Part shown: one piece after another, positions 1 through 64,000 of the stretch
How positions within the stretch are numbered: position 1 is the stretch's first letter
How the letters are laid out: the number at the start of each line of letters is the position of its first letter
Source of the DNA: Desulfobaccales bacterium
GTDB taxonomy: Bacteria; Desulfobacterota; Desulfobaccia; Desulfobaccales; 0-14-0-80-60-11
NCBI GenBank assembly: GCA_049585595.1
Contig: JBAVAG010000023.1
Coordinates: 2,135 to 66,134 of the forward strand
DNA length: 64,000 bases
Direction: 5' to 3'
Program-made: the position numbers and the translations under genes
The notes under the pieces: generated by a model
Told to the model about the DNA's origin: nothing
The model's input: only the letters and a program-made list of their open reading frames with translations
Databases searched by the model: none

Positions 1-330
1 GGTATTAACTAGAATTATGTAAGGATGAAGGAGAAATGTCGTGGCTGAAAAGGAAGCAGCATCTCAAAGTGGCCAAATGCGAACCCCAAGGGTTGCGCCT
101 TTCGTTTAACGATTTTCCTTACATTTCGCCCGCACTTTGGCCTACACGGACTTCCCCTAAAAACCCTCAAATTAAGCAACCATGCGGGTGGGCCACGTGG
201 TCCAAGTAGCCCCTACTATTCTTGGCCCAGCGTAACCAAGGCAAAGGTATGGGTTATAAAACTCATTTTTATCCCCCAACCAGAAAATGAGTCTATAATG
301 GCTTCAAGAGAGGAATAAGGAGGAACGTCC

Positions 331-1887
331 ATGTCCTCTATGAGTCGCCTTGCCTGGGTTTTCCTGGGGGTATGGCTCCTGTGCCTGGCTCCTGCCTTGG
401 CCCAGGAGAAGCCGCCGGAGCCGCCCTGGACCGGCAAATTCGCCGACGGCCGGGTGATGACCAGGACCGACCTGGACCAAATTCTCAAGGACCATAAACT
501 GTGGTTCGAAAGTGATAAAAAGGAAGGGAAGAAGGCCGACCTGAGCGGGTCCGACTTACGCTGGGCCAACATGGGAGGAGTCTTCCTATTGAGGGCCATC
601 CTGATCAAAGCACAACTGAACTTCGCGAACCTGAACGGGGCCGACCTGCGCGATGCCATCCTGACTAAAGCCGAATTGATAGATTCTAACCTAAGCAAGG
701 CCTCCCTAAGCGGGGCAGACCTGACCGGGACCAAACTGAGCGGAGCCAACCTGATCGGGGCCGACTTGAGCGCGGCCCAACTGTTTGAGGCCGACCTGAG
801 CGGTGCCGACCTGTTGGGGGCCGACCTTGAGTATGCCAGCATGATAGGGGCCAACCTCAGCGGCAAGACCAACCTGACCTTGGCCAACCTGACCGCAGTC
901 CACCTGAACGGGGCCAATCTGAAAGGCGCCGTCCTGATGCGGACCAACCTAAGCGGCGAGGCCGACCTGACCAAGGCCGACCTGAGCGGGGCCTATCTGA
1001 GCGCGGCTAACCTGAACGGGGCCCACCTAGGTGGGGCCAACCTGAGCAGCGCCTACCTGGGGATGGCCGACCTTACCAGGGCCGACCTGAGCGGGGCCGA
1101 CCTGAGCGGGGCTGAATTTATGCCCAAAGCAGGCTCACTGCCAGCGGCAAGTGGACTTCTTGGAATAAAAGGGCTTGACTCCTTGAAATTTATTGGAACA
1201 TATTCTTATGCCCTGACGGAATTACGGGAAATCTTCAAAAAGGCCGGGATGCGGTACGAAGAGCGGCAAGTAAATTATTCCCTGAACCGCAACCGCCGGG
1301 TCAATGCGTTGCAGGAAATTAGAGAGAAGGCAAAAGAGGGAAAGATAGGGTTGATTAGAAAAGAGCTTGCCCAGCTCGATATTTTATTCCAATCGGTATT
1401 CTTCGAGTGGACCTGCGATTATGGTATGACCCCGAGTAAGCCGCTAATCATCATGTTTATTGGGCTTTTTGGCTTCACCGTCCCCTATTTCCTGGCCTTG
1501 AGGAGCCGGAACCCCGAGACCGGCATCTGGCTGCTATTGCCGTCAGATCGTGTCCTGGACCAGAAGCTGAAAGATCATCCTATCAAGCTGACCTTCAGCC
1601 TTCCTTCCCCCCCCTTCCCGAAAAAGAAAGGATATAGATTCAGGGGAAGATTTTGGCGGTGCTGGCGGGTCCTCCGCCTGGCCTTCTACTTTAGCCTCCT
1701 CTCTGCATTTAATATCGGCTGGCGGGAGCTCAATGTGGGCACCTGGATTTCCCGCCTCCAGATGCGGGAGTATAATCTTCGGGCCACCGGATGGGTTCGC
1801 ATGGTCTCCGGCTTCCAGTCCCTCTTGAGTGTCTATATGCTCGCTCTATGGGTTTACACCTATTTCGGCCACCCTTTTGAGTGGTGA
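331..1887 (+). CDS. Pentapeptide-repeat protein, secreted/membrane-anchored
   Basis: 518-aa ORF. Signal-like N-terminus (LAWVFLGVWLLCLAPALAQE). Long run of A(D/N)LxG pentapeptide units (ADLSGADLSGA...). C-terminal hydrophobic helices (LIIMFIGLFGFTVPYFLAL; LLSVYMLALWVYTYF). SD AGGAGG lies upstream of the ATG. Confidence 0.8.
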   Translation: MSSMSRLAWVFLGVWLLCLAPALAQEKPPEPPWTGKFADGRVMTRTDLDQILKDHKLWFESDKKEGKKADLSGSDLRWANMGGVFLLRAILIKAQLNFANLNGADLRDAILTKAELIDSNLSKASLSGADLTGTKLSGANLIGADLSAAQLFEADLSGADLLGADLEYASMIGANLSGKTNLTLANLTAVHLNGANLKGAVLMRTNLSGEADLTKADLSGAYLSAANLNGAHLGGANLSSAYLGMADLTRADLSGADLSGAEFMPKAGSLPAASGLLGIKGLDSLKFIGTYSYALTELREIFKKAGMRYEERQVNYSLNRNRRVNALQEIREKAKEGKIGLIRKELAQLDILFQSVFFEWTCDYGMTPSKPLIIMFIGLFGFTVPYFLALRSRNPETGIWLLLPSDRVLDQKLKDHPIKLTFSLPSPPFPKKKGYRFRGRFWRCWRVLRLAFYFSLLSAFNIGWRELNVGTWISRLQMREYNLRATGWVRMVSGFQSLLSVYMLALWVYTYFGHPFEW

Positions 1888-2346
1888 AGCGGGTATCCAT
1901 GAGATGCCCCCAATATTAGAAAAACAACCAAGCAGAAGTCCCGGCTGGCAGAGGCTCAAGGCGCGGTCTGAGAGTGCCACATGAGCGCCAGCCCCGCTAG
2001 AATTGCGAGAAAAGCGGCCACGTCCCCTCAGCGCAGCCACGTCTGATAGAGTCCCAGAGCACCTCCGGGGTCTCTCCCGGCGCGGCGCCGCATGAATTTG
2101 TGAGCCAACCAGAGGACGAACCCCACGAGCGTTAGCGTCGGCCCGGCGGCAGGATTAAACCAATCGCTCATGGCAAACTCTTTCTTTTAGGCGCCCAATC
2201 GAGATCAGCGCTGGCAATTATCATTTTGATCTAGATCGATAAATTTGCAATAATGATTACGTTGAAATTTAGGTTTTACTTTATTAAGTAAAAGCATAGT
2301 TACAAATGAGACAAGTTCAAGAAGCTATTGCAAACCCGTTTCCACT

Positions 2347-2416
2347 GTCATCCTGAACGGAGTGAAGGATCTCAAGTCATTAAAAATACGAGATTCTTCG
2401 CTTCGCTCAGAATGAC
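2347..2416. repeat. Palindromic dispersed element (GTCATCCTGARCG...CGCTCAGAATGAC type)
   Basis: Imperfect inverted arms gtcatcctgaacggagtgaaggatct / agattcttcgcttcgctcagaatgac. A second full copy is at 46721-46791 and a half copy at about 18033-18057. Confidence 0.6.
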
Positions 2417-2477
2417 ATTTTTGGGCAAATCGAGGTTTTGCCATAATTTAAAGGATATGTTGAGGGGAGAATGAGCC

Positions 2478-2693
2478 ATGGCAAACATACTTAAAAACAA
2501 GCCTGCATCTTGGAGAACCTGTTTAGCATGCGAGTTTTGGGCCGGCCCGCGCCAACTTTCAAAGTTCGGAAACGCGGTCGAATACGCAAGCGACCTGGAC
2601 CAGAGCGTCTGTTTAGAACGCGGCTGGCAAAGGTCCCGGAAGAATGCCGCGAGCACGTGCCGCAAATGGAGGCAGTGGGGTGTCTTGAACTGA
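2478..2693 (+). CDS. Hypothetical small Cys-containing protein
   Basis: 71-aa ORF with a GAGGGGAG SD about 8 nt upstream of the ATG. Contains a CxxC motif (CLAC) and two further Cys. No family recognised. Confidence 0.4.
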   Translation: MANILKNKPASWRTCLACEFWAGPRQLSKFGNAVEYASDLDQSVCLERGWQRSRKNAASTCRKWRQWGVLN

Positions 2694-2813
2694 ATAAGGT
2701 CCCTCCGGCCTTGCCCTATGCTTATCAGGCATATTAGGCCCCGAAGAAACCCAAGATAATATTTTTAAACTCGTCGCCGGTGAACTTTGAGAGTTCCCTT
2801 TACCCGGGACGAC

Positions 2814-3620
2814 TCAGGCGTTCCGGATTACCAGGTGGTGCTCCGGGGGCGGGAAATGCGCCTCGCCGAAGGTTTCGCGGATGGCGCGATTCGTGTCGAA
2901 GTAAACCTGCCAGTAATGGTCGTTATGGACAAAGGGGCGGACGGCCAGGACCGGCCCGGCCAGATTGAACTCCAAGATTTCCACAACCGGGGCCGGATCG
3001 GTCAGGACATTGGGGATTTGGGGCAGGCGCTCCTTGATAAGGGTTATGGCCTGGGCATGGTCTATCACATGATTCAATTGAGCCGTGAGGTCCACCCGGC
3101 GGTAGGGATTGGCAGTGAAATTCTGAATATTACCGGAAAAGATCTTGTTGTTCCCTACGAAGGTGCGGATATTGTCCAGGGTGTCAATGGTCGTGACAAA
3201 CAGGCCGACTCCATGGACCGTGCCTAGAACCTCGCCCGCCTGGATAAAGTCTCCGGCTTTAAAAGGCTTCAAAAAGACCAGGAAGGCGCCGGCCGCCAGG
3301 TTCGTCAGCATCCCGCCCCACATGGCTCCCACGGCCAGACCGACCCCGGCCAGGAGACCGGCGATGGTGGTGGTCTGGACCCCGAAATAGCCAAAGATGG
3401 CGACTATCAGGATGACCTTTAACAAAATATTAACGGCTGAATCGATGTACTTGATGAGGGTCGTATCGACGTCTTTGGCGGTCAGCGCCCGCGTCATCAG
3501 GCTGATGGCGAACCGGATCGCCAGGGAACCGAAAATCCAGACGGCGAGGGCCCCCAGCACCGTGAGACCGATGGCTACTCCATGCGTCACGAGAGCTTGC
3601 AACAGTGCGTTATATTCCAT
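2814..3620 (-). CDS. mscS: Small-conductance mechanosensitive channel (MscS family)
   Basis: 268 aa with three N-terminal TM helices. MscS-type core ...FKPFKAGDFIQAGEVLGTVHGVGLFVTTIDTLDNIRTFVGNNKIFSGNIQNF... Confidence 0.85.
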   Translation of the reverse strand: MEYNALLQALVTHGVAIGLTVLGALAVWIFGSLAIRFAISLMTRALTAKDVDTTLIKYIDSAVNILLKVILIVAIFGYFGVQTTTIAGLLAGVGLAVGAMWGGMLTNLAAGAFLVFLKPFKAGDFIQAGEVLGTVHGVGLFVTTIDTLDNIRTFVGNNKIFSGNIQNFTANPYRRVDLTAQLNHVIDHAQAITLIKERLPQIPNVLTDPAPVVEILEFNLAGPVLAVRPFVHNDHYWQVYFDTNRAIRETFGEAHFPPPEHHLVIRNA

Positions 3621-3790
3621 GACTAACTCCTTCCATCCCGAATTTATTTATAGAAGTCCCGGCAAGCGCCTATCAGTCACCGCCAGCGCCGCCAGCCTTC
3701 CTCTATTGCCGTGCGGCAGTTCTGCTTTTTTGGGGAATTATCTATTTGCATTCCTCAATTATCTAGTTGACTCCCGATTCCATCACGGCC

Positions 3791-3895
3791 GTAGGGGCGG
3801 CGTCTTGGTAGCACAGCCTCTGGCAATCGTGGGTTTTTGAGCACAGGCCTCTGGCAATCGTGGGTTTGCCCTGGGCGGGGAAACCCCGCCCCCAC
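3791..3895. repeat. REP-like GC-rich hairpin cluster with an internal 25-bp direct repeat
   Basis: gtaggggcggcg...ggcggggaaaccccgcccccac encloses two copies of cacag(g)cctctggcaatcgtgggttt. Confidence 0.6.
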
Positions 3896-4015
3896 AAAAG
3901 ATAATCCTTTTTTTTTGATATGTGGAAAAATCGATAAAATTGTAGTATTAATTTGCCGAATGTTGATTTTTGTCAAGGGAATTATGGATAGTAATAACCC
4001 GCATCAGGAGGTTAA

Positions 4016-4282
4016 ATGAAATCGAAGATTCTTCTTTCAGAAATGGCTCTGGCAGCTTCCATGTTACTCCTCTTGGCGGGTGGCTGCGCCTCGTCATCAT
4101 CAGGAGAACCGCCGATGACCAGCCAAATGAGGGGCGCGGTGGGAACGGCCAATGAAATGTCGCCGGTGGCACCCGCTGAAGCCAGAAATGTGCGCAAAGT
4201 CGGCAATCAGTGGCTGTGCGAGGTGAACGGCCAGACTATGGTCTATAATGATGCCAGCGGCAATTGGGAGCCCAAGCCCTAA
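4016..4282 (+). CDS. Small putative lipoprotein
   Basis: 88 aa. Signal peptide with a lipobox-like LLLLAGGCASS. SD GGAGG lies upstream. Confidence 0.55.
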   Translation: MKSKILLSEMALAASMLLLLAGGCASSSSGEPPMTSQMRGAVGTANEMSPVAPAEARNVRKVGNQWLCEVNGQTMVYNDASGNWEPKP

Positions 4283-4354
4283 GGCAGAAGAAAATCTGCA
4301 ATTACCGGGGGATAGGATGTGATTTTGGCAAGAAATTCCCTACAAATTGGAAAC

Positions 4355-4394
4355 AAAAAAGGCAGAGCCGTGCCGGCCCCTGCCTCGGTTTGTT
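4355..4394. terminator. Candidate bidirectional intrinsic terminator between convergent genes
   Basis: aaaaaaGGCAGaGCCGtgcCGGCccCTGCCtcggtttg: a GC hairpin flanked by an A-run and a T-rich stretch, between 4016-4282(+) and 4468-5370(-). Confidence 0.45.
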
Positions 4395-4467
4395 GCTATG
4401 AGGTAATCCCTGATTAACTTAGCCTTAACTTCCTCCAGCCCACCAGACCCACCAGGCCGTCCTTGTC

Positions 4468-5370
4468 TTAGTATTTCTTCCTCCGCCAGCCCAGCATCCC
4501 CAGGCCCAGGATTCCGGTGCCGAACAATAGCGCCGTGGGCGGCAGGGGGACAGCAGGAATAGTTGGAACGGTCACATATCCCCCCGAGACAATCGAGGAG
4601 TTCTCGGCATCTCCTCCAAAGACCCAGCCATCAACCACCGAATGGTTAATCGTGAACATACCGTCGGGGTCCAGAAATACTCCGGTTGTGGTAGCGCCAT
4701 TGGTGTTTATCGTCATGGTGCCGCCTTCGTAGTAGTTGATCAGGACGTGGTCGGGGGTGATCCCGCCGGAAAGGGCGATACTGCCGTTGAGTCCATTGGT
4801 GGCGTCGCTGCTGGAGACATTCAAGACCACATATTGGGAGCTGGTGCCGGTGATCGTAAAGGTCCCATTGGGGAAGCTGATAGAGGTCACAGTGAAAACC
4901 CTGTTGCCGCTGCTATCCAGCACACCGCTGTTGGCATTGATCGCCCCCCCGCTGCTAATGGTAGTTGCGGTTCCGGACTCTGCGCCTAACGTAGAGGAGA
5001 GCGAGTTGAGGGCGGTGATGTCTGACGCGACATTGGGCACACTGTAATTTACCGTACCTTCAACGTCGGCCCCGGTCCCCCCCTTCTGCGTAGTAAACGG
5101 CGCAGAGAAGTTGAGGTTGCCAGTGATGACGCTGGAGGAGCCGCCGGAGAAATTGGTATCTCCTGTCCCACCAATCCCGACATCGCCGGTGAGGGTCCCG
5201 GAGTTAAATGAGAATACTGCCCCGCTCGACCCATCAAACAGCACGGCGTAATCCGCCGAATCGCCGGGCAGAAACTCGTCGGCCATGGCCGGAGACAGAC
5301 TGAACAGCACTGCCGCCAGCAGTAAGGCAGCAACCATAAAAAAGCGATTTTTGGTTCCGAGCATCTTCAT
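4468..5370 (-). CDS. PEP-CTERM sorting-domain secreted protein
   Basis: 300 aa with signal peptide MKMLGTKNRFFMVAALLLAAVLFSLSPAMA. G/S/T-rich beta-type body. C-terminus VPLPPTALLFGTGILGLGMLGWRRKKY has the PEP-CTERM architecture (PEP-like motif, TM helix, basic tail). Confidence 0.8.
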   Translation of the reverse strand: MKMLGTKNRFFMVAALLLAAVLFSLSPAMADEFLPGDSADYAVLFDGSSGAVFSFNSGTLTGDVGIGGTGDTNFSGGSSSVITGNLNFSAPFTTQKGGTGADVEGTVNYSVPNVASDITALNSLSSTLGAESGTATTISSGGAINANSGVLDSSGNRVFTVTSISFPNGTFTITGTSSQYVVLNVSSSDATNGLNGSIALSGGITPDHVLINYYEGGTMTINTNGATTTGVFLDPDGMFTINHSVVDGWVFGGDAENSSIVSGGYVTVPTIPAVPLPPTALLFGTGILGLGMLGWRRKKY

Positions 5371-5542
5371 GCTTTTTACCCCCTTGGATTTTATTTTTCT
5401 TTAAGATGTGTTTGAGGGGCTGCTTTCTAACGGAAAAAATCCGCCCCATTCCGGAAAGTTTGCCGTCCAACTATTTCGGCTGGGGCCGGCGAAGCAATCC
5501 CGCCCCCCCCCGAAAAAAACGGGAATTCTTTACAGCCAACCA

Positions 5543-5618
5543 GCCAACCCGGCTGTCTTGGCTCTAAAGAGACCCGTCACTTTCCGCCCCCGCCTCGCGA
5601 TGGGTTTGCCTTTTCCGC
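5543..5618 (-). promoter_or_regulatory. GEMM-I (cyclic-dinucleotide) riboswitch aptamer, proximal copy A
   Basis: Minus-strand RNA: aaaaGGCAAACC-CAUC-GCGA-GGCG-GGGGCGGAAAGUGACGGGUCUC...AGACAGCCGGGUUGGC. Matches the GEMM-I core (GGCAAACC, GNRA-capped P1b, GGGRCGNAAAG, GGGUCU, AGCCGGGYUGSC). Lies in the 5' leader of the PEP-CTERM gene. Confidence 0.7.
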
Positions 5619-5621
5619 TAC

Positions 5622-5650
5622 TATTTAATTACGGTCTTCAAACCTGTCAA
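5622..5650 (-). promoter_or_regulatory. Sigma70-like promoter for riboswitch copy A
   Basis: Minus strand: TTGACA (5650-5645), 17 nt spacer, TAAATA (5627-5622), immediately upstream of the aptamer. Confidence 0.5.
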
Positions 5651-5810
5651 ACTTTAGGGAATTTTTTTTGAAATATTTATTGCTCATCTAAGAGATCTGC
5701 CACTTTTTCGGTCCTCTACAAATACCATGTTGTTTAAATTTATCAAGTTTTGTTTGAGGACAAGTTTAAGTTTTTATTTTTTGAAAAATAAAATAATATG
5801 GTAATAAATT

Positions 5811-5840
5811 AAAAAGCCGGATTGCCTTCCCAGGCAACCC
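5811..5840 (-). terminator. Intrinsic terminator / expression platform of riboswitch copy B
   Basis: Minus-strand RNA GGGUUGCCugggaaGGCAAUCCGGCUUUUU. The 5' arm overlaps the 3' strand of the aptamer. Confidence 0.5.
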
Positions 5841-5907
5841 AGCTATCTCTCAGAATTTGAGACCTGTGGCTTTCCGTCCCCAGCTCACGCTGGGTTTGGC
5901 TTTTCTG
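5833..5907 (-). promoter_or_regulatory. GEMM-I (cyclic-dinucleotide) riboswitch aptamer, distal copy B
   Basis: Minus-strand RNA: cagaaaaGCCAAACC-CAGC-GUGA-GCUG-GGGACGGAAAGCCACAGGUCUCAaauucUGAGAGAUAGCUGGGUUGCC. Perfect 6-bp P1b capped by the GNRA loop GUGA, plus the conserved junction strings. Confidence 0.75.
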
Positions 5908-5915
5908 TTGAAGCA

Positions 5916-5945
5916 ACTTTAATCATTGCGTCTGGAATCTGTCAA
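5916..5945 (-). promoter_or_regulatory. Sigma70-like promoter for riboswitch copy B
   Basis: Minus strand: TTGACA (5945-5940), 18 nt spacer, TAAAGT (5921-5916), directly upstream of aptamer B. Confidence 0.5.
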
Positions 5946-6123
5946 GTCCGAATTTGAGAAATTTTTTAAAAAAATGTGTTCATTATAAAAGATTTGCCAC
6001 AGGCTTGGCGAGATAAGCGGCGAGGGTTGTGAAGGACCGGTTCGGAGTTTAAGGTGCAGGTCAAGGCCACCCGCATAATGCAGGTTTTTGGCGCGTAAGA
6101 CCCGCCCTGAGGCACCTAAAAAA

Positions 6124-6215
6124 TGGCGGAGAGAGAGGGATTCGAACCCTCGGTGGAGGTTTCCCCCCACACTCGCTTAGCAGGCGAGCACCTTCGGCCA
6201 CTCGGTCATCTCTCC
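6124..6215 (-). tRNA. tRNA-Ser (anticodon GCU)
   Basis: Reverse complement folds as a class II tRNA. Acceptor GGAGAGA/TCTCTCC + G + CCA; anticodon stem CTCGC/GCGAG with loop CT-GCT-AA; long variable arm; T-loop GGTTCGAATCC. Confidence 0.9.
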
Positions 6216-6228
6216 GGACGTGAAAAGA

Positions 6229-6509
6229 CTGTTTTCTGTTTGCTGTTTTTTGTTTTTGTTTTTAGATTTTGCTAACCCAGGTCAAGATTAAATAAGATGG
6301 CGATTTATTATTTGCTATTCTTAATAGAGCGAAAAGTGAAATTAAATTCCCCCGTAATCAGTTACCCTCGCCGGTAGGGGCGGCGTCTCGCCGCCCGGGC
6401 GGGGAAACCCCGCCCCTACAACTACAGGGGTAGATGATGATTGCTGCCTTTAATCTTTAAATATTTTCTTTGAATTTACCGAAAACCGAAAACAGAAAAC
6501 AAAAAACTG
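6229..6509. repeat. Element bounded by inverted heptamer arrays, between the two tRNA-Ser genes
   Basis: Left array CTGTTTT CTGTTTG CTGTTTT TTGTTTT... (6229-6265). Right array CCGAAAA CCGAAAA CAGAAAA CAAAAAA (6479-6509) is its inverted complement. AT-rich core plus an embedded REP (6374-6419: gtaggggcggcgtctcgccgcccgggcggggaaaccccgcccctac). Confidence 0.6.
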
Positions 6510-6519
6510 CACTCATTCC

Positions 6520-6607
6520 TGGCGGAGGGAGAGAGATTCGAACTCCCGGACCCCTAAAGGTCTGCGGTTTTCAAGACCGCCGCCTTAAGCCGCTCGGCCA
6601 TCCCTCC
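6520..6607 (-). tRNA. tRNA-Ser (anticodon UGA)
   Basis: Reverse complement: acceptor GGAGGGA/TCCCTCC + G + CCA; anticodon stem GCGGT/ACCGC with loop CT-TGA-AA; long variable arm; T-loop AGTTCGAATCT. Confidence 0.9.
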
Positions 6608-6669
6608 TGCCCCAGATTTTTACCATCCGCTCCGGGGGATGTCAACTTGGCCGTTCCGGAGGGACTCGG

Positions 6670-6780
6670 CTACGGGCGACCCAGCGGGTCGCCCCTACAC
6701 ATCCCGGGGAATTCACAAGGCAGTGTAGGGGCGGGTTTTAAACCCGCCCCTACTGGGCGGACACTTGGGTCCGCCCCTAC
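6670..6780. repeat. REP hairpin cluster
   Basis: ctacgggcgacccagcgggtcgcccctac and gtaggggcgggttttaaacccgcccctactgggcggacacttgggtccgcccctac: GTAG/CTAC-anchored GC palindromes. Confidence 0.6.
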
Positions 6781-7039
6781 GCAACCCATGCGTAGCCACC
6801 GCTCACCCGGTGTCGTCCTTTCGCCGTCAGGTGGGGAGGGCCTCTGTGCCCGCCACCCAGGGCAGGCAGGGACCCCTGCCCAACCGAAACCCCGCCTCTA
6901 CGGGGGCGGGAAAGGGGATTTAGTTACATTGATATAATATTTTGGTATCCCTGAAATTACCATAGCCTAGAGTTTTACTGGCAATGGTGAAATCTTCCCG
7001 TGCAATTTTGTTGCCGGACCCCGCTGCTCCCCTACTCCT

Positions 7040-8422
7040 CTATTTGGGACGGTTATCCACCACCCGCTGGGCCTTGCCTTCGCTGCGAGGCAGGCTGTGG
7101 GGCTCCACCAGTTCCACCCGGGGAGTCACCAGGAGCTCGCTCCTCAGGGCCTCAGTGATGCGTTTCTTCAGGCTGCCCAAGTACTTGAGGTCTTCCTGGA
7201 AAAAATTGGCCTGCACTTCCACCTTGACGTGCAGCAGGTCGCTAAAATCCTCCCGGGTCACCTCCACCACGTAGTGGCTGCCCACTTCCGGCATGGCCAT
7301 CAGCACCCGGTCGATCTGCAGGGGAAAGATATTGACCCCTTTGACGATGAGCATGTCGTCGGTGCGGCCCTGGATGCGGGAAAGACGCCTGCAGGCCCGG
7401 CCGCAGGGGCAGGGGTCCTCTTCATAGGAAGCCAGGTCCCGGGTGCGGTAACGCAGCAGAGGCATACCCTCGCGGCTGAGGTTGGTGAATACCAGCTCCC
7501 CCGTCTCCCCGGGCCCCAGGGGCTTAAGTGTCTGGGGGTCCACCACTTCCAGCAGGAAGGCGTCCTCCCAGAGGTGCATGCCGTTCTGTTCCGGGCATTC
7601 GAAGGCCACCCCCGGGCCGTTCATCTCCGAGAGGCCATAGGAGTTATAGGCCTTGAGGCCATAGGCCGTCTCGATGCGCTGCCGCATATGCTCCGAATGG
7701 GGTTCGGCCCCGATGAAGGCGATCCTCAGGGGAAGATCCCGAGGGTCCAGACCGTGCTCGGCGAAACTTTTCAAAAGATAGAGGGCGAAGCTGGGGATGA
7801 TATGGATGACGGTGGCCCCGAACTGCTGCAGGAGTTGGATCTGGCGGGCGCTGTTTCCGGCGCCGGCCGGAATGGTGAGGGCCCCCAGCCGCTCGCCGCC
7901 GTAGTGGAACCCCAAGCCCCCGGTGAAGAGGCCGTAGCCCATCATATTCTGGAAGACGTCTCCCGGCCGCACCCCGGTCATATACATGGAGCGGGCCACC
8001 AGATCGGCCCAGGTCTCGATATCCCGGCGGGTGTAATAGATCACGGTGGCCTGGCCGGTGGTGCCCGAAGAGGCGTGCAGCCTGATGATTTCCTTTTGGG
8101 GGACGCTTAGCAGGTCCCGGCCCCGGGCCCGCAGGTCCTCCTTCTCGGTGAAGGGAATCCGGCGAATATCGTTAAGGCTCTTGATCGATTCGGCGCTCAC
8201 CCCGGCCTGGGCCAAGCGTTCCCCATAGAAGGGGCTCTTGACCGCCCGGCTGACCGTCTGCCGCAGTCGCTGGAGCTGCAGTTCCTGCAAAGCGGGGCGC
8301 TTGAGGGTCTCAATGGTCCGGTCCCAATACACTGGCTTCTCTCCATCGTCGGGTTGCCGCTGCGCTGGGGCGGGCAGCGCCCACCCTTCCCATTCTGCTT
8401 GGTAAGAGTTGGCGCCCTTCAT
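7040..8422 (-). CDS. paaK: Phenylacetate-CoA ligase family adenylating enzyme (PaaK / F390-synthetase-like)
   Basis: 460 aa. Contains ...YWDRTIETLKRPALQELQLQRLRQTV...IPFTEKEDLR...HASSGTTGQATVIYYTRRDIETWADLVARS..., typical of the PaaK subfamily of ANL enzymes. Confidence 0.8.
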   Translation of the reverse strand: MKGANSYQAEWEGWALPAPAQRQPDDGEKPVYWDRTIETLKRPALQELQLQRLRQTVSRAVKSPFYGERLAQAGVSAESIKSLNDIRRIPFTEKEDLRARGRDLLSVPQKEIIRLHASSGTTGQATVIYYTRRDIETWADLVARSMYMTGVRPGDVFQNMMGYGLFTGGLGFHYGGERLGALTIPAGAGNSARQIQLLQQFGATVIHIIPSFALYLLKSFAEHGLDPRDLPLRIAFIGAEPHSEHMRQRIETAYGLKAYNSYGLSEMNGPGVAFECPEQNGMHLWEDAFLLEVVDPQTLKPLGPGETGELVFTNLSREGMPLLRYRTRDLASYEEDPCPCGRACRRLSRIQGRTDDMLIVKGVNIFPLQIDRVLMAMPEVGSHYVVEVTREDFSDLLHVKVEVQANFFQEDLKYLGSLKKRITEALRSELLVTPRVELVEPHSLPRSEGKAQRVVDNRPK

Positions 8423-8506
8423 GTTTTATGCGCAGGGAGTCTTTCTGTCAAGACGGTCCTGCCTCCGATTCCGCCTTGCCAACGCCCGGGAAACTTCCTA
8501 TCATAA

Positions 8507-10551
<2,045 letters not shown>

Positions 10552-10552
<1 letters not shown>

Positions 10553-10833
10553 TGGCGGATAAGGCGCGGCTCCATGTCCTGATAGAGGGCCGGGTCCAGG
10601 GGGTCTACTTCCGGGCCGCCACCCGGGACGAGGCCAGGGCCCTGGGTCTGGCGGGCTGGGTCAGGAACCTGGCGGATGGCCGGGTGGAGGCCCTCTTCGA
10701 GGGCGAGCGGCCAGCGCTGGAGAAGATGCTGGCCTGGTGCCGCCAGGGCCCGCAATATGCTTATGTGGTTCGCCTGGAGGAGGAGTGGCAGCCCCACCTG
10801 GGGGACCTGGCGGATTTTCTCATGGTTTATTAA
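10552..10833 (+). CDS. acyP: Acylphosphatase
   Basis: Motif [37 protein letters not shown]. The ATG overlaps the ligA TGA (TGATG), with AGGAGA SD 5 nt upstream. The ORF track starts 3 nt earlier at a GTG. Confidence 0.85.
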
Positions 10834-10970
10834 AGAGGTAAACGCAGACACAGGCGAGGGGCCTAGGCTACCATGTAGCCCAGATTCAGTTCACAGAGGC
10901 CAGAGGCCTAGGCTACCAGGCAGCCCAGGCCTCCCGTGAGCACGAAATCGGCATTAGCGGTGGAGGGAAT

Positions 10971-11438
10971 ATGCCGGAACAAGAAAAGGCGCCTGCCCCG
11001 GAGCATATCCTGGTTCCCTGCGGCCGGGCCTTTTTTGTCTATTATGTGGCTATGGTCATCTTCCTGTTGGGACCTCGGCTCAACCCCAATGTCCGCATTT
11101 TCGGGAATTTTCATTTTTCCCCGGCGGTGGGCACGCTCCTGGGACTGGCCCTCGCCGCCCTGGTGGTCTATCTGAAGTTGGGCCGGGAATACCGCATCAG
11201 CCAGCAGGGACTGGCAACGCAATGGCGCTGGCGGTCGCCCCGGCAACAGGAAATCACCTGGGAGGACCTGGGAGACATCCGGCTGCGCCGGGGGCTCACC
11301 CAATCGCTGCTGCGGGTGGGCAATCTCGTCATCGAGGACAAAACCGGCGGGCCGGAGCTGTTCTGGTACGGGCTGGCAAACCCCAAGGAAGTTCAGGAGG
11401 AAATCGAAAGGAGACGCCAGAGGCGCCAAATCAGTTAG
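10971..11438 (+). CDS. Membrane protein with bacterial PH (bPH_2 / YdbS-like) domain
   Basis: 155 aa. Two TM helices followed by ...EITWEDLGDIRLRRGLTQSLLRVGNLVIEDKTG..., typical of the DUF304/bPH_2 fold. SD GGAGGG. Confidence 0.6.
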   Translation: MPEQEKAPAPEHILVPCGRAFFVYYVAMVIFLLGPRLNPNVRIFGNFHFSPAVGTLLGLALAALVVYLKLGREYRISQQGLATQWRWRSPRQQEITWEDLGDIRLRRGLTQSLLRVGNLVIEDKTGGPELFWYGLANPKEVQEEIERRRQRRQIS

Positions 11439-11493
11439 AATATCTCCGCTAGGGCGCTTGCCCTTGACCTTGCCTTTGTTCTTCACTGATCAT

Positions 11494-12112
11494 GTAGGGT
11501 GGGCACTGCCCACCAATTCCTTTAAAAAATGCCCACTTACCTGAGATCAAAAACACCGGGCGGCACCTTTTTCTTTACGGTGGTCACCTTTCAAAGAAGG
11601 AGATTATTTGACAATCCGAAAAATCCGGAAATATTAAATAACATCATCACCGAAGTCATGAACGAATATCCATTCACCCTGGACGCCTGGGTTTTATTGC
11701 CCGACCATCTGCATTGTCTCTGGACCCTGCCGGCGAATGAGATGGATTATTCCAAACGCTGGGGGTTGATCAAGGCAAGATTCACCAAGGCAATAGTTCC
11801 AAAGGCCGGCAAGTCCGCCCTTCTCACCGGCTCTAGAATCCGCCACGGGGAGAGCACTATCTGGCAACGGCGCTTCTGGGACCACCAGATTCGCGATGAA
11901 CGGGATTTGCGGATACATCTAGACTATATTCATTACAACCCGGTGAAGCATGGATTGGTGAATGCGCCGGCGAAGTGGCCCCATTCCAGCTTCCGGGAAT
12001 TTGTCCGCCGTAATCTTTATCCAGTTAATTGGGGTGAAAATATCAATCTCAACTTTGATTCGGATTTTGGCGAATAAATTATTAAGGAATTGGTGGGCAG
12101 TGCCCACCCTAC
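11494..12112 (+). mobile_element. RAYT locus: REP-associated tyrosine transposase gene bracketed by inverted REPs
   Basis: Perfect 29-bp terminal inverted repeats GTAGGGTGGGCACTGCCCACCAATTCCTT at 11494-11522 and, reverse-complemented, at 12084-12112. They enclose a single IS200/Y1-like transposase ORF. Confidence 0.85.
11529..12077 (+). CDS. REP-associated tyrosine transposase (RAYT, IS200-like Y1 HUH transposase)
   Basis: 182 aa. HUH motif LPDHLHCLW and catalytic-Tyr region LDYIHYNPVKHGLV. N-terminus TPGGTFFFTVVTFQRR is typical of RAYTs. Confidence 0.85.
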   Translation: MPTYLRSKTPGGTFFFTVVTFQRRRLFDNPKNPEILNNIITEVMNEYPFTLDAWVLLPDHLHCLWTLPANEMDYSKRWGLIKARFTKAIVPKAGKSALLTGSRIRHGESTIWQRRFWDHQIRDERDLRIHLDYIHYNPVKHGLVNAPAKWPHSSFREFVRRNLYPVNWGENINLNFDSDFGE

Positions 12113-12196
12113 ATAAGTCTATCTGGCAGGTTTGGAGGGGGCGCTGTCTTAACAATTTCCTCACAGGAAACAGGAAACTAATAACAGAAAACCGCC

Positions 12197-12478
12197 TTAA
12201 CTCAAAGGACCCGGCATCTCCGGGCCTAGTTGGGGCGGCTCTTCCCGGTCCGGCGCCTGGGCGGCCCGGCGCCGCTTATTTCTGGCCCGGAAGGCGTGGC
12301 CCACCCAGCCCAGCACCAGCCCCACCACTACGCTGGCGTAAGCCAGGAAATAAGTGGGCGCCTGCCCCAGGGTGAATCCGAAGAGTTTCAGATCCTGGGT
12401 CGAACCGCGGTTCTCCAGGGCGAAGTCCACCACGACCGCGAGCAGGATGACGAACAGGACAGCTTTGAGTTTATTCAT
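12197..12478 (-). CDS. LapA-domain (DUF1049) small membrane protein
   Basis: 93 aa with two TM helices (AVLFVILLAVVVDFAL; TYFLAYASVVVGLVLGWV) and a basic tail. Start overlaps the response-regulator stop by 4 nt. Confidence 0.55.
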   Translation of the reverse strand: MNKLKAVLFVILLAVVVDFALENRGSTQDLKLFGFTLGQAPTYFLAYASVVVGLVLGWVGHAFRARNKRRRAAQAPDREEPPQLGPEMPGPLS

Positions 12479-12849
12479 GCGGGCCTCTCTTCGCTCTGTT
12501 CTTTCAGGTGGCGCCTAACCACCGCTTTAAGATCTTCCAGGTCCGAGGATTTTACCAGATAATCATCCGAGGCCCAGGTGGCGAAATCCTGGCGGTATTC
12601 GCCGTAGGCGGTGCTGAGCACCACCGGCAGGTCCGGCCGCTTCTCCTTGATTTGCCTGAGGGCTTCGATGCCGTCCATCTCCGGCATCTTGATATCCAGG
12701 ATCACCAGGTCCAGGGGGATCTTGTCCACCACTTCCAGGGCTTCCCTCCCATTGCTGGCCATGTAGACCTCATAGCCTTCCTCTTTCAGTTCTTCGCTGT
12801 ATAGGAGGCGAATGCTCATTTCATCGTCAGCCACCAGGATCTTTTTCAT
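12475..12849 (-). CDS. Single-domain response regulator (CheY-like receiver)
   Basis: MKKILVADDEMSIRLL...DLVILDIKMPEMDGIEAL...VVLSTAYG. Start chosen at MKK (ATGA overlap with the kinase stop); the track ORF extends 24 codons further upstream. Confidence 0.85.
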   Translation of the reverse strand: MKKILVADDEMSIRLLYSEELKEEGYEVYMASNGREALEVVDKIPLDLVILDIKMPEMDGIEALRQIKEKRPDLPVVLSTAYGEYRQDFATWASDDYLVKSSDLEDLKAVVRRHLKEQSEERPA

Positions 12850-15203
12850 CGCCGTCCTCCACTGGATGTCATCGAGTCGCCCTCCGAAACCCCCTCCTGA
12901 GCAGCCTCCTTCACCAGACAATATTTGGCCACCGGAAGGGTCAGGATGAAGGTCACCCCTTTGCCCATTTCGTTATTGACCTCTATCTGGCCGTAGTGCC
13001 GGGAAACGATGCGCTGGGCGATGGCCAGCCCCAGGCCGGTGCCGTAGTCTTTGGTGGAGAAAAACGGGTTGAAGATATTGTGGAGCACCTCCAGGGGAAT
13101 GCCGCCGCCGGTGTCGCTGATGGCCACCGCTTCGTAGAGGCCGTCGGCGCGTTCCAACTGATGGGTGCGGATGGTCAGGGTGCCGCCGTGGGGCATGGCC
13201 TGGACGGCGTTCTGCAGGAGATTATAAAAGACCGTTTTTAACTGCCGGTCATCGCAATGAAGCCGGGGCATGGGGGCGAATTCCTTGACCACATTGATCT
13301 TGCCCGCGTCCAGGTCCCGCTGCACCAGGACCAAGGTGTCTTCGATAAGCTTGGAAAGTTCGTAATCCCCGTAGTAGGAGAGGCTTTCTTCCCCGGTGAA
13401 ATCGAGTATCTCCCGCAAGAGCTTCTCCAGGCGGCTCACTTCCTCCTGGATGACCTCCACGTAGCCCCGCAGGGGGGAGTCGGGTTCCACCAGCTTGCCG
13501 ATGCGCCGGGCGAAGCCGCCGATGGACACCAGGGGATTGCGAATTTCGTGAGCCATGCCGGAGGCCAGGCTGCTCAAGGCCGCCATCCGGTCCGATTCCA
13601 GCATCCTTTCCCGGATGAGGAGCAACTCCCGATTGTTGGCTTCGATGGTGGAATAGAGGTGGGCGTTTTCCAGGACCAGGGCCACCTCGTTGGAAAACAT
13701 CTGCAACACGTGCAGGGGCTCCGCCTCCAGGGGGTGCCCGGAATCCTGGTTGTCCACCGCGATCACCCCGGTGGCCCGGTCTTTCACCACCAGAGGGACG
13801 GCGAAGAATTCTCCCGGTCCATATTTACCCGACAGGGAAGCGGGCAAGCCGGGGGCCTTGCCGCGGTAATGGAAGGGCTGTTTCCGGAGCACCGCCAGGG
13901 CCAGGGGACCCTGGTCGGGCCGCAGGGGGATCTCCCAATCATCCACCGCAACGGGTGCAGGCGGCGGCGCCAGCAGCGCCCGGAAACCCGGGGACGCCCC
14001 ATCGACCCGGCGGGCCCCTTTGATCCCTTTCAGGGTCTGGGTCTCTTCATCCACCATGAAGACGATGGCCCGGGCAAAGCCCAACCCCTGCTCCAGGGTC
14101 AGCCCCTGGAGGATGATCTCCAGCAGCCGGTCCTGCTGCACGGTGGAGAGCAAGACCTGGGAGATTTCCTGCAGGGTGGTAAGGTTCCGCACCATGCGCT
14201 CGTTTTTCTCGGCCAGGCTCTCCACCTGCTGGTAAGTGAGGGCGTTTTCGATGGCGTTGACCACCAGCCCGGCCATAGTATAGAGAAGCTGGCGGTTTTC
14301 CGGATCGAAGGAAGCGAATTGGCCGCCGGGGACCACTTTGTCATAGACGCACACGGTACCCCGAAGCGGCCCCTTGAAGGTCAGGGGCACCGCCAGGTAA
14401 TAGTGGGTGCGGCCATCGGCGTTAGGGGCCTGCCCTTCCATGTAGTCGGGCCGCCCGGCCCCGCCGCCTTCAGGCGGGTACAGGGAGAAGGGCAGGCATT
14501 CATGCGGGATGTTGCCGTAGCGCGAAGAGACCCTGATCTCCCCGCTGGCGCTGTCAATGATGTCCAGGGCCGCACCCCGGGCGGTGATCACCTTGGCGGT
14601 GGTGCTGACGATACGCTCCAACAGTTCATCCAGCTCCACCGTGGAGCTAAGGGCCTTGCCCACCTCGAAGAGCACAGACAGTTCGGCGATGCGCTTCTTG
14701 GCGTCTTCCTGGACGATGGCCTGGCGCAGGGTACCCGCCAGCATCAGGCAAACGAGTTGAATGTTCTGGCGCTCCACCGGGGTGATGGGCCGATCTTCCC
14801 GGTCCATCAGCAGTAAAACGCCATAGAGGAAATTGTCGTCGGCCACCGGGAAGGCGGCCAGGGTTTGGTAAGCGGGAGCTACCTTCTCCAGGACGGCGTT
14901 GGCCTCGGCGACCCCCGGCTGCTGGCGGCGGGCCACCCGGAGCTTGCGGCTGGCGGCCGTCTCCCCTACCAAACCTACTCCCATCGCGAATTCCAGGCGC
15001 TGCTGCGGCGCCACGGGTCCCTGGCTGCTAATATTCAGAACCAGGGTCTCCCTGGCCTTATCGAGACCAAAATAGAGGGCCAGGTCCAAATTCTGGTGGC
15101 GGGCCAGAAGATGGACCATATTGTTGAGCCGTTCCCCAAAACTGACGGTGGAAGTGAACACCTCCACCATCTGGGTCAAAAAGGCAGCGCGCTCTGAAAT
15201 CAT
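12846..15203 (-). CDS. Multi-GAF sensor histidine kinase
   Basis: 785 aa. Repeated GAF-like segments, HisKA H-box (SLASGMAHEIRNPL), and HATPase N/G boxes (LLQNAVQAM; DTGGGIP; GTGLGLAIA). Confidence 0.85.
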   Translation of the reverse strand: MISERAAFLTQMVEVFTSTVSFGERLNNMVHLLARHQNLDLALYFGLDKARETLVLNISSQGPVAPQQRLEFAMGVGLVGETAASRKLRVARRQQPGVAEANAVLEKVAPAYQTLAAFPVADDNFLYGVLLLMDREDRPITPVERQNIQLVCLMLAGTLRQAIVQEDAKKRIAELSVLFEVGKALSSTVELDELLERIVSTTAKVITARGAALDIIDSASGEIRVSSRYGNIPHECLPFSLYPPEGGGAGRPDYMEGQAPNADGRTHYYLAVPLTFKGPLRGTVCVYDKVVPGGQFASFDPENRQLLYTMAGLVVNAIENALTYQQVESLAEKNERMVRNLTTLQEISQVLLSTVQQDRLLEIILQGLTLEQGLGFARAIVFMVDEETQTLKGIKGARRVDGASPGFRALLAPPPAPVAVDDWEIPLRPDQGPLALAVLRKQPFHYRGKAPGLPASLSGKYGPGEFFAVPLVVKDRATGVIAVDNQDSGHPLEAEPLHVLQMFSNEVALVLENAHLYSTIEANNRELLLIRERMLESDRMAALSSLASGMAHEIRNPLVSIGGFARRIGKLVEPDSPLRGYVEVIQEEVSRLEKLLREILDFTGEESLSYYGDYELSKLIEDTLVLVQRDLDAGKINVVKEFAPMPRLHCDDRQLKTVFYNLLQNAVQAMPHGGTLTIRTHQLERADGLYEAVAISDTGGGIPLEVLHNIFNPFFSTKDYGTGLGLAIAQRIVSRHYGQIEVNNEMGKGVTFILTLPVAKYCLVKEAAQEGVSEGDSMTSSGGRR

Positions 15204-15209
15204 GGAAAT

Positions 15210-16682
15210 TTACCCCTTTAACAAGCGCTGCCGTTTTTCCACGGCGAGACGGTATAGCTCAACATACTTGGGGCCCGCGGTATTGATCCAGGAATAATCG
15301 ACCGCCATGACCTGCCGCATCAACGCCTCCCAGGCCGGGGTGTCCGAATAAAGGGCCAAGGCCCGTCGTACTGCAGCCATGAATTCCGACGGGGTATAGC
15401 CCGAGAACTTAAAGCCGGAGCCTTTTACGCTTTGGGGATCGTATTCCTGGATCGTCTCATCTAGCCCGCCGGTGGCCCGCACCACCGGAATGGTGCCATA
15501 GCGCAGACAGTAGAGCTGGTCCAGCCCACAGGGCTCGAAGCGGGAGGGCATGAGAAAGATGTCGGATCCCGCGATGATCTGGTGGGTCAGTTCCGCCGAG
15601 TACCCGATATCGAGGCCCATCTTCCCGGGATGGCGGTTGGCGATCTCCTGGAGCAGATATTGGTGGCGCTCCTCCCCGGTACCCTGGATAACGAAGCCCA
15701 TCGGCAGCGCCATCAAATCATCCAGGATTTGCTCCACCAGGTCGATGCCCTTGCGTTCGAAAAACCGCGTAGTCATGCCCACTAAGGGCTGTCCCGGCTT
15801 CAGGTTCAGGCCGAACCGCTTTTCCACCGCGATCTTGCAGGCCTTTTTTCCCTCCAGGTGCTCCCGGTCGTAGGGAGCCACTAAAAAGGCATCGTGGCCG
15901 GGGTCCCAGCGGAGATAGTCGACCCCTTCCAGGATGCCGTAAAGCTCCCGGGACCGTTCCCTAAAGAGGCCCTCCAGTCCAAAACCAAATTCCGAAGTCT
16001 GGATCTCTTCCCGGTACTTGTTGCTCACGGTATTGAGGAGATCGGCGAACACCAAACCGCCTTTCATAAAATTGAGGTGGCCATAAAACTCCAGGGCCTT
16101 GGGGGAGAGCAGCTCCCACCCCAGGCCGGTGAGAGGCAGGTCATAGGAAGAAAAAAGGCCCTGGTAGCCCACGTTATGGACCGTGTAAACCGTGGCCAGC
16201 CGCGAGAGCCGCGGCCGGTCGGCATAAAGGGTTCGCAGATAGACGGGCACCAGGCCGGTCTGCCATTCATGGCAATGGCAGACGTCGCTATCCATCTTCA
16301 GCTCTTCTACCATTTCCACCACCGCCCGGCTGAAGAAGATGAAGCGCTCCGCATTATCCTCGAAATTGCCGTAAGGGGTGCCGTAGAGGCCATCCCGATT
16401 AAACAGGGCGTCCTGGGCGATGAAGTAGAACTTAAGATGGGGCTCCGTCTCTGCGGTAAAGATCTGGGCCGGCAAAGTTTTCCAGGAGAGCGGAATTGAG
16501 AGGGTGTGGCCCGTGTCGGTGAGAACGCGGCCCGATTCCTGAACCTGGCGGTAGAGGGGCAGCACCACATCAACCTCGTGTCCCAGGGTCACCAGGGACT
16601 GGGCCAGGGCATGGATCACTTCCGCCAAGCCGCCGCTGTGGGCGAAGGGATTGGCTTCCGGGGTAACCATCAGGATACGCAT
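15210..16682 (-). CDS. glgA: Glycogen synthase (ADP-glucose type)
   Basis: 490 aa. N-terminus MRILMVTPEANPFAHSGGLAEV (KxGGL-type motif variant). GT5 core and C-terminal ...PSRFEPCGLDQLYCLRYGTIPVVRATGGL. Confidence 0.9.
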   Translation of the reverse strand: MRILMVTPEANPFAHSGGLAEVIHALAQSLVTLGHEVDVVLPLYRQVQESGRVLTDTGHTLSIPLSWKTLPAQIFTAETEPHLKFYFIAQDALFNRDGLYGTPYGNFEDNAERFIFFSRAVVEMVEELKMDSDVCHCHEWQTGLVPVYLRTLYADRPRLSRLATVYTVHNVGYQGLFSSYDLPLTGLGWELLSPKALEFYGHLNFMKGGLVFADLLNTVSNKYREEIQTSEFGFGLEGLFRERSRELYGILEGVDYLRWDPGHDAFLVAPYDREHLEGKKACKIAVEKRFGLNLKPGQPLVGMTTRFFERKGIDLVEQILDDLMALPMGFVIQGTGEERHQYLLQEIANRHPGKMGLDIGYSAELTHQIIAGSDIFLMPSRFEPCGLDQLYCLRYGTIPVVRATGGLDETIQEYDPQSVKGSGFKFSGYTPSEFMAAVRRALALYSDTPAWEALMRQVMAVDYSWINTAGPKYVELYRLAVEKRQRLLKG

Positions 16683-16699
16683 CTGTTATCCCTCTCAGG

Positions 16700-17698
16700 T
16701 CACAGCTTCAGCTCGCGGAGATACTGGGCTGCATCTTCCGGAGGCGTAGGATTGATGTAAAACCCCGAGCCCCACTCGAAACCGGCGATCAGAGTAAGCT
16801 TGGGCACGATCTCGAAATGCCAGTGGTAATGGGCCAATTCCGGCTCGCCGATGGGCGAGGTGTGCAGAATAAAATTGTAAGGAACCTTCCCCAGTGCCTT
16901 TTCCAGGCCTTTCAGAGTCTTGGAAAAGACCTCGGCCAGCAGGCGGCAGGAGCCTTCCTGCAAATCGACGTAAGAGGACTGATGAGCCTTGGGCAGGATC
17001 CAGATCTCAAAGGGAGAGCGGGGAGCAAATGGACAGATCGCCACAAATTCGCTGTTTTCCAGGACCACCCGCACCTCCTGGCCCAATTCCTGGCGGACCA
17101 TGTCGCAAAAGACGCAGCGCTCTTTGTAGTTATAATAGAATTTGCCGCCGCTCAGCTCCTCCATTACCAATTCCGGGACGATGGGGAGGCCGATGAGCTG
17201 GCTGTGGCTGTGTTCCAGAGAGGCCCCGGCGGCTCGCCCCTGGTTCTTGAAGATCAGGACATATTTGAAGCGGGGGTCCTCACTCAGGGAAGCGATCCGG
17301 TCCCGGTAGGCGGTGAGCACCCGGATGAAACCTTCCAGGGGAATGGTGGCCAGGGTTACCAAATGATCAGGGCTTTCGATGATGACTTCGTGGGTCCCGA
17401 CCCCGCTCATCTTGTCGAACATGCCTTCGCCTCGCCGTTCCAATATCGACTCCATGGATAGGGCCGGGAATTTGTTGTTCACCACCCTCAGCAGCCAGCC
17501 CGGGGTGTTGGGCGCACTGCCATCTTCACGATATGACAGGATTTCCGGAGGAGTGGTGTGTTCATTGCCCGGATCGAAGGGGCAAAAACCGCCCTTGGTC
17601 ACCTCCGGTTCCACCACAAAGTCGTGGGGGCGCTTGCCGCGTTCGGTGGAGATGATCACCCAGCGGCCGATTATGGGGTCTTTACGGAGTTCCGGCAT
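16700..17698 (-). CDS. galT: Galactose-1-phosphate uridylyltransferase-family (HIT superfamily) nucleotidyltransferase
   Basis: 332 aa. N-terminus LRKDPIIGRWVIISTERGKRPHDF, Zn-site CPFDPGNEH, active-site HSHSQL. Confidence 0.8.
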   Translation of the reverse strand: MPELRKDPIIGRWVIISTERGKRPHDFVVEPEVTKGGFCPFDPGNEHTTPPEILSYREDGSAPNTPGWLLRVVNNKFPALSMESILERRGEGMFDKMSGVGTHEVIIESPDHLVTLATIPLEGFIRVLTAYRDRIASLSEDPRFKYVLIFKNQGRAAGASLEHSHSQLIGLPIVPELVMEELSGGKFYYNYKERCVFCDMVRQELGQEVRVVLENSEFVAICPFAPRSPFEIWILPKAHQSSYVDLQEGSCRLLAEVFSKTLKGLEKALGKVPYNFILHTSPIGEPELAHYHWHFEIVPKLTLIAGFEWGSGFYINPTPPEDAAQYLRELKL

Positions 17699-17888
17699 CT
17701 AGTATTGTGTCCCACGAAAAAGTTGCATAAATGCTTTTCCTTTTTCCCTCCCCCTTGAGGGGGGAGGGTCAGGGTGGGGGTGGCAATTTATCTTTCATTT
17801 ACCTGTTGCCACCCTCCCACCCCCCCCTCTCAGGGAGGGGGGTTTATCTCAAATCTTTTGTTAAGATAATTGTGGGACATAACACTAG
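17699..17888. repeat. MITE-like 190-bp element with 17-bp terminal inverted repeats
   Basis: CTAGTATTGTGTCCCAC (17699-17715) versus the reverse complement of gtgggacataacactag (17872-17888), with 15/17 identity. Interior carries CCCTCCCCC..GGGGGGAGGG hairpins. Confidence 0.5.
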
Positions 17889-18063
17889 TTCACCTGCAAA
17901 ATCCCGCGTTTTAGCCCAAGGGACCTCCCACCTATTCTGGCGTCAAAGTCCGGCAGCAAATGCCCCCCAGTATACTTCCCAGCGGGAATTTTGCAAACGC
18001 ATTCGTCTCACGTGCGTCACCTGTCGCCAATCTTTCACTTCGTTCAGGATGACACCTTTTCTG

Positions 18064-18124
18064 GTAGCCGCAGGCGTAGGGGCGGGGTTTCCCCGCCCTG
18101 GGCGGCGAGACGCGGCCCCCACAG
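18064..18124. repeat. REP (GTAGCCGCAGGC-GTAGGGGCGGGGTTTCCCCGCCC-TGGGCGGCGAGACGCGGCC type)
   Basis: Double-hairpin GC palindrome. Near-identical copies at 18474-18544 and 35730-35776. Confidence 0.65.
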
Positions 18125-18227
18125 GCATCCGTTCTTTAGAAGATAAAGTCTCCGGCCGCCCTTGTCCAGGGGATTGGGGATTGTGAAGCCGCGGCCGCGG
18201 CTACGGGGAAAATCGGGGCCGGCAAGA

Positions 18228-18440
18228 TTAGCGCCGCCAGAGCCAGAAGATCAGGCTCAGAATGAGACTTGCCAGTATGCAGGTTCCCAGGGGGAAGTAA
18301 AAGGTAAAATGCTCCCGTTTGATGACAATATCCCCAGGTAGCCTCCCCAGCCAGCCCATCTTAGGGAGGACCAGCAACGCCAACCCTAGCGCTACCAGGA
18401 TGACGCCCGCGAAAATAAGATAACGGGCCAAATCGGACAT
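18228..18440 (-). CDS. DUF2905-family small membrane protein
   Basis: 70 aa. ...LGRLPGDIVIKREHFTFYFPLGTCILASLILSLIFWL is characteristic of DUF2905. Confidence 0.7.
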   Translation of the reverse strand: MSDLARYLIFAGVILVALGLALLVLPKMGWLGRLPGDIVIKREHFTFYFPLGTCILASLILSLIFWLWRR

Positions 18441-18473
18441 TCCCTTACCCTTTATCCGAATCTGGTAGCCGCA

Positions 18474-18716
18474 GGCGTAGGGGCGGGGTTTACCCGCCCT
18501 GGGCGGCGAGACGCCGCCCCTACAGGCCTGCGCTCGTTTGATCTTTTTTCCGGTAGCCTAGGCGTCCCGCCTGTGGGCGTGATAAAGAATTCACGTCACA
18601 CAGGCCCGAGGCTTTTGCCACTTATACCTAACGTTGCCGCTTCCCTGACACGATGGTGCGCAGTGCGCACTCTACAGGAACTTTTGCCCTGGTAGCCGCA
18701 GGCTTTAGCCTGCGCT
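18474..18716. repeat. Cluster of three REP variants
   Basis: ggtagccgcaggcgtaggggcggggtttacccgccctgggcggcgagacgccgcccctacaggcctgcgc; ggtagcctaggcgtcccgcctgtgggcg; ggtagccgcaggctttagcctgcgc. Confidence 0.65.
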
Positions 18717-18903
18717 CTTCTTATTAAGGGTTTTGCCAGCGCGCCCGGCGCTCACTCTTGCGAAGAGGTTAGTATGATTTTCCCAAATTTTCAAGGTGAT
18801 TGCCGGTCCCTCACCATGGGACAGCTCCAATGGTTCCGGCAGCCCCAGGCTTTGTCCTGCGCTACGCTTGTAAGTCAGGTTTCAATTGGGTTAAAATTTC
18901 CAT

Positions 18904-19653
18904 ATGCTGATTATTCCGGCCATCGACTTGAAGGGGGGCAAGTGCGTGCGCCTGCGCCAGGGCCGGGCCGAAGAGATGACGGTATTCTCCGACGACCCGG
19001 TGGCCACCGGCCTCAAGTGGCAGGCGGCGGGGGCCCGTTGGCTCCACGTAGTGGACCTGGACGGAGCCTTTTCCGGCAGTCCCCAAAACCTGGAGGCTAT
19101 CCGGCGCCTGCGTGAAAATCTCACTATCCCCATGGAGCTGGGGGGCGGCATCCGCACCCTGGAGACCATCACCTTCTACCTGGACCTGGGGCTGGACCGG
19201 TTGATCCTGGGCACAGCCTGCCTCAAAGACCCGGACCTAACGGCCCGCGCCTGCGAACGCTTTGCCGGGCGCATCGCCATTGGCCTCGATGCCCGGGACG
19301 GCTGGCTGGCGATCGAGGGCTGGACCGAGGCGAGCCGCCGCACCGCCCTGGAAGTGGCAAAAACGCTCGAGCCCTTGCGGCCCGCAGCCCTTATTTATAC
19401 AGACATCTCCCGGGACGGGGTGAAACGGGGGGTCAATATCGAAGCCACCCGGGCCCTGGCCCAGGCAGTGGACCTGCCGGTCATCGCCTCGGGTGGGGTT
19501 AGTTCCTTGGCGGACATCGAAGCCCTCCTGCCCCTGGAGCCCCTGGGGGTAGTGGGGGTCATCACCGGCCGGGCCCTTTACGATGGCAGCCTCGATCTCA
19601 AGGAAGCCATCTCGCGGGCGCAGCAAGACGGCCACGCGGGTAATATGTTATAA
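18904..19653 (+). CDS. hisA: ProFAR isomerase (histidine biosynthesis)
   Basis: 249 aa. MLIIPAIDLKGGKCVRLRQG...WLHVVDLDGA...IASGGVSSLADI. Confidence 0.9.
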   Translation: MLIIPAIDLKGGKCVRLRQGRAEEMTVFSDDPVATGLKWQAAGARWLHVVDLDGAFSGSPQNLEAIRRLRENLTIPMELGGGIRTLETITFYLDLGLDRLILGTACLKDPDLTARACERFAGRIAIGLDARDGWLAIEGWTEASRRTALEVAKTLEPLRPAALIYTDISRDGVKRGVNIEATRALAQAVDLPVIASGGVSSLADIEALLPLEPLGVVGVITGRALYDGSLDLKEAISRAQQDGHAGNML

Positions 19654-19762
19654 TTGAAGGATAAAGTCCGGCGACCCTGAGGGTCGCCCCAAGATGCCAA
19701 AGGAAATCCCCCTCATCCCCCATTTGCACAAGGGCGGGGCGGGGGGATTTATGATTTAGAAC

Positions 19763-22306
19763 TTGACCGAGCCCGCCTACTTAAACCGCGTCCGGCGTCC
19801 CTCCCGTTATTTGGGCGGGGAGATCAACGCGGTCCACAAGGACCCGCGCTCCGTTTCCCTGAGGGTGGCCCTGCTCTTTCCCGACCTCTACGAAGTGGGC
19901 ATGTCCCACTTGGGGCTGGGTCTGCTTTACGGCATCCTCAACCGGGAAGAGACTATCTGGGCGGAGCGGGCCTATGCCCCGGCTCCGGACCTGGAAGCCG
20001 AACTCAGGCTTAGCCGCCGGCCCCTCACCAGTCTCGAGTCCGGCACCCCTTTGGGCTCCTTCGACCTGTTGGGGGTTAGCCTCCAATACGAACTGGGTTA
20101 CACCAACTTCATCAACTTGCTGGACCTGAGCGGGGTGCCCCTTAAAGCATCCGAGCGCGGGACGGGCGATCCGGTGGTGATTGCCGGCGGCCCCGCCTGT
20201 TTCAATCCCGAGCCGCTGGCCCCTTTCCTGGACGCCGTTTTACTGGGCGACGGAGAAGAGGCGCTGCTGGAGGTGGCAGCTGCGGTTTCGGCCTGGAAGG
20301 TCGGCCACGGCAGCCGCCTCGAGCTCTGGCGGGCCCTGGAAGAGATAGAGGGCGTCTATGTGCCCGCCTTTTTCTCCATGGAGTTCGATGAACAGGGGCG
20401 ATTGCGGGAGATTCTCCCCCGGGGGCGGCGCCGGCTCATCCACAAGCGAGTGCTGGACGACCTCAACCGCATAGCCGTTTCTCCTCAGGCGTTGGTGCCT
20501 TTTTGCCAGATCATCCATGACCGCCTTAACCTGGAGATCGCCCGGGGCTGCACCCGGGGCTGCCGCTACTGCCAGGCGGGTATGATCTACCGGCCGGTGC
20601 GGGAGCGCCGGGCCCCCGACCTTCTGGGCTGGGCCGAAACGGCCCTGGCCGCCACCGGCTACGAAGAGATTTCCTTGCTGACCCTGAGCGCCGGAGATTA
20701 CCAGCCCCTCACCTGGCTGCTCACCGGACTGATGGATCAGGTCTCCCCAAGACAGGTGGCCATTTCGCTTCCTTCCCTGCGGGCCGATACCCTGGCGCCG
20801 GAAATCATGGAGCAGATTAAGCGGGTTCGCCGCACCGGCTTGACCCTGGCCCCGGAGGCAGGGAGCGAGGGCCTGCGCCGGGTAATCAACAAGAACTTGC
20901 CCGATGCGGAGATCCTGGCCTCGGCCCGGCAGGCCTTCGCCGCGGGCTGGGGACTGCTAAAGGTCTATTTCATGCTGGGACTGCCCCTGGAAGGCGATGC
21001 GGATCGGGAGGCCATCCCCCGGCTGGCGGGGCAAATCCTCAGGACCGGCAACCGCCGCTCCCGGCTCAACGCCAGCCTGGGGTGCTTCATTCCCAAGGCC
21101 CACACCCCCTTCCAATGGGAGCGGCAACTGGGTCTGGAAGAATACCTCGATTACCTGCACCGGGTCAAGGACGGGCTGCGCCATCATCAGGTTCAGGTGA
21201 AATGGAACGCTCCCTCCCAGGCCTGGCTGGAAGGCGTCTTTTCCCGGGGAGACCGGCGCCTGGCCCCGGTGCTGCTGGCGGCCCACCGCCTCGGCTGTCG
21301 TCTGGACGCCTGGAGCGAGCACCTGTCCCTGGAACACTGGCGCCAGGCCTTTAAGGAGAGCGAGGTGGACCCGGACTTTTATCTGCGGGAACGGGACCCC
21401 AATGAGGTCCTGCCCTGGGACCATCTCTCCTGTGGCGTCAACCGGGAATTTCTGCTGGAGGAGCGCGCCCGGGCCCACCTGGGGCTGGAGACCCCCGACT
21501 GCCGCCGGGAGGGCTGCCAGGACTGCGGAGTCTGCGACCAGGAAAGGATCACCCTGCGGTTGCAGCAGCCGCCCGGCCCCCGGCCCCTAGCTTCCGCAAC
21601 CCCCGCCGCTGCCGCGGCTGGCTCGTCCCCTGAGCCCCCGTCCAGGTACCGGCTCACTTATAGCAAGCTGGGCCAGGCCCGCTGGCTGAGCCATTTGGAG
21701 CTGGTGGCGACCCTCTATCGGACCCTACGCCGCTCCGGGCTGCCTTTGGTCTACACCGCCGGCTTTCACCCCCTCCCCCGCGTCTCTTTCCATGGCGCCC
21801 TGCCCGTGGGGGTGGAGTCCCTGGAGGAGACATTGGACTTGCAACTGGCGGCCATTCTCACGCCCCCGCTCCTTCAGGAAACGCTCAACCGGGCCTTGCC
21901 GCCGGGCCTCCGGATTGTGGACGCGGCTTTCTTGCCCCAGCGGCTGCCTCCGCCCCGCCGGGAAATGGCGGTTTACTCGGTGGAGATCCCTGAAGACGCC
22001 TTTTCCCGGCAAATTGCCGAAGAATTTCTGGCCCGGAAGGAATTCCCGGCGGTCCGGCGGCGCCCCAACCGGGAAGAGCGCGCCTACGACCTGCGCCCCC
22101 TGGTGGCCGCGCTTACGGTGGCCAACCCCCGCCGCCTGGTACTACACCTGCGTCTCCGGGAGAAGGACAACCCCACGGTTACCGAGGCCCTGTCCCAGAT
22201 CTTCCAGCTAACCGAGGATCAGAGCCGGGACCTGCGCATTTTGAAAATGGCGGGCGCGGAGCCGGAGCCAGGGTCCGGCGATTGCCGTTCACCGGCCAGT
22301 GGTTAG
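19763..22306 (+). CDS. B12-binding-domain radical SAM protein fused to a radical-SAM-associated (DUF2344-like) C-terminal domain
   Basis: 847 aa. N-terminus RPSRYLGGEINAV and radical SAM cluster ARGCTRGCRYCQAGMIYRPVRER. C-terminal half starts RYRLTYSKLGQARWLSHLEL (TIGR03936-like). TTG start. Confidence 0.8.
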   Translation: MTEPAYLNRVRRPSRYLGGEINAVHKDPRSVSLRVALLFPDLYEVGMSHLGLGLLYGILNREETIWAERAYAPAPDLEAELRLSRRPLTSLESGTPLGSFDLLGVSLQYELGYTNFINLLDLSGVPLKASERGTGDPVVIAGGPACFNPEPLAPFLDAVLLGDGEEALLEVAAAVSAWKVGHGSRLELWRALEEIEGVYVPAFFSMEFDEQGRLREILPRGRRRLIHKRVLDDLNRIAVSPQALVPFCQIIHDRLNLEIARGCTRGCRYCQAGMIYRPVRERRAPDLLGWAETALAATGYEEISLLTLSAGDYQPLTWLLTGLMDQVSPRQVAISLPSLRADTLAPEIMEQIKRVRRTGLTLAPEAGSEGLRRVINKNLPDAEILASARQAFAAGWGLLKVYFMLGLPLEGDADREAIPRLAGQILRTGNRRSRLNASLGCFIPKAHTPFQWERQLGLEEYLDYLHRVKDGLRHHQVQVKWNAPSQAWLEGVFSRGDRRLAPVLLAAHRLGCRLDAWSEHLSLEHWRQAFKESEVDPDFYLRERDPNEVLPWDHLSCGVNREFLLEERARAHLGLETPDCRREGCQDCGVCDQERITLRLQQPPGPRPLASATPAAAAAGSSPEPPSRYRLTYSKLGQARWLSHLELVATLYRTLRRSGLPLVYTAGFHPLPRVSFHGALPVGVESLEETLDLQLAAILTPPLLQETLNRALPPGLRIVDAAFLPQRLPPPRREMAVYSVEIPEDAFSRQIAEEFLARKEFPAVRRRPNREERAYDLRPLVAALTVANPRRLVLHLRLREKDNPTVTEALSQIFQLTEDQSRDLRILKMAGAEPEPGSGDCRSPASG

Positions 22307-22424
22307 GACAAAGATTTTCTCCTGCATTTATGCTATGGTGGAAAGGCGTAATCTTGACCACTATCCCACTGATGGACGGAACCTTTTCTGAAATAACAGC
22401 CATGCCCCCTTCCGGGAATTAACC

Positions 22425-24344
22425 ATGTCCACAGCTCCCATCATCCTGGGCACCGCCGGCCACATCGACCACGGCAAGAGTTCCCTCATCAAGGCCCTCA
22501 CCGGGGTGGACCCGGACCGCCTCAAAGAGGAAAAGCTGCGGGGCATCACCATTGAACTGGGATTTGCGGACCTCGCCCTGCCCAATGGCCGGCACCTGGG
22601 GATCGTCGATGTCCCCGGCCACGAACGCTTCGTGCGCCACATGGTGGCCGGCGCCACCGGCATGGACCTGGTGGCCCTGGTCATCGCCGCGGATGAGGGG
22701 GTCATGCCCCAGACCAGGGAACACCTGGAGATCTGCCAGTTGCTCAAGGTAAAGCTTGGCCTGGTGGTCCTCACCAAGGTCGACCTGGTGGAGGAAGACT
22801 GGCTGGAACTGGTGGCGGAAGAGGTGCGGGAGGCCCTCAAAGGCACCTTCCTGGAGGGGGCGCCCCTGGTGCGCTTCTCCGCGGTCACCGGGGCGGGCGC
22901 CCCGGAGCTCCTGGCCACCCTGGCGGAGCTCTCCGAGCGCGTGCCGCCCAAACCGCTCAAGGGGATCTTCCGCCTGCCCATCGACCGGGTCTTCACCATC
23001 CGGGGCTTCGGCACCGTGGTCACCGGCACCGCTATCTCGGGCCGGCTGGGGGTGGGAGAGGCGGTAGCCGTCTATCCCCCGGGATTCAAGGCCAAGGTGC
23101 GGGGTCTCCAGGTTCACGGCCAAACCGTTGCAGAGGCCCAGGCCGGCAACCGCACCGCCGTCAATCTCCAGGGACTGGAAAAGGAAGAATTGCAGCGAGG
23201 CATGGTGCTGGCGCCGCCGGATGCCCTCCTGCCATCCCGGCGCCTGGACGCCTTTCTGGAAATCCTGGCCAGCGCCCCGCGGCCCCTGAAACATCGCCGG
23301 GCGGTGCGCCTCCATACCGGCACCAGCGAGCGCCTGGCCATGCCGCTCCTCCTGGACGCCGATGACCTGCCCCCGGGGTCCTCCGGCTACGTGCAGTTTT
23401 TCCTGCGGGAGCCCCTGGCTCTGAAGCCGGGCGACCGCCTGGTGATCCGCAGCTTCTCCCCGGCCTTCACCTGGGGGGGCGGCCAGATCCTCCACGTGCA
23501 TCCGCCCCGCCACCGCCGGCGCCAGGCGGAGTTGCTGGCCAGATTGGAAGTCCTGGAGAAGGGCGCCCCTGACGAGGTCCTGCCCCTCTATCTGGAAGAG
23601 GCCGGAGCCGCCGGCCTCAGCCGCAGCGAGCTTGCAGCTCTGCTCCCCTGGGACCCCGGCGACCTGTCGGCCCTGCTCTCCCGCTTCAGCAAACAGGGGC
23701 AAGCCCTCAATTACGACCCGGAGAAGGAGAGGTATATCCTCGCGGCCACGGCCGACAAACTGAAGGGAGAGATCACCGGCACCCTGGCCGCCTACCACCG
23801 CCAAAACCCCTTAAAACCCGGGCTTTCCAAGGAAGAGCTGCGCCGCCAGCTGCCTCCCCAGATGGAGGTGCGCCTCTTCAACCAGTTGCTCAACGACCTG
23901 GCGCAACAAGGTAAGATCGCCATGGAAAAAGACCTGGTGCGTCTGGCGGGGCACCGGGTCACCCTGGCCGGCGATCAGGAAGAGCACGTCAACCGCCTGG
24001 CCGCCCTCTACCGCGGAGGCGGCCTCTCGCCTCCCACCCTCAAGGAAGCCGCCGCCTCCCTTAACGTTCCTCCGGAAAAGCTCAAGCAGCTCCTGACCCT
24101 GCTGGTGAACCAGGGCGGCCTGGTCAAGGTCAAAGAGGACCTCTATTTTCACCGGGAGGCCATCGATCAGATCAAGGTCCAATTGGTGGATTTCCTCAAA
24201 AACAACCAGGAGATCACCGTCCCCCAGTTCAAGGATCTTACCCAGACCTCCCGAAAATTTACCATCCCTCTTCTCGAATACTTCGATTCGGCCCGCACCA
24301 CCGTGCGGGTGGGAGAGACCCGGCGCCTGCGCCAGGGGGGCTAG
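22425..24344 (+). CDS. selB: Selenocysteine-specific translation elongation factor
   Basis: 639 aa. G-domain [36 protein letters not shown]. Long C-terminal winged-helix extension ending ...[28 protein letters not shown], typical of SelB. Confidence 0.9.
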
Positions 24345-24422
24345 GGGTGGCGCAACTTTTCGGGACAGGTCGAGACCCTAAAATACCATTTACACGGTTC
24401 TCCGGTTCAATCTTACCAGCCC

Positions 24423-25529
24423 ATGACCGAAATTAATCCCGCACATATGAAACTGGCCCTGCGCCTGGCGGCCAAAGGGGCTGGTTGGGTCTCGCCCAAT
24501 CCCATGGTGGGCGCGCTGGTGGTCCAGGAGGGCCGCGTGGTGGGGCGAGGCTTTCACCGCCGGGCGGGGGCGGACCACGCCGAGGTGGCGGCCCTGCAAC
24601 AGGCCGGCGCCGCGGCCAGGGGAGCCGACCTTTACGTCACCCTGGAGCCCTGCAACCACCAGGGCCGCACCCCGCCGTGCACCGAGGCCATCCTGGCGGC
24701 TGGCGTGGCCCGGGTAATCATCGCCACCCCGGACCCCAACCCCCGGGTCGCCGGGGCCGGGGCCCAATTCCTCCAATCCCGGGGGATAACGGTGGAGGTG
24801 GGACTGCTGGCCCAGGAAGCCCAAGGTCTGAACCAGGCCTGGTTTCATTGGCTGGAAAGCGGTCGCCCCTGGGTCATCGCCAAGGCCGCCTGTTCCCTGG
24901 ACGGCAAGATCGCCACTGCCGGCGGCCAGAGCCAGTGGCTTACCGGTGAGCCGGCCCGGGTCTGGGGGCACCGTCTGCGCCACCAGGTGGACGCCATCCT
25001 GGTGGGAATCGAGACCGTCCTCTCTGACGACCCCGAGCTCACCACCAGGCTCCCCCGGGGGGGCAAGGACCCCATCCGTATCGTCCTGGACAGCAATTTG
25101 CGGATTCCGCTCACCTCCCGCGTCCTGAACCTGGAGTCGCCGGCGCCCACCTGGGTGGCCTGCACCGATGCGGCACCCGCTGAAAAGATCGAGGCCCTGA
25201 AGCAACTGGGAGCGGAAGTCCTGGTCTTCCCTGGTCATTCCCGGGATGCGGGAAGAGTGCCTTTACCTTCCCTGTTGAGACTGCTGGGCCGCCGGCAGGT
25301 GCAAAACCTGCTGGTGGAAGGTGGCGCTGAGGTCCTGGGCGCCTTCTTCGAGCAGAAACTGGTGAACCAGTTCTACTTCTTTTTCGCCCCTAAATTCCTG
25401 GGCGGCCGCCAGGCCCCAGGCGTGCTGGGGGGTGAAGGCATCGTTCATCTTGAGGATGCCGCCCGGGCCCGTGATTTGATAATTCGGCGAGTCGGAGCGG
25501 ATTTATTGATTAAAGGTTACCTCGAATGA
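24423..25529 (+). CDS. ribD: Bifunctional riboflavin biosynthesis deaminase/reductase
   Basis: 368 aa. Deaminase zinc motif HAEVAAL...TLEPCNHQGRTPPC, followed by the reductase domain (KAACSLDGKIAT...). Confidence 0.9.
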   Translation: MTEINPAHMKLALRLAAKGAGWVSPNPMVGALVVQEGRVVGRGFHRRAGADHAEVAALQQAGAAARGADLYVTLEPCNHQGRTPPCTEAILAAGVARVIIATPDPNPRVAGAGAQFLQSRGITVEVGLLAQEAQGLNQAWFHWLESGRPWVIAKAACSLDGKIATAGGQSQWLTGEPARVWGHRLRHQVDAILVGIETVLSDDPELTTRLPRGGKDPIRIVLDSNLRIPLTSRVLNLESPAPTWVACTDAAPAEKIEALKQLGAEVLVFPGHSRDAGRVPLPSLLRLLGRRQVQNLLVEGGAEVLGAFFEQKLVNQFYFFFAPKFLGGRQAPGVLGGEGIVHLEDAARARDLIIRRVGADLLIKGYLE

Positions 25530-25702
25530 TCCACTAGGCAATTTCAGGGGGTCCAAGATGCTCACCAATGGTGAATGCCGGAAAGAGATGGTTCGGCCAG
25601 TGCTGGCCTGGAGTCCATAAGGTCCATCGCATTCAGGTATCCATGGTTTGAGGGGCAGGTATGCCCAACTTATCGGAAAAATTACTAATCCCGGCTTGTC
25701 GG

Positions 25703-25733
25703 TTGACAAATTCCTTGAAATTTATGATATCAT
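25703..25733 (+). promoter_or_regulatory. Candidate promoter (TTGACA plus extended -10 TGATATCAT) for the CBS gene pair
   Basis: TTGACA at 25703-25708; TG-n-TATCAT at 25725-25733. This would give a leader of about 135 nt before the ATG at 25876. Confidence 0.35.
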
Positions 25734-25875
25734 GCATCGTACGAGACAATTTAGCTACAAAAGAGGAAGCTTTCCGGGGTAAAACTCTGTGCGAGGGCTC
25801 CCCAAAACCATTTTTGCAATGCGGTGCCCAAGCCTGTCGCATAATCTCGGATAATCTCAGTTTAAGGGAACCAAG

Positions 25876-26262
25876 ATGGAAGAAAAAGTGATGAATCTGA
25901 TGCGCCGGGGAGTCATCACCTGCTCGGAGGAGACCACCCTCCAGGAAGTGGCACAAATCATGGTGGCCAATTCCATCCGCTATTGCGTGGTCACCAACCA
26001 AAATAATGAGGTCAAGGGGTTAATTTCCGCCCGGCTCATGCTGAAGGGTTATAAGAAAAATCTGGAGCAGGGCAGAGCCAAGGACATCCTTATGCCCTAT
26101 ACCATAACCATTACCCCCAACTCTTCCTTGAAGGAGGCCGTGGGGGTAATGAGCCAAAAAAGGATCGAGCATCTCATCGTGGTCTCGGACCGTCCCGGCA
26201 GCAAAGCCATCCTGGGATTGGTCCATGCGGAAGATATCATCAGCAAGATGGCAAGGGATTGA
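25876..26262 (+). CDS. CBS-domain pair protein
   Basis: 128 aa. Two CBS motifs (VMNLMRRGVITCSEETTLQEVAQIM...; ILMPYTITITPNSSLKEAVGVMSQKRIEHLIVV). Confidence 0.75.
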   Translation: MEEKVMNLMRRGVITCSEETTLQEVAQIMVANSIRYCVVTNQNNEVKGLISARLMLKGYKKNLEQGRAKDILMPYTITITPNSSLKEAVGVMSQKRIEHLIVVSDRPGSKAILGLVHAEDIISKMARD

Positions 26263-26714
26263 GAAAGATGGAAGAAGGGGTGAAAATTTGCGACCTGATG
26301 CATAGAGGGGTTATCTTTTGTTACCCAGACGACAACTTGAAAGAAATAGCCAAGATGATGCATCTGAACCATTTCCGCTCGGTGGTGGTCCTCCATGAAA
26401 GCGGGGAAGTCTGGGGTCTGGTCTCCATCATGGAGATGATTCACTTTTTTGGCGAGAATTTAGAGCAGCATTGTGCTGAAGATGCCATGCGGCCCTACCG
26501 GATGAGAGTCGACCCCCAATGGCCCATTGAGAAGGCCATCGACCTGATGGTCAAGAATAAGATCGAGCACCTGGTCATCATAGACCCCCATGCCGGCATG
26601 AAGCAACCCATCGGAATTTTGACCAGTTCAGATATTGTGCGTTACATGTCCAGGATCAAAATGGGCCACATTGAGCACCTGCTCAAGCTGGCCCCCAACC
26701 AGGAGTCTTTTTGA
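26259..26714 (+). CDS. CBS-domain pair protein (paralog, 4-nt overlap with the previous gene)
   Basis: 151 aa. Two CBS motifs (ICDLMHRGVIFCYPDDNLKEIAKMM...; AMRPYRMRVDPQWPIEKAIDLMVKNKIEHLVII). Confidence 0.75.
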   Translation: MRKMEEGVKICDLMHRGVIFCYPDDNLKEIAKMMHLNHFRSVVVLHESGEVWGLVSIMEMIHFFGENLEQHCAEDAMRPYRMRVDPQWPIEKAIDLMVKNKIEHLVIIDPHAGMKQPIGILTSSDIVRYMSRIKMGHIEHLLKLAPNQESF

Positions 26715-26802
26715 TGAGTGGAGTTTCCCGCGTTAGGTTAGTTTCCATCAATTCTTGTTGCATAATCCAGATTGAAACCCCTCCTGACCGTGTTGCCTCG
26801 AT

Positions 26803-27600
26803 TCATGGCCTCCGCAGCGGCTCCTTCAGCGCCGCGATAAAATCACCCACCTCTTTGATGAGTTCCTGCCCCTTAAGCCTGGCCACCCGCTGGACGATGG
26901 CGCTGCCCACCACCACGCCGTCCACGTAAGGAGCCAGCCACGCCACCTGCTCCGGGCTGGAGATGCCGAAGCCCACTGCCAGTGGGCATTTCACCAGACT
27001 GCGGACTTCCCGCAAGGCCGCGATCAGCTCAGGCGGCAGCTCCTGCCGCGCCCCGGTGATTCCGGTCACCGAAACATAGTAGAGAAACCCCCGGGTAAGC
27101 CGGCCTATCCTGTGAATGCGCCGCTCCCCGCTGGTGGGTGAGGCCAAAAAGATCGCCGCCACCCCGGCCTGGGCCGCGGCCTGCCGCCAGGGTTCCGCCT
27201 CCTCCGGCGGCAGGTCCGGGATGATGAAGCCGTCCACTCCCAGGGCCGCGGCCTCCCGGGCGGTGCGCTCCAGTCCGTATTGCAGGATGGGATTGTAATA
27301 TCCCATCAGGATCAGAGGTATTTCCGTTTCCCGGCGCAAGGCCCCCGCCGTCTCCAAGACCTCTTTAAGGTGCACCCCCGCTTGCACCGCCCGATTGCTG
27401 GCCGCCTGGATGACGGGGCCGTCCGCCAGAGGGTCGGAAAAGGGAACCCCCAACTCCAGCAGGTCTGCGCCCCTGGCCGCCATCTCCAGGGCCAGGGCCC
27501 GGGTTGTGGCCAAATCCGGGTCGCCGGCGGTGATGAAGGGAATGAGGGCGCCCTCGCCCCTGGCCTTAAGCCTCTTGAACACCCGATCAATCCGCGTCAC
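26803..27600 (-). CDS. trpA: Tryptophan synthase alpha chain
   Basis: [27 protein letters not shown]...[21 protein letters not shown] start chosen at 27600, a 14-nt overlap with the trpB end. The track ORF extends to 27636. Confidence 0.9.
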
Positions 27601-28780
27601 CGGACACCTCCAGGGCCTGGGCCACGGCCTCGACATCCTTGTCGCCGCGGCCCGAGAGATTGACGATAATCAGGTCATCCGGGGAATATTCGGGCGCCAG
27701 CCGCTCAAGATAGGCCACCGCGTGGGAGCTCTCCAGGGCCGGGAGTATCCCCTCGGTCCGGGACAGCAGTCGAAAACCCGCCAGGGCCTCGCTATCGCTC
27801 ACCGCTACATATTCGGCCCTTCCTGAATCCTTGAAATAGGAGTGCTCCGGGCCGACTCCGGGGTAATCGAGCCCCGGCGCCAGCGAATGGGCTTCCTGGA
27901 TGTTGCCCCAGGGATCCTGCAGGAGGTAACTGAAGGCGCCGTGCAGCACCCCCCGGCTCCCGGCCACCAGGGTGGCGGAGTGCTGTCCGCTGCCCAGGCC
28001 GTGGCCCGCAGCCTCCACCCCCACAAAGCGCACCACGTCGTCCTCAAAGGCGTGAAACAGCCCCATGGCGTTGCTGCCGCCGCCCACGCAGGCCACCAGG
28101 CATTGGGGCAGGCGGCCGGTGAGCCGGTGCAACTGGGCCTTGGCCTCCCGGCCGATGACCGCCTGGAAGTCCCGGACGATCATGGGATAAGGGTGCGGCC
28201 CGCCCACGGAGCCCAGGACATAGTGGGTGTGGCGCACGTTGGTGACCCAATCCCGGATGGCGTCGTTCATGGCATCCTTCAGGGTGCGGCTGCCGGACTC
28301 CACCGGGATCACCCGGGAGCCCAGGAGTCGCATGCGGATCACGTTGAGCCGCTGGCGCCGGATATCCTCCGTGCCCATGTAGATGTCGCACTCCAGCCCC
28401 AGCAGGGCGGCCACCGTGGCGGTGGCCACCCCGTGCTGGCCGGCCCCGGTTTCGGCAATAATCCTTTTCTTACCCATGCGGCGGGCCAGCAGCCCTTGGC
28501 CCAGGGTGTTGTTGATCTTGTGGGCCCCGGTATGGGCCAGGTCCTCCCGCTTGAGGTAAATCTGGGGGCCTCCCAGGGCTTCGGTCAGATGCCGGGCGTG
28601 GTATAAGGGCGTGGGCCGGCCCACGTAATCCTTAAGATACCAGGATAACTCCTCCCGAAATTGCCGTTCCCTGCTAATCCGATGATAGGCCGCCTCCAAC
28701 TCCAAAAGGGCCGGCATCAGGGTCTCCGGGACAAACCGGCCCCCATACCGCCCATATCTGCCATGCCGATCCGGTAACAA
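27587..28780 (-). CDS. trpB: Tryptophan synthase beta chain
   Basis: 397 aa. [16 protein letters not shown]..., PLP-lysine region [24 protein letters not shown]. Confidence 0.95.
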
Positions 28781-28801
28781 TTAAACCTCCTTTGTTCGCA
28801 C

Positions 28802-28900
28802 CAGTAATCAGTAATCAGTAATCAGTGGCCAGTGTCTTTATTAAGAATAAATGTGCTTTCTCGGCGATAAACCACCGCTCACTGCTTACTGCTCACTATC
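28802..28900. repeat. Heptamer-array element (inverted arrays around a 40-bp AT-rich core)
   Basis: (CAGTAAT)x3 CAGTGGC CAGTG ... core ... CG CTCACTG CTTACTG CTCACTA. Located just upstream of the trpB start. Confidence 0.7.
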
Positions 28901-29011
28901 GACCCTCCACCAGTGTCACCACCGCGCCGGCGCAGGCTTTGTTTGACGGACGATCATTATTCCTCTCGGCGCAGGCTAAAGCCTGCGGCTACATTGAATG
29001 CCGCCACCAAA

Positions 29012-29115
29012 CCCTGACCCCTGATCCCTGACCCTTCACCCCTGCCTTGTCTGCTCACTGCTCACTGCTCACTGACCACTGACTACTGGCTACTGACTAC
29101 TGGCTACTGGCTACT
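29012..29115. repeat. Two adjacent heptamer arrays
   Basis: CCCTGAC CCCTGAT CCCTGAC CCTTCAC CCCTGCC (29012-29046), then (CTCACTG)x3 ACCACTG ACTACTG GCTACTG ACTACTG GCTACTG GCTAC (29051-29115). The last units overlap the trpF 3' end. Confidence 0.75.
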
Positions 29116-29717
29116 TCGTCAAAAAAGTCCCTCAGCTTTTCCGGGTCCTTCTTCCCCGGGGCGGCCTCCACCCCGCTGGCCACGTCCACCGCCTGGGGCC
29201 GGGCCACCTCGATGGCCTGGGCCACGTTAGCCGGGGTCAGACCGCCGGCCAGGACGATGGGGCCGAATTCCTGCGCCCGCCGGGCCAGTCTCCAGTCGAA
29301 GGTCTCCCCGGTGCCTCCCGCCTGCCCGGATTTGTAGGTGTCCAGGAGAAAGGCCTGCACCGCGTCCCGGTACGCTGCCAGGGCCCCCAGGGAGCTTTCG
29401 TTTTCGATCCGGAATCCCTTCAGCACCCGTCGTCCCAGGCTCAAGCAGTACTCCGGCGATTCCCGGCCATGAAGCTGGACCCAATCCAGGCCCAACCGGG
29501 CGGCCAGTTCCCGCACTACTGCCGCCTCTTCATCGACGAAGACCCCGACACTCAGGACCAGGGGCGGCAGTTGCCGGATGATCTCCCGGGCCGCCCCCGG
29601 CGCCACCCGGCGCGGGCTGGCGGGATGAAAGATGAACCCCAGGGCGTCCGCTCCCAACTCCGACGCCAGCCGGGCGTCTTCAGGATTGGTGATGCCGCAG
29701 ATTTTGATGCGAACCAT
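29097..29717 (-). CDS. trpF: Phosphoribosylanthranilate isomerase
   Basis: 206 aa. MVRIKICGITNPEDARLASELGADALGFIF... Confidence 0.9.
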   Translation of the reverse strand: MVRIKICGITNPEDARLASELGADALGFIFHPASPRRVAPGAAREIIRQLPPLVLSVGVFVDEEAAVVRELAARLGLDWVQLHGRESPEYCLSLGRRVLKGFRIENESSLGALAAYRDAVQAFLLDTYKSGQAGGTGETFDWRLARRAQEFGPIVLAGGLTPANVAQAIEVARPQAVDVASGVEAAPGKKDPEKLRDFFDEVASSQ

Positions 29718-29734
29718 GCTTTTAGGACCCGGCG

Positions 29735-29798
29735 GCCACAGGCCGCCCTAGAGAATCAGCTCCGCCGCTTATACCTCATAGGGCGGGCTGTGCCCGCC
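29735..29798. repeat. Composite REP (GGCGGCCACAGGYCGCCCTAGA...CATAGGGCGGGCTGTGCCCGCC)
   Basis: Second copy at 45789-45857 has the same two hairpin modules in the same order. Confidence 0.65.
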
Positions 29799-29806
29799 GC
29801 CCTGTT

Positions 29807-30592
29807 TTAGCCGGCGTTCCCCAGGAACTCCCTCAACTTGGCCCCGGGGTCGCTCTCAGTCACCAGCGCCTCCCCGATGAGAAAGGCGTGGATGCCCGCG
29901 GCCTGGTATCTTTCGACCTCGGCCCGGGTCTTCAGACCCGAAGCGGCCACCAGGGTCACCCCCGGCGGGGCCAAGCGCGCCAGCTCCAACGCCCGGTCCG
30001 GGAATACCTTAAGGGTGTGCAGGTCCCGGGAATTGATCCCGATAACCCTGGCCCCCACGTTCAGGGCCGCGGCCATCTCCCCGGCGGTGTGCACCTCCAC
30101 CAGAGCCTCCAACCCGAGGGAACGGGTCAAGGACAGCAAGGCCCGGAGCCTCTCGGGGCTCAGAAGGCTGACGATCAGCAGCAGGGCGTCGGCCCCCAGG
30201 GCGGCGCTCTGGTAAACCTGAATCTCCTCCAAAATAAAATCCTTGCGCAGAATGGGAAGCCGGATCAGGGGTCGCAATCTCGGGATGAATTCGGGATCGC
30301 CTTTAAAAAAAGAGACCTCGGTGAGCACGGAGATGGCCGCCGCCCCGTTCTCCTGATAGCGTAGGGCCAGCTCCCCCAGGTCCCAGTGCATGGCAAACTC
30401 CCCTTTGCCAGGCGATGCCCGCTTTACTTCGGCGATGATAGCCGGACCGGGTCGGCCCGCAAGGGCTGCTTGCAGGCTGAAACACGCCGGCCGCCGGCCA
30501 ATCGCCGCCCGGAATTGCTCCATCAGCCCCGCCTCCCGCAAGCGCTGGCTCTCGGCCTCCTTCATCTCGACGATTTTTGCCAGAAAATCCAT
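29807..30592 (-). CDS. trpC: Indole-3-glycerol-phosphate synthase
   Basis: 261 aa. ...IIAEVKRASPGKG...ISVLTEVSFFKGD...LPILRKDFILEEIQVYQS... Confidence 0.9.
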   Translation of the reverse strand: MDFLAKIVEMKEAESQRLREAGLMEQFRAAIGRRPACFSLQAALAGRPGPAIIAEVKRASPGKGEFAMHWDLGELALRYQENGAAAISVLTEVSFFKGDPEFIPRLRPLIRLPILRKDFILEEIQVYQSAALGADALLLIVSLLSPERLRALLSLTRSLGLEALVEVHTAGEMAAALNVGARVIGINSRDLHTLKVFPDRALELARLAPPGVTLVAASGLKTRAEVERYQAAGIHAFLIGEALVTESDPGAKLREFLGNAG

Positions 30593-30600
30593 ATTTTTAA

Positions 30601-30684
30601 GCCATCAGCCTTCAGCAGTCAGCCTTCAGCCTGAAAATCGAGGTACTTTACTGATCACTGATCGCTGGTCACTGATTACTGATC
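30601..30684. repeat. Two heptamer arrays between trpD and trpC
   Basis: GCCATCA GCCTTCA GCAGTCA GCCTTCA GCCTGAA (30601-30636) and ACTGATC ACTGATC GCTGGTC ACTGATT ACTGATC (30649-30684). The second overlaps the trpD stop. Confidence 0.7.
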
Positions 30685-31748
30685 GCCGCCTCAAAGCTCC
30701 TGCTCTTGGCAATCAAGTCCTCCAGTTTCTGCAGGGCCTTCCCGGAGCGAATAGTCTGCCGGGCGAGTTCGAGACCCTGGGGAAAATCCGGGCTCAACCC
30801 CGCGGCTATGTATGCCGCGGCCGCGTTCAATGCCACCATATCTTCCCGGGCCCCCCCCTCCCCTGCCAGCACGGCGCGCACAATGCGGGCGTTTTCAAAG
30901 ACGTCGCCGCCCTTGATCTCCGCCAGGGTGGCCCGTTTAAGGCCGAAATCCTCCGGCGCGATGTCATAGGTGCGCACCTTGCCCTCCCGGAGTTGGCTCA
31001 CCCGGGTGGGGCCGACGATGCTGATTTCGTCATAGGAGCCTTCGCCATAGACCACAAAGGCGCTCTTGCCCCCCAGCTTCCCCAGGACGCAAGCCAGGGG
31101 CTCGGTGAGCCGGGCCTCGTAAACCCCCAGCACCTGGACGTTGGCGTCGGCCGGATTGGTGAGCGGCCCCAGGATATTGAAGATGGTGCGGATGCCGATC
31201 TCCCGCCGGGGACCGATGGCGTAGCGCATGCTCCCATGGAGTTGCGGGGCGAAGAGAAAGCCGATGCCCACTTCCAGGATGCACCAGGCCACCTGCTCCG
31301 AGGTGAGGGAGAGATTGATCCCCAGGGCCTCGATGACGTCCGCGGATCCGCAGCGGGAGGAGACTGCCCGGTTGCCGTGTTTGGCTACCTTGAGCCCGGC
31401 CCCGGCCACTACGAAGGCGGTGGTGGTGGAGACATTGAAGGTGGAAGTGGCGTCGCCGCCGGTGCCGCAGGTATCCACCACCGTCTCCCGATCCACGTTG
31501 ATTTCGTCCCGGTCCAGGCCGATGAGGCCACCGGAAATGGGAATGCGCGTGGCCTGGGTCCGCATCACCCGGGCCGCCGCGGTGATCTCCGCCACCGTCT
31601 CCCCCTTCATCCTAAGCGCGGTGATGAAGGAGCCGATCTGGGCCTCGGTGGCCTCGCCGCTCATGATAATCTCCATGGCCCGGGTCATCTCCGCTTCATT
31701 CAAGTCGTGCCCGTGAACCACCCGATAAATGGCTTCTTTCAGCATCAT
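30669..31748 (-). CDS. trpD: Anthranilate phosphoribosyltransferase
   Basis: Start set at [51 protein letters not shown] (360 codons). Motifs DTCGTGGD and KHGNRAVSS. The 523-aa track ORF is an upstream over-extension into the neighbouring gene. Confidence 0.9.
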
Positions 31749-31765
31749 TATAGTCCTGTAAGGGG

Positions 31766-33793
31766 CTATTTTATCCTGGTATAAATGGCCGCCAGGGCGA
31801 TGGGCGCCAGGACCCAACCCATGATTTTTTCCAGGTGCCAGTAAGCCCAGATATAGTTCGAGGGGGTCCCCGGCTGGAAAGCCCTGGCCGCCCCTAAATT
31901 GACTCCGGGCAGGAAGCGGTCCAGACTTACGGCCAACCCATTCCAAAAGGGCTGGCCGGAGGCGTGGAAGGCCAGCCAGCCCAGCAGCACCAGGGCCAGG
32001 GCTGGCCACAAGGTGCGGGCGGGTTTGCGGCCAAAGCCCGCCGGCCAATCCCAAAAAATCTTGGTAAGCCACCTGCCCGGGTGCCACCAGGGGAACTTTG
32101 CCAATTCCCGGCGCTTGCCGGTGATAAAGGCCTGGTCGGCCCATTTCCTGAGGCCGCCGCGCTGAAAAAAGGCGTCCAATTGCGAGTAATTCTGGGCGTT
32201 GAAGCGGCTGCGCCCCAGCCAATCCAGCAATTCCTGCCATTTTTCCGCTTTATGGGGCTCTCTTTTGGTGGTGAGGCTCTTATAGGTCAGCCCATCGAGA
32301 TAGAGTTTCAGATCGCGGTCTTGCGGGGCCGGCCATTCAGGTTCTACGAGTTGGAGATGGTAAAGCGAGGCGTCGCGCCAATCGGCCTCATCCTTGATGG
32401 CCAATCTCACCAACTCAACCGGGCCTTTAACCTCCAAACTCCTCGCCTCAAATCTTTTTACCTCAATATTTCTAATGGTTAATCGATGGGCGATCCTGGT
32501 GCGGTTCAGGACAATCTCATTTAGCGGCAGACCGCCAACGGAAAGGGGGTGCAGGCCTCGAATTACCAGGTCGGTTAGCTGCCCCTCCTTCAACACCAGG
32601 CCGCCGAAGAAAATGGTGCCGATGAAGAAGGCCCCCCGGCCTACCTTGAGGCCGGAGAAAATCGTGCTTTCACTCTTGAAGATGGCCTGGTCGGCATTGA
32701 AGACCCCGCCAACTTCGAGCCGGGAAAAATCGGCCGGACCCATAAACAAGGTCTTGAAGGTTTTAAGCCTGCCGAAAGGATCGAGGTAGAAATTGTCCTT
32801 CACCGCCATTCCGGTGAAATACGCCGACCCGGCGAAGATGGCGCCATTGGCGTGGAAACCGTGGCCCACCTGCACGGCCTCGAAATCACTGATGTGGCCT
32901 AAAAATTGTGCCTTATCCGCCGAAAACTCCCCACCAATCTGGGCGCCGCGAAAATTGACGCCGCTGCGAAAGGTGGCAGCCAGTTGGTGGCCGGATTTTT
33001 CCAAGGGATCCAGGTACAAATCCCCCGCTATCCCGACCAGGACAAAGCTCACCAGCCCGTGGAAATCGCAGCCCTGAAACGAGGCGTCCCGGCCCACCTG
33101 CATCCGCTGAAAATTGGCTTTATGATTGGGCGCCAGAAACCTAGCCCCCTGTGCCCCGAAGTCGCCTTTGATGACGGCGCTGCCAAAATCCGCCGGCCCG
33201 TGAAATTCCGCCCCATCGAAAAAAGCACCTTCACCCACATGCAGCCCGCTAAAGTTGGCCACCTGATCTTCTGCCAGGAACTTGGCCCCTTCCGCAGCGA
33301 ATTGGCCGTCGATGTCCGCGGCAGTGAGATTTACCATTCCGCTAAACACCGTGTCTCTACAAAACAGGCTTACCGCCAGTTTTAAGCGGTGAAAATCTAC
33401 CCCGTTCAAAAAATGTGAACCGTTTAATGATAAATATTCATCAAAACGAGCATCTCTAATGCTAAACCATTCTTTGAAGATACAAGCGTGTAAAGCCACC
33501 GCGACGGTAACCTCGCCATTCTCCAGGTCCAGCGGCTCCGCGATAACCGCACTGCTAATCCGCACCCCCAGGCGGTGCACCCGAACCCCCGGCAAATCCC
33601 CGGTCAACATCTCTTCCAGAAACCCGGCCCGCAGGCGCCGCTCTGCGGCCGCGTCCCCGAACTCCTGCTTCAGGTCGGCGATCTCCCCGGCGGCCGCCTG
33701 CTTCAGGACAAACTGCTCCTGCGGGCTGAGGGGCGAACCGTCACTTAGGGCAATTTCCTTTTTCGGGTCCATGGGGATTTTCGCTTTTTCCAA
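31766..33793 (-). CDS. Large membrane protein with degenerate pentapeptide-type repeats
   Basis: 675 aa. Central region of repeated F/L-x-G-A-x-F units ([46 protein letters not shown]...). C-terminal TM segments ([15 protein letters not shown]; [15 protein letters not shown]). Stop lies 17 nt upstream of the trpD ATG. Confidence 0.75.
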
Positions 33794-33872
33794 ATTCTCG
33801 ATCTTTAATATGGCAACGTTTCTTTCCGCCCCCCCTCACCCCACCCCTCTCCCGCGGTAGAGGCCTAGTTTC

Positions 33873-33932
33873 GGTGGGGCAGGCGTCCCTGCCTGCCTGC
33901 CTTGGTTGGCGGGCACGGAGGCCCGCCCCACC
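33873..33932. repeat. REP variant (GGTGGGGCAGGCGTCCCTGCC...GGCGGGCACGGAGGCCCGCCCCACC)
   Basis: GC palindromes with outer GGTGGGGC/GCCCCACC arms. Flanked by CCCCTCTCCC..GGGGAGAGGG hairpins (33826-33850, 33958-34005). Confidence 0.55.
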
Positions 33933-34087
33933 GATGGGAGTATTGCGGGAGATCCTTCCCTATCCCCTCTCCCCTAATGGGGGAGAGGGTTAGAGTGAGG
34001 GGAAATTAATCACTCACGCGTTTAAATGAATACGCTACCGGATTTACGAAATCGAGTGCTCACCAACTCACGTCCGGCGCCTAACCG

Positions 34088-34672
34088 TTACTCGCGATCT
34101 TCCCTGCCGATTTCGAAGGGCGCCGCGGCTCGCTCGGCCAAGACCCTGGCGCCCGCGGCCAGTCCGGCCTCCAGGGCCCGCTCGTTCATTTCCCGGCTGG
34201 CGGCCGGCACCCGGGCCAGGACCGCGGCTTTCAAACCTTCCCGGGAAACCGCGCCGGTGATGGCCGCCAGGGCCCCCAAGGCCACGATGTTGGCCATCAA
34301 TTCCCTGCCGGCCTCCCGGGCCATGCGGGTAAAGGGAATGGCCAGCGCCCCCGACTCCGGCACCTCTCGCACCAGGTCGGCGTCCACCAGCAGCACCCCT
34401 CCCTCTTTCAGGTCACCCAGAAAAACGTCCAGAGACTTCTGGTTCAGGGCGAGCAGCACGTCGGGCTGGATGGCCTTGGGGTAATCGATCTCCGCATCAC
34501 TGATGACCACCTCCGCCTTGGAGGCGCCCCCCCGGGCCTCGGGGCCATAACTCTGGGTCTGGCAGACAAACTTGCCGTCATAAATCCCGGCGGCCTCCGC
34601 CAGGATCACCCCTGCCAGCACCAACCCCTGGCCACCGGAGCCGGCCAGGCGAATCTCAAAGCGCATTGCCAT
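34088..34672 (-). CDS. 2-oxoacid:ferredoxin oxidoreductase, gamma subunit
   Basis: 194 aa. EIRLAGSGGQGLVLAGVILAEAA...QSYGPEARGGASKAEVVIS. Confidence 0.85.
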   Translation of the reverse strand: MAMRFEIRLAGSGGQGLVLAGVILAEAAGIYDGKFVCQTQSYGPEARGGASKAEVVISDAEIDYPKAIQPDVLLALNQKSLDVFLGDLKEGGVLLVDADLVREVPESGALAIPFTRMAREAGRELMANIVALGALAAITGAVSREGLKAAVLARVPAASREMNERALEAGLAAGARVLAERAAAPFEIGREDRE

Positions 34673-34682
34673 AATTTGGGCT

Positions 34683-34752
34683 CAAAGGTCGAGGTTATCA
34701 GTTCAAGGTTCAAAGGTTTGAGGTTTGAGTTTAGAGGGTTGCGGTTTAGGCT
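34683..34752. repeat. Heptamer array (NNAGGTT)n spanning the gamma/beta junction
   Basis: CAAAGGT CGAGGTT ATCAGTT CAAGGTT CAAAGGTT TGAGGTT TGAGTTT AGAGGGT TGCGGTT TAGGC. Covers the last ~16 codons and the stop of the beta-subunit gene. Confidence 0.65.
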
Positions 34753-35590
34753 TCGCTCCCAAGGCCGCCCGGGCCGCGACCTGGATGCGCCGGTATTCCT
34801 CGGTATAGATGGGCAGCTCGCGGTCCACCAGGACGCCGATGGTGATCTTGCCCGCCAGTTCCTCCGGGCTCATGGTGGCGGCCTTCTCCACCCGCACCGC
34901 CATCTCCTTCTGAGCCCGCATCATCTCCACCGGGCCGCCCTTCTTGTTCTTCGAGCCGAACTGGGTGTGGCAATGGCTGATGACCTCCACCACGGCAAAG
35001 CCCCCCTTCCTGAGGGCCTGTTCCATCAACCGGTCCAACAGGGTGACGTGGTACACCGTGCCCCGGCCCACCATGGCGGCGCCCGCCGTCACCGCCATCT
35101 CGCTGATGGAGAAGGCGTGTTCGATATGCCCGTATTGAGCAGTGGCCGCCCAGGCCCCGTAAGGGGTGGTGGGAGAAAATTGCCCGCCGGTCATGCCATA
35201 GATATTGTTGTTGATGATAATGGCCGTCAGGTCCAGATTGCGCCGGGCCGCATGGATGAAATGATTGCCGCCGATGGCGGTGGCGTCGCCGTCCCCCATG
35301 ACTACGATGACCTTGAGCTTGGGGTTGGCCAGCTTGACGCCGGTGGCAAAGGTGAGGGCCCGGCCGTGCGTGGTGTGCAGGGTATTGAAATCGACGTACA
35401 CGCTTATGCGCCCGGAACAGCCGATGCCCGAAACCAGGACGATCTCATCCTTGGTGTAGCCAATAGCGTCGATGGCCCGGATCATGGATCCCAGGACGAT
35501 GCCGTTGCCGCAGCCCGGACACCAGACGTGGGGGAACCTCTTCTCGTGGCGCAGGTATTTGTGAATCAGTTTGGTGACATCTTCGGCCAT
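34703..35590 (-). CDS. 2-oxoacid:ferredoxin oxidoreductase, beta (TPP-binding) subunit
   Basis: 295 aa. WCPGCGNGIVLG..., GIGCSGR, TPP motif VVMGDGDATAIGGNHFIHAARRN. Confidence 0.9.
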   Translation of the reverse strand: MAEDVTKLIHKYLRHEKRFPHVWCPGCGNGIVLGSMIRAIDAIGYTKDEIVLVSGIGCSGRISVYVDFNTLHTTHGRALTFATGVKLANPKLKVIVVMGDGDATAIGGNHFIHAARRNLDLTAIIINNNIYGMTGGQFSPTTPYGAWAATAQYGHIEHAFSISEMAVTAGAAMVGRGTVYHVTLLDRLMEQALRKGGFAVVEVISHCHTQFGSKNKKGGPVEMMRAQKEMAVRVEKAATMSPEELAGKITIGVLVDRELPIYTEEYRRIQVAARAALGAKPKPQPSKLKPQTFEP

Positions 35591-35660
35591 TTTCAGCTCT
35601 CCGCGAAGGCGAGGGTAGCACAGTTGGTGTAGCCCAAAATTTCCTTTTTTCCCGCTACCC

Positions 35661-35856
35661 TAATTTTGCCCTTTAATTTTTGCCTTTTTACTTTTTACTT
35701 TTGCCTTTTTGGGCATTGCGCACCATTTCGTAGGGGCGGGGTTTCCCCGCCCAGGGCGGCGAGACGCCGCCCTTACAACACAGGCTTCCAGCCTGTGATC
35801 GGGTCGCCCGGGCGCTCAGCTTTTTTTCTGGTGGCCGCAGGCTTTAGCCTGCGCTG
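35661..35856. repeat. Repeat-filled spacer between the alpha and beta subunit genes (T-rich heptamers plus three REP modules)
   Basis: TTTTGCC CTTTAAT TTTTGCC TTTTTAC TTTTTAC TTTTGCC TTTTTGG, followed by gtaggggcggggtttccccgcccagggcggcgagacgccgcccttac, cacaggcttccagcctgtgatcgggtcgccc and ggtggccgcaggctttagcctgcgc. Confidence 0.7.
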
Positions 35857-35868
35857 TAAGCAGTCCTC

Positions 35869-37011
35869 TTACATTTTCATGAGTCTATCCATAATCTCAT
35901 CCGGCGTAATCAAATTGCCGTCGATCCGATTCAAGGCCTCCACCCGGGTCAGGCCCTGGTTGATTCTTTTTACCTCCCGGGACATCTGGCCCATATTGAG
36001 CTCTGGCACCAGGGCGGCCCGCACCTGGCGCAGCAGCGGCTCCAACTGCCGCCGGGGAAAGGGCCAGAGGGTGATGAGTTGCAGCAGTCCGGCCTTGATC
36101 CCCCGCTCCCGGGCCTCGGCCACCGCCCGCCGGGCGCTGCGAGCCACCGAGCCGTAGGCCACCACCAGGATCTCGGCGTCCGCCGTCTGCACCTCTTTCA
36201 CCATCTGGATGTCATGGAAGTGTTGGGTGATCTTGCGGAACAGGCGGTTCAAAAAAGGCACGATCTCGTCGGGGCGTTCTGTGGGAAAACCCCGCACGTC
36301 ATGGATCAGACCGGTAACGTGGTAACGGTAGCCGTCCCCGAAGATGCCCATGGGGGGCACCCCGCTGGCGGTGTCGGCATACGGAAGGTACCATTCCGGC
36401 GGCATGTCCGGGCGCACCCGGTCCACTACCTCCAGGGGCGTCTCCGGCGGCAGCAGGAGCTTCTCCCGGGTGTGCCCAACCACTTCATCGCTCAAAATGA
36501 TCACCGGGGTCCGGTATTTTTCCGCCAGCGAGAAGGCCTTCACCGTGAGCTCGAAGCATTCCTGGGTGGTGGAGACCGCCAGGACGATGATGGGGTGGTC
36601 CCCGTGGGTCCCCCAGCGGGCCTGCTGCACGTCCCCCTGGCTGACGTGGGTGGCGAGACCCGTGGAAGGCCCGCCCCTCATAACGTTGACGATAACCGCG
36701 GGCACCTCGGCCACGCAGGCGAACCCCAGGTTCTCCTGCATCAGGGAAAACCCCGGGCCGCTGGTGGCGGTCATGGCCTTGGCCCCGGCCAGGGAGGCGC
36801 CGATAACCGCTCCCATGGAGGCGATTTCATCCTCCATCTGAATAAAGGTGCCGTCCACCGCGGGCAGGCGGTAGGACATGACTTCGCTGATCTCCGTGGC
36901 CGGGGTGATGGGATAGCCGGCAAAAAAACGGCAACCGGCATAGAGGGCGCCCTCCACCATGGCTTCGTTGCCTTGGAGCAGTCTGGCTTTCCCGGGGGTC
37001 CCGCCATTCAT
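35869..37011 (-). CDS. 2-oxoacid:ferredoxin oxidoreductase, alpha subunit
   Basis: Start set at MNGGTPGKARLLQGNEAMVEGALYAGCRFFAGYPITPATE (381 codons, SD GGAGAG), after the stop of the delta gene. Contains ...TATSGPGFSLMQE... The track ORF over-extends by 29 codons. Confidence 0.9.
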   Translation of the reverse strand: MNGGTPGKARLLQGNEAMVEGALYAGCRFFAGYPITPATEISEVMSYRLPAVDGTFIQMEDEIASMGAVIGASLAGAKAMTATSGPGFSLMQENLGFACVAEVPAVIVNVMRGGPSTGLATHVSQGDVQQARWGTHGDHPIIVLAVSTTQECFELTVKAFSLAEKYRTPVIILSDEVVGHTREKLLLPPETPLEVVDRVRPDMPPEWYLPYADTASGVPPMGIFGDGYRYHVTGLIHDVRGFPTERPDEIVPFLNRLFRKITQHFHDIQMVKEVQTADAEILVVAYGSVARSARRAVAEARERGIKAGLLQLITLWPFPRRQLEPLLRQVRAALVPELNMGQMSREVKRINQGLTRVEALNRIDGNLITPDEIMDRLMKM

Positions 37012-37039
37012 GGTTTCTCTCCCATCCAGTTTGCCAATG

Positions 37040-37351
37040 TCATTCCGTCTCCTCCGCTGCCGGTTCTTTGGCAACCACCTCCTTGACGCAGATGGCAAAG
37101 TCCGGACAATGCAGTTCGCACCAGCGGCAGCCGTTGCAGCGCTCAGGGCTCTTCACCCGCGGCGCCCCCTGGGCGTCCATCTCCAGGCACTGCCGGGGGC
37201 AAAAGGCGGCGCAGATGCCGCAGGACTTGCACCAGTCCCGAAAGATGTCGATTTCAAACTGCGGCTGGGGCTTTTCGGAAGGTTCCGGTCCGGCCGGCCC
37301 CTTCTTAGACTCTAAGGTCTGATTTGCCTCGAATTTCGTATCCTTATCCAT
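37040..37351 (-). CDS. 2-oxoacid:ferredoxin oxidoreductase, delta (2x[4Fe-4S] ferredoxin) subunit
   Basis: 103 aa. CKSCGICAAFCP ... CNGCRWCELHCP dicluster motifs. Confidence 0.85.
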   Translation of the reverse strand: MDKDTKFEANQTLESKKGPAGPEPSEKPQPQFEIDIFRDWCKSCGICAAFCPRQCLEMDAQGAPRVKSPERCNGCRWCELHCPDFAICVKEVVAKEPAAEETE

Positions 37352-37547
37352 AGTCAGTAGCCAGTAGTCAGTAATCAGTGAGCAGTGAGCAGTGAGCAGT
37401 AAAACCTAACTTCTGTCAGTAATCGCAAAATGATTAGACATTTGGATCATTTTCATTAATTATCACATTCACTCAGGCAAAGAAAAAAACGATTGAGTTG
37501 AAAAGCCTACCGATCACCGACTACTGGCTACTGACTACTGGCTACTG
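37352..37547. repeat. Heptamer-bounded element E1 (downstream flank of trpG)
   Basis: Seven CAGT-type heptamers (AGTCAGT AGCCAGT AGTCAGT AATCAGT GAGCAGT x3; 37352-37400), a core, then the inverted array ACTACTG GCTACTG ACTACTG GCTACTG (to 37547). Core 37433-37504 is homologous to 38177-38249. Confidence 0.75.
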
Positions 37548-37549
37548 CT

Positions 37550-38122
37550 TCAGCCCCGGCTGCGCTTCCTGAAATTGCGCAGCAGATTGATGCCTTCGGC
37601 GGTCATGATGGACTCGGGATGAAACTGCACTCCGAAGATGGCGTATTCCCGGTGGCGCAGCCCCATGATCTCCCCCACCGCAGTCTGGGCCGAAACTTCG
37701 AGACAGGCGGGCAAAGTCTCCCGCTCCACGATGAGGGAATGGTAACGGGTGGCCTCAAAGGGAGAGGGAACGCCCTGGAAGAGATCCCGTCCGTCATGAT
37801 AAATGAGGGAGGTCTTGCCGTGCATCAGCCGGGTGGAGCGGATGACCCGGCCCCCGAAGGCCGCGCCCAGGGCCTGGTGTCCCAGGCACACTCCCAGGAT
37901 GGGAATCTGTCCGGCAAAATGGAGGATGGCCGCCATGGAAATCCCCGCTTCGGTGGGAGAGCAAGGTCCTGGAGAGATTACCAGCCGGTCCGGCTGGACC
38001 GCCTCAATTCCCTTAAGGTCTATCTGGTCATTGCGAAAGACCCGGACCTCCTCTCCCAACTGGCCGAAATACTGCACCAGATTATAGGTGAAAGAATCAT
38101 AGTTATCTATCATTACTAACAT
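37550..38122 (-). CDS. trpG: Anthranilate synthase component II (glutamine amidotransferase)
   Basis: 190 aa. [19 protein letters not shown]..., catalytic GVCLGHQ, ...FGVQFHPES. Confidence 0.9.
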
Positions 38123-38130
38123 ATCTGCCT

Positions 38131-38284
38131 CAGTGAGCAGTGAGCAGTGAGCAGTGAGCAGAAAAATCTAAAACCAATTAGACATTGAGATCATTTTGAT
38201 TACTTATCACATTCCCTTAAGCAATGAATAGTAACGATTGAGCTGAAAACCATACTGCTCACTGCTTACTGCTTACTGCTCACT
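38131..38284. repeat. Heptamer-bounded element E2 (upstream flank of trpG)
   Basis: (CAGTGAG)x4 at 38131-38158, a core, then CTGCTCA CTGCTTA CTGCTTA CTGCTCACT at 38255-38284 (the inverted complement). Same orientation and core as E1. Confidence 0.75.
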
Positions 38285-38289
38285 CCCCG

Positions 38290-39771
<1,482 letters not shown>

Positions 39772-39896
39772 GTCTGCTCCGTCTATTGATCTAAAATTTA
39801 ATCCAGATAACCGCCTTTAACCACAATTAAAATAATTATTTTTGTGTTTTGCCTGACGGTGCTCAATGAACGTTGCCAGCGGCGGTTGGCCGCGGT

Positions 39897-39928
39897 AAAA
39901 AAAAACCGCGTCCCTAATGGGCCACGGC
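39897..39928 (-). terminator. Second hairpin + U9 tract in the trpE leader (possible second terminator)
   Basis: Minus-strand RNA GCCGUGGCCCauuaGGGACGCGG followed by UUUUUUUUU. The alternative hairpin CGCGGU-U(n)-ACCGCG uses the same 3' arm. Confidence 0.4.
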
Positions 39929-39940
39929 TTTTATAAAGCG

Positions 39941-39974
39941 CCAAAAAACGGGGCCCCTCTCGCGAGGGGCCCCC
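39941..39974 (-). terminator. trp attenuator (intrinsic terminator)
   Basis: Minus-strand RNA GGGGCCCCUC-GCGA-GAGGGGCCCC followed by GUUUUUUGG. A perfect 10-bp GC stem about 30 nt after the leader-peptide stop. Confidence 0.8.
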
Positions 39975-40003
39975 AAATATCTCTCACTGGCTGGAGACGC
40001 ACC

Positions 40004-40060
40004 TCACGAAACCGCCATCACCCGCCACCAGCACCAGTTTTTTGAATCGAAATTTTTCAT
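40004..40060 (-). CDS. trpL: trp operon leader peptide (18 aa, MKNFDSKNWCWWRVMAVS)
   Basis: ATG at 40060 and TGA at 40006-40004. Three Trp codons within four positions (W9-C10-W11-W12). Sits between the promoter and the attenuator, upstream of trpE. Below the 60-aa cutoff of the ORF track. Confidence 0.8.
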   Translation of the reverse strand: MKNFDSKNWCWWRVMAVS

Positions 40061-40078
40061 CTTCTTTTCTCTGAAAAG

Positions 40079-40107
40079 TGTATATTCAAATCACTGATTG
40101 TTGTCAA
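40079..40107 (-). promoter_or_regulatory. Sigma70-type promoter of the trp operon
   Basis: Minus strand: TTGACA (40107-40102), 17 nt spacer, TATACA (40084-40079). The leader ATG lies 19 nt downstream of the -10. Confidence 0.6.
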
Positions 40108-40158
40108 TAGGTTTCCTGAAACGGAATCGAATTACCTTCAATAATCGGGAGAATCAGA

Positions 40159-40386
40159 TTGAAATTTCTCATTACCATATCCCAGGATGAAGACGGCATG
40201 TATATCGCCGAATGCCCTGCCATCCCGGGCTGCGTCAGCCAGGGACGGACAGAAGTTGAGGCGGAAAGAAACATTAATGAGGCGATCAAGGAATGCCTGG
40301 CCGTGCGCGCTGAAAAAGGATTACCGTTGACGGTCCCTACCCGCCAGATCGAGGTTGAGGTGGAATGGGGTCAATCCCCTTACTGA
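40159..40386 (+). CDS. hicB: HicB-family antitoxin (UPF0150 / RNase H-like fold)
   Basis: 75 aa. MKFLITISQDEDGMYIAECPAIPGCVSQGRTEVEAERNINEAIKECL is the typical HicB N-domain. TTG start with GGGAGA SD. Confidence 0.75.
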   Translation: MKFLITISQDEDGMYIAECPAIPGCVSQGRTEVEAERNINEAIKECLAVRAEKGLPLTVPTRQIEVEVEWGQSPY

Positions 40387-40590
40387 GGCCCAGGGAAGTT
40401 GTCAAAGTCTTTGAACGACTCGGCTGGGAAATAGCCCGCCTGCGCGGCAGCCACATCATCCTGATCAAGCCCGGCCATCTCGCCACCCCTTTCCATCCCC
40501 GATCATCAATTTGTCGCCCGGGGCACCTTGCGCAGCCTCCTGGCCAAGAGCGGAGTATCTTTGGAAGAACTTTTGAATAATTTAGATTGA
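40365..40590 (+). pseudogene. hicA: HicA-family mRNA-interferase toxin, disrupted by a +1 frame change in a C-run
   Basis: Frame 0 gives ...REVVKVFERLGWEIARLRGSHIILIKPGHLAT, then nonsense. Frame +1 from about 40489 gives LSIPDHQFVARGTLRSLLAKSGVSLEELLNNLD* (canonical HicA C-terminus, stop at 40588-40590). The junction is at CCACCCC (40484-40490). Confidence 0.65.
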
Positions 40591-40624
40591 ACCAGTTCGA
40601 CTCCGGCCAGCGTTCCCCGCATTG

Positions 40625-41527
40625 TTAACCTTTCTTTAGACAAGATAATAAAGGGTCATGCAAAATCCCATTGCTTGCCAAAATATTAGGCGAGTAGAGG
40701 TCGTAAGGCCCGCCGCTGAAGTTGCTGAGGCGGCCGCCGGCTTCACTGATGAGCAGCAGGCCGGCCGCGGTGTCCCAGGGTTTGAGGTTTTCTTCATAGA
40801 AGGCGTCTAATCGGCCGCAGGCCAGATAACTCATGTCCAGGGCGGCGGCGCCGGCCCGCCGCAACCCCTGGACCGTCCCCAGGATGCGCGAGAGCCGGGC
40901 TATGGTCTCCGGCAGCCTCTCCCGGATGTCGTAGGGAAAGCCCGTGGCCACCAACGCCCGGTCCAGGCGGTCAATCCCGGATACCTGGATGGCCTGGCCG
41001 TTCAGCAGGGCGCCCTGGCCACGTCTCCCCTCAAAGAGCTCATCCCGCATGGGGTCGTAGACCACCCCATATTCCAGTCGTCCCTCGACCTCCAGGGCGA
41101 TGGACACGCAGAAGGCCGGAAAGCCGTGGGCGAAGTTGACCGTGCCGTCCAGGGGGTCGATGATCCAGCGGCAGGGCCGCGGCTCCGAGTCCGGGTGCAG
41201 GGTCGCCTGGGGCCCAAGTCCATCGGCCCCTCCTGCGGCTGCCGTTTCCTCCGCCAGGAAGCCATGATCCGGAAAATTCCGGCGGATCAGGGCCACGATC
41301 AGTTCCTGGGATTGCAGATCGCTTTCGGTGACCGGGTCGATGGCCCCCTTGTAGGTTATCCGGTGGGGTTTGGAGAAGTTCAGCCGCAATAGAGCGCCGG
41401 CCGCCAGGGCCGCCTGCCGCCCGGTCTGGACCAGCCCCTCCCACATATCTTTATTCAATTCCACCCGAACACCCTTTTCTGCGAGGCCAGAAAGCCTGCC
41501 CATCGCCGTATTAATTTCCGTTCTCAA
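40625..41527 (-). CDS. suhB: Inositol monophosphatase family protein
   Basis: 300 aa. ...HGFLAEE..., ...WIIDPLDGTVNFAHGFP..., ...AAALDMSYLACGRLDAFYE... Confidence 0.8.
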   Translation of the reverse strand: MRTEINTAMGRLSGLAEKGVRVELNKDMWEGLVQTGRQAALAAGALLRLNFSKPHRITYKGAIDPVTESDLQSQELIVALIRRNFPDHGFLAEETAAAGGADGLGPQATLHPDSEPRPCRWIIDPLDGTVNFAHGFPAFCVSIALEVEGRLEYGVVYDPMRDELFEGRRGQGALLNGQAIQVSGIDRLDRALVATGFPYDIRERLPETIARLSRILGTVQGLRRAGAAALDMSYLACGRLDAFYEENLKPWDTAAGLLLISEAGGRLSNFSGGPYDLYSPNILASNGILHDPLLSCLKKG

Positions 41528-41534
41528 GAGAAAT

Positions 41535-41554
41535 GGTGGGCAGTGCCCACCTAC
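41535..41554. repeat. Solo copy of the RAYT-associated REP
   Basis: GGTGGGCAGTGCCCACCTAC. Same hairpin as the RAYT flanks at 11494 and 12112, with one C fewer. Confidence 0.7.
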
Positions 41555-41613
41555 ACTTTAATAAGCCGTAACCGGGTTTTGCATTTGCTGATAGCTGATA
41601 GCTGAACGCTTTT

Positions 41614-42057
41614 TCAATCGATCTTAAGCAACTGAAACCCGGCCTTCGGGTCCTTTTTCCGGGAGGCGGCGGCTCCCAGGATCTCCAGGAGCACCACCTC
41701 CCCCACCAGCCATACCGCTACCCCGGCCCGGGTACAGCCCACCGTGCCCTGCCCCTCACGTCCCGCGGCGGCGTGCATATGCAGCACCGGCTCCCCCGCC
41801 TCATTGGGGATCAGGGTTCCCAGGGCCAAAACCTCCTGGGCGCCACTTAGGGTATGGATCATGGGAACGATGTCTTCCCGGTTGGCAACTGGTCCCACCA
41901 CCAACCGGCTGCCATCCCCGGCCCCTCCCAGGTAAAATGCCAGTCCATGGTCGATCTTGTGCTCCCGGGCAAATTTCTCGATGCTGTCATTAAGCTGCTC
42001 GCCCTCTTCCAACCGCAAAACGAAGATGCGTCCCAGCCGCCCTTCACTGAATTGCAT
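41614..42057 (-). CDS. PPC-domain (DUF296) protein
   Basis: 147 aa. GRIFVLRLEEGEQLNDSIEKFAREHKIDHGLAFYLGGA...HMHAA..., typical of the DUF296/PCC fold. Confidence 0.6.
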   Translation of the reverse strand: MQFSEGRLGRIFVLRLEEGEQLNDSIEKFAREHKIDHGLAFYLGGAGDGSRLVVGPVANREDIVPMIHTLSGAQEVLALGTLIPNEAGEPVLHMHAAAGREGQGTVGCTRAGVAVWLVGEVVLLEILGAAASRKKDPKAGFQLLKID

Positions 42058-42179
42058 ATTAACTCCTTATTCGTGATGTTCCCTGGCACCCTCAGACCGG
42101 CCCGCAGATCGGCCCCTGGCCGGCGCCCTCTTACCCGCGCTGCCCAGATATAAGAACACCCGGCTTGGCCCCAAATTCT

Positions 42180-42908
42180 TCAAGCTCGCTTCTTGACCGG
42201 TTTCCTGATTTTAGCCTTCCGGCTCGATTTCCGGGCCGGTTTCCCCACCGAAGCCTGCACCGGGGTAAAATAGTTGACCGTGACCAGGCCGATGAAAAAG
42301 CCCCCCAGGTGGGCCAACCAGGCCACCGGCCCCCCTTGCCGCAGGCCGTAAAATTGCAAAACCAGCCACAGCCCCAACAAGGCATAGGCCGGGATGGGCA
42401 CCATCTCCGGCCGCAGTCGGAATAGTATCAGCGTGTGGATGGGGGATTGAGGCAATCGCCTCAGATAGCCGCCCAACACCCCGGCGATGGCGCCGCTGGC
42501 CCCGATCAAGGGGGCGCGCAGTTGCGACCACCCCAGCACGTGGAAGATCCCGGCAAAGAACCCGCAAAACAGATAAAAGGCCAGAAAGCGCCCGTGGCCC
42601 AGGTCATCCTCCAGGGCCTCCCCGAAGATCCAGAGGAACCACATATTACCTATGAGGTGGACCCAGCCCCCGTGGAGGAAAAGGGAACTGAACATGGTGG
42701 GCAGGGCGCTCAGGCCCTGGTGCGAAAATAGCAAATGGGGCTGGCTCAGGTGGGACGCCACCGCCCCTTTGTGCTGAACGAGGGCCGCGGCGCCCTGCGG
42801 TCCCAGGCGCAATTCATAGAGAAAAACCGCCACGTTGACGGCGATCAGACCCAGGGTGACCCATGGCTGGCGCCGCAGTGACGGCGCGCCGCGGATGGGG
42901 AATAACAT
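42180..42908 (-). CDS. Rhomboid-family intramembrane serine protease
   Basis: 242 aa, multi-TM. HGGWVHLIGNMWFLWIFG and catalytic GASGAIAGVLG; a His lies in a later TM (AWLAHLGGF). Confidence 0.8.
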   Translation of the reverse strand: MLFPIRGAPSLRRQPWVTLGLIAVNVAVFLYELRLGPQGAAALVQHKGAVASHLSQPHLLFSHQGLSALPTMFSSLFLHGGWVHLIGNMWFLWIFGEALEDDLGHGRFLAFYLFCGFFAGIFHVLGWSQLRAPLIGASGAIAGVLGGYLRRLPQSPIHTLILFRLRPEMVPIPAYALLGLWLVLQFYGLRQGGPVAWLAHLGGFFIGLVTVNYFTPVQASVGKPARKSSRKAKIRKPVKKRA

Positions 42909-43113
42909 AAAGGCTCCGGGGCTCTATTTTTTTGGGCAGAGGGGCGGGGGAGTCAAAAGGCCTCCCGCCCTTGCCAAAAACCGAAAATGCAAATATCGGT
43001 AGTGTCCAGCAAGGTTTTGGCTAGGAGCCGGGCAAAATCTCTATGCCCGAACTTAAAGCACGCCCCATTCTACTCCAGCGAGAAGGGCCTGTCCAGGGGC
43101 CGCGGCCGCGTAG

Positions 43114-43142
43114 TTGACAAGGGCCGGGGTTTCTAATAAACA
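43114..43142 (+). promoter_or_regulatory. Candidate promoter of miaB
   Basis: TTGACA (43114-43119), 17 nt spacer, TAAACA (43137-43142). The ATG is at 43150, only 7 nt after the -10. Confidence 0.35.
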
Positions 43143-43149
43143 TTAAGGT

Positions 43150-44541
43150 ATGTCGGTCTCGAAAAAGAAGCTATACATCCGCACCTTCGGCTGTCAGATG
43201 AACCACGCCGACTCCCAGCAGATGGCCCGGTATCTGGCGCCGGAATACGAGGTCACCTGCCGGGCCGAAGAAGCGGATCTCTATCTTATCAATACCTGCG
43301 CCATTCGGCGCAAATCCGAGGAAAAGCTTTATAGCCTGCTGGGGAGTTTAAAATTCCTGAAAGCCAGGAACCCCCGGCTCATCTTAGGGGTGGGAGGCTG
43401 CGTGGCCCAACAGGAAGGGGAACGCCTGCTGGCCGGGGCGCCGCACCTGAACCTGGTCTTCGGCACCCAGGCGAGCCGGCGTCTGCCGGAGCTGGTGCGC
43501 CGGGCCACCCTGGGCCAGCGTCCCGCGGCGCTGGAGCTGGAGCAGTGCCTTCCTGAGCCGCCTGCCCGGATCTGGTCCCGGGGGCCGGCCCAGACCTTCG
43601 TCACCATCATGCAGGGTTGCGATAACTTCTGCACCTATTGCGTGGTTCCCTATGTCCGGGGCCGGGAGGCCAGCCGGAACCCCGAGGCCATCGTGGCGGA
43701 AGTCTCCGGATTCTTAGCCGCCGGCGGCCTGGAAGTCACCCTTTTGGGGCAAAACGTCAACTCTTACGGCCGCGGCCTCGACACTCCCATCACCTTTACC
43801 GGGTTGCTGCGCCGCCTCGCCCAACTTCCGGGGCTGGCCCGGCTGCGCTTTGCCACCTCCCACCCCCGGGACCTGTCCGATGAATTGCTGGCCGCCCTGG
43901 CCTCCCTCCCACCGCTCTGCGAGCATCTGCACCTGCCGGTGCAGTCCGGGTCCAACCGCATCCTTCAGGCTATGAACCGCGGTTATACCAGGGAGGATTA
44001 CCTGGCAAAAGTGTCCCGCTTGCGTCGCGCCTGCCCCGGCATTGCCGTCTCCACCGATCTGATCGTGGGCTTCCCCGGGGAGACCGAGGCCGACTTTGCC
44101 CAGACTCTGGACCTGATGCGGCAGGCGGCCTTTGAACAGGCCTTCTCCTTTAAGTTCTCCCCCCGGCCCCAAACCCGGGCCGCGGACCTTCCGGACCAGG
44201 TGCCGGAAGAGACCAAGGCGGAGCGCCTGGCCCGCTTGCAGGCCCTGCAGGATGAACTCACCCTGGCGGCCAACGCCCGCCTGCTGGGGCTCCTTCAGGA
44301 GGTCCTGGTGGAGGGCGCCAGCAAACGGAGCCCGGAGCAGCAGCTCTGCGGCCGCCTCAGGACCAATCAGGTGGTAAATTTTAGCGGACCCCGGCGCCTT
44401 ACGGGGCAACTGACCCGGGTTGCCATCACCGCAGCCCACCCCCATTCCTTGACAGGCTCTTGGACCCAGGGCCGTTCTGGGGAGCAGAGGCGGATGCCTG
44501 AGGCATACCCATCGCAGGAGGCAACATGTTTAGGGAAATGA
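43150..44541 (+). CDS. miaB: tRNA-i6A37 methylthiotransferase
   Basis: 463 aa. UPF0004 N-domain (YIRTFGCQMNHADS), radical SAM CDNFCTYC, C-terminal TRAM domain. Confidence 0.9.
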   Translation: MSVSKKKLYIRTFGCQMNHADSQQMARYLAPEYEVTCRAEEADLYLINTCAIRRKSEEKLYSLLGSLKFLKARNPRLILGVGGCVAQQEGERLLAGAPHLNLVFGTQASRRLPELVRRATLGQRPAALELEQCLPEPPARIWSRGPAQTFVTIMQGCDNFCTYCVVPYVRGREASRNPEAIVAEVSGFLAAGGLEVTLLGQNVNSYGRGLDTPITFTGLLRRLAQLPGLARLRFATSHPRDLSDELLAALASLPPLCEHLHLPVQSGSNRILQAMNRGYTREDYLAKVSRLRRACPGIAVSTDLIVGFPGETEADFAQTLDLMRQAAFEQAFSFKFSPRPQTRAADLPDQVPEETKAERLARLQALQDELTLAANARLLGLLQEVLVEGASKRSPEQQLCGRLRTNQVVNFSGPRRLTGQLTRVAITAAHPHSLTGSWTQGRSGEQRRMPEAYPSQEATCLGK

Positions 44542-45023
44542 CCGTTTCCGGATTGACCATTGACCCCTTCACCAATAGCCCCATCATGATCCTCAAGGAT
44601 GTGGCGTCGGACAAGGCGGTCCCCATCTGGATCGGACTACTGGAGGCCACGGCCATCGCCAGCGAGCTGGAGAACATTAAATTCTCCCGCCCCATGACCC
44701 ATGACCTGCTGAAAAACATCATGGAACTCATGGAGACCCAGGTGAGCAAGGTGGAGGTCTGTGACCTTCGGGACAATACCTATTTTGCCCTCATCTACCT
44801 TTCCCGGGGGGGGAGCGTTGTGACCATAGACGCCCGCCCCAGCGACGCCATCGCCATAGCGCTGCGCACCAAGGCCCCCATCTTCGTGGCGGAGGTGGTG
44901 ATTCAAAAGGCCCGCCGGGTCGACCTTTCGGCCAAAGAGGCCATTACCAGCGACGACGCTAAAAAATGGACTGAGATCCTGGAGAGCCTCGATCCCGAAG
45001 ATTTCGGCAAGTACAAGATGTAG
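44526..45023 (+). CDS. Bifunctional nuclease (BFN / DUF151) family protein
   Basis: 165 aa. VSGLTIDPFTNSPIMILKDVASDKAVPIWIGLLEATAIA...RPMTHDLL...RPSDAIAIALR. Confidence 0.75.
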   Translation: MFREMTVSGLTIDPFTNSPIMILKDVASDKAVPIWIGLLEATAIASELENIKFSRPMTHDLLKNIMELMETQVSKVEVCDLRDNTYFALIYLSRGGSVVTIDARPSDAIAIALRTKAPIFVAEVVIQKARRVDLSAKEAITSDDAKKWTEILESLDPEDFGKYKM

Positions 45024-45066
45024 GGGCGACAGTGGCACAGGCTTCCAGCCTGTGATCGGGTCTCCC
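45020..45066. repeat. REP variant (GTAGGGGCGAC-GTGGCACAGGCTTCCAGCCTGTGA-GGGTC)
   Basis: Near-identical copy at 55460-55509. The hairpin CACAGGC-TTCCA-GCCTGTG also occurs at 35781-35800. Confidence 0.65.
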
Positions 45067-45110
45067 GGCCCTGACATTTACCGATAACTGAAAACCGAAA
45101 ACCGTTCTCC

Positions 45111-45764
45111 ATGATTGACCTGCACACCCACACCCTGAACAGCGACGGCGAACTTTTGCCCGCGGAATTATGGCGCCGGGCCCAGGTCAGGGGCTACCGC
45201 TACCTGGGAATCACCGACCACGTGGACGCCTCCAACTTCGAGGCGGTTTTCGCCGTGCTCCGGGCTGCGGCCCGGAGCCTCAACCGGGGGGAGGCGCCCA
45301 TCCTCATTCCCGGCCTGGAATTCACCCACCTGCCCCCTGCCCTCATCGGCCCCCTGACCGCCCAGGCTCGCGCCCTGGGGGTCCCGCTCATCGTGGTGCA
45401 CGGCGAGACCCTGGCAGAGCCGGTGGCCCCGGGGACCAACCGGGCCGCCCTGGAGGCCGACATCGACATTTTGGCCCACCCAGGCCTCATCACCCCGGAG
45501 GAGGCGGCCCTGGCCCGGGAACGCTCCGTTTTCCTGGAGATCTCAGCCCGCAAAGGCCACTGCCTGGCCAACGGCCACGTGGCCCGCATTGCCCTGGAGG
45601 TCGGCGCTTCCCTGATCCTCAATACCGACGCCCACGCCCCCGGAGATCTCATCAGCCGCCAGCAGGCGGAACGGCTGGCCCGGGGCGCCGGCCTTACCGA
45701 GACCGCGGTCCGCAACCTCTTCGCCGACGCCCAGGACCTGGCTCAACGCCTGGCGGCGGAGTAG
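45111..45764 (+). CDS. PHP-domain metal-dependent phosphoesterase
   Basis: 217 aa. MIDLHTHTLNSDGELLPAEL... with further His/Asp ligand motifs (ITDHVD; VVHGE; NTDAHAPGD). Confidence 0.7.
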   Translation: MIDLHTHTLNSDGELLPAELWRRAQVRGYRYLGITDHVDASNFEAVFAVLRAAARSLNRGEAPILIPGLEFTHLPPALIGPLTAQARALGVPLIVVHGETLAEPVAPGTNRAALEADIDILAHPGLITPEEAALARERSVFLEISARKGHCLANGHVARIALEVGASLILNTDAHAPGDLISRQQAERLARGAGLTETAVRNLFADAQDLAQRLAAE

Positions 45765-45788
45765 TTAATCGCCAAATCCCCGATAATC

Positions 45789-45857
45789 GGCGGCCACAGG
45801 TCGCCCTAGAAGATCCCCCCTTCGCATTTGCCCATCATAGGGCGGGCTGTGCCCGCC
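45789..45857. repeat. Composite REP, second copy
   Basis: ggcggccacaggtcgccctagaagatc...catagggcgggctgtgcccgcc. Matches 29735-29798. Confidence 0.65.
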
Positions 45858-45948
45858 TCCCTAACCGCGTTCCCTAAAAACTTCATATAAACCCTTGATA
45901 TGGCAATAGGCGGCGTAATTAGATAAAATCTTTCCAGGAGAACATCCG

Positions 45949-46689
45949 GTGACGCCTCTTGCCCTGGCCAATCTCAAGCGCTTCAGTTTAAACGTGCTGG
46001 GATTCTTTCTGCCCCGCTTTTGCCTCTTCTGCGGGGCCGCGGTGGGGGAGGCCGCGGCGCAGGCGGTCTGCCCGGAGTGCGAGGCGCAGATCGAATGGGT
46101 GCAGAGCCCTTTGTGTATCTGCTGCGGCCGGGTCTTTGCGGCCCGGGAGGGCGATGACCGCCTCTGTGGAGAATGCGCCACAGAGACGCCCCCCTATGAC
46201 CGGGCCCGGGCCGCCGCTCTCTATGAGGGTCCGGTGGCGGAGGCCATCAAGCGCTTCAAGTTCTCCGCCCGGATGTCCTATCTGCCGGTTCTGCAAAGCT
46301 GGCTGCACCGCCCCCAATGCCTGGCGATGGCGGCCGCCGCCGACCTCCTGGTGCCGGTGCCGCTGCACCCCCGCCGCCTCAAGGCCCGCGGCTTCAACCA
46401 GTCCTGGCTTTTGGCCCGGGGATTCAAAGGCGCGTCTCTGGGCCGGGAGGTCCTCACCCGGGTGCGTTACACCGTGCCCCAGGTGGGGCTCAAGCCCAAA
46501 GAACGCCGGGCCAACGTCCGGGCCGCCTTCAGCGTCCCTCACCCCGAAAAGGTCCAGGGAAAGAACGTTCTCCTCATTGACGATCTTTACACCACCGGTT
46601 CCACGGTTAAGGAATGCGCCCTGGCGCTGCGCCGGGCCGGGGCCGCCAGGGTGGAGGTCCTCACGGTGGCCCGGGTAAAGCAGGAATAA
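45949..46689 (+). CDS. comF: ComF-family protein (phosphoribosyltransferase domain with N-terminal Zn-ribbon)
   Basis: 246 aa. CLFCG...CPEC...CICCG...CGEC cysteine pairs. PRTase motif VLLIDDLYTTGSTV. GTG start. Confidence 0.75.
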   Translation: MTPLALANLKRFSLNVLGFFLPRFCLFCGAAVGEAAAQAVCPECEAQIEWVQSPLCICCGRVFAAREGDDRLCGECATETPPYDRARAAALYEGPVAEAIKRFKFSARMSYLPVLQSWLHRPQCLAMAAAADLLVPVPLHPRRLKARGFNQSWLLARGFKGASLGREVLTRVRYTVPQVGLKPKERRANVRAAFSVPHPEKVQGKNVLLIDDLYTTGSTVKECALALRRAGAARVEVLTVARVKQE

Positions 46690-46720
46690 GGTCCAGGGGT
46701 GGCGCCCGGCCCACATTTTT

Positions 46721-46791
46721 GTCATGCTGAGCGCAGCGAAGCATCTCCTATTCGGAGATTCTTCGGTCGCCTGCGGCTCCCTCAGAATGAC
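46721..46791. repeat. Palindromic dispersed element, second copy
   Basis: gtcatgctgagcgcagcgaagcatctc...gagattcttcggtcgcctgcggctccctcagaatgac. Same family as 2347-2416. Confidence 0.6.
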
Positions 46792-46870
46792 GAGAGAGAT
46801 GACTGCGCACCGGGGCCTGGTGCTTGAATGAACAACATTATCGCGGTGGTCTTTTTATTCGGAGGACTTT

Positions 46871-47365
46871 TTGCCTAACTGCGACACCGCCCAAAAGATA
46901 GTAAACCGGGAGGAGGCGGCCCGCTGGGTTCAGGAGCAGCAAGAGCAGGGACAGCGGGTGGTCTTCACCAACGGGGTCTTCGAACTCCTACATCCCGGCC
47001 ACGTTGCCTACCTGGAGCAGGCCCGTTCACTGGGGGAGGCGCTAATCATCGGGGTGAATACCGATGCCTCGGCGCGCCGCCTGGACAAAGGCCAGGGGCG
47101 GCCCCTCACCCCGGAGCGCGACCGGGCCCGGGTCCTGGCAGCCCTGGCGTGTGTGGACCGGGTGATGCTCTTCGATGAGGACACCCCCCTGCAGCTGATC
47201 ACCCTTCTTAAGCCGCACATCCTGGTAAAGGGCGGGGACTATCAATTAACCCAAATCGTGGGCCGGGAGGTCGTCCTGGCCGGGGGCGGCCAGGTCTTAA
47301 CCCTCCCCTTCGTCCCGGGCTATTCCACCACGGCATTGCTGCAACGCCTCCGGCGGGGCTCATAA
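46871..47365 (+). CDS. rfaE2: D-glycero-beta-D-manno-heptose-1-phosphate adenylyltransferase (RfaE domain II)
   Basis: 164 aa. VVFTNGVFELLHPGHVAYLEQARSLGEALIIGVNTDAS...ILVKGGDY. TTG start after GGAGGA. Confidence 0.85.
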   Translation: MPNCDTAQKIVNREEAARWVQEQQEQGQRVVFTNGVFELLHPGHVAYLEQARSLGEALIIGVNTDASARRLDKGQGRPLTPERDRARVLAALACVDRVMLFDEDTPLQLITLLKPHILVKGGDYQLTQIVGREVVLAGGGQVLTLPFVPGYSTTALLQRLRRGS

Positions 47366-47421
47366 CCGGGAACCTGGTAATCTCTGATTAATGAAAATAC
47401 CCCGAACTGGAGGTGGACATT

Positions 47422-48261
47422 TTGAGTACCGAAAAGATATCCCAAATAGTCAAGGGTAGATACGGTAAATTTGCCGAGACCGGGGGCGGACAGGAGTCTT
47501 GTTGACCCAGCAAAGGAGAGCCCGGTTCGGGCTTTGCGGTGGATCAGCATCTCTATAGCCAGGCGGATCTGGCCCAGGTGCCGGCGGTGGCGCGCAACCT
47601 TTCCCGCGGTTGTGGCAACCCCACCGGTTTCGTGGCTATTCAGTCAGGGGAGGTGGTGGTGGATTTCGGCTGCGGCGCTGGCCTGGATGTCATCTTGGCA
47701 GCTCGCAAGGTAGGCCCGCAAGGGAGGGTAATAGGAATAGACTTTGCTCCGGAGATGGTCGAGCGGGCCAAGCAGGCCATCGAGGCGGCGCGCTTGCCAG
47801 AAGGGAATATTGAGCTTCGCGTCGCGGATATGGCTAGCACCGAACTCCCTGATGGCTGCGTGGATGTAATAATCTCCAACTGCGTCATTAATCTGATCCC
47901 TGATAAAGCCGCGGTGTACCAAGAAGCCTTGCGCATCCTGAAACCCGGTGGCCGGGTCGCCATTTCGGATATCGTCCTTACCGAGAAAATCGGTTCCGAG
48001 CTCAAAGAGCGGTTCCAAATAACGTGGTCCGGATGTTTGGGAGGGGCGATTCCTGAAGATGAATACATTAACATGATAAGGGAAGCGGGCTTTGCCGAGA
48101 TCCAGATTGTGGCCCGGCATCTCCTAAAGCCAGTGGAATTGGAAGCCATGGCCTGTTGTCCCGGCGCAGAATTTACGCCTCCTCCCGCCAAGGATGATCT
48201 TTTCGTGGTGCAGGGCAAAGTGAGCAGCATCAAGTTCAGAGCCATTAAACATCTTCACTAG
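47422..48261 (+). CDS. arsM: ArsM-like SAM-dependent methyltransferase, probable selenoprotein (in-frame UGA at 47503-47505)
   Basis: The track ORF (47539-48261, GTG) has the SAM motif VVDFGCGAGLDV and ArsM-type DVIISNCVINL and GCLGGA. The same frame continues upstream through a single TGA to a TTG at 47422 (SD GGAGG 8 nt upstream), giving STEKISQIVKGRYGKFAETGGGQESC-U-PSKGEP. This matches the ArsM N-terminal pattern (..V.E.Y...A..GG.SCC..) with Sec in place of the second Cys. Confidence 0.75.
47510..47537 (+). promoter_or_regulatory. Candidate bacterial SECIS hairpin
   Basis: GCAAA-ggaga-GCCCG-guu-CGGGC-UUUGC starts 4 nt after the UGA. The apical loop contains G and U and sits about 19 nt from the UGA. 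Confidence 0.6.
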
Positions 48262-48426
48262 ATCTATTATGGCGCGAAACTGTTTAGGGAACCAGAAGTA
48301 CTGGGGGAGGAAGTGGTTTGCTCCAAGCCTGCGGGCGATTTTTTTGTCCCTGTTGTCCTGGTTGTCTCCGTGGTCCATTTTCGGGGCAGGCCCGGCCCGG
48401 CCTTCGACCCGGGATTATTGCCGGCC

Positions 48427-51015
48427 TCAAGGCTCTTTTTTCTCGCCTTCCAATAATCGATTATACCGGGTCTGGTCGGCAGCGGCCATTTGCTTGGACG
48501 GCGGCGTCGGTTCGTAGGGCGTGTAGTCCGGGTGTTCGCTGAATATGCTGAACATCGGCACCGCCAGGGCGTCGTTTTGGTTCATGGGGTCAATTCCGAG
48601 CAGCATCTCGATCGTGCGCAGCATGCTGAGCTGGTCGTAGCGGTCGCTCACCACCGCACCCCTCTTGACATAGGGGCCTACCGCCAAACCCACGGTCCTC
48701 GTGGCATCCACGTGATCCGGCCCGTTTTGGGCGTCGTCTTCCGTTATCAGGATGAGGCTTTCTTTCCATATGGGGCTGTGCGAGATGGTGTTGATGATAA
48801 CACCCAGGGCCGCATCGTTTTGGGCCACAAACTGATCAGGCGGAGAGGAGTGCGGATCGGTCCCGGCCGTATGGTCGTTGGGAAGCCAGATATACTGAAA
48901 TTGCGCCACCGAGTGCTGGTTGACCTGATTTTCGAAATCGGCTCTCCATACTTTAACCCTATCGAGGTCCGAAATGTTGAGGTCCCAGGAGGGGTAGTCG
49001 ATGGGGTAATGGAAGAGATATTCGGCAACTCCGTCCCGCAGTTTCTCATTGGTTCCTAACTGCGGGACCAGGCTGCTATCCCCCAGCAGGTAGAACGAGA
49101 GCACCTGGGCCACCTCAGGTCTAGTTTTCAGGAGTTCCTCAGCCTTAGCCACCGAGTCCGGCTGCGGCTCGAACAGAGCGACATGGGCATACAACCCCTC
49201 GCCGCGGTCCGTCGCCGAGGCAAGCACCATCATGCGGGCGTAGAATTTGTCATAAAATTCCTTGGCCAGGCGGGGGGTCGCCTCAAAGCTCTCCTTGAGG
49301 AGGCGCTGAGCCCTGGTATAGAGAAAATAATTCTCCCCGTAGATACGATAATCGATATTCTTCTTCTCCAGCACATCCCACAGGTACTTCGGCGAATACA
49401 GCGCCGGAACACATCCGAACGGGTAGCCTGCGTATCGGTTCGAATACGACAGGTTGCCGAGCGACTCCAGAAAGGGGCTCGCATAGCCGCTGGTGGTGAA
49501 ACTGTGGCCGAGAACGCTGATCTCGCCGTCGGCATAATAATTGTCCAGGGTCACGAACTGTTTGGCCAGTTTATGGGCGTTCGGGGTGATTCTATCCCCG
49601 AAAAGCGTCAGATACGGATCGCCATTTCCCCGTCCCAGGTCGCCCAGCACCTGGTCATAAGTGCGGTTCTCCCTGATGATGAAAAAAACGTACCGGACGG
49701 CAGGCATGTTACCCTTTTGGAAACCGTATATCGGCGCTCCCTCCTCCACCTGCCGCGTCCAGGCAGGCAGGTTCGCCTCAATCTGATCCTGGGGAATAAC
49801 CCCCAGCGTCCCTTTCAATAGAGTCAATACGTACTCATTCCTGACATTGGGTCTGCGGGCCCGGATTCCCTTGGCGCTCAGAACGGCCAGCCAATCCTTC
49901 CCGGTGATCACCTTGGTCGGATACCAGCCGGTTGGAATGAAGCCGAGAGGCTTGCCCGCCTTTTTATCGAATATCCCCACCGCGTTTCTATAAGCCAGGG
50001 TCACGAAGAGGCGGTCGCCGGCGACGGCGCACGAGGTGGGAGCGTAGCCGAACCCCTCCCCGGGGCTGCCAACGCCGATCTCGGATACGACTTCATCTTT
50101 CTGGGCATCGACCACTGATAGATTATCCGAGCCGGTGTTCACCACGTAGAGGCGGTTGGCTTGCGAGTCCGGGCAGAGATCCTGCGGGGTCTTTCCCACA
50201 GCCAGGGATTTCTGAAAATGGCCTTGGGAATCGAAGACCTTCAGTTTGTCCTCGCCCAGGATAGTGACGTATAATTTTTTGTTAAAATAGCAGACCGTGT
50301 GCGGAAAGTACCCCGCCTCTTCCTCATGTTCGATACGCCCGGTCTTCGTATTGAGAATTGCCAGTTTACCCTTTCCGTAGGTGACGCTATTTTCGGCTTT
50401 CGGCTCGCTGCCCACCACCAGGTAGACGACGGCCAGGTGGTCCGGATCGATGGGCGCCAGTCCCGCGGCATACCCTCTCACCGGATATTTCTGCACGAGT
50501 TTGAAATTGGAGTTGTAACGATAGACCGCCTGGTCGTAGCCTCCACTCACATAAAGGTCTCCGTCTAAACCGGCCGCGGCGCCCACAAACAAGGAGCCGG
50601 GGCTAAGTACCTTTACCTCCCCGGAGACCGGGTCCACGATGGAAATCTCTTGCGGCTCCTTGGAATAATACCCCGTATTGAGCACTACAATGTGCTTCCC
50701 ATAGAAGACGGCCTCTTCAGGCAACCGTCCCACCGGGAACTGCCGGCCTGCCGGGGCGATCTTCCAACCCGTCGGCAGGACAACCTCCGCAGGCGGCGCC
50801 GGCTCCGTTTTCCGCATCTTCTCAACGTGGCGTTCGGCTTCTTCGTATGGGGTCCCCTTGGCAAACCGCCAAAGCTCGCGGTTTAGGACATCCTCCTCTC
50901 CCGGCTGGTCCGGCTCCGCTAATCGTGAGTCCTGCTCCTGCTCTGCCATTGCGATCCGACAGATGAGGATCAACAAAACTGCTGCGAAAACCATCGCCAG
51001 TTTAAGCCGCTTCAT
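48427..51015 (-). CDS. Secreted fusion protein: YVTN/YncE-type beta-propeller plus phosphoesterase (PLC/AcpA-like) domain
   Basis: 862 aa with a signal peptide (LAMVFAAVLLILICRIAMA). N-half has propeller repeats (LYVVNTGSDNLSVVD...). C-half has FIIRENRTYDQVLGDL...HSFTTSG...WLPNDHTAG...ITEDDAQNGPDHVDATRT. Confidence 0.75.
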   Translation of the reverse strand: MKRLKLAMVFAAVLLILICRIAMAEQEQDSRLAEPDQPGEEDVLNRELWRFAKGTPYEEAERHVEKMRKTEPAPPAEVVLPTGWKIAPAGRQFPVGRLPEEAVFYGKHIVVLNTGYYSKEPQEISIVDPVSGEVKVLSPGSLFVGAAAGLDGDLYVSGGYDQAVYRYNSNFKLVQKYPVRGYAAGLAPIDPDHLAVVYLVVGSEPKAENSVTYGKGKLAILNTKTGRIEHEEEAGYFPHTVCYFNKKLYVTILGEDKLKVFDSQGHFQKSLAVGKTPQDLCPDSQANRLYVVNTGSDNLSVVDAQKDEVVSEIGVGSPGEGFGYAPTSCAVAGDRLFVTLAYRNAVGIFDKKAGKPLGFIPTGWYPTKVITGKDWLAVLSAKGIRARRPNVRNEYVLTLLKGTLGVIPQDQIEANLPAWTRQVEEGAPIYGFQKGNMPAVRYVFFIIRENRTYDQVLGDLGRGNGDPYLTLFGDRITPNAHKLAKQFVTLDNYYADGEISVLGHSFTTSGYASPFLESLGNLSYSNRYAGYPFGCVPALYSPKYLWDVLEKKNIDYRIYGENYFLYTRAQRLLKESFEATPRLAKEFYDKFYARMMVLASATDRGEGLYAHVALFEPQPDSVAKAEELLKTRPEVAQVLSFYLLGDSSLVPQLGTNEKLRDGVAEYLFHYPIDYPSWDLNISDLDRVKVWRADFENQVNQHSVAQFQYIWLPNDHTAGTDPHSSPPDQFVAQNDAALGVIINTISHSPIWKESLILITEDDAQNGPDHVDATRTVGLAVGPYVKRGAVVSDRYDQLSMLRTIEMLLGIDPMNQNDALAVPMFSIFSEHPDYTPYEPTPPSKQMAAADQTRYNRLLEGEKKEP

Positions 51016-51298
51016 GGCTTTAAGCTTCCCGGCCAGGATTATTTTAAATGGCTGACTCTCTTACTACCCTGATGATAGCATAGGTATTGTTTCATTAGTG
51101 TTAACGGCGCCGGCCATCTATTAATTTATTAGAAAAAATGGGCGCGGCGGTTGCCAGCCGGGCCAGGCAGGCCGGTTTGGCCGCCGCTAATTGAGGTTGC
51201 CCCGCCAAGAAAGGGAGCAACAAGAGGTCCAGGGAGGAGACGACCGCGGCGCCACCCTTGCAAAAATCAGGGGGGACGCCTGCCGCCGCACTTTTTGG

Positions 51299-51721
51299 TT
51301 AGAGGGCGCTGCGGTCCAGTTCCACTTCCATGGCCCGGGCCGGGCAAACCGGGCAACAGAGCTCACAGGCGCTGCATTTACCGGCGTCGAACAGCACCGC
51401 CATCTCCGGCCGCTCCATGTAGAGGGCGCCGGTGGGGCAGACCGCGGTACAGGTTCCGCACTGGTAGCAGCGCTCCTCATTGCGCCGCACTTCCTTGGCC
51501 ACCCGTTTCACCTGGACTCCCGCATCCCGGAGAAACTTGAGGCCCCGGCGGAAGTTCTGGGGATGGCCCCGCAGCTCCATGACCATCACCCCCTCTTGTT
51601 GGGGGTAGATGGTGGCCTTCAGCAAGTTGAATTCCAGATCGAATTCTTTAACCAGCCGGTAGATAATGGGCTGATCTACCACCTCCCGGTTGAACCGTAG
51701 GACCAACATCTCGGCGTGCAT
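51299..51721 (-). CDS. NIL-domain protein fused to a 2x[4Fe-4S] ferredoxin
   Basis: 140 aa. N-terminal NIL-like region (LVLRFNREVVDQPIIYRLVKEFDLEFNLLKATI), then CYQCGTCTAVCP and CSACELCCPVCP. Confidence 0.75.
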   Translation of the reverse strand: MHAEMLVLRFNREVVDQPIIYRLVKEFDLEFNLLKATIYPQQEGVMVMELRGHPQNFRRGLKFLRDAGVQVKRVAKEVRRNEERCYQCGTCTAVCPTGALYMERPEMAVLFDAGKCSACELCCPVCPARAMEVELDRSAL

Positions 51722-51845
51722 GGTTCCTTCCTGTTAATGGGGCGGAGGCGCCAGACAGGACAGCCGCCCGCGACTGTCAAACCCGCGCCCGTCCCACCCT
51801 GGGTAGGTGAAATCCCTGAATTTTCGCAGAGTCCTCAAGTGGCCA

Positions 51846-52262
51846 TCAATAGATCGAGCGAACCGAGCCGGTCTGCTTGTTCACCTCGATTTTGTCCACC
51901 AGGGAGCCGTCCTTGGTGACCACATCCAACTCATAATTGCCGCCTTTCTCAATAACTTTACCCGTCTTCAAGTTCGGGTTGCGGCCAATTTCCTGCTCAA
52001 CCAGGGCCTTAGCCTGATCCGCCGTCAGTGGCTGTCCTGGTTTAGCCATCGGGGAGCCTGCCTGCGGATTCATCCCCGGGCAAACCCCGCCTCCCTGTCC
52101 TCCTGGCGAGCCCGGCCCCGGTTTACCGCCCATCGCAGGGCACAAAGAGCCGCCGCCATTACCCGGGCCGGCAGGCTTTGCGACCGGCTGGGCCGAGAGG
52201 GTGCCCACGACCAATATGATCCCCAGAAAGGCTAATAATCCCATGATAGCCAATCTTTTCAC
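51846..52262 (-). CDS. Secreted PepSY-domain protein
   Basis: 138 aa. Signal peptide, G/P-rich linker, and a C-terminal PepSY-like region LTADQAKALVEQEIGRNPNLKTGKVIEKGGNYELDVVTKDGSLVDKIEVNKQTGSV. Confidence 0.6.
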   Translation of the reverse strand: MKRLAIMGLLAFLGIILVVGTLSAQPVAKPAGPGNGGGSLCPAMGGKPGPGSPGGQGGGVCPGMNPQAGSPMAKPGQPLTADQAKALVEQEIGRNPNLKTGKVIEKGGNYELDVVTKDGSLVDKIEVNKQTGSVRSIY

Positions 52263-52381
52263 GCTGCTTCCTCCTTTTTGCTGCCAATTTTCCCTTCGGA
52301 ATTCGAATTAAGCCTCGGCTTCAAAGTTTCATTGACCCTGAAACCAGCTCTTGGGAAATTATATCAGAAAACCCCTTCTCC

Positions 52382-55363
52382 TCAAATCAAGTTGCCGAAG
52401 CGCGCCTTCCAGGCGATGCTGAGGTCTTCCAGAGAGACCTCCAACATGCGGGCGCCGCGGTCTACTTTGAGCAGCCCCTCTGGCCGCACCTCCCCCAGCA
52501 GGAATACGGGCTGGCCCTTAAACAGCTCCTCAAAGCGGCCTCGCCGGGACTGATCGATGCTCACCAGAAAACGCCCGGCGGATTCGCTATAAGCGGCGGC
52601 GAAATCCGGGGCCTCCGGAGCCACGGCCTTCAGGTCCACCTGCACCCCCAGGCCCGCAGCCATGGAGGCCAGGGCCAGGTGCACCAAGAGGCCGCCTCGA
52701 TAGACCCCGTGGGTTGAAGCCAGCAGTTCCTCCCGTCCGGCCTGCTCCAGCAGACGGTAATAAGCCAAAAACTCCTCTGGCCGGGCCTCCGGCACGCTCA
52801 GTCCCACATACCCCATGAGTTCGTAGAACTCTGACCCGCCCAACTCCGGCCGCGTGTGTCCCAGGAGGTAGATGAGGTCGCCCGGTTTCTTCCACTCCAG
52901 GGTCATGGCCCGGCGAATCTCCGGAAGGACGCTCACCCCGGTGAAAAACAGGGTGGGCAGCCCCGAAACCCGGTGCGTCTCCCCGAAGGGCCCGGGCACC
53001 AAGCCGTCCACGTACATGCTGTCCTTGCCGGAGAGGAGCGGTATCCCGTAAGCCAGGCACAGGTCCCTAAGGGCCCAGCAGGCTCGCACCAATTGGGCCG
53101 CCTTGTACTTGCCGTCGGGGTTTTCGTGGGGGTGATACTCCACGTTGGGCCAGCAGAAGTTGTCCACCCCGCCGATATGCTCCAGAACGCCCCCCACTGC
53201 CAGCAGCCGCCGCAGCGCTTCATCGATGGTGACCGCGGTCATGTGGTAGGTGTCGATTTGCGAGTAGGCCGGATTGACGGCCAGGCTCACGGCCAGGCCC
53301 CGCGGGGATTGGGGCCTGGGGCGGATCAGCGCCGCGTCCCCCGGCACCTGGATCAGGCGTCCCACCAGGGGTTTGAGCACGCTGCCCCCTTGCACCTCGT
53401 GATCATACTGGCGAATGATCCACTCCCGGGAGCAGATATTGGGCCGCGCCATCATGCCCAGCAGCAGCCCCCGCTGGTCCCCGACGTCGCCCAACACCGG
53501 CTCGCTGAGGCGGTCGGCAGGGGCCTGCCACTCGCAGTCAAACTCCCAGGGGGGAAACTCCTCTTCCAGAAGCGAGAGGTCCATATAGGCGCAGACCCGG
53601 CCCTGGTGCTTCACCGATAGGACTCCCCGGTCGGTATAGACGCCGATGACGGATGCCTCCACCGCGTGCTTCCGGGCCAGCTCCTGAAATTGGGCCTCGT
53701 TTTCCGGGCGCACCGCCACCACCATGCGCTCCTGGGATTCGGAAATCCAGATCTCCCAGGGATCGAGACCCTCATATTTCAGCGGCACCTTGGAGAGGTC
53801 CACTTCGCAGCCGCCGGCCATCATGGCCGATTCGCCCACCGCCGAGGAGAGGCCGCCACCGCCGCAATCGGTGATGAAGCCGATGAGACCCTGGTCCCGG
53901 GCCTCTAGCAGAAAATCCTGCATGTTCTTCTGGGTGTAAGGGTCGCCGATCTGGACGTGACCCGCCGGGGTGCCCGGGGAGGCCACCTCCGAGGAGGCCG
54001 TGACCCCGTGGATCCCGTCCTTGCCCACCCGGCCGCCGCACATAAAGATGAGATCGCCGGGCTGAGCCGCCTTCTTGGCCGCCGGCTCCCCGTTGACCAA
54101 TTTGGGCAACAGGCCCACGGCCCCCACGAATACCAGGCATTTGCCCAGGTAGCTTTCATCGAAATAGAGGGTGCCGTTGAGGGTGGGCACGCCGCTCTTG
54201 TTGCCGCCGTCCTTGACCCCTGCGATTACCCCGTCCAGCAGGCGCCGGGGATGGAGCCGGGGCCTGAGCGGGCCGGGATAATCCCGCGGGCCCACGCAAA
54301 AGCCGTACATCCCCCCGATGAGCCGGGCGCCTTTGCCGGTGCCCATGGGGTCCCGGTAAACTCCGACGATCCCGGTGAGGGAGCCGCCGTAAGCCTCCAG
54401 GTTGGATGGAGAGTTGTGGGTCTCCCCTTTGATGACATAGGAGAAATCTTCGTCGAGCTGTCCCACCCCGGCGTTGTCCCACAACACCGAAACCACCCAC
54501 GACTTCTTCCAGGCGATCTCCCGGGTGGGCGCCTCGATGCAGGTCTTGAACAGGTTGTCCACCACCTGGTGCTCACCGCTGTCTGGGTCGCGGAAGTGGA
54601 ACAGGCCCCGGAAGGTGTTGTGATTACAATGGTCGCTGCGGGCCTGGGCCAGGTACTCCAGCTCCACGTCGGTGGGAGGTCCCAATCCCACCGCGGCCCG
54701 GCGCTCCTGGACTTCGGGGCGCCGGAAGTAATCCCTGATGATGGGCAGGTCCGCGTCCCGGAGCGCCAGGTAGCGCTGGCGGCTCAACTCTCGCAAGGCC
54801 GTAAGCGAACTGAGGTCGAAGACCTCCACCTGCGGGGAGTGCGCCAGCTCTACCCGGGGCAGTATGAGGCCCACCCCGACCTCCGGGTCCCAATCCTGCC
54901 GGGAGAAGAGGCGGAATTCCTGGATCATGTCGTTGGCCAGCAGTTCCCGGGCCACCTTGGCCATGCGCTCCCGATCCAGGCTCTCTCCGGAAAAGAGAAA
55001 AAGTTTGGAGGTATAGACCGCCTCCGCCGGCGCCAGGGAACGTCCCAGATAGGCCTCGATGGCCTCCCGGGCCACGGCCCCGGCATTATCCCGCACCCCG
55101 GGCTTGAAGCCCACCCACACCGCCCAGTCGAAGGCCTGGGCCAGGGGCCGGAATCCGGAGGTTTGGGTAATGGGGTGCGTGAAGATCTCCCGGCGCACCT
55201 CCTCCAGTTCCCCGGCAGGCAAGTCCAGGTCCAGCATCAGGACCCTCAGCACCCGAACCCGGTCGATTTCCAGGCCGCAATACTCCTGCGCCTGGCGGCG
55301 CACCCCCTCCCCTTCTGCATCCGGCAGCTCCGGCCGCCAGCCTATTTCCAAGCGAACCGCCAT
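52382..55363 (-). CDS. purL: Phosphoribosylformylglycinamidine synthase, large (PurS-like N-terminus + PurL) form
   Basis: 993 aa. ...CNHNTFRG..., ...IKGETHNSPSNLEAYGGSLTGIVGVYRD..., and duplicated AIR-synthase-like PurM folds. Confidence 0.9.
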   Translation of the reverse strand: MAVRLEIGWRPELPDAEGEGVRRQAQEYCGLEIDRVRVLRVLMLDLDLPAGELEEVRREIFTHPITQTSGFRPLAQAFDWAVWVGFKPGVRDNAGAVAREAIEAYLGRSLAPAEAVYTSKLFLFSGESLDRERMAKVARELLANDMIQEFRLFSRQDWDPEVGVGLILPRVELAHSPQVEVFDLSSLTALRELSRQRYLALRDADLPIIRDYFRRPEVQERRAAVGLGPPTDVELEYLAQARSDHCNHNTFRGLFHFRDPDSGEHQVVDNLFKTCIEAPTREIAWKKSWVVSVLWDNAGVGQLDEDFSYVIKGETHNSPSNLEAYGGSLTGIVGVYRDPMGTGKGARLIGGMYGFCVGPRDYPGPLRPRLHPRRLLDGVIAGVKDGGNKSGVPTLNGTLYFDESYLGKCLVFVGAVGLLPKLVNGEPAAKKAAQPGDLIFMCGGRVGKDGIHGVTASSEVASPGTPAGHVQIGDPYTQKNMQDFLLEARDQGLIGFITDCGGGGLSSAVGESAMMAGGCEVDLSKVPLKYEGLDPWEIWISESQERMVVAVRPENEAQFQELARKHAVEASVIGVYTDRGVLSVKHQGRVCAYMDLSLLEEEFPPWEFDCEWQAPADRLSEPVLGDVGDQRGLLLGMMARPNICSREWIIRQYDHEVQGGSVLKPLVGRLIQVPGDAALIRPRPQSPRGLAVSLAVNPAYSQIDTYHMTAVTIDEALRRLLAVGGVLEHIGGVDNFCWPNVEYHPHENPDGKYKAAQLVRACWALRDLCLAYGIPLLSGKDSMYVDGLVPGPFGETHRVSGLPTLFFTGVSVLPEIRRAMTLEWKKPGDLIYLLGHTRPELGGSEFYELMGYVGLSVPEARPEEFLAYYRLLEQAGREELLASTHGVYRGGLLVHLALASMAAGLGVQVDLKAVAPEAPDFAAAYSESAGRFLVSIDQSRRGRFEELFKGQPVFLLGEVRPEGLLKVDRGARMLEVSLEDLSIAWKARFGNLI

Positions 55364-55459
55364 TTTGTCTCCCCATCAACCGCGCGTATTGAAGCGAATA
55401 TACCTTAAGGGAAGCCCGAGAAAAAGTCTTATGATGCCCCTGCCCCCTGGAAAATTTAA

Positions 55460-55616
55460 GTAGGGGCGACGGTGGCACAGGCTTCCAGCCTGTGACTGGG
55501 TCGCCCTACCCGCTGGGTCACCCTCGCCTGAAATAGGGCGGCCTGTGGCCGCCAGGTCCGGCGGGCCCAGCCAGACCTATCAGGTCGCGTTGGGCAGCCG
55601 CAGGCTTTAGCCTGCG
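55460..55616. repeat. Cluster of three REP variants
   Basis: gtaggggcgacggtggcacaggcttccagcctgtgactgggtcgccctac; aatagggcggcctgtggccgcc; gcagccgcaggctttagcctgcg. Confidence 0.65.
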
Positions 55617-55620
55617 ATTA

Positions 55621-56994
55621 CTAGTGTTTGATGAGCAAGGCCGCGAAAAAGCCATCCAGATCGCCGGCGCCACTGGAGGAGAACCATCCCGGCGGCTCCA
55701 CCAGGTGGCGGGCGGCAGCCGGCAGCAGCCGGGGGTCGGTCCCCAGGCGAAACTCCCGGTGGGCCCCCAGGAAGGACTCGATCAACTCCTGGTTTTCGGC
55801 AGGCTCCCCGGTGCAGGTGATATAGAGGAGCCTGCCGCCGGGTCTCAGGGCCGCGGCCGCGGCGGCAAGCCAGGCCTGCTGCCGCGGCGGAAAGGTGGCC
55901 AGATCGGCTTCCCTGAGGCGGGTCTTGATTTCCGGATGGCGCCTGAGGATGCCCAGGGCGGAGCACGGGGCGTCCAGGACCGCGGCGTCCATGACCCCAT
56001 TTTTCACGGGCAGGTCCCGGGCGGCATCGGCCCGGATGGGTTGGACGGCGTTCGCCCCCCAACGTGAAAGCGAGCCCCGCAGCTCCCGGAGCCTCCCCTG
56101 GTGCAGCTCCATCGCCAGGATGAGTTCGTGATTGCCGGACAATTCGGCCAGATGGGTGGTCTTGCCTCCCCGGCCGGATCCCAATTCCAGCAGCCGCCCG
56201 GACGCCCGCGGCAGCAGCAAACTGACGAGCTGGGCCGCCTCATCTTGAAACAGCCACAGCCCCTCTCGATAAGAGGGGAGCTCCAGCGGCGGCGCCTTCA
56301 GCCCGGATAAATGCAGCCCCACCGGAGACAATAGGCAGGACCTGGCTTCCACCCCTTCCCGGCTAAACCGGGCCACGAGGGCCGCGCGGTCGGTCTTCAG
56401 GGTGTTAACCCGCACGGTCAGGGGAGGGAGGCGGTTATTGGCGGCGAGCGTGGCTTCGGTCTGCACCGGGCCCCAGCGCTCCAGCCAGCGTCGCACCAGC
56501 CAGGCGGGGTGGGAATATTCGACGCTCAGGGCGAACGCCAGATCGGCCTGGCGCTCCGGCAGCGGGGGCAGGTCGCCCGCGGCCAAACGGCGCAGCACCG
56601 CGTTGATGAAGCCCCCGTAGGCGGCCGGCAAATGCCGGGCCTTGGCCTCGGCGACGGCCTGGTGGACCGCGGCCCGGGCCGGCACCCGGTCCAGCATCAG
56701 GATTTGATAGGCGGCCAGGCGCAGGATCAACAGGACCAGGGGGTGCAGCTTCTTAAGCGGCATGGCCGCAAGCTGGGAAAGGAAATAGTCGAGTTTCAGT
56801 TCAAGCCGCTTAACGCCCTGCACCAATTCCAGCAGCAAGGCCCTTTCCGGCCGCGGCAGTTGGGGGTGCCGTTTGAGGGTGGCGGCCAGCAGCTCCTCCA
56901 CCGACTTCCCCTGCGGCCGCGAGGCCGCGGCCAGGACGTCCAGGGCCAGGGCGCGGGCGCCGCGGCCCTCCTCGGATTGGGGCCTCTTGCTCAA
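55621..56994 (-). CDS. rsmB: 16S rRNA (cytosine967-C5)-methyltransferase
   Basis: 457 aa. NusB-like N-domain. SAM-MTase core (LELGSGRGGKTTHLA; VLDAPCSALGILRRHPEIK; LLYITCT). Confidence 0.85.
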   Translation of the reverse strand: MSKRPQSEEGRGARALALDVLAAASRPQGKSVEELLAATLKRHPQLPRPERALLLELVQGVKRLELKLDYFLSQLAAMPLKKLHPLVLLILRLAAYQILMLDRVPARAAVHQAVAEAKARHLPAAYGGFINAVLRRLAAGDLPPLPERQADLAFALSVEYSHPAWLVRRWLERWGPVQTEATLAANNRLPPLTVRVNTLKTDRAALVARFSREGVEARSCLLSPVGLHLSGLKAPPLELPSYREGLWLFQDEAAQLVSLLLPRASGRLLELGSGRGGKTTHLAELSGNHELILAMELHQGRLRELRGSLSRWGANAVQPIRADAARDLPVKNGVMDAAVLDAPCSALGILRRHPEIKTRLREADLATFPPRQQAWLAAAAAALRPGGRLLYITCTGEPAENQELIESFLGAHREFRLGTDPRLLPAAARHLVEPPGWFSSSGAGDLDGFFAALLIKH

Positions 56995-57106
56995 AATTTC
57001 CTCAAATCGGCACGTTGTTGTTACTATGGGGCGAATAATTGATCAACCCGGGACGAGAATCGCAGTATCTTCTGGAAAAATAGGTATAAGGAGATATGGG
57101 CAGCGC

Positions 57107-58033
57107 TTACCTGGCGGCCTCCTTTGCCAGATCATCCCGGACGAATTCCGTCCCCACTCCTTCATCCGTCAAAATCTCATCGATAAAAGAGTGAGTGCTG
57201 CCTTTGACAATATGACATTTTTGGACGCCGCCTTTTAAGGCCTTTAGACAGGTTTCCACCTTGGGAATCATGCCTCCATGGATGATCTTCCTGGCGATCA
57301 AGGCCTCAACCTGACTGACGCTCAAGGTCGAGAGCAGCGAGCCGTTTTCATCCAGAACCCCTTCCACGTCGGTCATCAGGATCAGTTTCTCGGCGCCGAG
57401 GCTCGAGGCCAGGATACCGGCCACGTCGTCCGCGTTGACATTAAAGCCCGCCTCACCTGGCCTGGTCCCGGCGGTCACCGCGGGCACTATGGGGATGACC
57501 TTAGCCGCCAGGTTATCTAACAACGAAACCTCAACGGCCCGGGGAACCCCCACAAAGCCCAACTCCGGAATATCTATTCGCTCCGATTTTACCAGGCCGG
57601 TCTCCCGCCCAAAGATAATCGAATGATAGCCAAGCCTTTCGATCTCGGTCTTGATTTCCCGGCTAACTGCAGAGAAGACCTGGGCTGCCAATTCCAGCAC
57701 TTCCGCGGAAGTTACCCTGAGTCCCCGAATCTTGCTAATTTTTAGATTTTTCTCCTTCATGGCCTGGTTAAGATGGCAGCCGCCGCCATTAACCAGGACC
57801 ACATCTATCCCAACTTTTTTCAAAAAAATCACATCTTCAACCAGGGCCGGTAACAGCCTAAAGTCATCCAGGATGGAACCGCCAACCTTTAAGACAAAGC
57901 GCTTTCCGGAAAAGGCATTTATGTAGTTGATAGCAGCCCGCAGTTCGGAAAGCTCATGCCTCTGCAAAAGCTTCCGGGCGGTTTTTATGTTGCCCATCTT
58001 GGACATCGCGACTATTCCCGTACTGGCGGACAC
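57107..58033 (-). CDS. argB: Acetylglutamate kinase
   Basis: 308 aa. ...GKRFVLKVGGSIL..., VVLVNGGG, ...NVNADDVAGILA... The start could be one of three nearby Met codons. Confidence 0.9.
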   Translation of the reverse strand: MSASTGIVAMSKMGNIKTARKLLQRHELSELRAAINYINAFSGKRFVLKVGGSILDDFRLLPALVEDVIFLKKVGIDVVLVNGGGCHLNQAMKEKNLKISKIRGLRVTSAEVLELAAQVFSAVSREIKTEIERLGYHSIIFGRETGLVKSERIDIPELGFVGVPRAVEVSLLDNLAAKVIPIVPAVTAGTRPGEAGFNVNADDVAGILASSLGAEKLILMTDVEGVLDENGSLLSTLSVSQVEALIARKIIHGGMIPKVETCLKALKGGVQKCHIVKGSTHSFIDEILTDEGVGTEFVRDDLAKEAAR

Positions 58034-58065
58034 AGCCCGCCCTATAATTTGGGGAGAGGAGATTT

Positions 58066-58087
58066 AATAGGGCGGCCTGTGGCCGCC
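58066..58087. repeat. REP variant AATAGGGCGGCCTGTGGCCGCC
   Basis: Identical to 55532-55553. Confidence 0.65.
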
Positions 58088-58124
58088 GAGTTCATCAGAT
58101 TGAATATTGCCTGTCACCTGCCTC

Positions 58125-58985
58125 TCAAATTTTTACCCCGTTAAGAGTCCCTTTCTCATCCCTGGCGAACTCCTCCGGGCTGCCGGCCAGCCCCGGGGTA
58201 GGCAGCAGGAAGGTCTTCAGGGCCTGTTCGACCCTCTCCAGGTCCACCAGGGTGTCATAGCAGGGGCCATTGGGCCGGGAGTTGAGCACCCCGAAGACCG
58301 GCAGCGGGTAGCTGTCCTGGATGCCGCTGCTCAGGTCCCGCTCACAGGCCACCGCGATGATCAGCCGCGGCCGCCGCTCCACGATGATGCGCCGGGCCAG
58401 GGTGCCGCCGGTGGCCACCGCCAGCCCTACCCCGTACTTCTCCGAGAGTTCCACCAGCCCCTTGATGGGGCATTGGCCGCAGCGTTTGCAGTGCACGCTG
58501 TTGCCGGTGATGCGGAACTGGCATTCATGAAACTGCAGGCAGTGGGGCATGAGCAAGAGCATCTTTTCCGGGGTGGCGCGGGAGTGCTGGGCCAGCACCA
58601 GTTGGTTGTTGATCTCGATGAAGGAGCGGCGCACCTGGTCCTCGGAGACGCCGCAAAGTTTGCCCACCGCGCTCATCAAGGGCAGCAGCAGCTTGATGAC
58701 CGCGCCCCGGAGTTTCCGGGAAAAGAACAGGTCCCGGCCCAGCATCACCGTCAAGGCCAGGAGCAGCAGGCCGCCCAGCAGGAGGAACAGCAGCGCCGCG
58801 AACAAGACCCCCAGGATCAAGGGCAGATGGGGGTTGAGGTTGCTGAGCCCCACGTAGGGCACGTACCACAGCACCCCCAAGAGGATGGTGAACAAGAGGC
58901 AGGTGACCGCCAGCAATCCCAGGAAGATACGTTTCTGGGGGCGGAGGGAATTGCCGCCGTTCAGAATTTTGCCCGGTTCCTCCAT
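58125..58985 (-). CDS. DUF116-family membrane protein
   Basis: 286 aa. N-terminal TM helices, then a Cys-rich cytoplasmic domain (LLLMPHCLQFHECQFRITGNSVHCKRCGQCPI). Its position next to fmt is typical for DUF116. Confidence 0.65.
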   Translation of the reverse strand: MEEPGKILNGGNSLRPQKRIFLGLLAVTCLLFTILLGVLWYVPYVGLSNLNPHLPLILGVLFAALLFLLLGGLLLLALTVMLGRDLFFSRKLRGAVIKLLLPLMSAVGKLCGVSEDQVRRSFIEINNQLVLAQHSRATPEKMLLLMPHCLQFHECQFRITGNSVHCKRCGQCPIKGLVELSEKYGVGLAVATGGTLARRIIVERRPRLIIAVACERDLSSGIQDSYPLPVFGVLNSRPNGPCYDTLVDLERVEQALKTFLLPTPGLAGSPEEFARDEKGTLNGVKI

Positions 58986-58998
58986 GTCGGCGCGCCTT

Positions 58999-59943
58999 TT
59001 AAGCCAAGACCTCTTTGAGCAGACTATGGCCCCGTAGAAAATCAGGAGCCGTCAAGCGTTTATGCCCGGCCAGTTGCAGTTCCTGCACCAGGACGCTACC
59101 CTGGCCGCAGGCGATTTCCAGCCCCCGGGAGCCAAGCCCCAAAACTGTGCCCGGAACCACGGCTCCCCCTTCCGATTTCTTTACCCTGGCGGCAAACAGT
59201 TTCAAGACCTCTCCCCGCCACAAGGCATAGGCCCCGGGAGACGGATCGAGCCCTCGAATCCAACCGGCCACTTCCCGGGCTGGCAATTGCCAGTTGAGGC
59301 GGCGCATCTCCCGGGAAATGGGCGGGGCATAAGTAACCCCTTCCTGGGGCTGGGGCACCCTTACGGCCTCGCCCCGGCGCAGCCTCTCCAGGGCCTCCAC
59401 CAGCAGGACTGCGCCCCTCTCCGCCAGCCTCCCGGACAGGGCGCCTAAATTGTCCTCCTCCAGGACCGGAACCCGTTCCTGGAGAAAGGTGGGCCCCGCA
59501 TCCAATTCGTGAACCACCCACTGAATGGTCACCCCGGTCTCCCGTTCTCCCCGGATCAAGGCCCAATTGATGGGGGCGGCCCCCCGATAGGCGGGCAGCA
59601 GGGAGGCGTGAACGTTGAGAAAACCCAAAGCCGGCACGGCCAGAAGCTCATGGGTCAACAGACGCCCGTAAGCCACCACGATTGCCAGCTCCGGCCCCAA
59701 AGCCTTAAGCTCTCGCGCCAGGGCGGGGTCCTTGAGACTCCGGGGCTGCAGCACCGGCAGCTTCCAGGAGAGGGCCAACTCCTTCACTGGCGACGGGGAA
59801 ACCCGCTGCCCCCGTCCCCGGGGCCGGTCCGGTTGGGTAACGACCGCCAGCACCTCCTCCCCGTGGGAGATCAAGGCTTCCAGGGAAGGCAGGGCAAACT
59901 TGGGGGTGCCCATGAAGATTAAACGCCAGGGGCCGTGCGTCAC
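58999..59943 (-). CDS. fmt: Methionyl-tRNA formyltransferase
   Basis: 314 aa. RLIFMGTPKFALPSLEAL..., ...NVHASLLPAYRGAAPINWALI... Confidence 0.9.
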   Translation of the reverse strand: MTHGPWRLIFMGTPKFALPSLEALISHGEEVLAVVTQPDRPRGRGQRVSPSPVKELALSWKLPVLQPRSLKDPALARELKALGPELAIVVAYGRLLTHELLAVPALGFLNVHASLLPAYRGAAPINWALIRGERETGVTIQWVVHELDAGPTFLQERVPVLEEDNLGALSGRLAERGAVLLVEALERLRRGEAVRVPQPQEGVTYAPPISREMRRLNWQLPAREVAGWIRGLDPSPGAYALWRGEVLKLFAARVKKSEGGAVVPGTVLGLGSRGLEIACGQGSVLVQELQLAGHKRLTAPDFLRGHSLLKEVLA

Positions 59944-60449
59944 TTGGCCGCCGCCTGTTTCTTAAGCCGCCTTAAATAGATGCTCCGCTTCAGCCGGCTG
60001 ATGCGGTCAATGAAGAGGACACCGTCCAGGTGGTCGACTTCGTGCTGGAGCACCACTGCCAGCAATCCCTCCCCGGTAATGGTTACGGGTTTCCCTTCCC
60101 GGTCCAGGCCCTGGACGCTCACCCGGGCGTGGCGCCGCACCTCGGCGCTAAAGTCCGCCACCGAGAGGCAGCCTTCCTCGTGGGTGAACTCTCCCTCGGC
60201 GTGGGTAATGCAGGGATTGATGATCACCCTGAAGTCCCTGGCCGCCCCCTCACGGTGGGCCACGTCGAAGACGATGAGGCGGTGCAGGACCCCCACCTGG
60301 TTGGCGGCCAGCCCCAGGCCCGGCGCGGCGTACATGGTTTCGGCCATATCATCGATGAGACCCTGCAGCTCGTCGTTGATCCCGTTGATCTCCCGCGCCG
60401 GCTGCCGCAGCACCGCATCGGGTAATTTACGTATAGGCAGGACTGCCAT
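59940..60449 (-). CDS. def: Peptide deformylase
   Basis: 169 aa. GLGLAANQVG, EGCLS, HEVDHLDG motifs. Confidence 0.95.
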   Translation of the reverse strand: MAVLPIRKLPDAVLRQPAREINGINDELQGLIDDMAETMYAAPGLGLAANQVGVLHRLIVFDVAHREGAARDFRVIINPCITHAEGEFTHEEGCLSVADFSAEVRRHARVSVQGLDREGKPVTITGEGLLAVVLQHEVDHLDGVLFIDRISRLKRSIYLRRLKKQAAAK

Positions 60450-60633
60450 GGCCCTCAGTTTTTCACTAATCCTTCCTTAATTTCTTAATTTAACTTTACG
60501 GCAATTCCGGCAAATTTTCAAGGGTTTGAGGAAGCGGCTGGACTAAATTGTCAGGCGGGATAATGGGCGAGGGCGGCAGCCAGGAATCGGGCAGCCTGCA
60601 GCCCAAGTAATTGGAGTGCGGCGGAGGGCGTTG

Positions 60634-60658
60634 CTGAAGGGCCGGTCCGGCCCTTCAG
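60634..60658. terminator. Perfect 12-bp palindrome downstream of the Spy-like gene (terminator candidate, no U-tract)
   Basis: CTGAAGGGCCGG-t-CCGGCCCTTCAG. Confidence 0.35.
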
Positions 60659-60681
60659 CGCTCAGGGGTTGACTGGTCCTG

Positions 60682-61185
60682 CTATTTTTCAGCGGCAGGC
60701 GCCATTGGCTCCATTCCGGGTCCACCCGGACCGCCGTGGCCCCAACCGTGACCTCTACCCCACATACCTTGCATGAAGGCGTGGGGGGCGATCTTGCGAA
60801 TCTCGAAGTGGAGAGCCAATTTCTGTACCATTAACTGGGCTCTCAGGTCCATCAATTCCTTGAGCTTACCCTCGATGGCCTTCTCATCGGGATTCTCAGC
60901 CTTCCACAAGGCCGCCATTTCCGCCCTCCCCACAACCAACTGCTTGCGCAGCGCCGCGGTGTCGTTGCGGAATTTTTCTTTGGCGTCGAAGATTTTACCT
61001 GCCTGATCCGGGGTCAGATTCATGAATCCATGATGGCCATGCCACATCATCCCCTGGGGAGCCCCTTGGGGACCACCCTTGGCAGGACCCTTGGGAGCCG
61101 CCTGGGCCCATACGAATGCCGCCAGGCCTACGGTCAACACCAGGGTCAAGAACAGCAGCAGCGTCCTCTTGCCCACAACTTTCAT
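60682..61185 (-). CDS. Periplasmic Spy/CpxP-family (LTxxQ) protein
   Basis: 167 aa. Signal peptide, an LTPDQ motif, coiled helical repeats, and His/Gly/Met-rich termini (MMWHGHHG; WGRGHGWGHGG). Confidence 0.65.
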   Translation of the reverse strand: MKVVGKRTLLLFLTLVLTVGLAAFVWAQAAPKGPAKGGPQGAPQGMMWHGHHGFMNLTPDQAGKIFDAKEKFRNDTAALRKQLVVGRAEMAALWKAENPDEKAIEGKLKELMDLRAQLMVQKLALHFEIRKIAPHAFMQGMWGRGHGWGHGGPGGPGMEPMAPAAEK

Positions 61186-61456
61186 ACTTCCATCTCCTCT
61201 TTATTTTTTGGCATTGCGAGTCACCTTCTGGGGACTTCATAGAATAAAACCCGGTTGGCTGGGGATTCCGGCGCGGCATTGTTTGGCCAAACCAAAAAGG
61301 GTGGGGGAATATTGGCTGGAAAGAAAACTGGACACCCTTGACGTTACTTCGCGGGGGCGGGGTTGCCCCAACCCGGGTAGGCTCCCATTAAAAATCAGGG
61401 CAGGAACATGGCTGCTCCTGCCCCGGGGTGGTTCTAAATGTGCTTAAAATGTGGCG

Positions 61457-62881
61457 CTAAAAGCGGCAGTAATCGTCTTCATGCCGCCGGATATCATCTT
61501 CGCCGAGATAGGAGCCGGTCTGCACTTCGATGAGGCGCAGAGGGACGCTCTCCCGGTTTTCCAGGCGGTGCGCGGTTTGGGCGGGTATGAAAACACTCTG
61601 GTTGCTGGCGACCGCTGTGGTCTCCGCGTCAATGGTCACCCGGGCGATGCCCTGCACCACCACCCAATGTTCCGCCCGGTGCTGGTGGCTTTGCAGGCTG
61701 AGGCGGCCGCCCGGCGCCACCTCGATCTGCTTGACTTTATACCCCGGGCCCTCGACCATCACGGTGTAATGCCCCCAAGGCCGTTGCACCGTGGGGTGCT
61801 GCACCGACTCCGCCATCTCCCGGCGGTGCAACTCCGCCACCAGGTCTTTCACTTCCTGGACCCGTTCCTTATGGCATACCAGGGTGGCGTCCTCAGTATC
61901 CACCACGATGGTGTCCTCCAGGCCGATGGTGGCCACCAGCCGATCCTGGGTGAAAAAGGTGCAGCCCTTGCTGCCTCGGTCCAGGACCCGCCCCAGGAGG
62001 ACGTTCCCCTGGGCGTCCCGGGGAAAGATCTCTTGCAAGGCCCCCCAGGTGCCCACGTCGTTCCAGCCCATCTCCACCGGCACCACGGCTACCCGGGCGG
62101 AATGCTCCATAATACCGTGATCGAGCGAAATGTTGGGAAAGTCCCGGTAAACCTTGGCCAGATAATCAGGGGTCGCCTTTCCCTGCTGGATTGCGGCCAA
62201 GCCCTGGTAAACTTCCGGCAGGTACTGCTTAAATGCCTCCAACAAGGAATCCCGGCGAAACAGGAAGATGCCGCTGTTCCAGTAATAGCCGCCTTCGTCC
62301 AGAAAGGCCCGGGCCTGGGAGGCATTCGGTTTTTCAATGAAGCGGGCGGCCTGAAACCCGCCTCCGGCGGGGTCGAGGGGTGGCCCTTGTTTTATATAGC
62401 CATAGCCGGTTTCCGGGCGGCTGGGGGGTATCCCGAAGGTCACCAGATAGCCGGCCGCGGCCCAGACCGCCCCCCGGTCCAAAGCCGCCAGCAGGCTCGC
62501 CTGATCGGCAATAAAATGGTCCGCCGGAAAGACCGCCAGCAGACCGTTGGGGTCGGCGGCCCCCAGCAAGACCGCAGCCAGGCCCACCGCGGGCGCAGTG
62601 TTTTTCCCCTCCGGCTCCAGGATGATCCTGATGTCTTGCCAACCTTTCTGGCGCAGCTCCAGGCTGATAACCTCAGCCTGGGCGCTATTGGTCACCACCG
62701 CCAGGCGCTCCATGGGAATACGAGGCAGCAGGCGCCCGATGGTCGCCTGAATCATGGACTCCGAACCCAGCAGGCGCAGCACCTGCTTGGGATATTGGGA
62801 GCGGCTCAGGGGCCAGAAACGGGTGCCCAGGCCCCCCGCCAGGATCAGGCCGGTTATCGGCACACGGTTTTCAGCAGTCAT
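61457..62881 (-). CDS. manC: Mannose-1-phosphate guanylyltransferase / mannose-6-phosphate isomerase
   Basis: 474 aa. ILAGGLGTRFWPLSR N-domain and a C-terminal cupin (...LSLQSHQHRAEHWVVVQG...). Confidence 0.9.
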   Translation of the reverse strand: MTAENRVPITGLILAGGLGTRFWPLSRSQYPKQVLRLLGSESMIQATIGRLLPRIPMERLAVVTNSAQAEVISLELRQKGWQDIRIILEPEGKNTAPAVGLAAVLLGAADPNGLLAVFPADHFIADQASLLAALDRGAVWAAAGYLVTFGIPPSRPETGYGYIKQGPPLDPAGGGFQAARFIEKPNASQARAFLDEGGYYWNSGIFLFRRDSLLEAFKQYLPEVYQGLAAIQQGKATPDYLAKVYRDFPNISLDHGIMEHSARVAVVPVEMGWNDVGTWGALQEIFPRDAQGNVLLGRVLDRGSKGCTFFTQDRLVATIGLEDTIVVDTEDATLVCHKERVQEVKDLVAELHRREMAESVQHPTVQRPWGHYTVMVEGPGYKVKQIEVAPGGRLSLQSHQHRAEHWVVVQGIARVTIDAETTAVASNQSVFIPAQTAHRLENRESVPLRLIEVQTGSYLGEDDIRRHEDDYCRF

Positions 62882-62894
62882 CTTTTCCCCAATA

Positions 62895-63824
62895 TTAAAT
62901 GGGCTGATTCAGCACACTTAATAAGTACTTACCATAACTGTTCTTGGACCCCGGCCGGGCCAGGATCCGCAGTTGCTTTTCATCTATATATCCCATCCGG
63001 TAGGCGATCTCTTCGATGCAGGCAATCTTCAGGCCCTGCCGTTTCTCGATGGTTTCGATGAAGGTGGACGCCTCCAGTAGCGATTCGTGGGTGCCGGTAT
63101 CCAACCAGGCAAAGCCTCTTCCCAGAATCTCCACCCGCAGTGACCCTCTCCTCAGATATTCCTTATTGATATCGGTGATCTCCAGTTCCCCCCGGGCTGA
63201 GGGCTTGAGGCCGGCCGCGATCTCCACGACGCTATTATCGTAAAAATAGAGACCGGGAACCACAAAGTTAGACCTGGGTTTCGCAGGCTTCTCCACCAAC
63301 CCGATGACGCGGTGGTCCTCATCAAACTCCACCACCCCGTATCTTTCCGGGTCCTTCACCCAGTAACCGAAGATGACCCCGCCCGACGCCTGGTTGATGG
63401 CCCTTTTGATGATCTCCTGAAAACCGTGCCCATAAAAAATATTATCCCCCAGGACCAGGCAGACCCGGTCCCGGCCGATAAAGTCCCGGCCGATGGTGAA
63501 GGCCTGGGCCAGGCCTTCGGGCCGGGGCTGCTCGGCATAGGTGAATTGCAACCCCAGTTGGGAGCCATCTCCCAAGAGGTTTCGGAACTTGGGGAGATCC
63601 TCCGGGGTGGAAATGACCAGAATCCGGCGAATGCCTGCCAGCATCAAGACTGACAGGGGATAGTAAATCATGGGCTTGTCAAAGACCGGCAGGAGCTGTT
63701 TACTCACCACCTGGGTGATGGGATAGAGCCGTGTTCCGGCCCCGCCGGCCAAAATTATGCCCTTCCAGCCTGTGGCCCCGGTCCCCTTCCGGGCCGCGGC
63801 CCCCTTGCCTGCCGAATCTCGCAT
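62895..63824 (-). CDS. rfbA: Glucose-1-phosphate thymidylyltransferase
   Basis: 309 aa. [35 protein letters not shown]... Has a 20-aa N-terminal extension relative to typical RfbA; no alternative start codon is visible. Confidence 0.9.
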
Positions 63825-63916
63825 CTTAAGGCCTCATCTGCTATTCAGATCTTGTGGGCAGTTATCGTCTCCGGAGCACCCGTTCATGGTCTTTGGCCCA
63901 CCCACTAAATATGACC

Positions 63917-63975
63917 GGTGGGGCGGGCGTCTCGCCCGCCACTCAGTCCGCACAGGCGAGACGCCTGTGCCACCA
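63917..63975. repeat. REP variant at the window edge
   Basis: ggtggggcgggcgtctcgcccgccac...cacaggcgagacgcctgtgccacc: two GC hairpins. Confidence 0.55.
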
Positions 63976-64000
63976 TCGCTTCAAAATTTTTCAGGCCAGT

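Follow-up and report, generated by a model that had tools for sequence, protein, structure and literature searches.

Results

An in-frame TGA lies upstream of a called methyltransferase ORF

The window analysed here is a stretch of 64,000 nucleotides from the genome of a Desulfobaccales bacterium, and the parts of the gene described below, as well as selB, lie on its forward (+) strand. The list of open reading frames (ORFs) for the window includes one of 240 aa that runs from a GTG at 47539 to position 48261. Translating 47380-48264 in the frame of this ORF, we found a single in-frame stop upstream of the called start, the TGA at 47503-47505. In this translation, ILSTEKISQIVKGRYGKFAETGGGQESC leads up to the TGA and PSKGEPGSGFAVDQHLY comes after it; in another excerpt of the same translation, DILSTEKISQIVKGRYGKFAETGGGQESC precedes the TGA and PSKGEPGSGFAVDQHLY again follows. 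With the UGA read as selenocysteine (Sec, U), the residues at this point are GGGQESC-U-PSKGEPGSGFAVDQ. Further upstream, a TTG at 47422-47424 stands 8 nt after a Shine-Dalgarno sequence read directly from the DNA, GGAGG at 47409-47413. This TTG aligns with the ATG starts of orthologues (for example loci L001-L004 and L010), and the match of the translated protein to the profile NF008823 begins at residue 2. An initial annotation, made from the letters alone, had described the same frame, with one TGA, a TTG start and a GGAGG 8 nt before it, and our translation reproduces each of these elements.

Taken together, the frame and the profile, Pfam and structure comparisons lead us to predict that the full coding sequence spans 47422-48261 (279 codons plus a stop) and encodes a SAM methyltransferase selenoprotein of the ArsM family, in which the TGT-TGA at 47500-47505 would specify a Cys27-Sec28 dyad. 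The GTG that ORF callers use as a start (47539-47541) would then be the internal codon for Val40. It is replaced by ATT (Ile) in four orthologues (L009, L029, L031 and L036), so orthologues do not uniformly start at the equivalent of 47539; a uniform start there is what the initial annotation had said would count against it.

The window also encodes SelB, the selenocysteine-specific elongation factor, at 22425-24344. The protein scores 350.3 bits against TIGR00475 (cut-off 242.25) and covers profile positions 1-580 of 581; the selB gene noticed in the initial annotation is present at full length. No tRNA-Sec was found in the 64-kb window, and selA and selD were not found among the 19 large ORFs scanned in it, so that the Sec machinery is represented here by selB alone. 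TGA ends 19 of the window's 46 large ORFs and is therefore a normal stop in this genome. Two scripted scans of the window for other in-frame-TGA genes with coding-like flanks yielded nothing convincing, the thresholds of the first scan having missed even the gene described here.

The predicted protein retains the fold and cysteines of arsenite methyltransferases

With U treated as C, the best NCBIfam match of the extended protein was NF008823 (arsenite methyltransferase), which aligned to residues 2-235 over profile positions 3-234 of 272. The score of 242 bits falls 21 bits below the curated cut-off of 263, and the C-terminal ~45 residues lie outside the match. Because the alignment takes in nearly all of the added N-terminus, the extension is ArsM-like, as had been supposed by eye. 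In Pfam, residues 74-222 match class I methyltransferase domains (PF13847 and related families), and the top PDB sequence matches were 5EVJ, 4FR0, 4KW7 and 8XT7, with CrArsM, CmArsM and human AS3MT among them. The protein modelled with AF2 was P0012, a Cys homologue with 66% identity to the window protein, in place of the window protein itself. This model reached a pLDDT of 87 and a pTM of 0.86, and its best fold matches were ArsM/AS3MT structures (TM 0.59-0.66). Its sole low-confidence stretch, residues 28-41, comes right after the dyad and would fit a mobile loop.

Four cysteines are conserved in ArsM enzymes, namely Cys44, Cys72, Cys174 and Cys224 of CmArsM (PMC6138428). All four positions are present in the predicted protein, the first of them as the Cys27/Sec28 dyad. 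Cys64 (GCGNP motif; 47611-47613) corresponds to CmArsM Cys72 and hAS3MT Cys61, is invariant in alignments A1 and A3 and was aligned to the ArsM structures. By alignment, Cys154 (SNCVINL; 47881-47883) corresponds to CmArsM Cys174 and hAS3MT Cys156, and Cys205 (GCLGGA; 48034-48036) to CmArsM Cys224 and hAS3MT Cys206. In alignments A1 and A3 we found a further C-terminal pair, Cys245-Cys246 (ACCPG; 48154-48159), that is specific to the subfamily: Cys246-Pro-Gly is invariant, and the second Cys preceding it is usual but not universal.

CmArsM, CrArsM and human AS3MT (4FR0, 4FSD, 5EVJ and 8XT7) share the class I SAM methyltransferase core with the window protein and are its best matches in sequence and fold, the single N-terminal Cys of CrArsM aligning with the CC/CU pair. 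These enzymes differ from it in having Cys only, a single N-terminal Cys and a longer C-terminal domain, and their identity to it is 25-29%. By fold and catalytic residues, the predicted protein is a member of the ArsM family, and its homology makes arsenite the probable substrate. The window has no ars genes and no conserved neighbours around the gene, nor do 13 related loci, so genomic context lends the substrate no support.

The UGA column holds either TGA or Cys in orthologues of many phyla

We scanned for orthologues with each species represented by one genome and obtained 37 orthologous loci. In 32 of them, TGA occupies exactly the column that it has in the window, with the same flanks (ESC-stop-PSK), and in five the column holds TGT or TGC (Terriglobia, Thermoplasmata, Methanofastidiosia, Undinarchaeales and one unclassified bacterium). 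The initial annotation had proposed asking whether orthologues carry Cys or TGA here, and nothing else was seen. TGA is carried by Desulfobaccales, Syntrophobacteraceae, Syntrophaceae and Desulfobacterales; further carriers are Rokubacteria/Methylomirabilota, Dehalococcoidia, Anaerolineales, Ardenticatenales, other Chloroflexota and SAR324, and the orthologous loci with TGA span at least six phyla. The dyad itself, TGT or TGC followed by TGA, is invariant in all 33 Sec forms. Cys homologues carry CC or CCC at the same place, in keeping with the earlier proposal that the UGA takes the second Cys of a CC pair.

In the alignment of Sec forms, the 26 codons upstream of the UGA are conserved as protein and variable as codons. 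An Arg in this region is present in 33 of 33 sequences with six different codons in use, and a Gly, a Tyr, a Phe and an Ala are each invariant across the same 33 sequences with two to four codons. Because the amino acids are kept while the codons vary, the upstream codons appear to be translated. A lack of conservation over the 27 upstream codons had been named in the initial annotation as another sign that would speak against it; they are strongly conserved.

In a search of 5.8 billion proteins, matches at 70-99% identity were nearly all 201-250 aa long and began just after the TGA column, and full-length homologues appeared at ~58-69% identity, with the UGA column reading CCPS, CCCPS or 'CWPSK'. 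Among the nearest 120 protein clusters, 24 begin just past the UGA column, 12 read 'CW' and most others read CC, CCC or CCCC, so that ~80 clusters count as Cys forms and 36 as putative Sec forms. One 'CW' cluster was checked in DNA, where its W proved to be a TGA taken as Trp by the gene caller.

A conserved hairpin follows the UGA in Sec forms

Folding, alignment, synonymous constraint and a covariance model all point to a bacterial SECIS hairpin at 47510-47537. In the minimum free energy (MFE) structure of the window sequence, the upper stem is a continuous helix of 8 bp (47517-47524 with 47528-47535; strands AGAGCCCG and CGGGCUUU) that contains a conserved core (47519-47524 with 47528-47533) and carries an apical GUU loop (47525-47527) beginning 19 nt after the UGA. 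A weak lower stem, GCA/UGC (47510-47512 with 47535-47537), lies beneath it. The hairpin described in the initial annotation thus exists, with its loop 19 nt past the UGA, but the bulged two-stem structure that had been drawn gives way to one continuous stem. Positions 47503-47550 fold with an MFE of -19.6 kcal/mol (z = -2.3), a stability matched by 3 of 200 shuffled sequences.

Across orthologues, only the upper 5-6 bp and the weak GCA/UGC lower stem are conserved (the window's upper stem has 8 bp), and the loop is GUU or AGUUC. All 33 Sec forms have a predicted hairpin, whose core MFE averages -9.4 kcal/mol (-13.8 kcal/mol in the window); of the five Cys forms checked, four have none. Published bSECIS rules call for a loop of 3-9 nt that starts with G then U, a spacing of 16-37 nt and an MFE of at most -7.5 kcal/mol. 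The hairpin, with its spacing of 18-19 nt, agrees with every one of these rules, as the earlier comparison with bacterial SECIS geometry had led us to expect.

The sequence AGCCC(G/A)GUUCGGGCU is common to all 32 aligned Sec forms, at a fixed distance (18-19 nt) after the UGA. The nine proposed pairs are formed in 92% of alignment cells, a value that drops to 4-46% when the partner is slid by 1-3 columns. Changes within the hairpin are G-U wobbles plus one compensatory change from C-G to A-U, in SAR324, and four core pairs are unbroken in every sequence. Covariation is weak, because the element is ~89% identical across taxa: a single pair shows compensation, and the observed score is reached by 20 of 500 shuffles. 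We therefore relied on two other signals, the scarcity of synonymous change and the difference between Sec and Cys forms. Over the first 214 codons, synonymous codon entropy was lowest in the intervals covering codons -3 to +15 around the UGA, and the stem codons for Gln-Pro-Gly-Ser-Gly had entropies of 0-0.44, against 0.98 on average in the region analysed. A covariance model trained on the alignment found one site in the 64-kb window and gave 76 bits in Sec loci outside the training set, versus 22-27 bits in Cys forms.

An Rfam search of the whole window at gathering thresholds returned two tRNAs and two c-di-GMP riboswitches only, with no match to the hairpin, and a permissive Rfam search of 47400-47620 returned chance-level matches only (E > 1). 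RNAalifold also drew a small helix that pairs the UGA region (columns 4-7 with 13-16), which we rejected because these columns are already constrained by the Cys-Sec-Pro-Ser codons.

The predicted Sec position differs from that of catalogued ArsM selenoproteins

Arsenite methyltransferase is an already recognised selenoprotein family. Fomenko et al. 2007 were the first to flag it, in work reported to point to mouse Cys157/Cys207. The GOS 2008 survey counts eight Sec arsenite methyltransferase sequences and Peng 2016 reports an arsenite methyltransferase selenoprotein in 39 organisms, neither giving Sec positions. Reviews from 2022 and 2026 place the enzyme among experimentally verified selenoprotein families. 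SAM-methyltransferase selenoproteins, to which the initial annotation had referred, are thus indeed catalogued in the ArsM family, and the claim in its general form is not new. The 2026 catalogue gives the ArsM Sec motif as UxxG, and the 2026 review, in which a different Sec position defines a separate subfamily, gives none for ArsM like the C-U at the N-terminus seen here.

To place the window protein, we translated a plasmid arsM of Paraclostridium bifermentans (WP_247013872.1, PGAP-annotated), which has LSCCGED in its N-terminal region and reads YCG-stop-VTGA at the CLGG site. The two proteins belong to the same family and fold (39% identity, E = 7e-51) and have the same four Cys positions, and BLASTP places the Cys-Cys of the P. 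bifermentans enzyme on Cys27-Sec28 and its Sec on Cys205. In both the catalogued ArsM selenoprotein and the window protein, the UGA lies within the coding region and Sec stands in place of a catalytic Cys. However, the catalogued form has its Sec at the arsenic-binding CLGG Cys (hAS3MT Cys206 / CmArsM Cys224) and Cys-Cys at the N-terminus, whereas the window protein has the reverse: its N-terminal pair is Cys27-Sec28, and its CLGG residue is Cys205. The P. bifermentans gene also adjoins a gene for an ArsR-family regulator, whereas the window gene has no ars neighbours, and the C-terminal CCPG motif of the window's subfamily is an addition that P. bifermentans ArsM lacks.

Three further NCBIfam profiles describe selenoproteins in which an ArsM domain is fused to another part. 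These profiles, NF041537 (ArsM/AhpD), NF041536 (ArsM/DUF2284) and NF047649 (methyltransferase/UXPK-star), match the window protein through their methyltransferase domain, from its N-terminus, at 159-185 bits. Their cut-offs, 460-575 bits, are far above these scores, and the window protein has no AhpD, DUF2284 or UXPK-star part. The Sec motif in the methyltransferase domain of these families is UxxG, as against C-U-P-S here. The Sec position in the window protein, at the N-terminal redox Cys, therefore differs from the catalogued ArsM form and appears to be uncatalogued, and the sequence sets of the older surveys (GOS 2008, Peng 2016) may already include the C-U form without comment.

Sec forms group together across phyla

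In a neighbour-joining tree of 151 sequences, which carries no support values, 69 Sec forms fell together with ~7 Cys sequences interspersed, and two large all-Cys clades lay outside the Sec group. The gene has a GC3 of 0.63, whereas most other large ORFs in the window lie at 0.70-0.84. Between phyla, the proteins of Sec forms are 60-70% identical, and their SECIS elements are nearly the same. The grouping of the Sec forms, the low GC3 and the near-identity of the SECIS across phyla suggest one or a few acquisitions of Sec, followed by horizontal spread.

Discussion

We conclude that 47422-48261 very probably encodes one 279-residue selenoprotein of the arsenite SAM methyltransferase (ArsM/AS3MT) family. 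This wrongly annotated gene appears to belong to an enzyme family already known to include selenoproteins, not to a new kind of selenoprotein, and its Sec site is apparently uncatalogued. A more novel reading goes further, and we give it a probability of roughly 50%: the gene would represent an uncatalogued Sec-position subfamily of ArsM-like enzymes, with Sec at the N-terminal electron-donating Cys (CmArsM Cys44 / hAS3MT Cys32), whose gene and SECIS spread together horizontally through anaerobes of at least six phyla.

The public annotation offers a simpler account, a 240-residue enzyme that starts at GTG 47539, with the upstream codons left as a decayed remnant or as a separate 27-codon ORF ending in an ordinary stop. 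Every public gene call that we examined is indeed short (224-250 residues in the nearest short clusters, 240 aa for the window's gene), but a remnant would not hold one in-frame TGA in the same column, between conserved flanks, in 32 genomes of at least six phyla. The supposed start is ATT in four orthologues, the first of the four cysteines conserved in ArsM would be missing from the product, and synonymous sites near the TGA are constrained in the way expected of an RNA element. We regard this account as highly improbable, and hold the same view of decoding of the UGA as Trp or Cys, whether through a reassigned code or near-cognate suppression. Although some gene callers did give Trp, producing the 'CWPSK' of 12 clusters, TGA terminates 19 of the 46 large ORFs in the window, homologues have Cys at this column and never a genuine TGG Trp codon, and a conserved SECIS-type hairpin and selB are both present.

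A third alternative keeps the selenoprotein and its ArsM fold but changes its chemistry: the physiological substrate would not be arsenite but perhaps another soft metalloid or a thiol or selenol (Sb, Te or Se species, for example), and that reaction would draw on the Cys-Sec dyad and the C-terminal Cys pair. We think this unlikely, though it has more in its favour than the two accounts above. The protein misses the NF008823 cut-off by 21 bits, the NCBI name for its Cys homologues is just 'methyltransferase domain-containing protein', no ars genes lie near any examined locus (as opposed to the ArsR-family regulator beside P. bifermentans arsM), and the invariant C-terminal CPG motif (C246) is peculiar to the subfamily. 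Against this, all four ArsM-defining Cys positions are retained, and the nearest sequences and folds of known function are all As(III) methyltransferases.

Taking the gene as an ArsM-family selenoprotein, we can outline how it might be read and how the enzyme might work. A ribosome arriving at the UGA (47503-47505) would find the hairpin 11-33 nt downstream, which would recruit SelB-GTP-Sec-tRNA(Sec), and Sec would be inserted as residue 28, straight after Cys27. We infer from the conservation of the UGA and its hairpin that this insertion takes place. In the disulfide-cascade model, Cys174 and Cys224 hold the arsenical, and Cys44 and Cys72 are needed for the first methylation only (PMC6138428). 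By homology with CmArsM and hAS3MT, Cys154 and Cys205 would hold the trivalent arsenical, and Cys64 would act as third ligand and redox partner. The Cys27-Sec28 dyad, on a flexible loop, may take the role of CmArsM Cys44 and donate electrons that reduce the enzyme-bound pentavalent methyl-arsenic intermediate. A selenenylsulfide would form with Cys64 or inside the dyad, to be reduced in turn by thioredoxin or glutathione.

As a rule, the only cysteines that give way to Sec are redox-active or nucleophilic ones. A Sec at the Cys44 position agrees with this rule and predicts a selenenylsulfide intermediate; Sec28 would have a redox role. Human AS3MT Cys32 has been reported to be disulfide-linked to Cys250 (PMC4211708), and we speculate that the C-terminal Cys pair of the subfamily serves as disulfide partner of the N-terminal dyad. 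If the placement of Sec is as we propose, there would be two ArsM lineages with Sec in different catalytic Cys, at the arsenic-binding site in the catalogued form and at the N-terminal redox site here. Given that Sec replaces only such reactive cysteines, this second Sec site would be independent comparative support for the N-terminal Cys reducing the enzyme-bound As(V) intermediate. It would, if true, be natural evidence for the proposal of the disulfide-cascade model that the N-terminal Cys acts as a redox residue in catalysis. Adjacent Cys and Sec also form the GCUG motif of thioredoxin reductase. HgcA, SaoC and MbdU, which have 'CU' motifs in the catalogue, are alike in this adjacency and in being linked to metals, metalloids or redox chemistry. 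The folds of all four are unrelated to ArsM, and the likeness is a chemical analogy only.

The mis-annotation itself had been foreseen. All public gene calls examined start at the equivalent of GTG 47539 or later, ~40 residues short, and the short form is what we found in the nearest clusters (24 of 120) and in public assemblies, where the exact gene has a 240-aa product in four of four among those listed. The product as called loses one of the four catalytic residues. The protein scores below the cut-off of every NCBIfam selenoprotein model, so pipelines that annotate with these models can be expected to go on overlooking the gene. The carriers are uncultured anaerobes of peat, groundwater and sediment, habitats in which arsenic methylation matters and the organisms responsible are poorly known, and in which selenium supply could limit the enzyme.

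Origin of the methyltransferase gene and its C-terminal motif

The ArsM-family methyltransferase gene, as called (47539–48261), has a GC3 of 0.63, compared with 0.70–0.84 in most other large ORFs of the window, and a near-identical SECIS is common to Sec forms, the orthologues with TGA at the Sec28 column, from at least six phyla. Together, the low GC3 and the shared hairpin suggest that the gene was acquired horizontally, with its embedded SECIS travelling along.

A similar hairpin (GCUCCAGUUCGAGC; core MFE of -9.2 kcal/mol) is retained at the same place in a Cys-encoding homologue from a Methanofastidiosia archaeon (L033:2947–3006). This hairpin may be left over from an ancestor that encoded Sec, or it may simply reflect codons in common.

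Near its C-terminus, the window protein carries Cys245-Cys246-Pro (48154–48162). Across its subfamily a Cys-Pro-Gly in this region is invariant, usually with an extra Cys preceding it, whereas the ArsM of P. bifermentans lacks the motif. Conceivably, this C-terminal cysteine motif could be what the N-terminal Cys-Sec dyad pairs with in redox chemistry.

Genomic context

On the P. bifermentans plasmid NZ_CP094934.1 (L086:1313–3250), a Sec arsM of the catalogued type appears to form an operon with genes for an ArsR/SmtB regulator and for a metallophosphoesterase; in contrast, the window gene is context-free. It is convergent with a gene on the minus strand (48427–51015) for an 862-aa protein with beta-propeller (YVTN) repeats and a C-terminal phosphoesterase-family domain (PF04185), which is split into two genes (571 + 291 aa) in the calls of one assembly. 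At a SAR324 locus (L036:1982–4207), two ORFs flank the Sec-form gene, one on either side, and by eye these resemble two subunits of a xanthine-dehydrogenase-family enzyme, the FAD-binding one and the 2Fe-2S one. Because the Sec-form gene abuts or overlaps the 2Fe-2S-like ORF, the two may be co-transcribed.

The window selB (22425–24344) is a solitary gene, not part of a selAB operon; its neighbours are a gene for a B12-binding radical SAM protein (19763–22306; TIGR03960) and ribD (24423–25529).

Elsewhere in the window, tandem c-di-GMP-I riboswitch aptamers lie on the minus strand (5540–5620 and 5829–5908), scoring 39.6 bits for RF01051 and 64.5 bits for RF03167, the GGC variant. Downstream of them, an ORF on the same strand (4468–5370) matches PF20597, a putative ice-binding-like adhesin domain.
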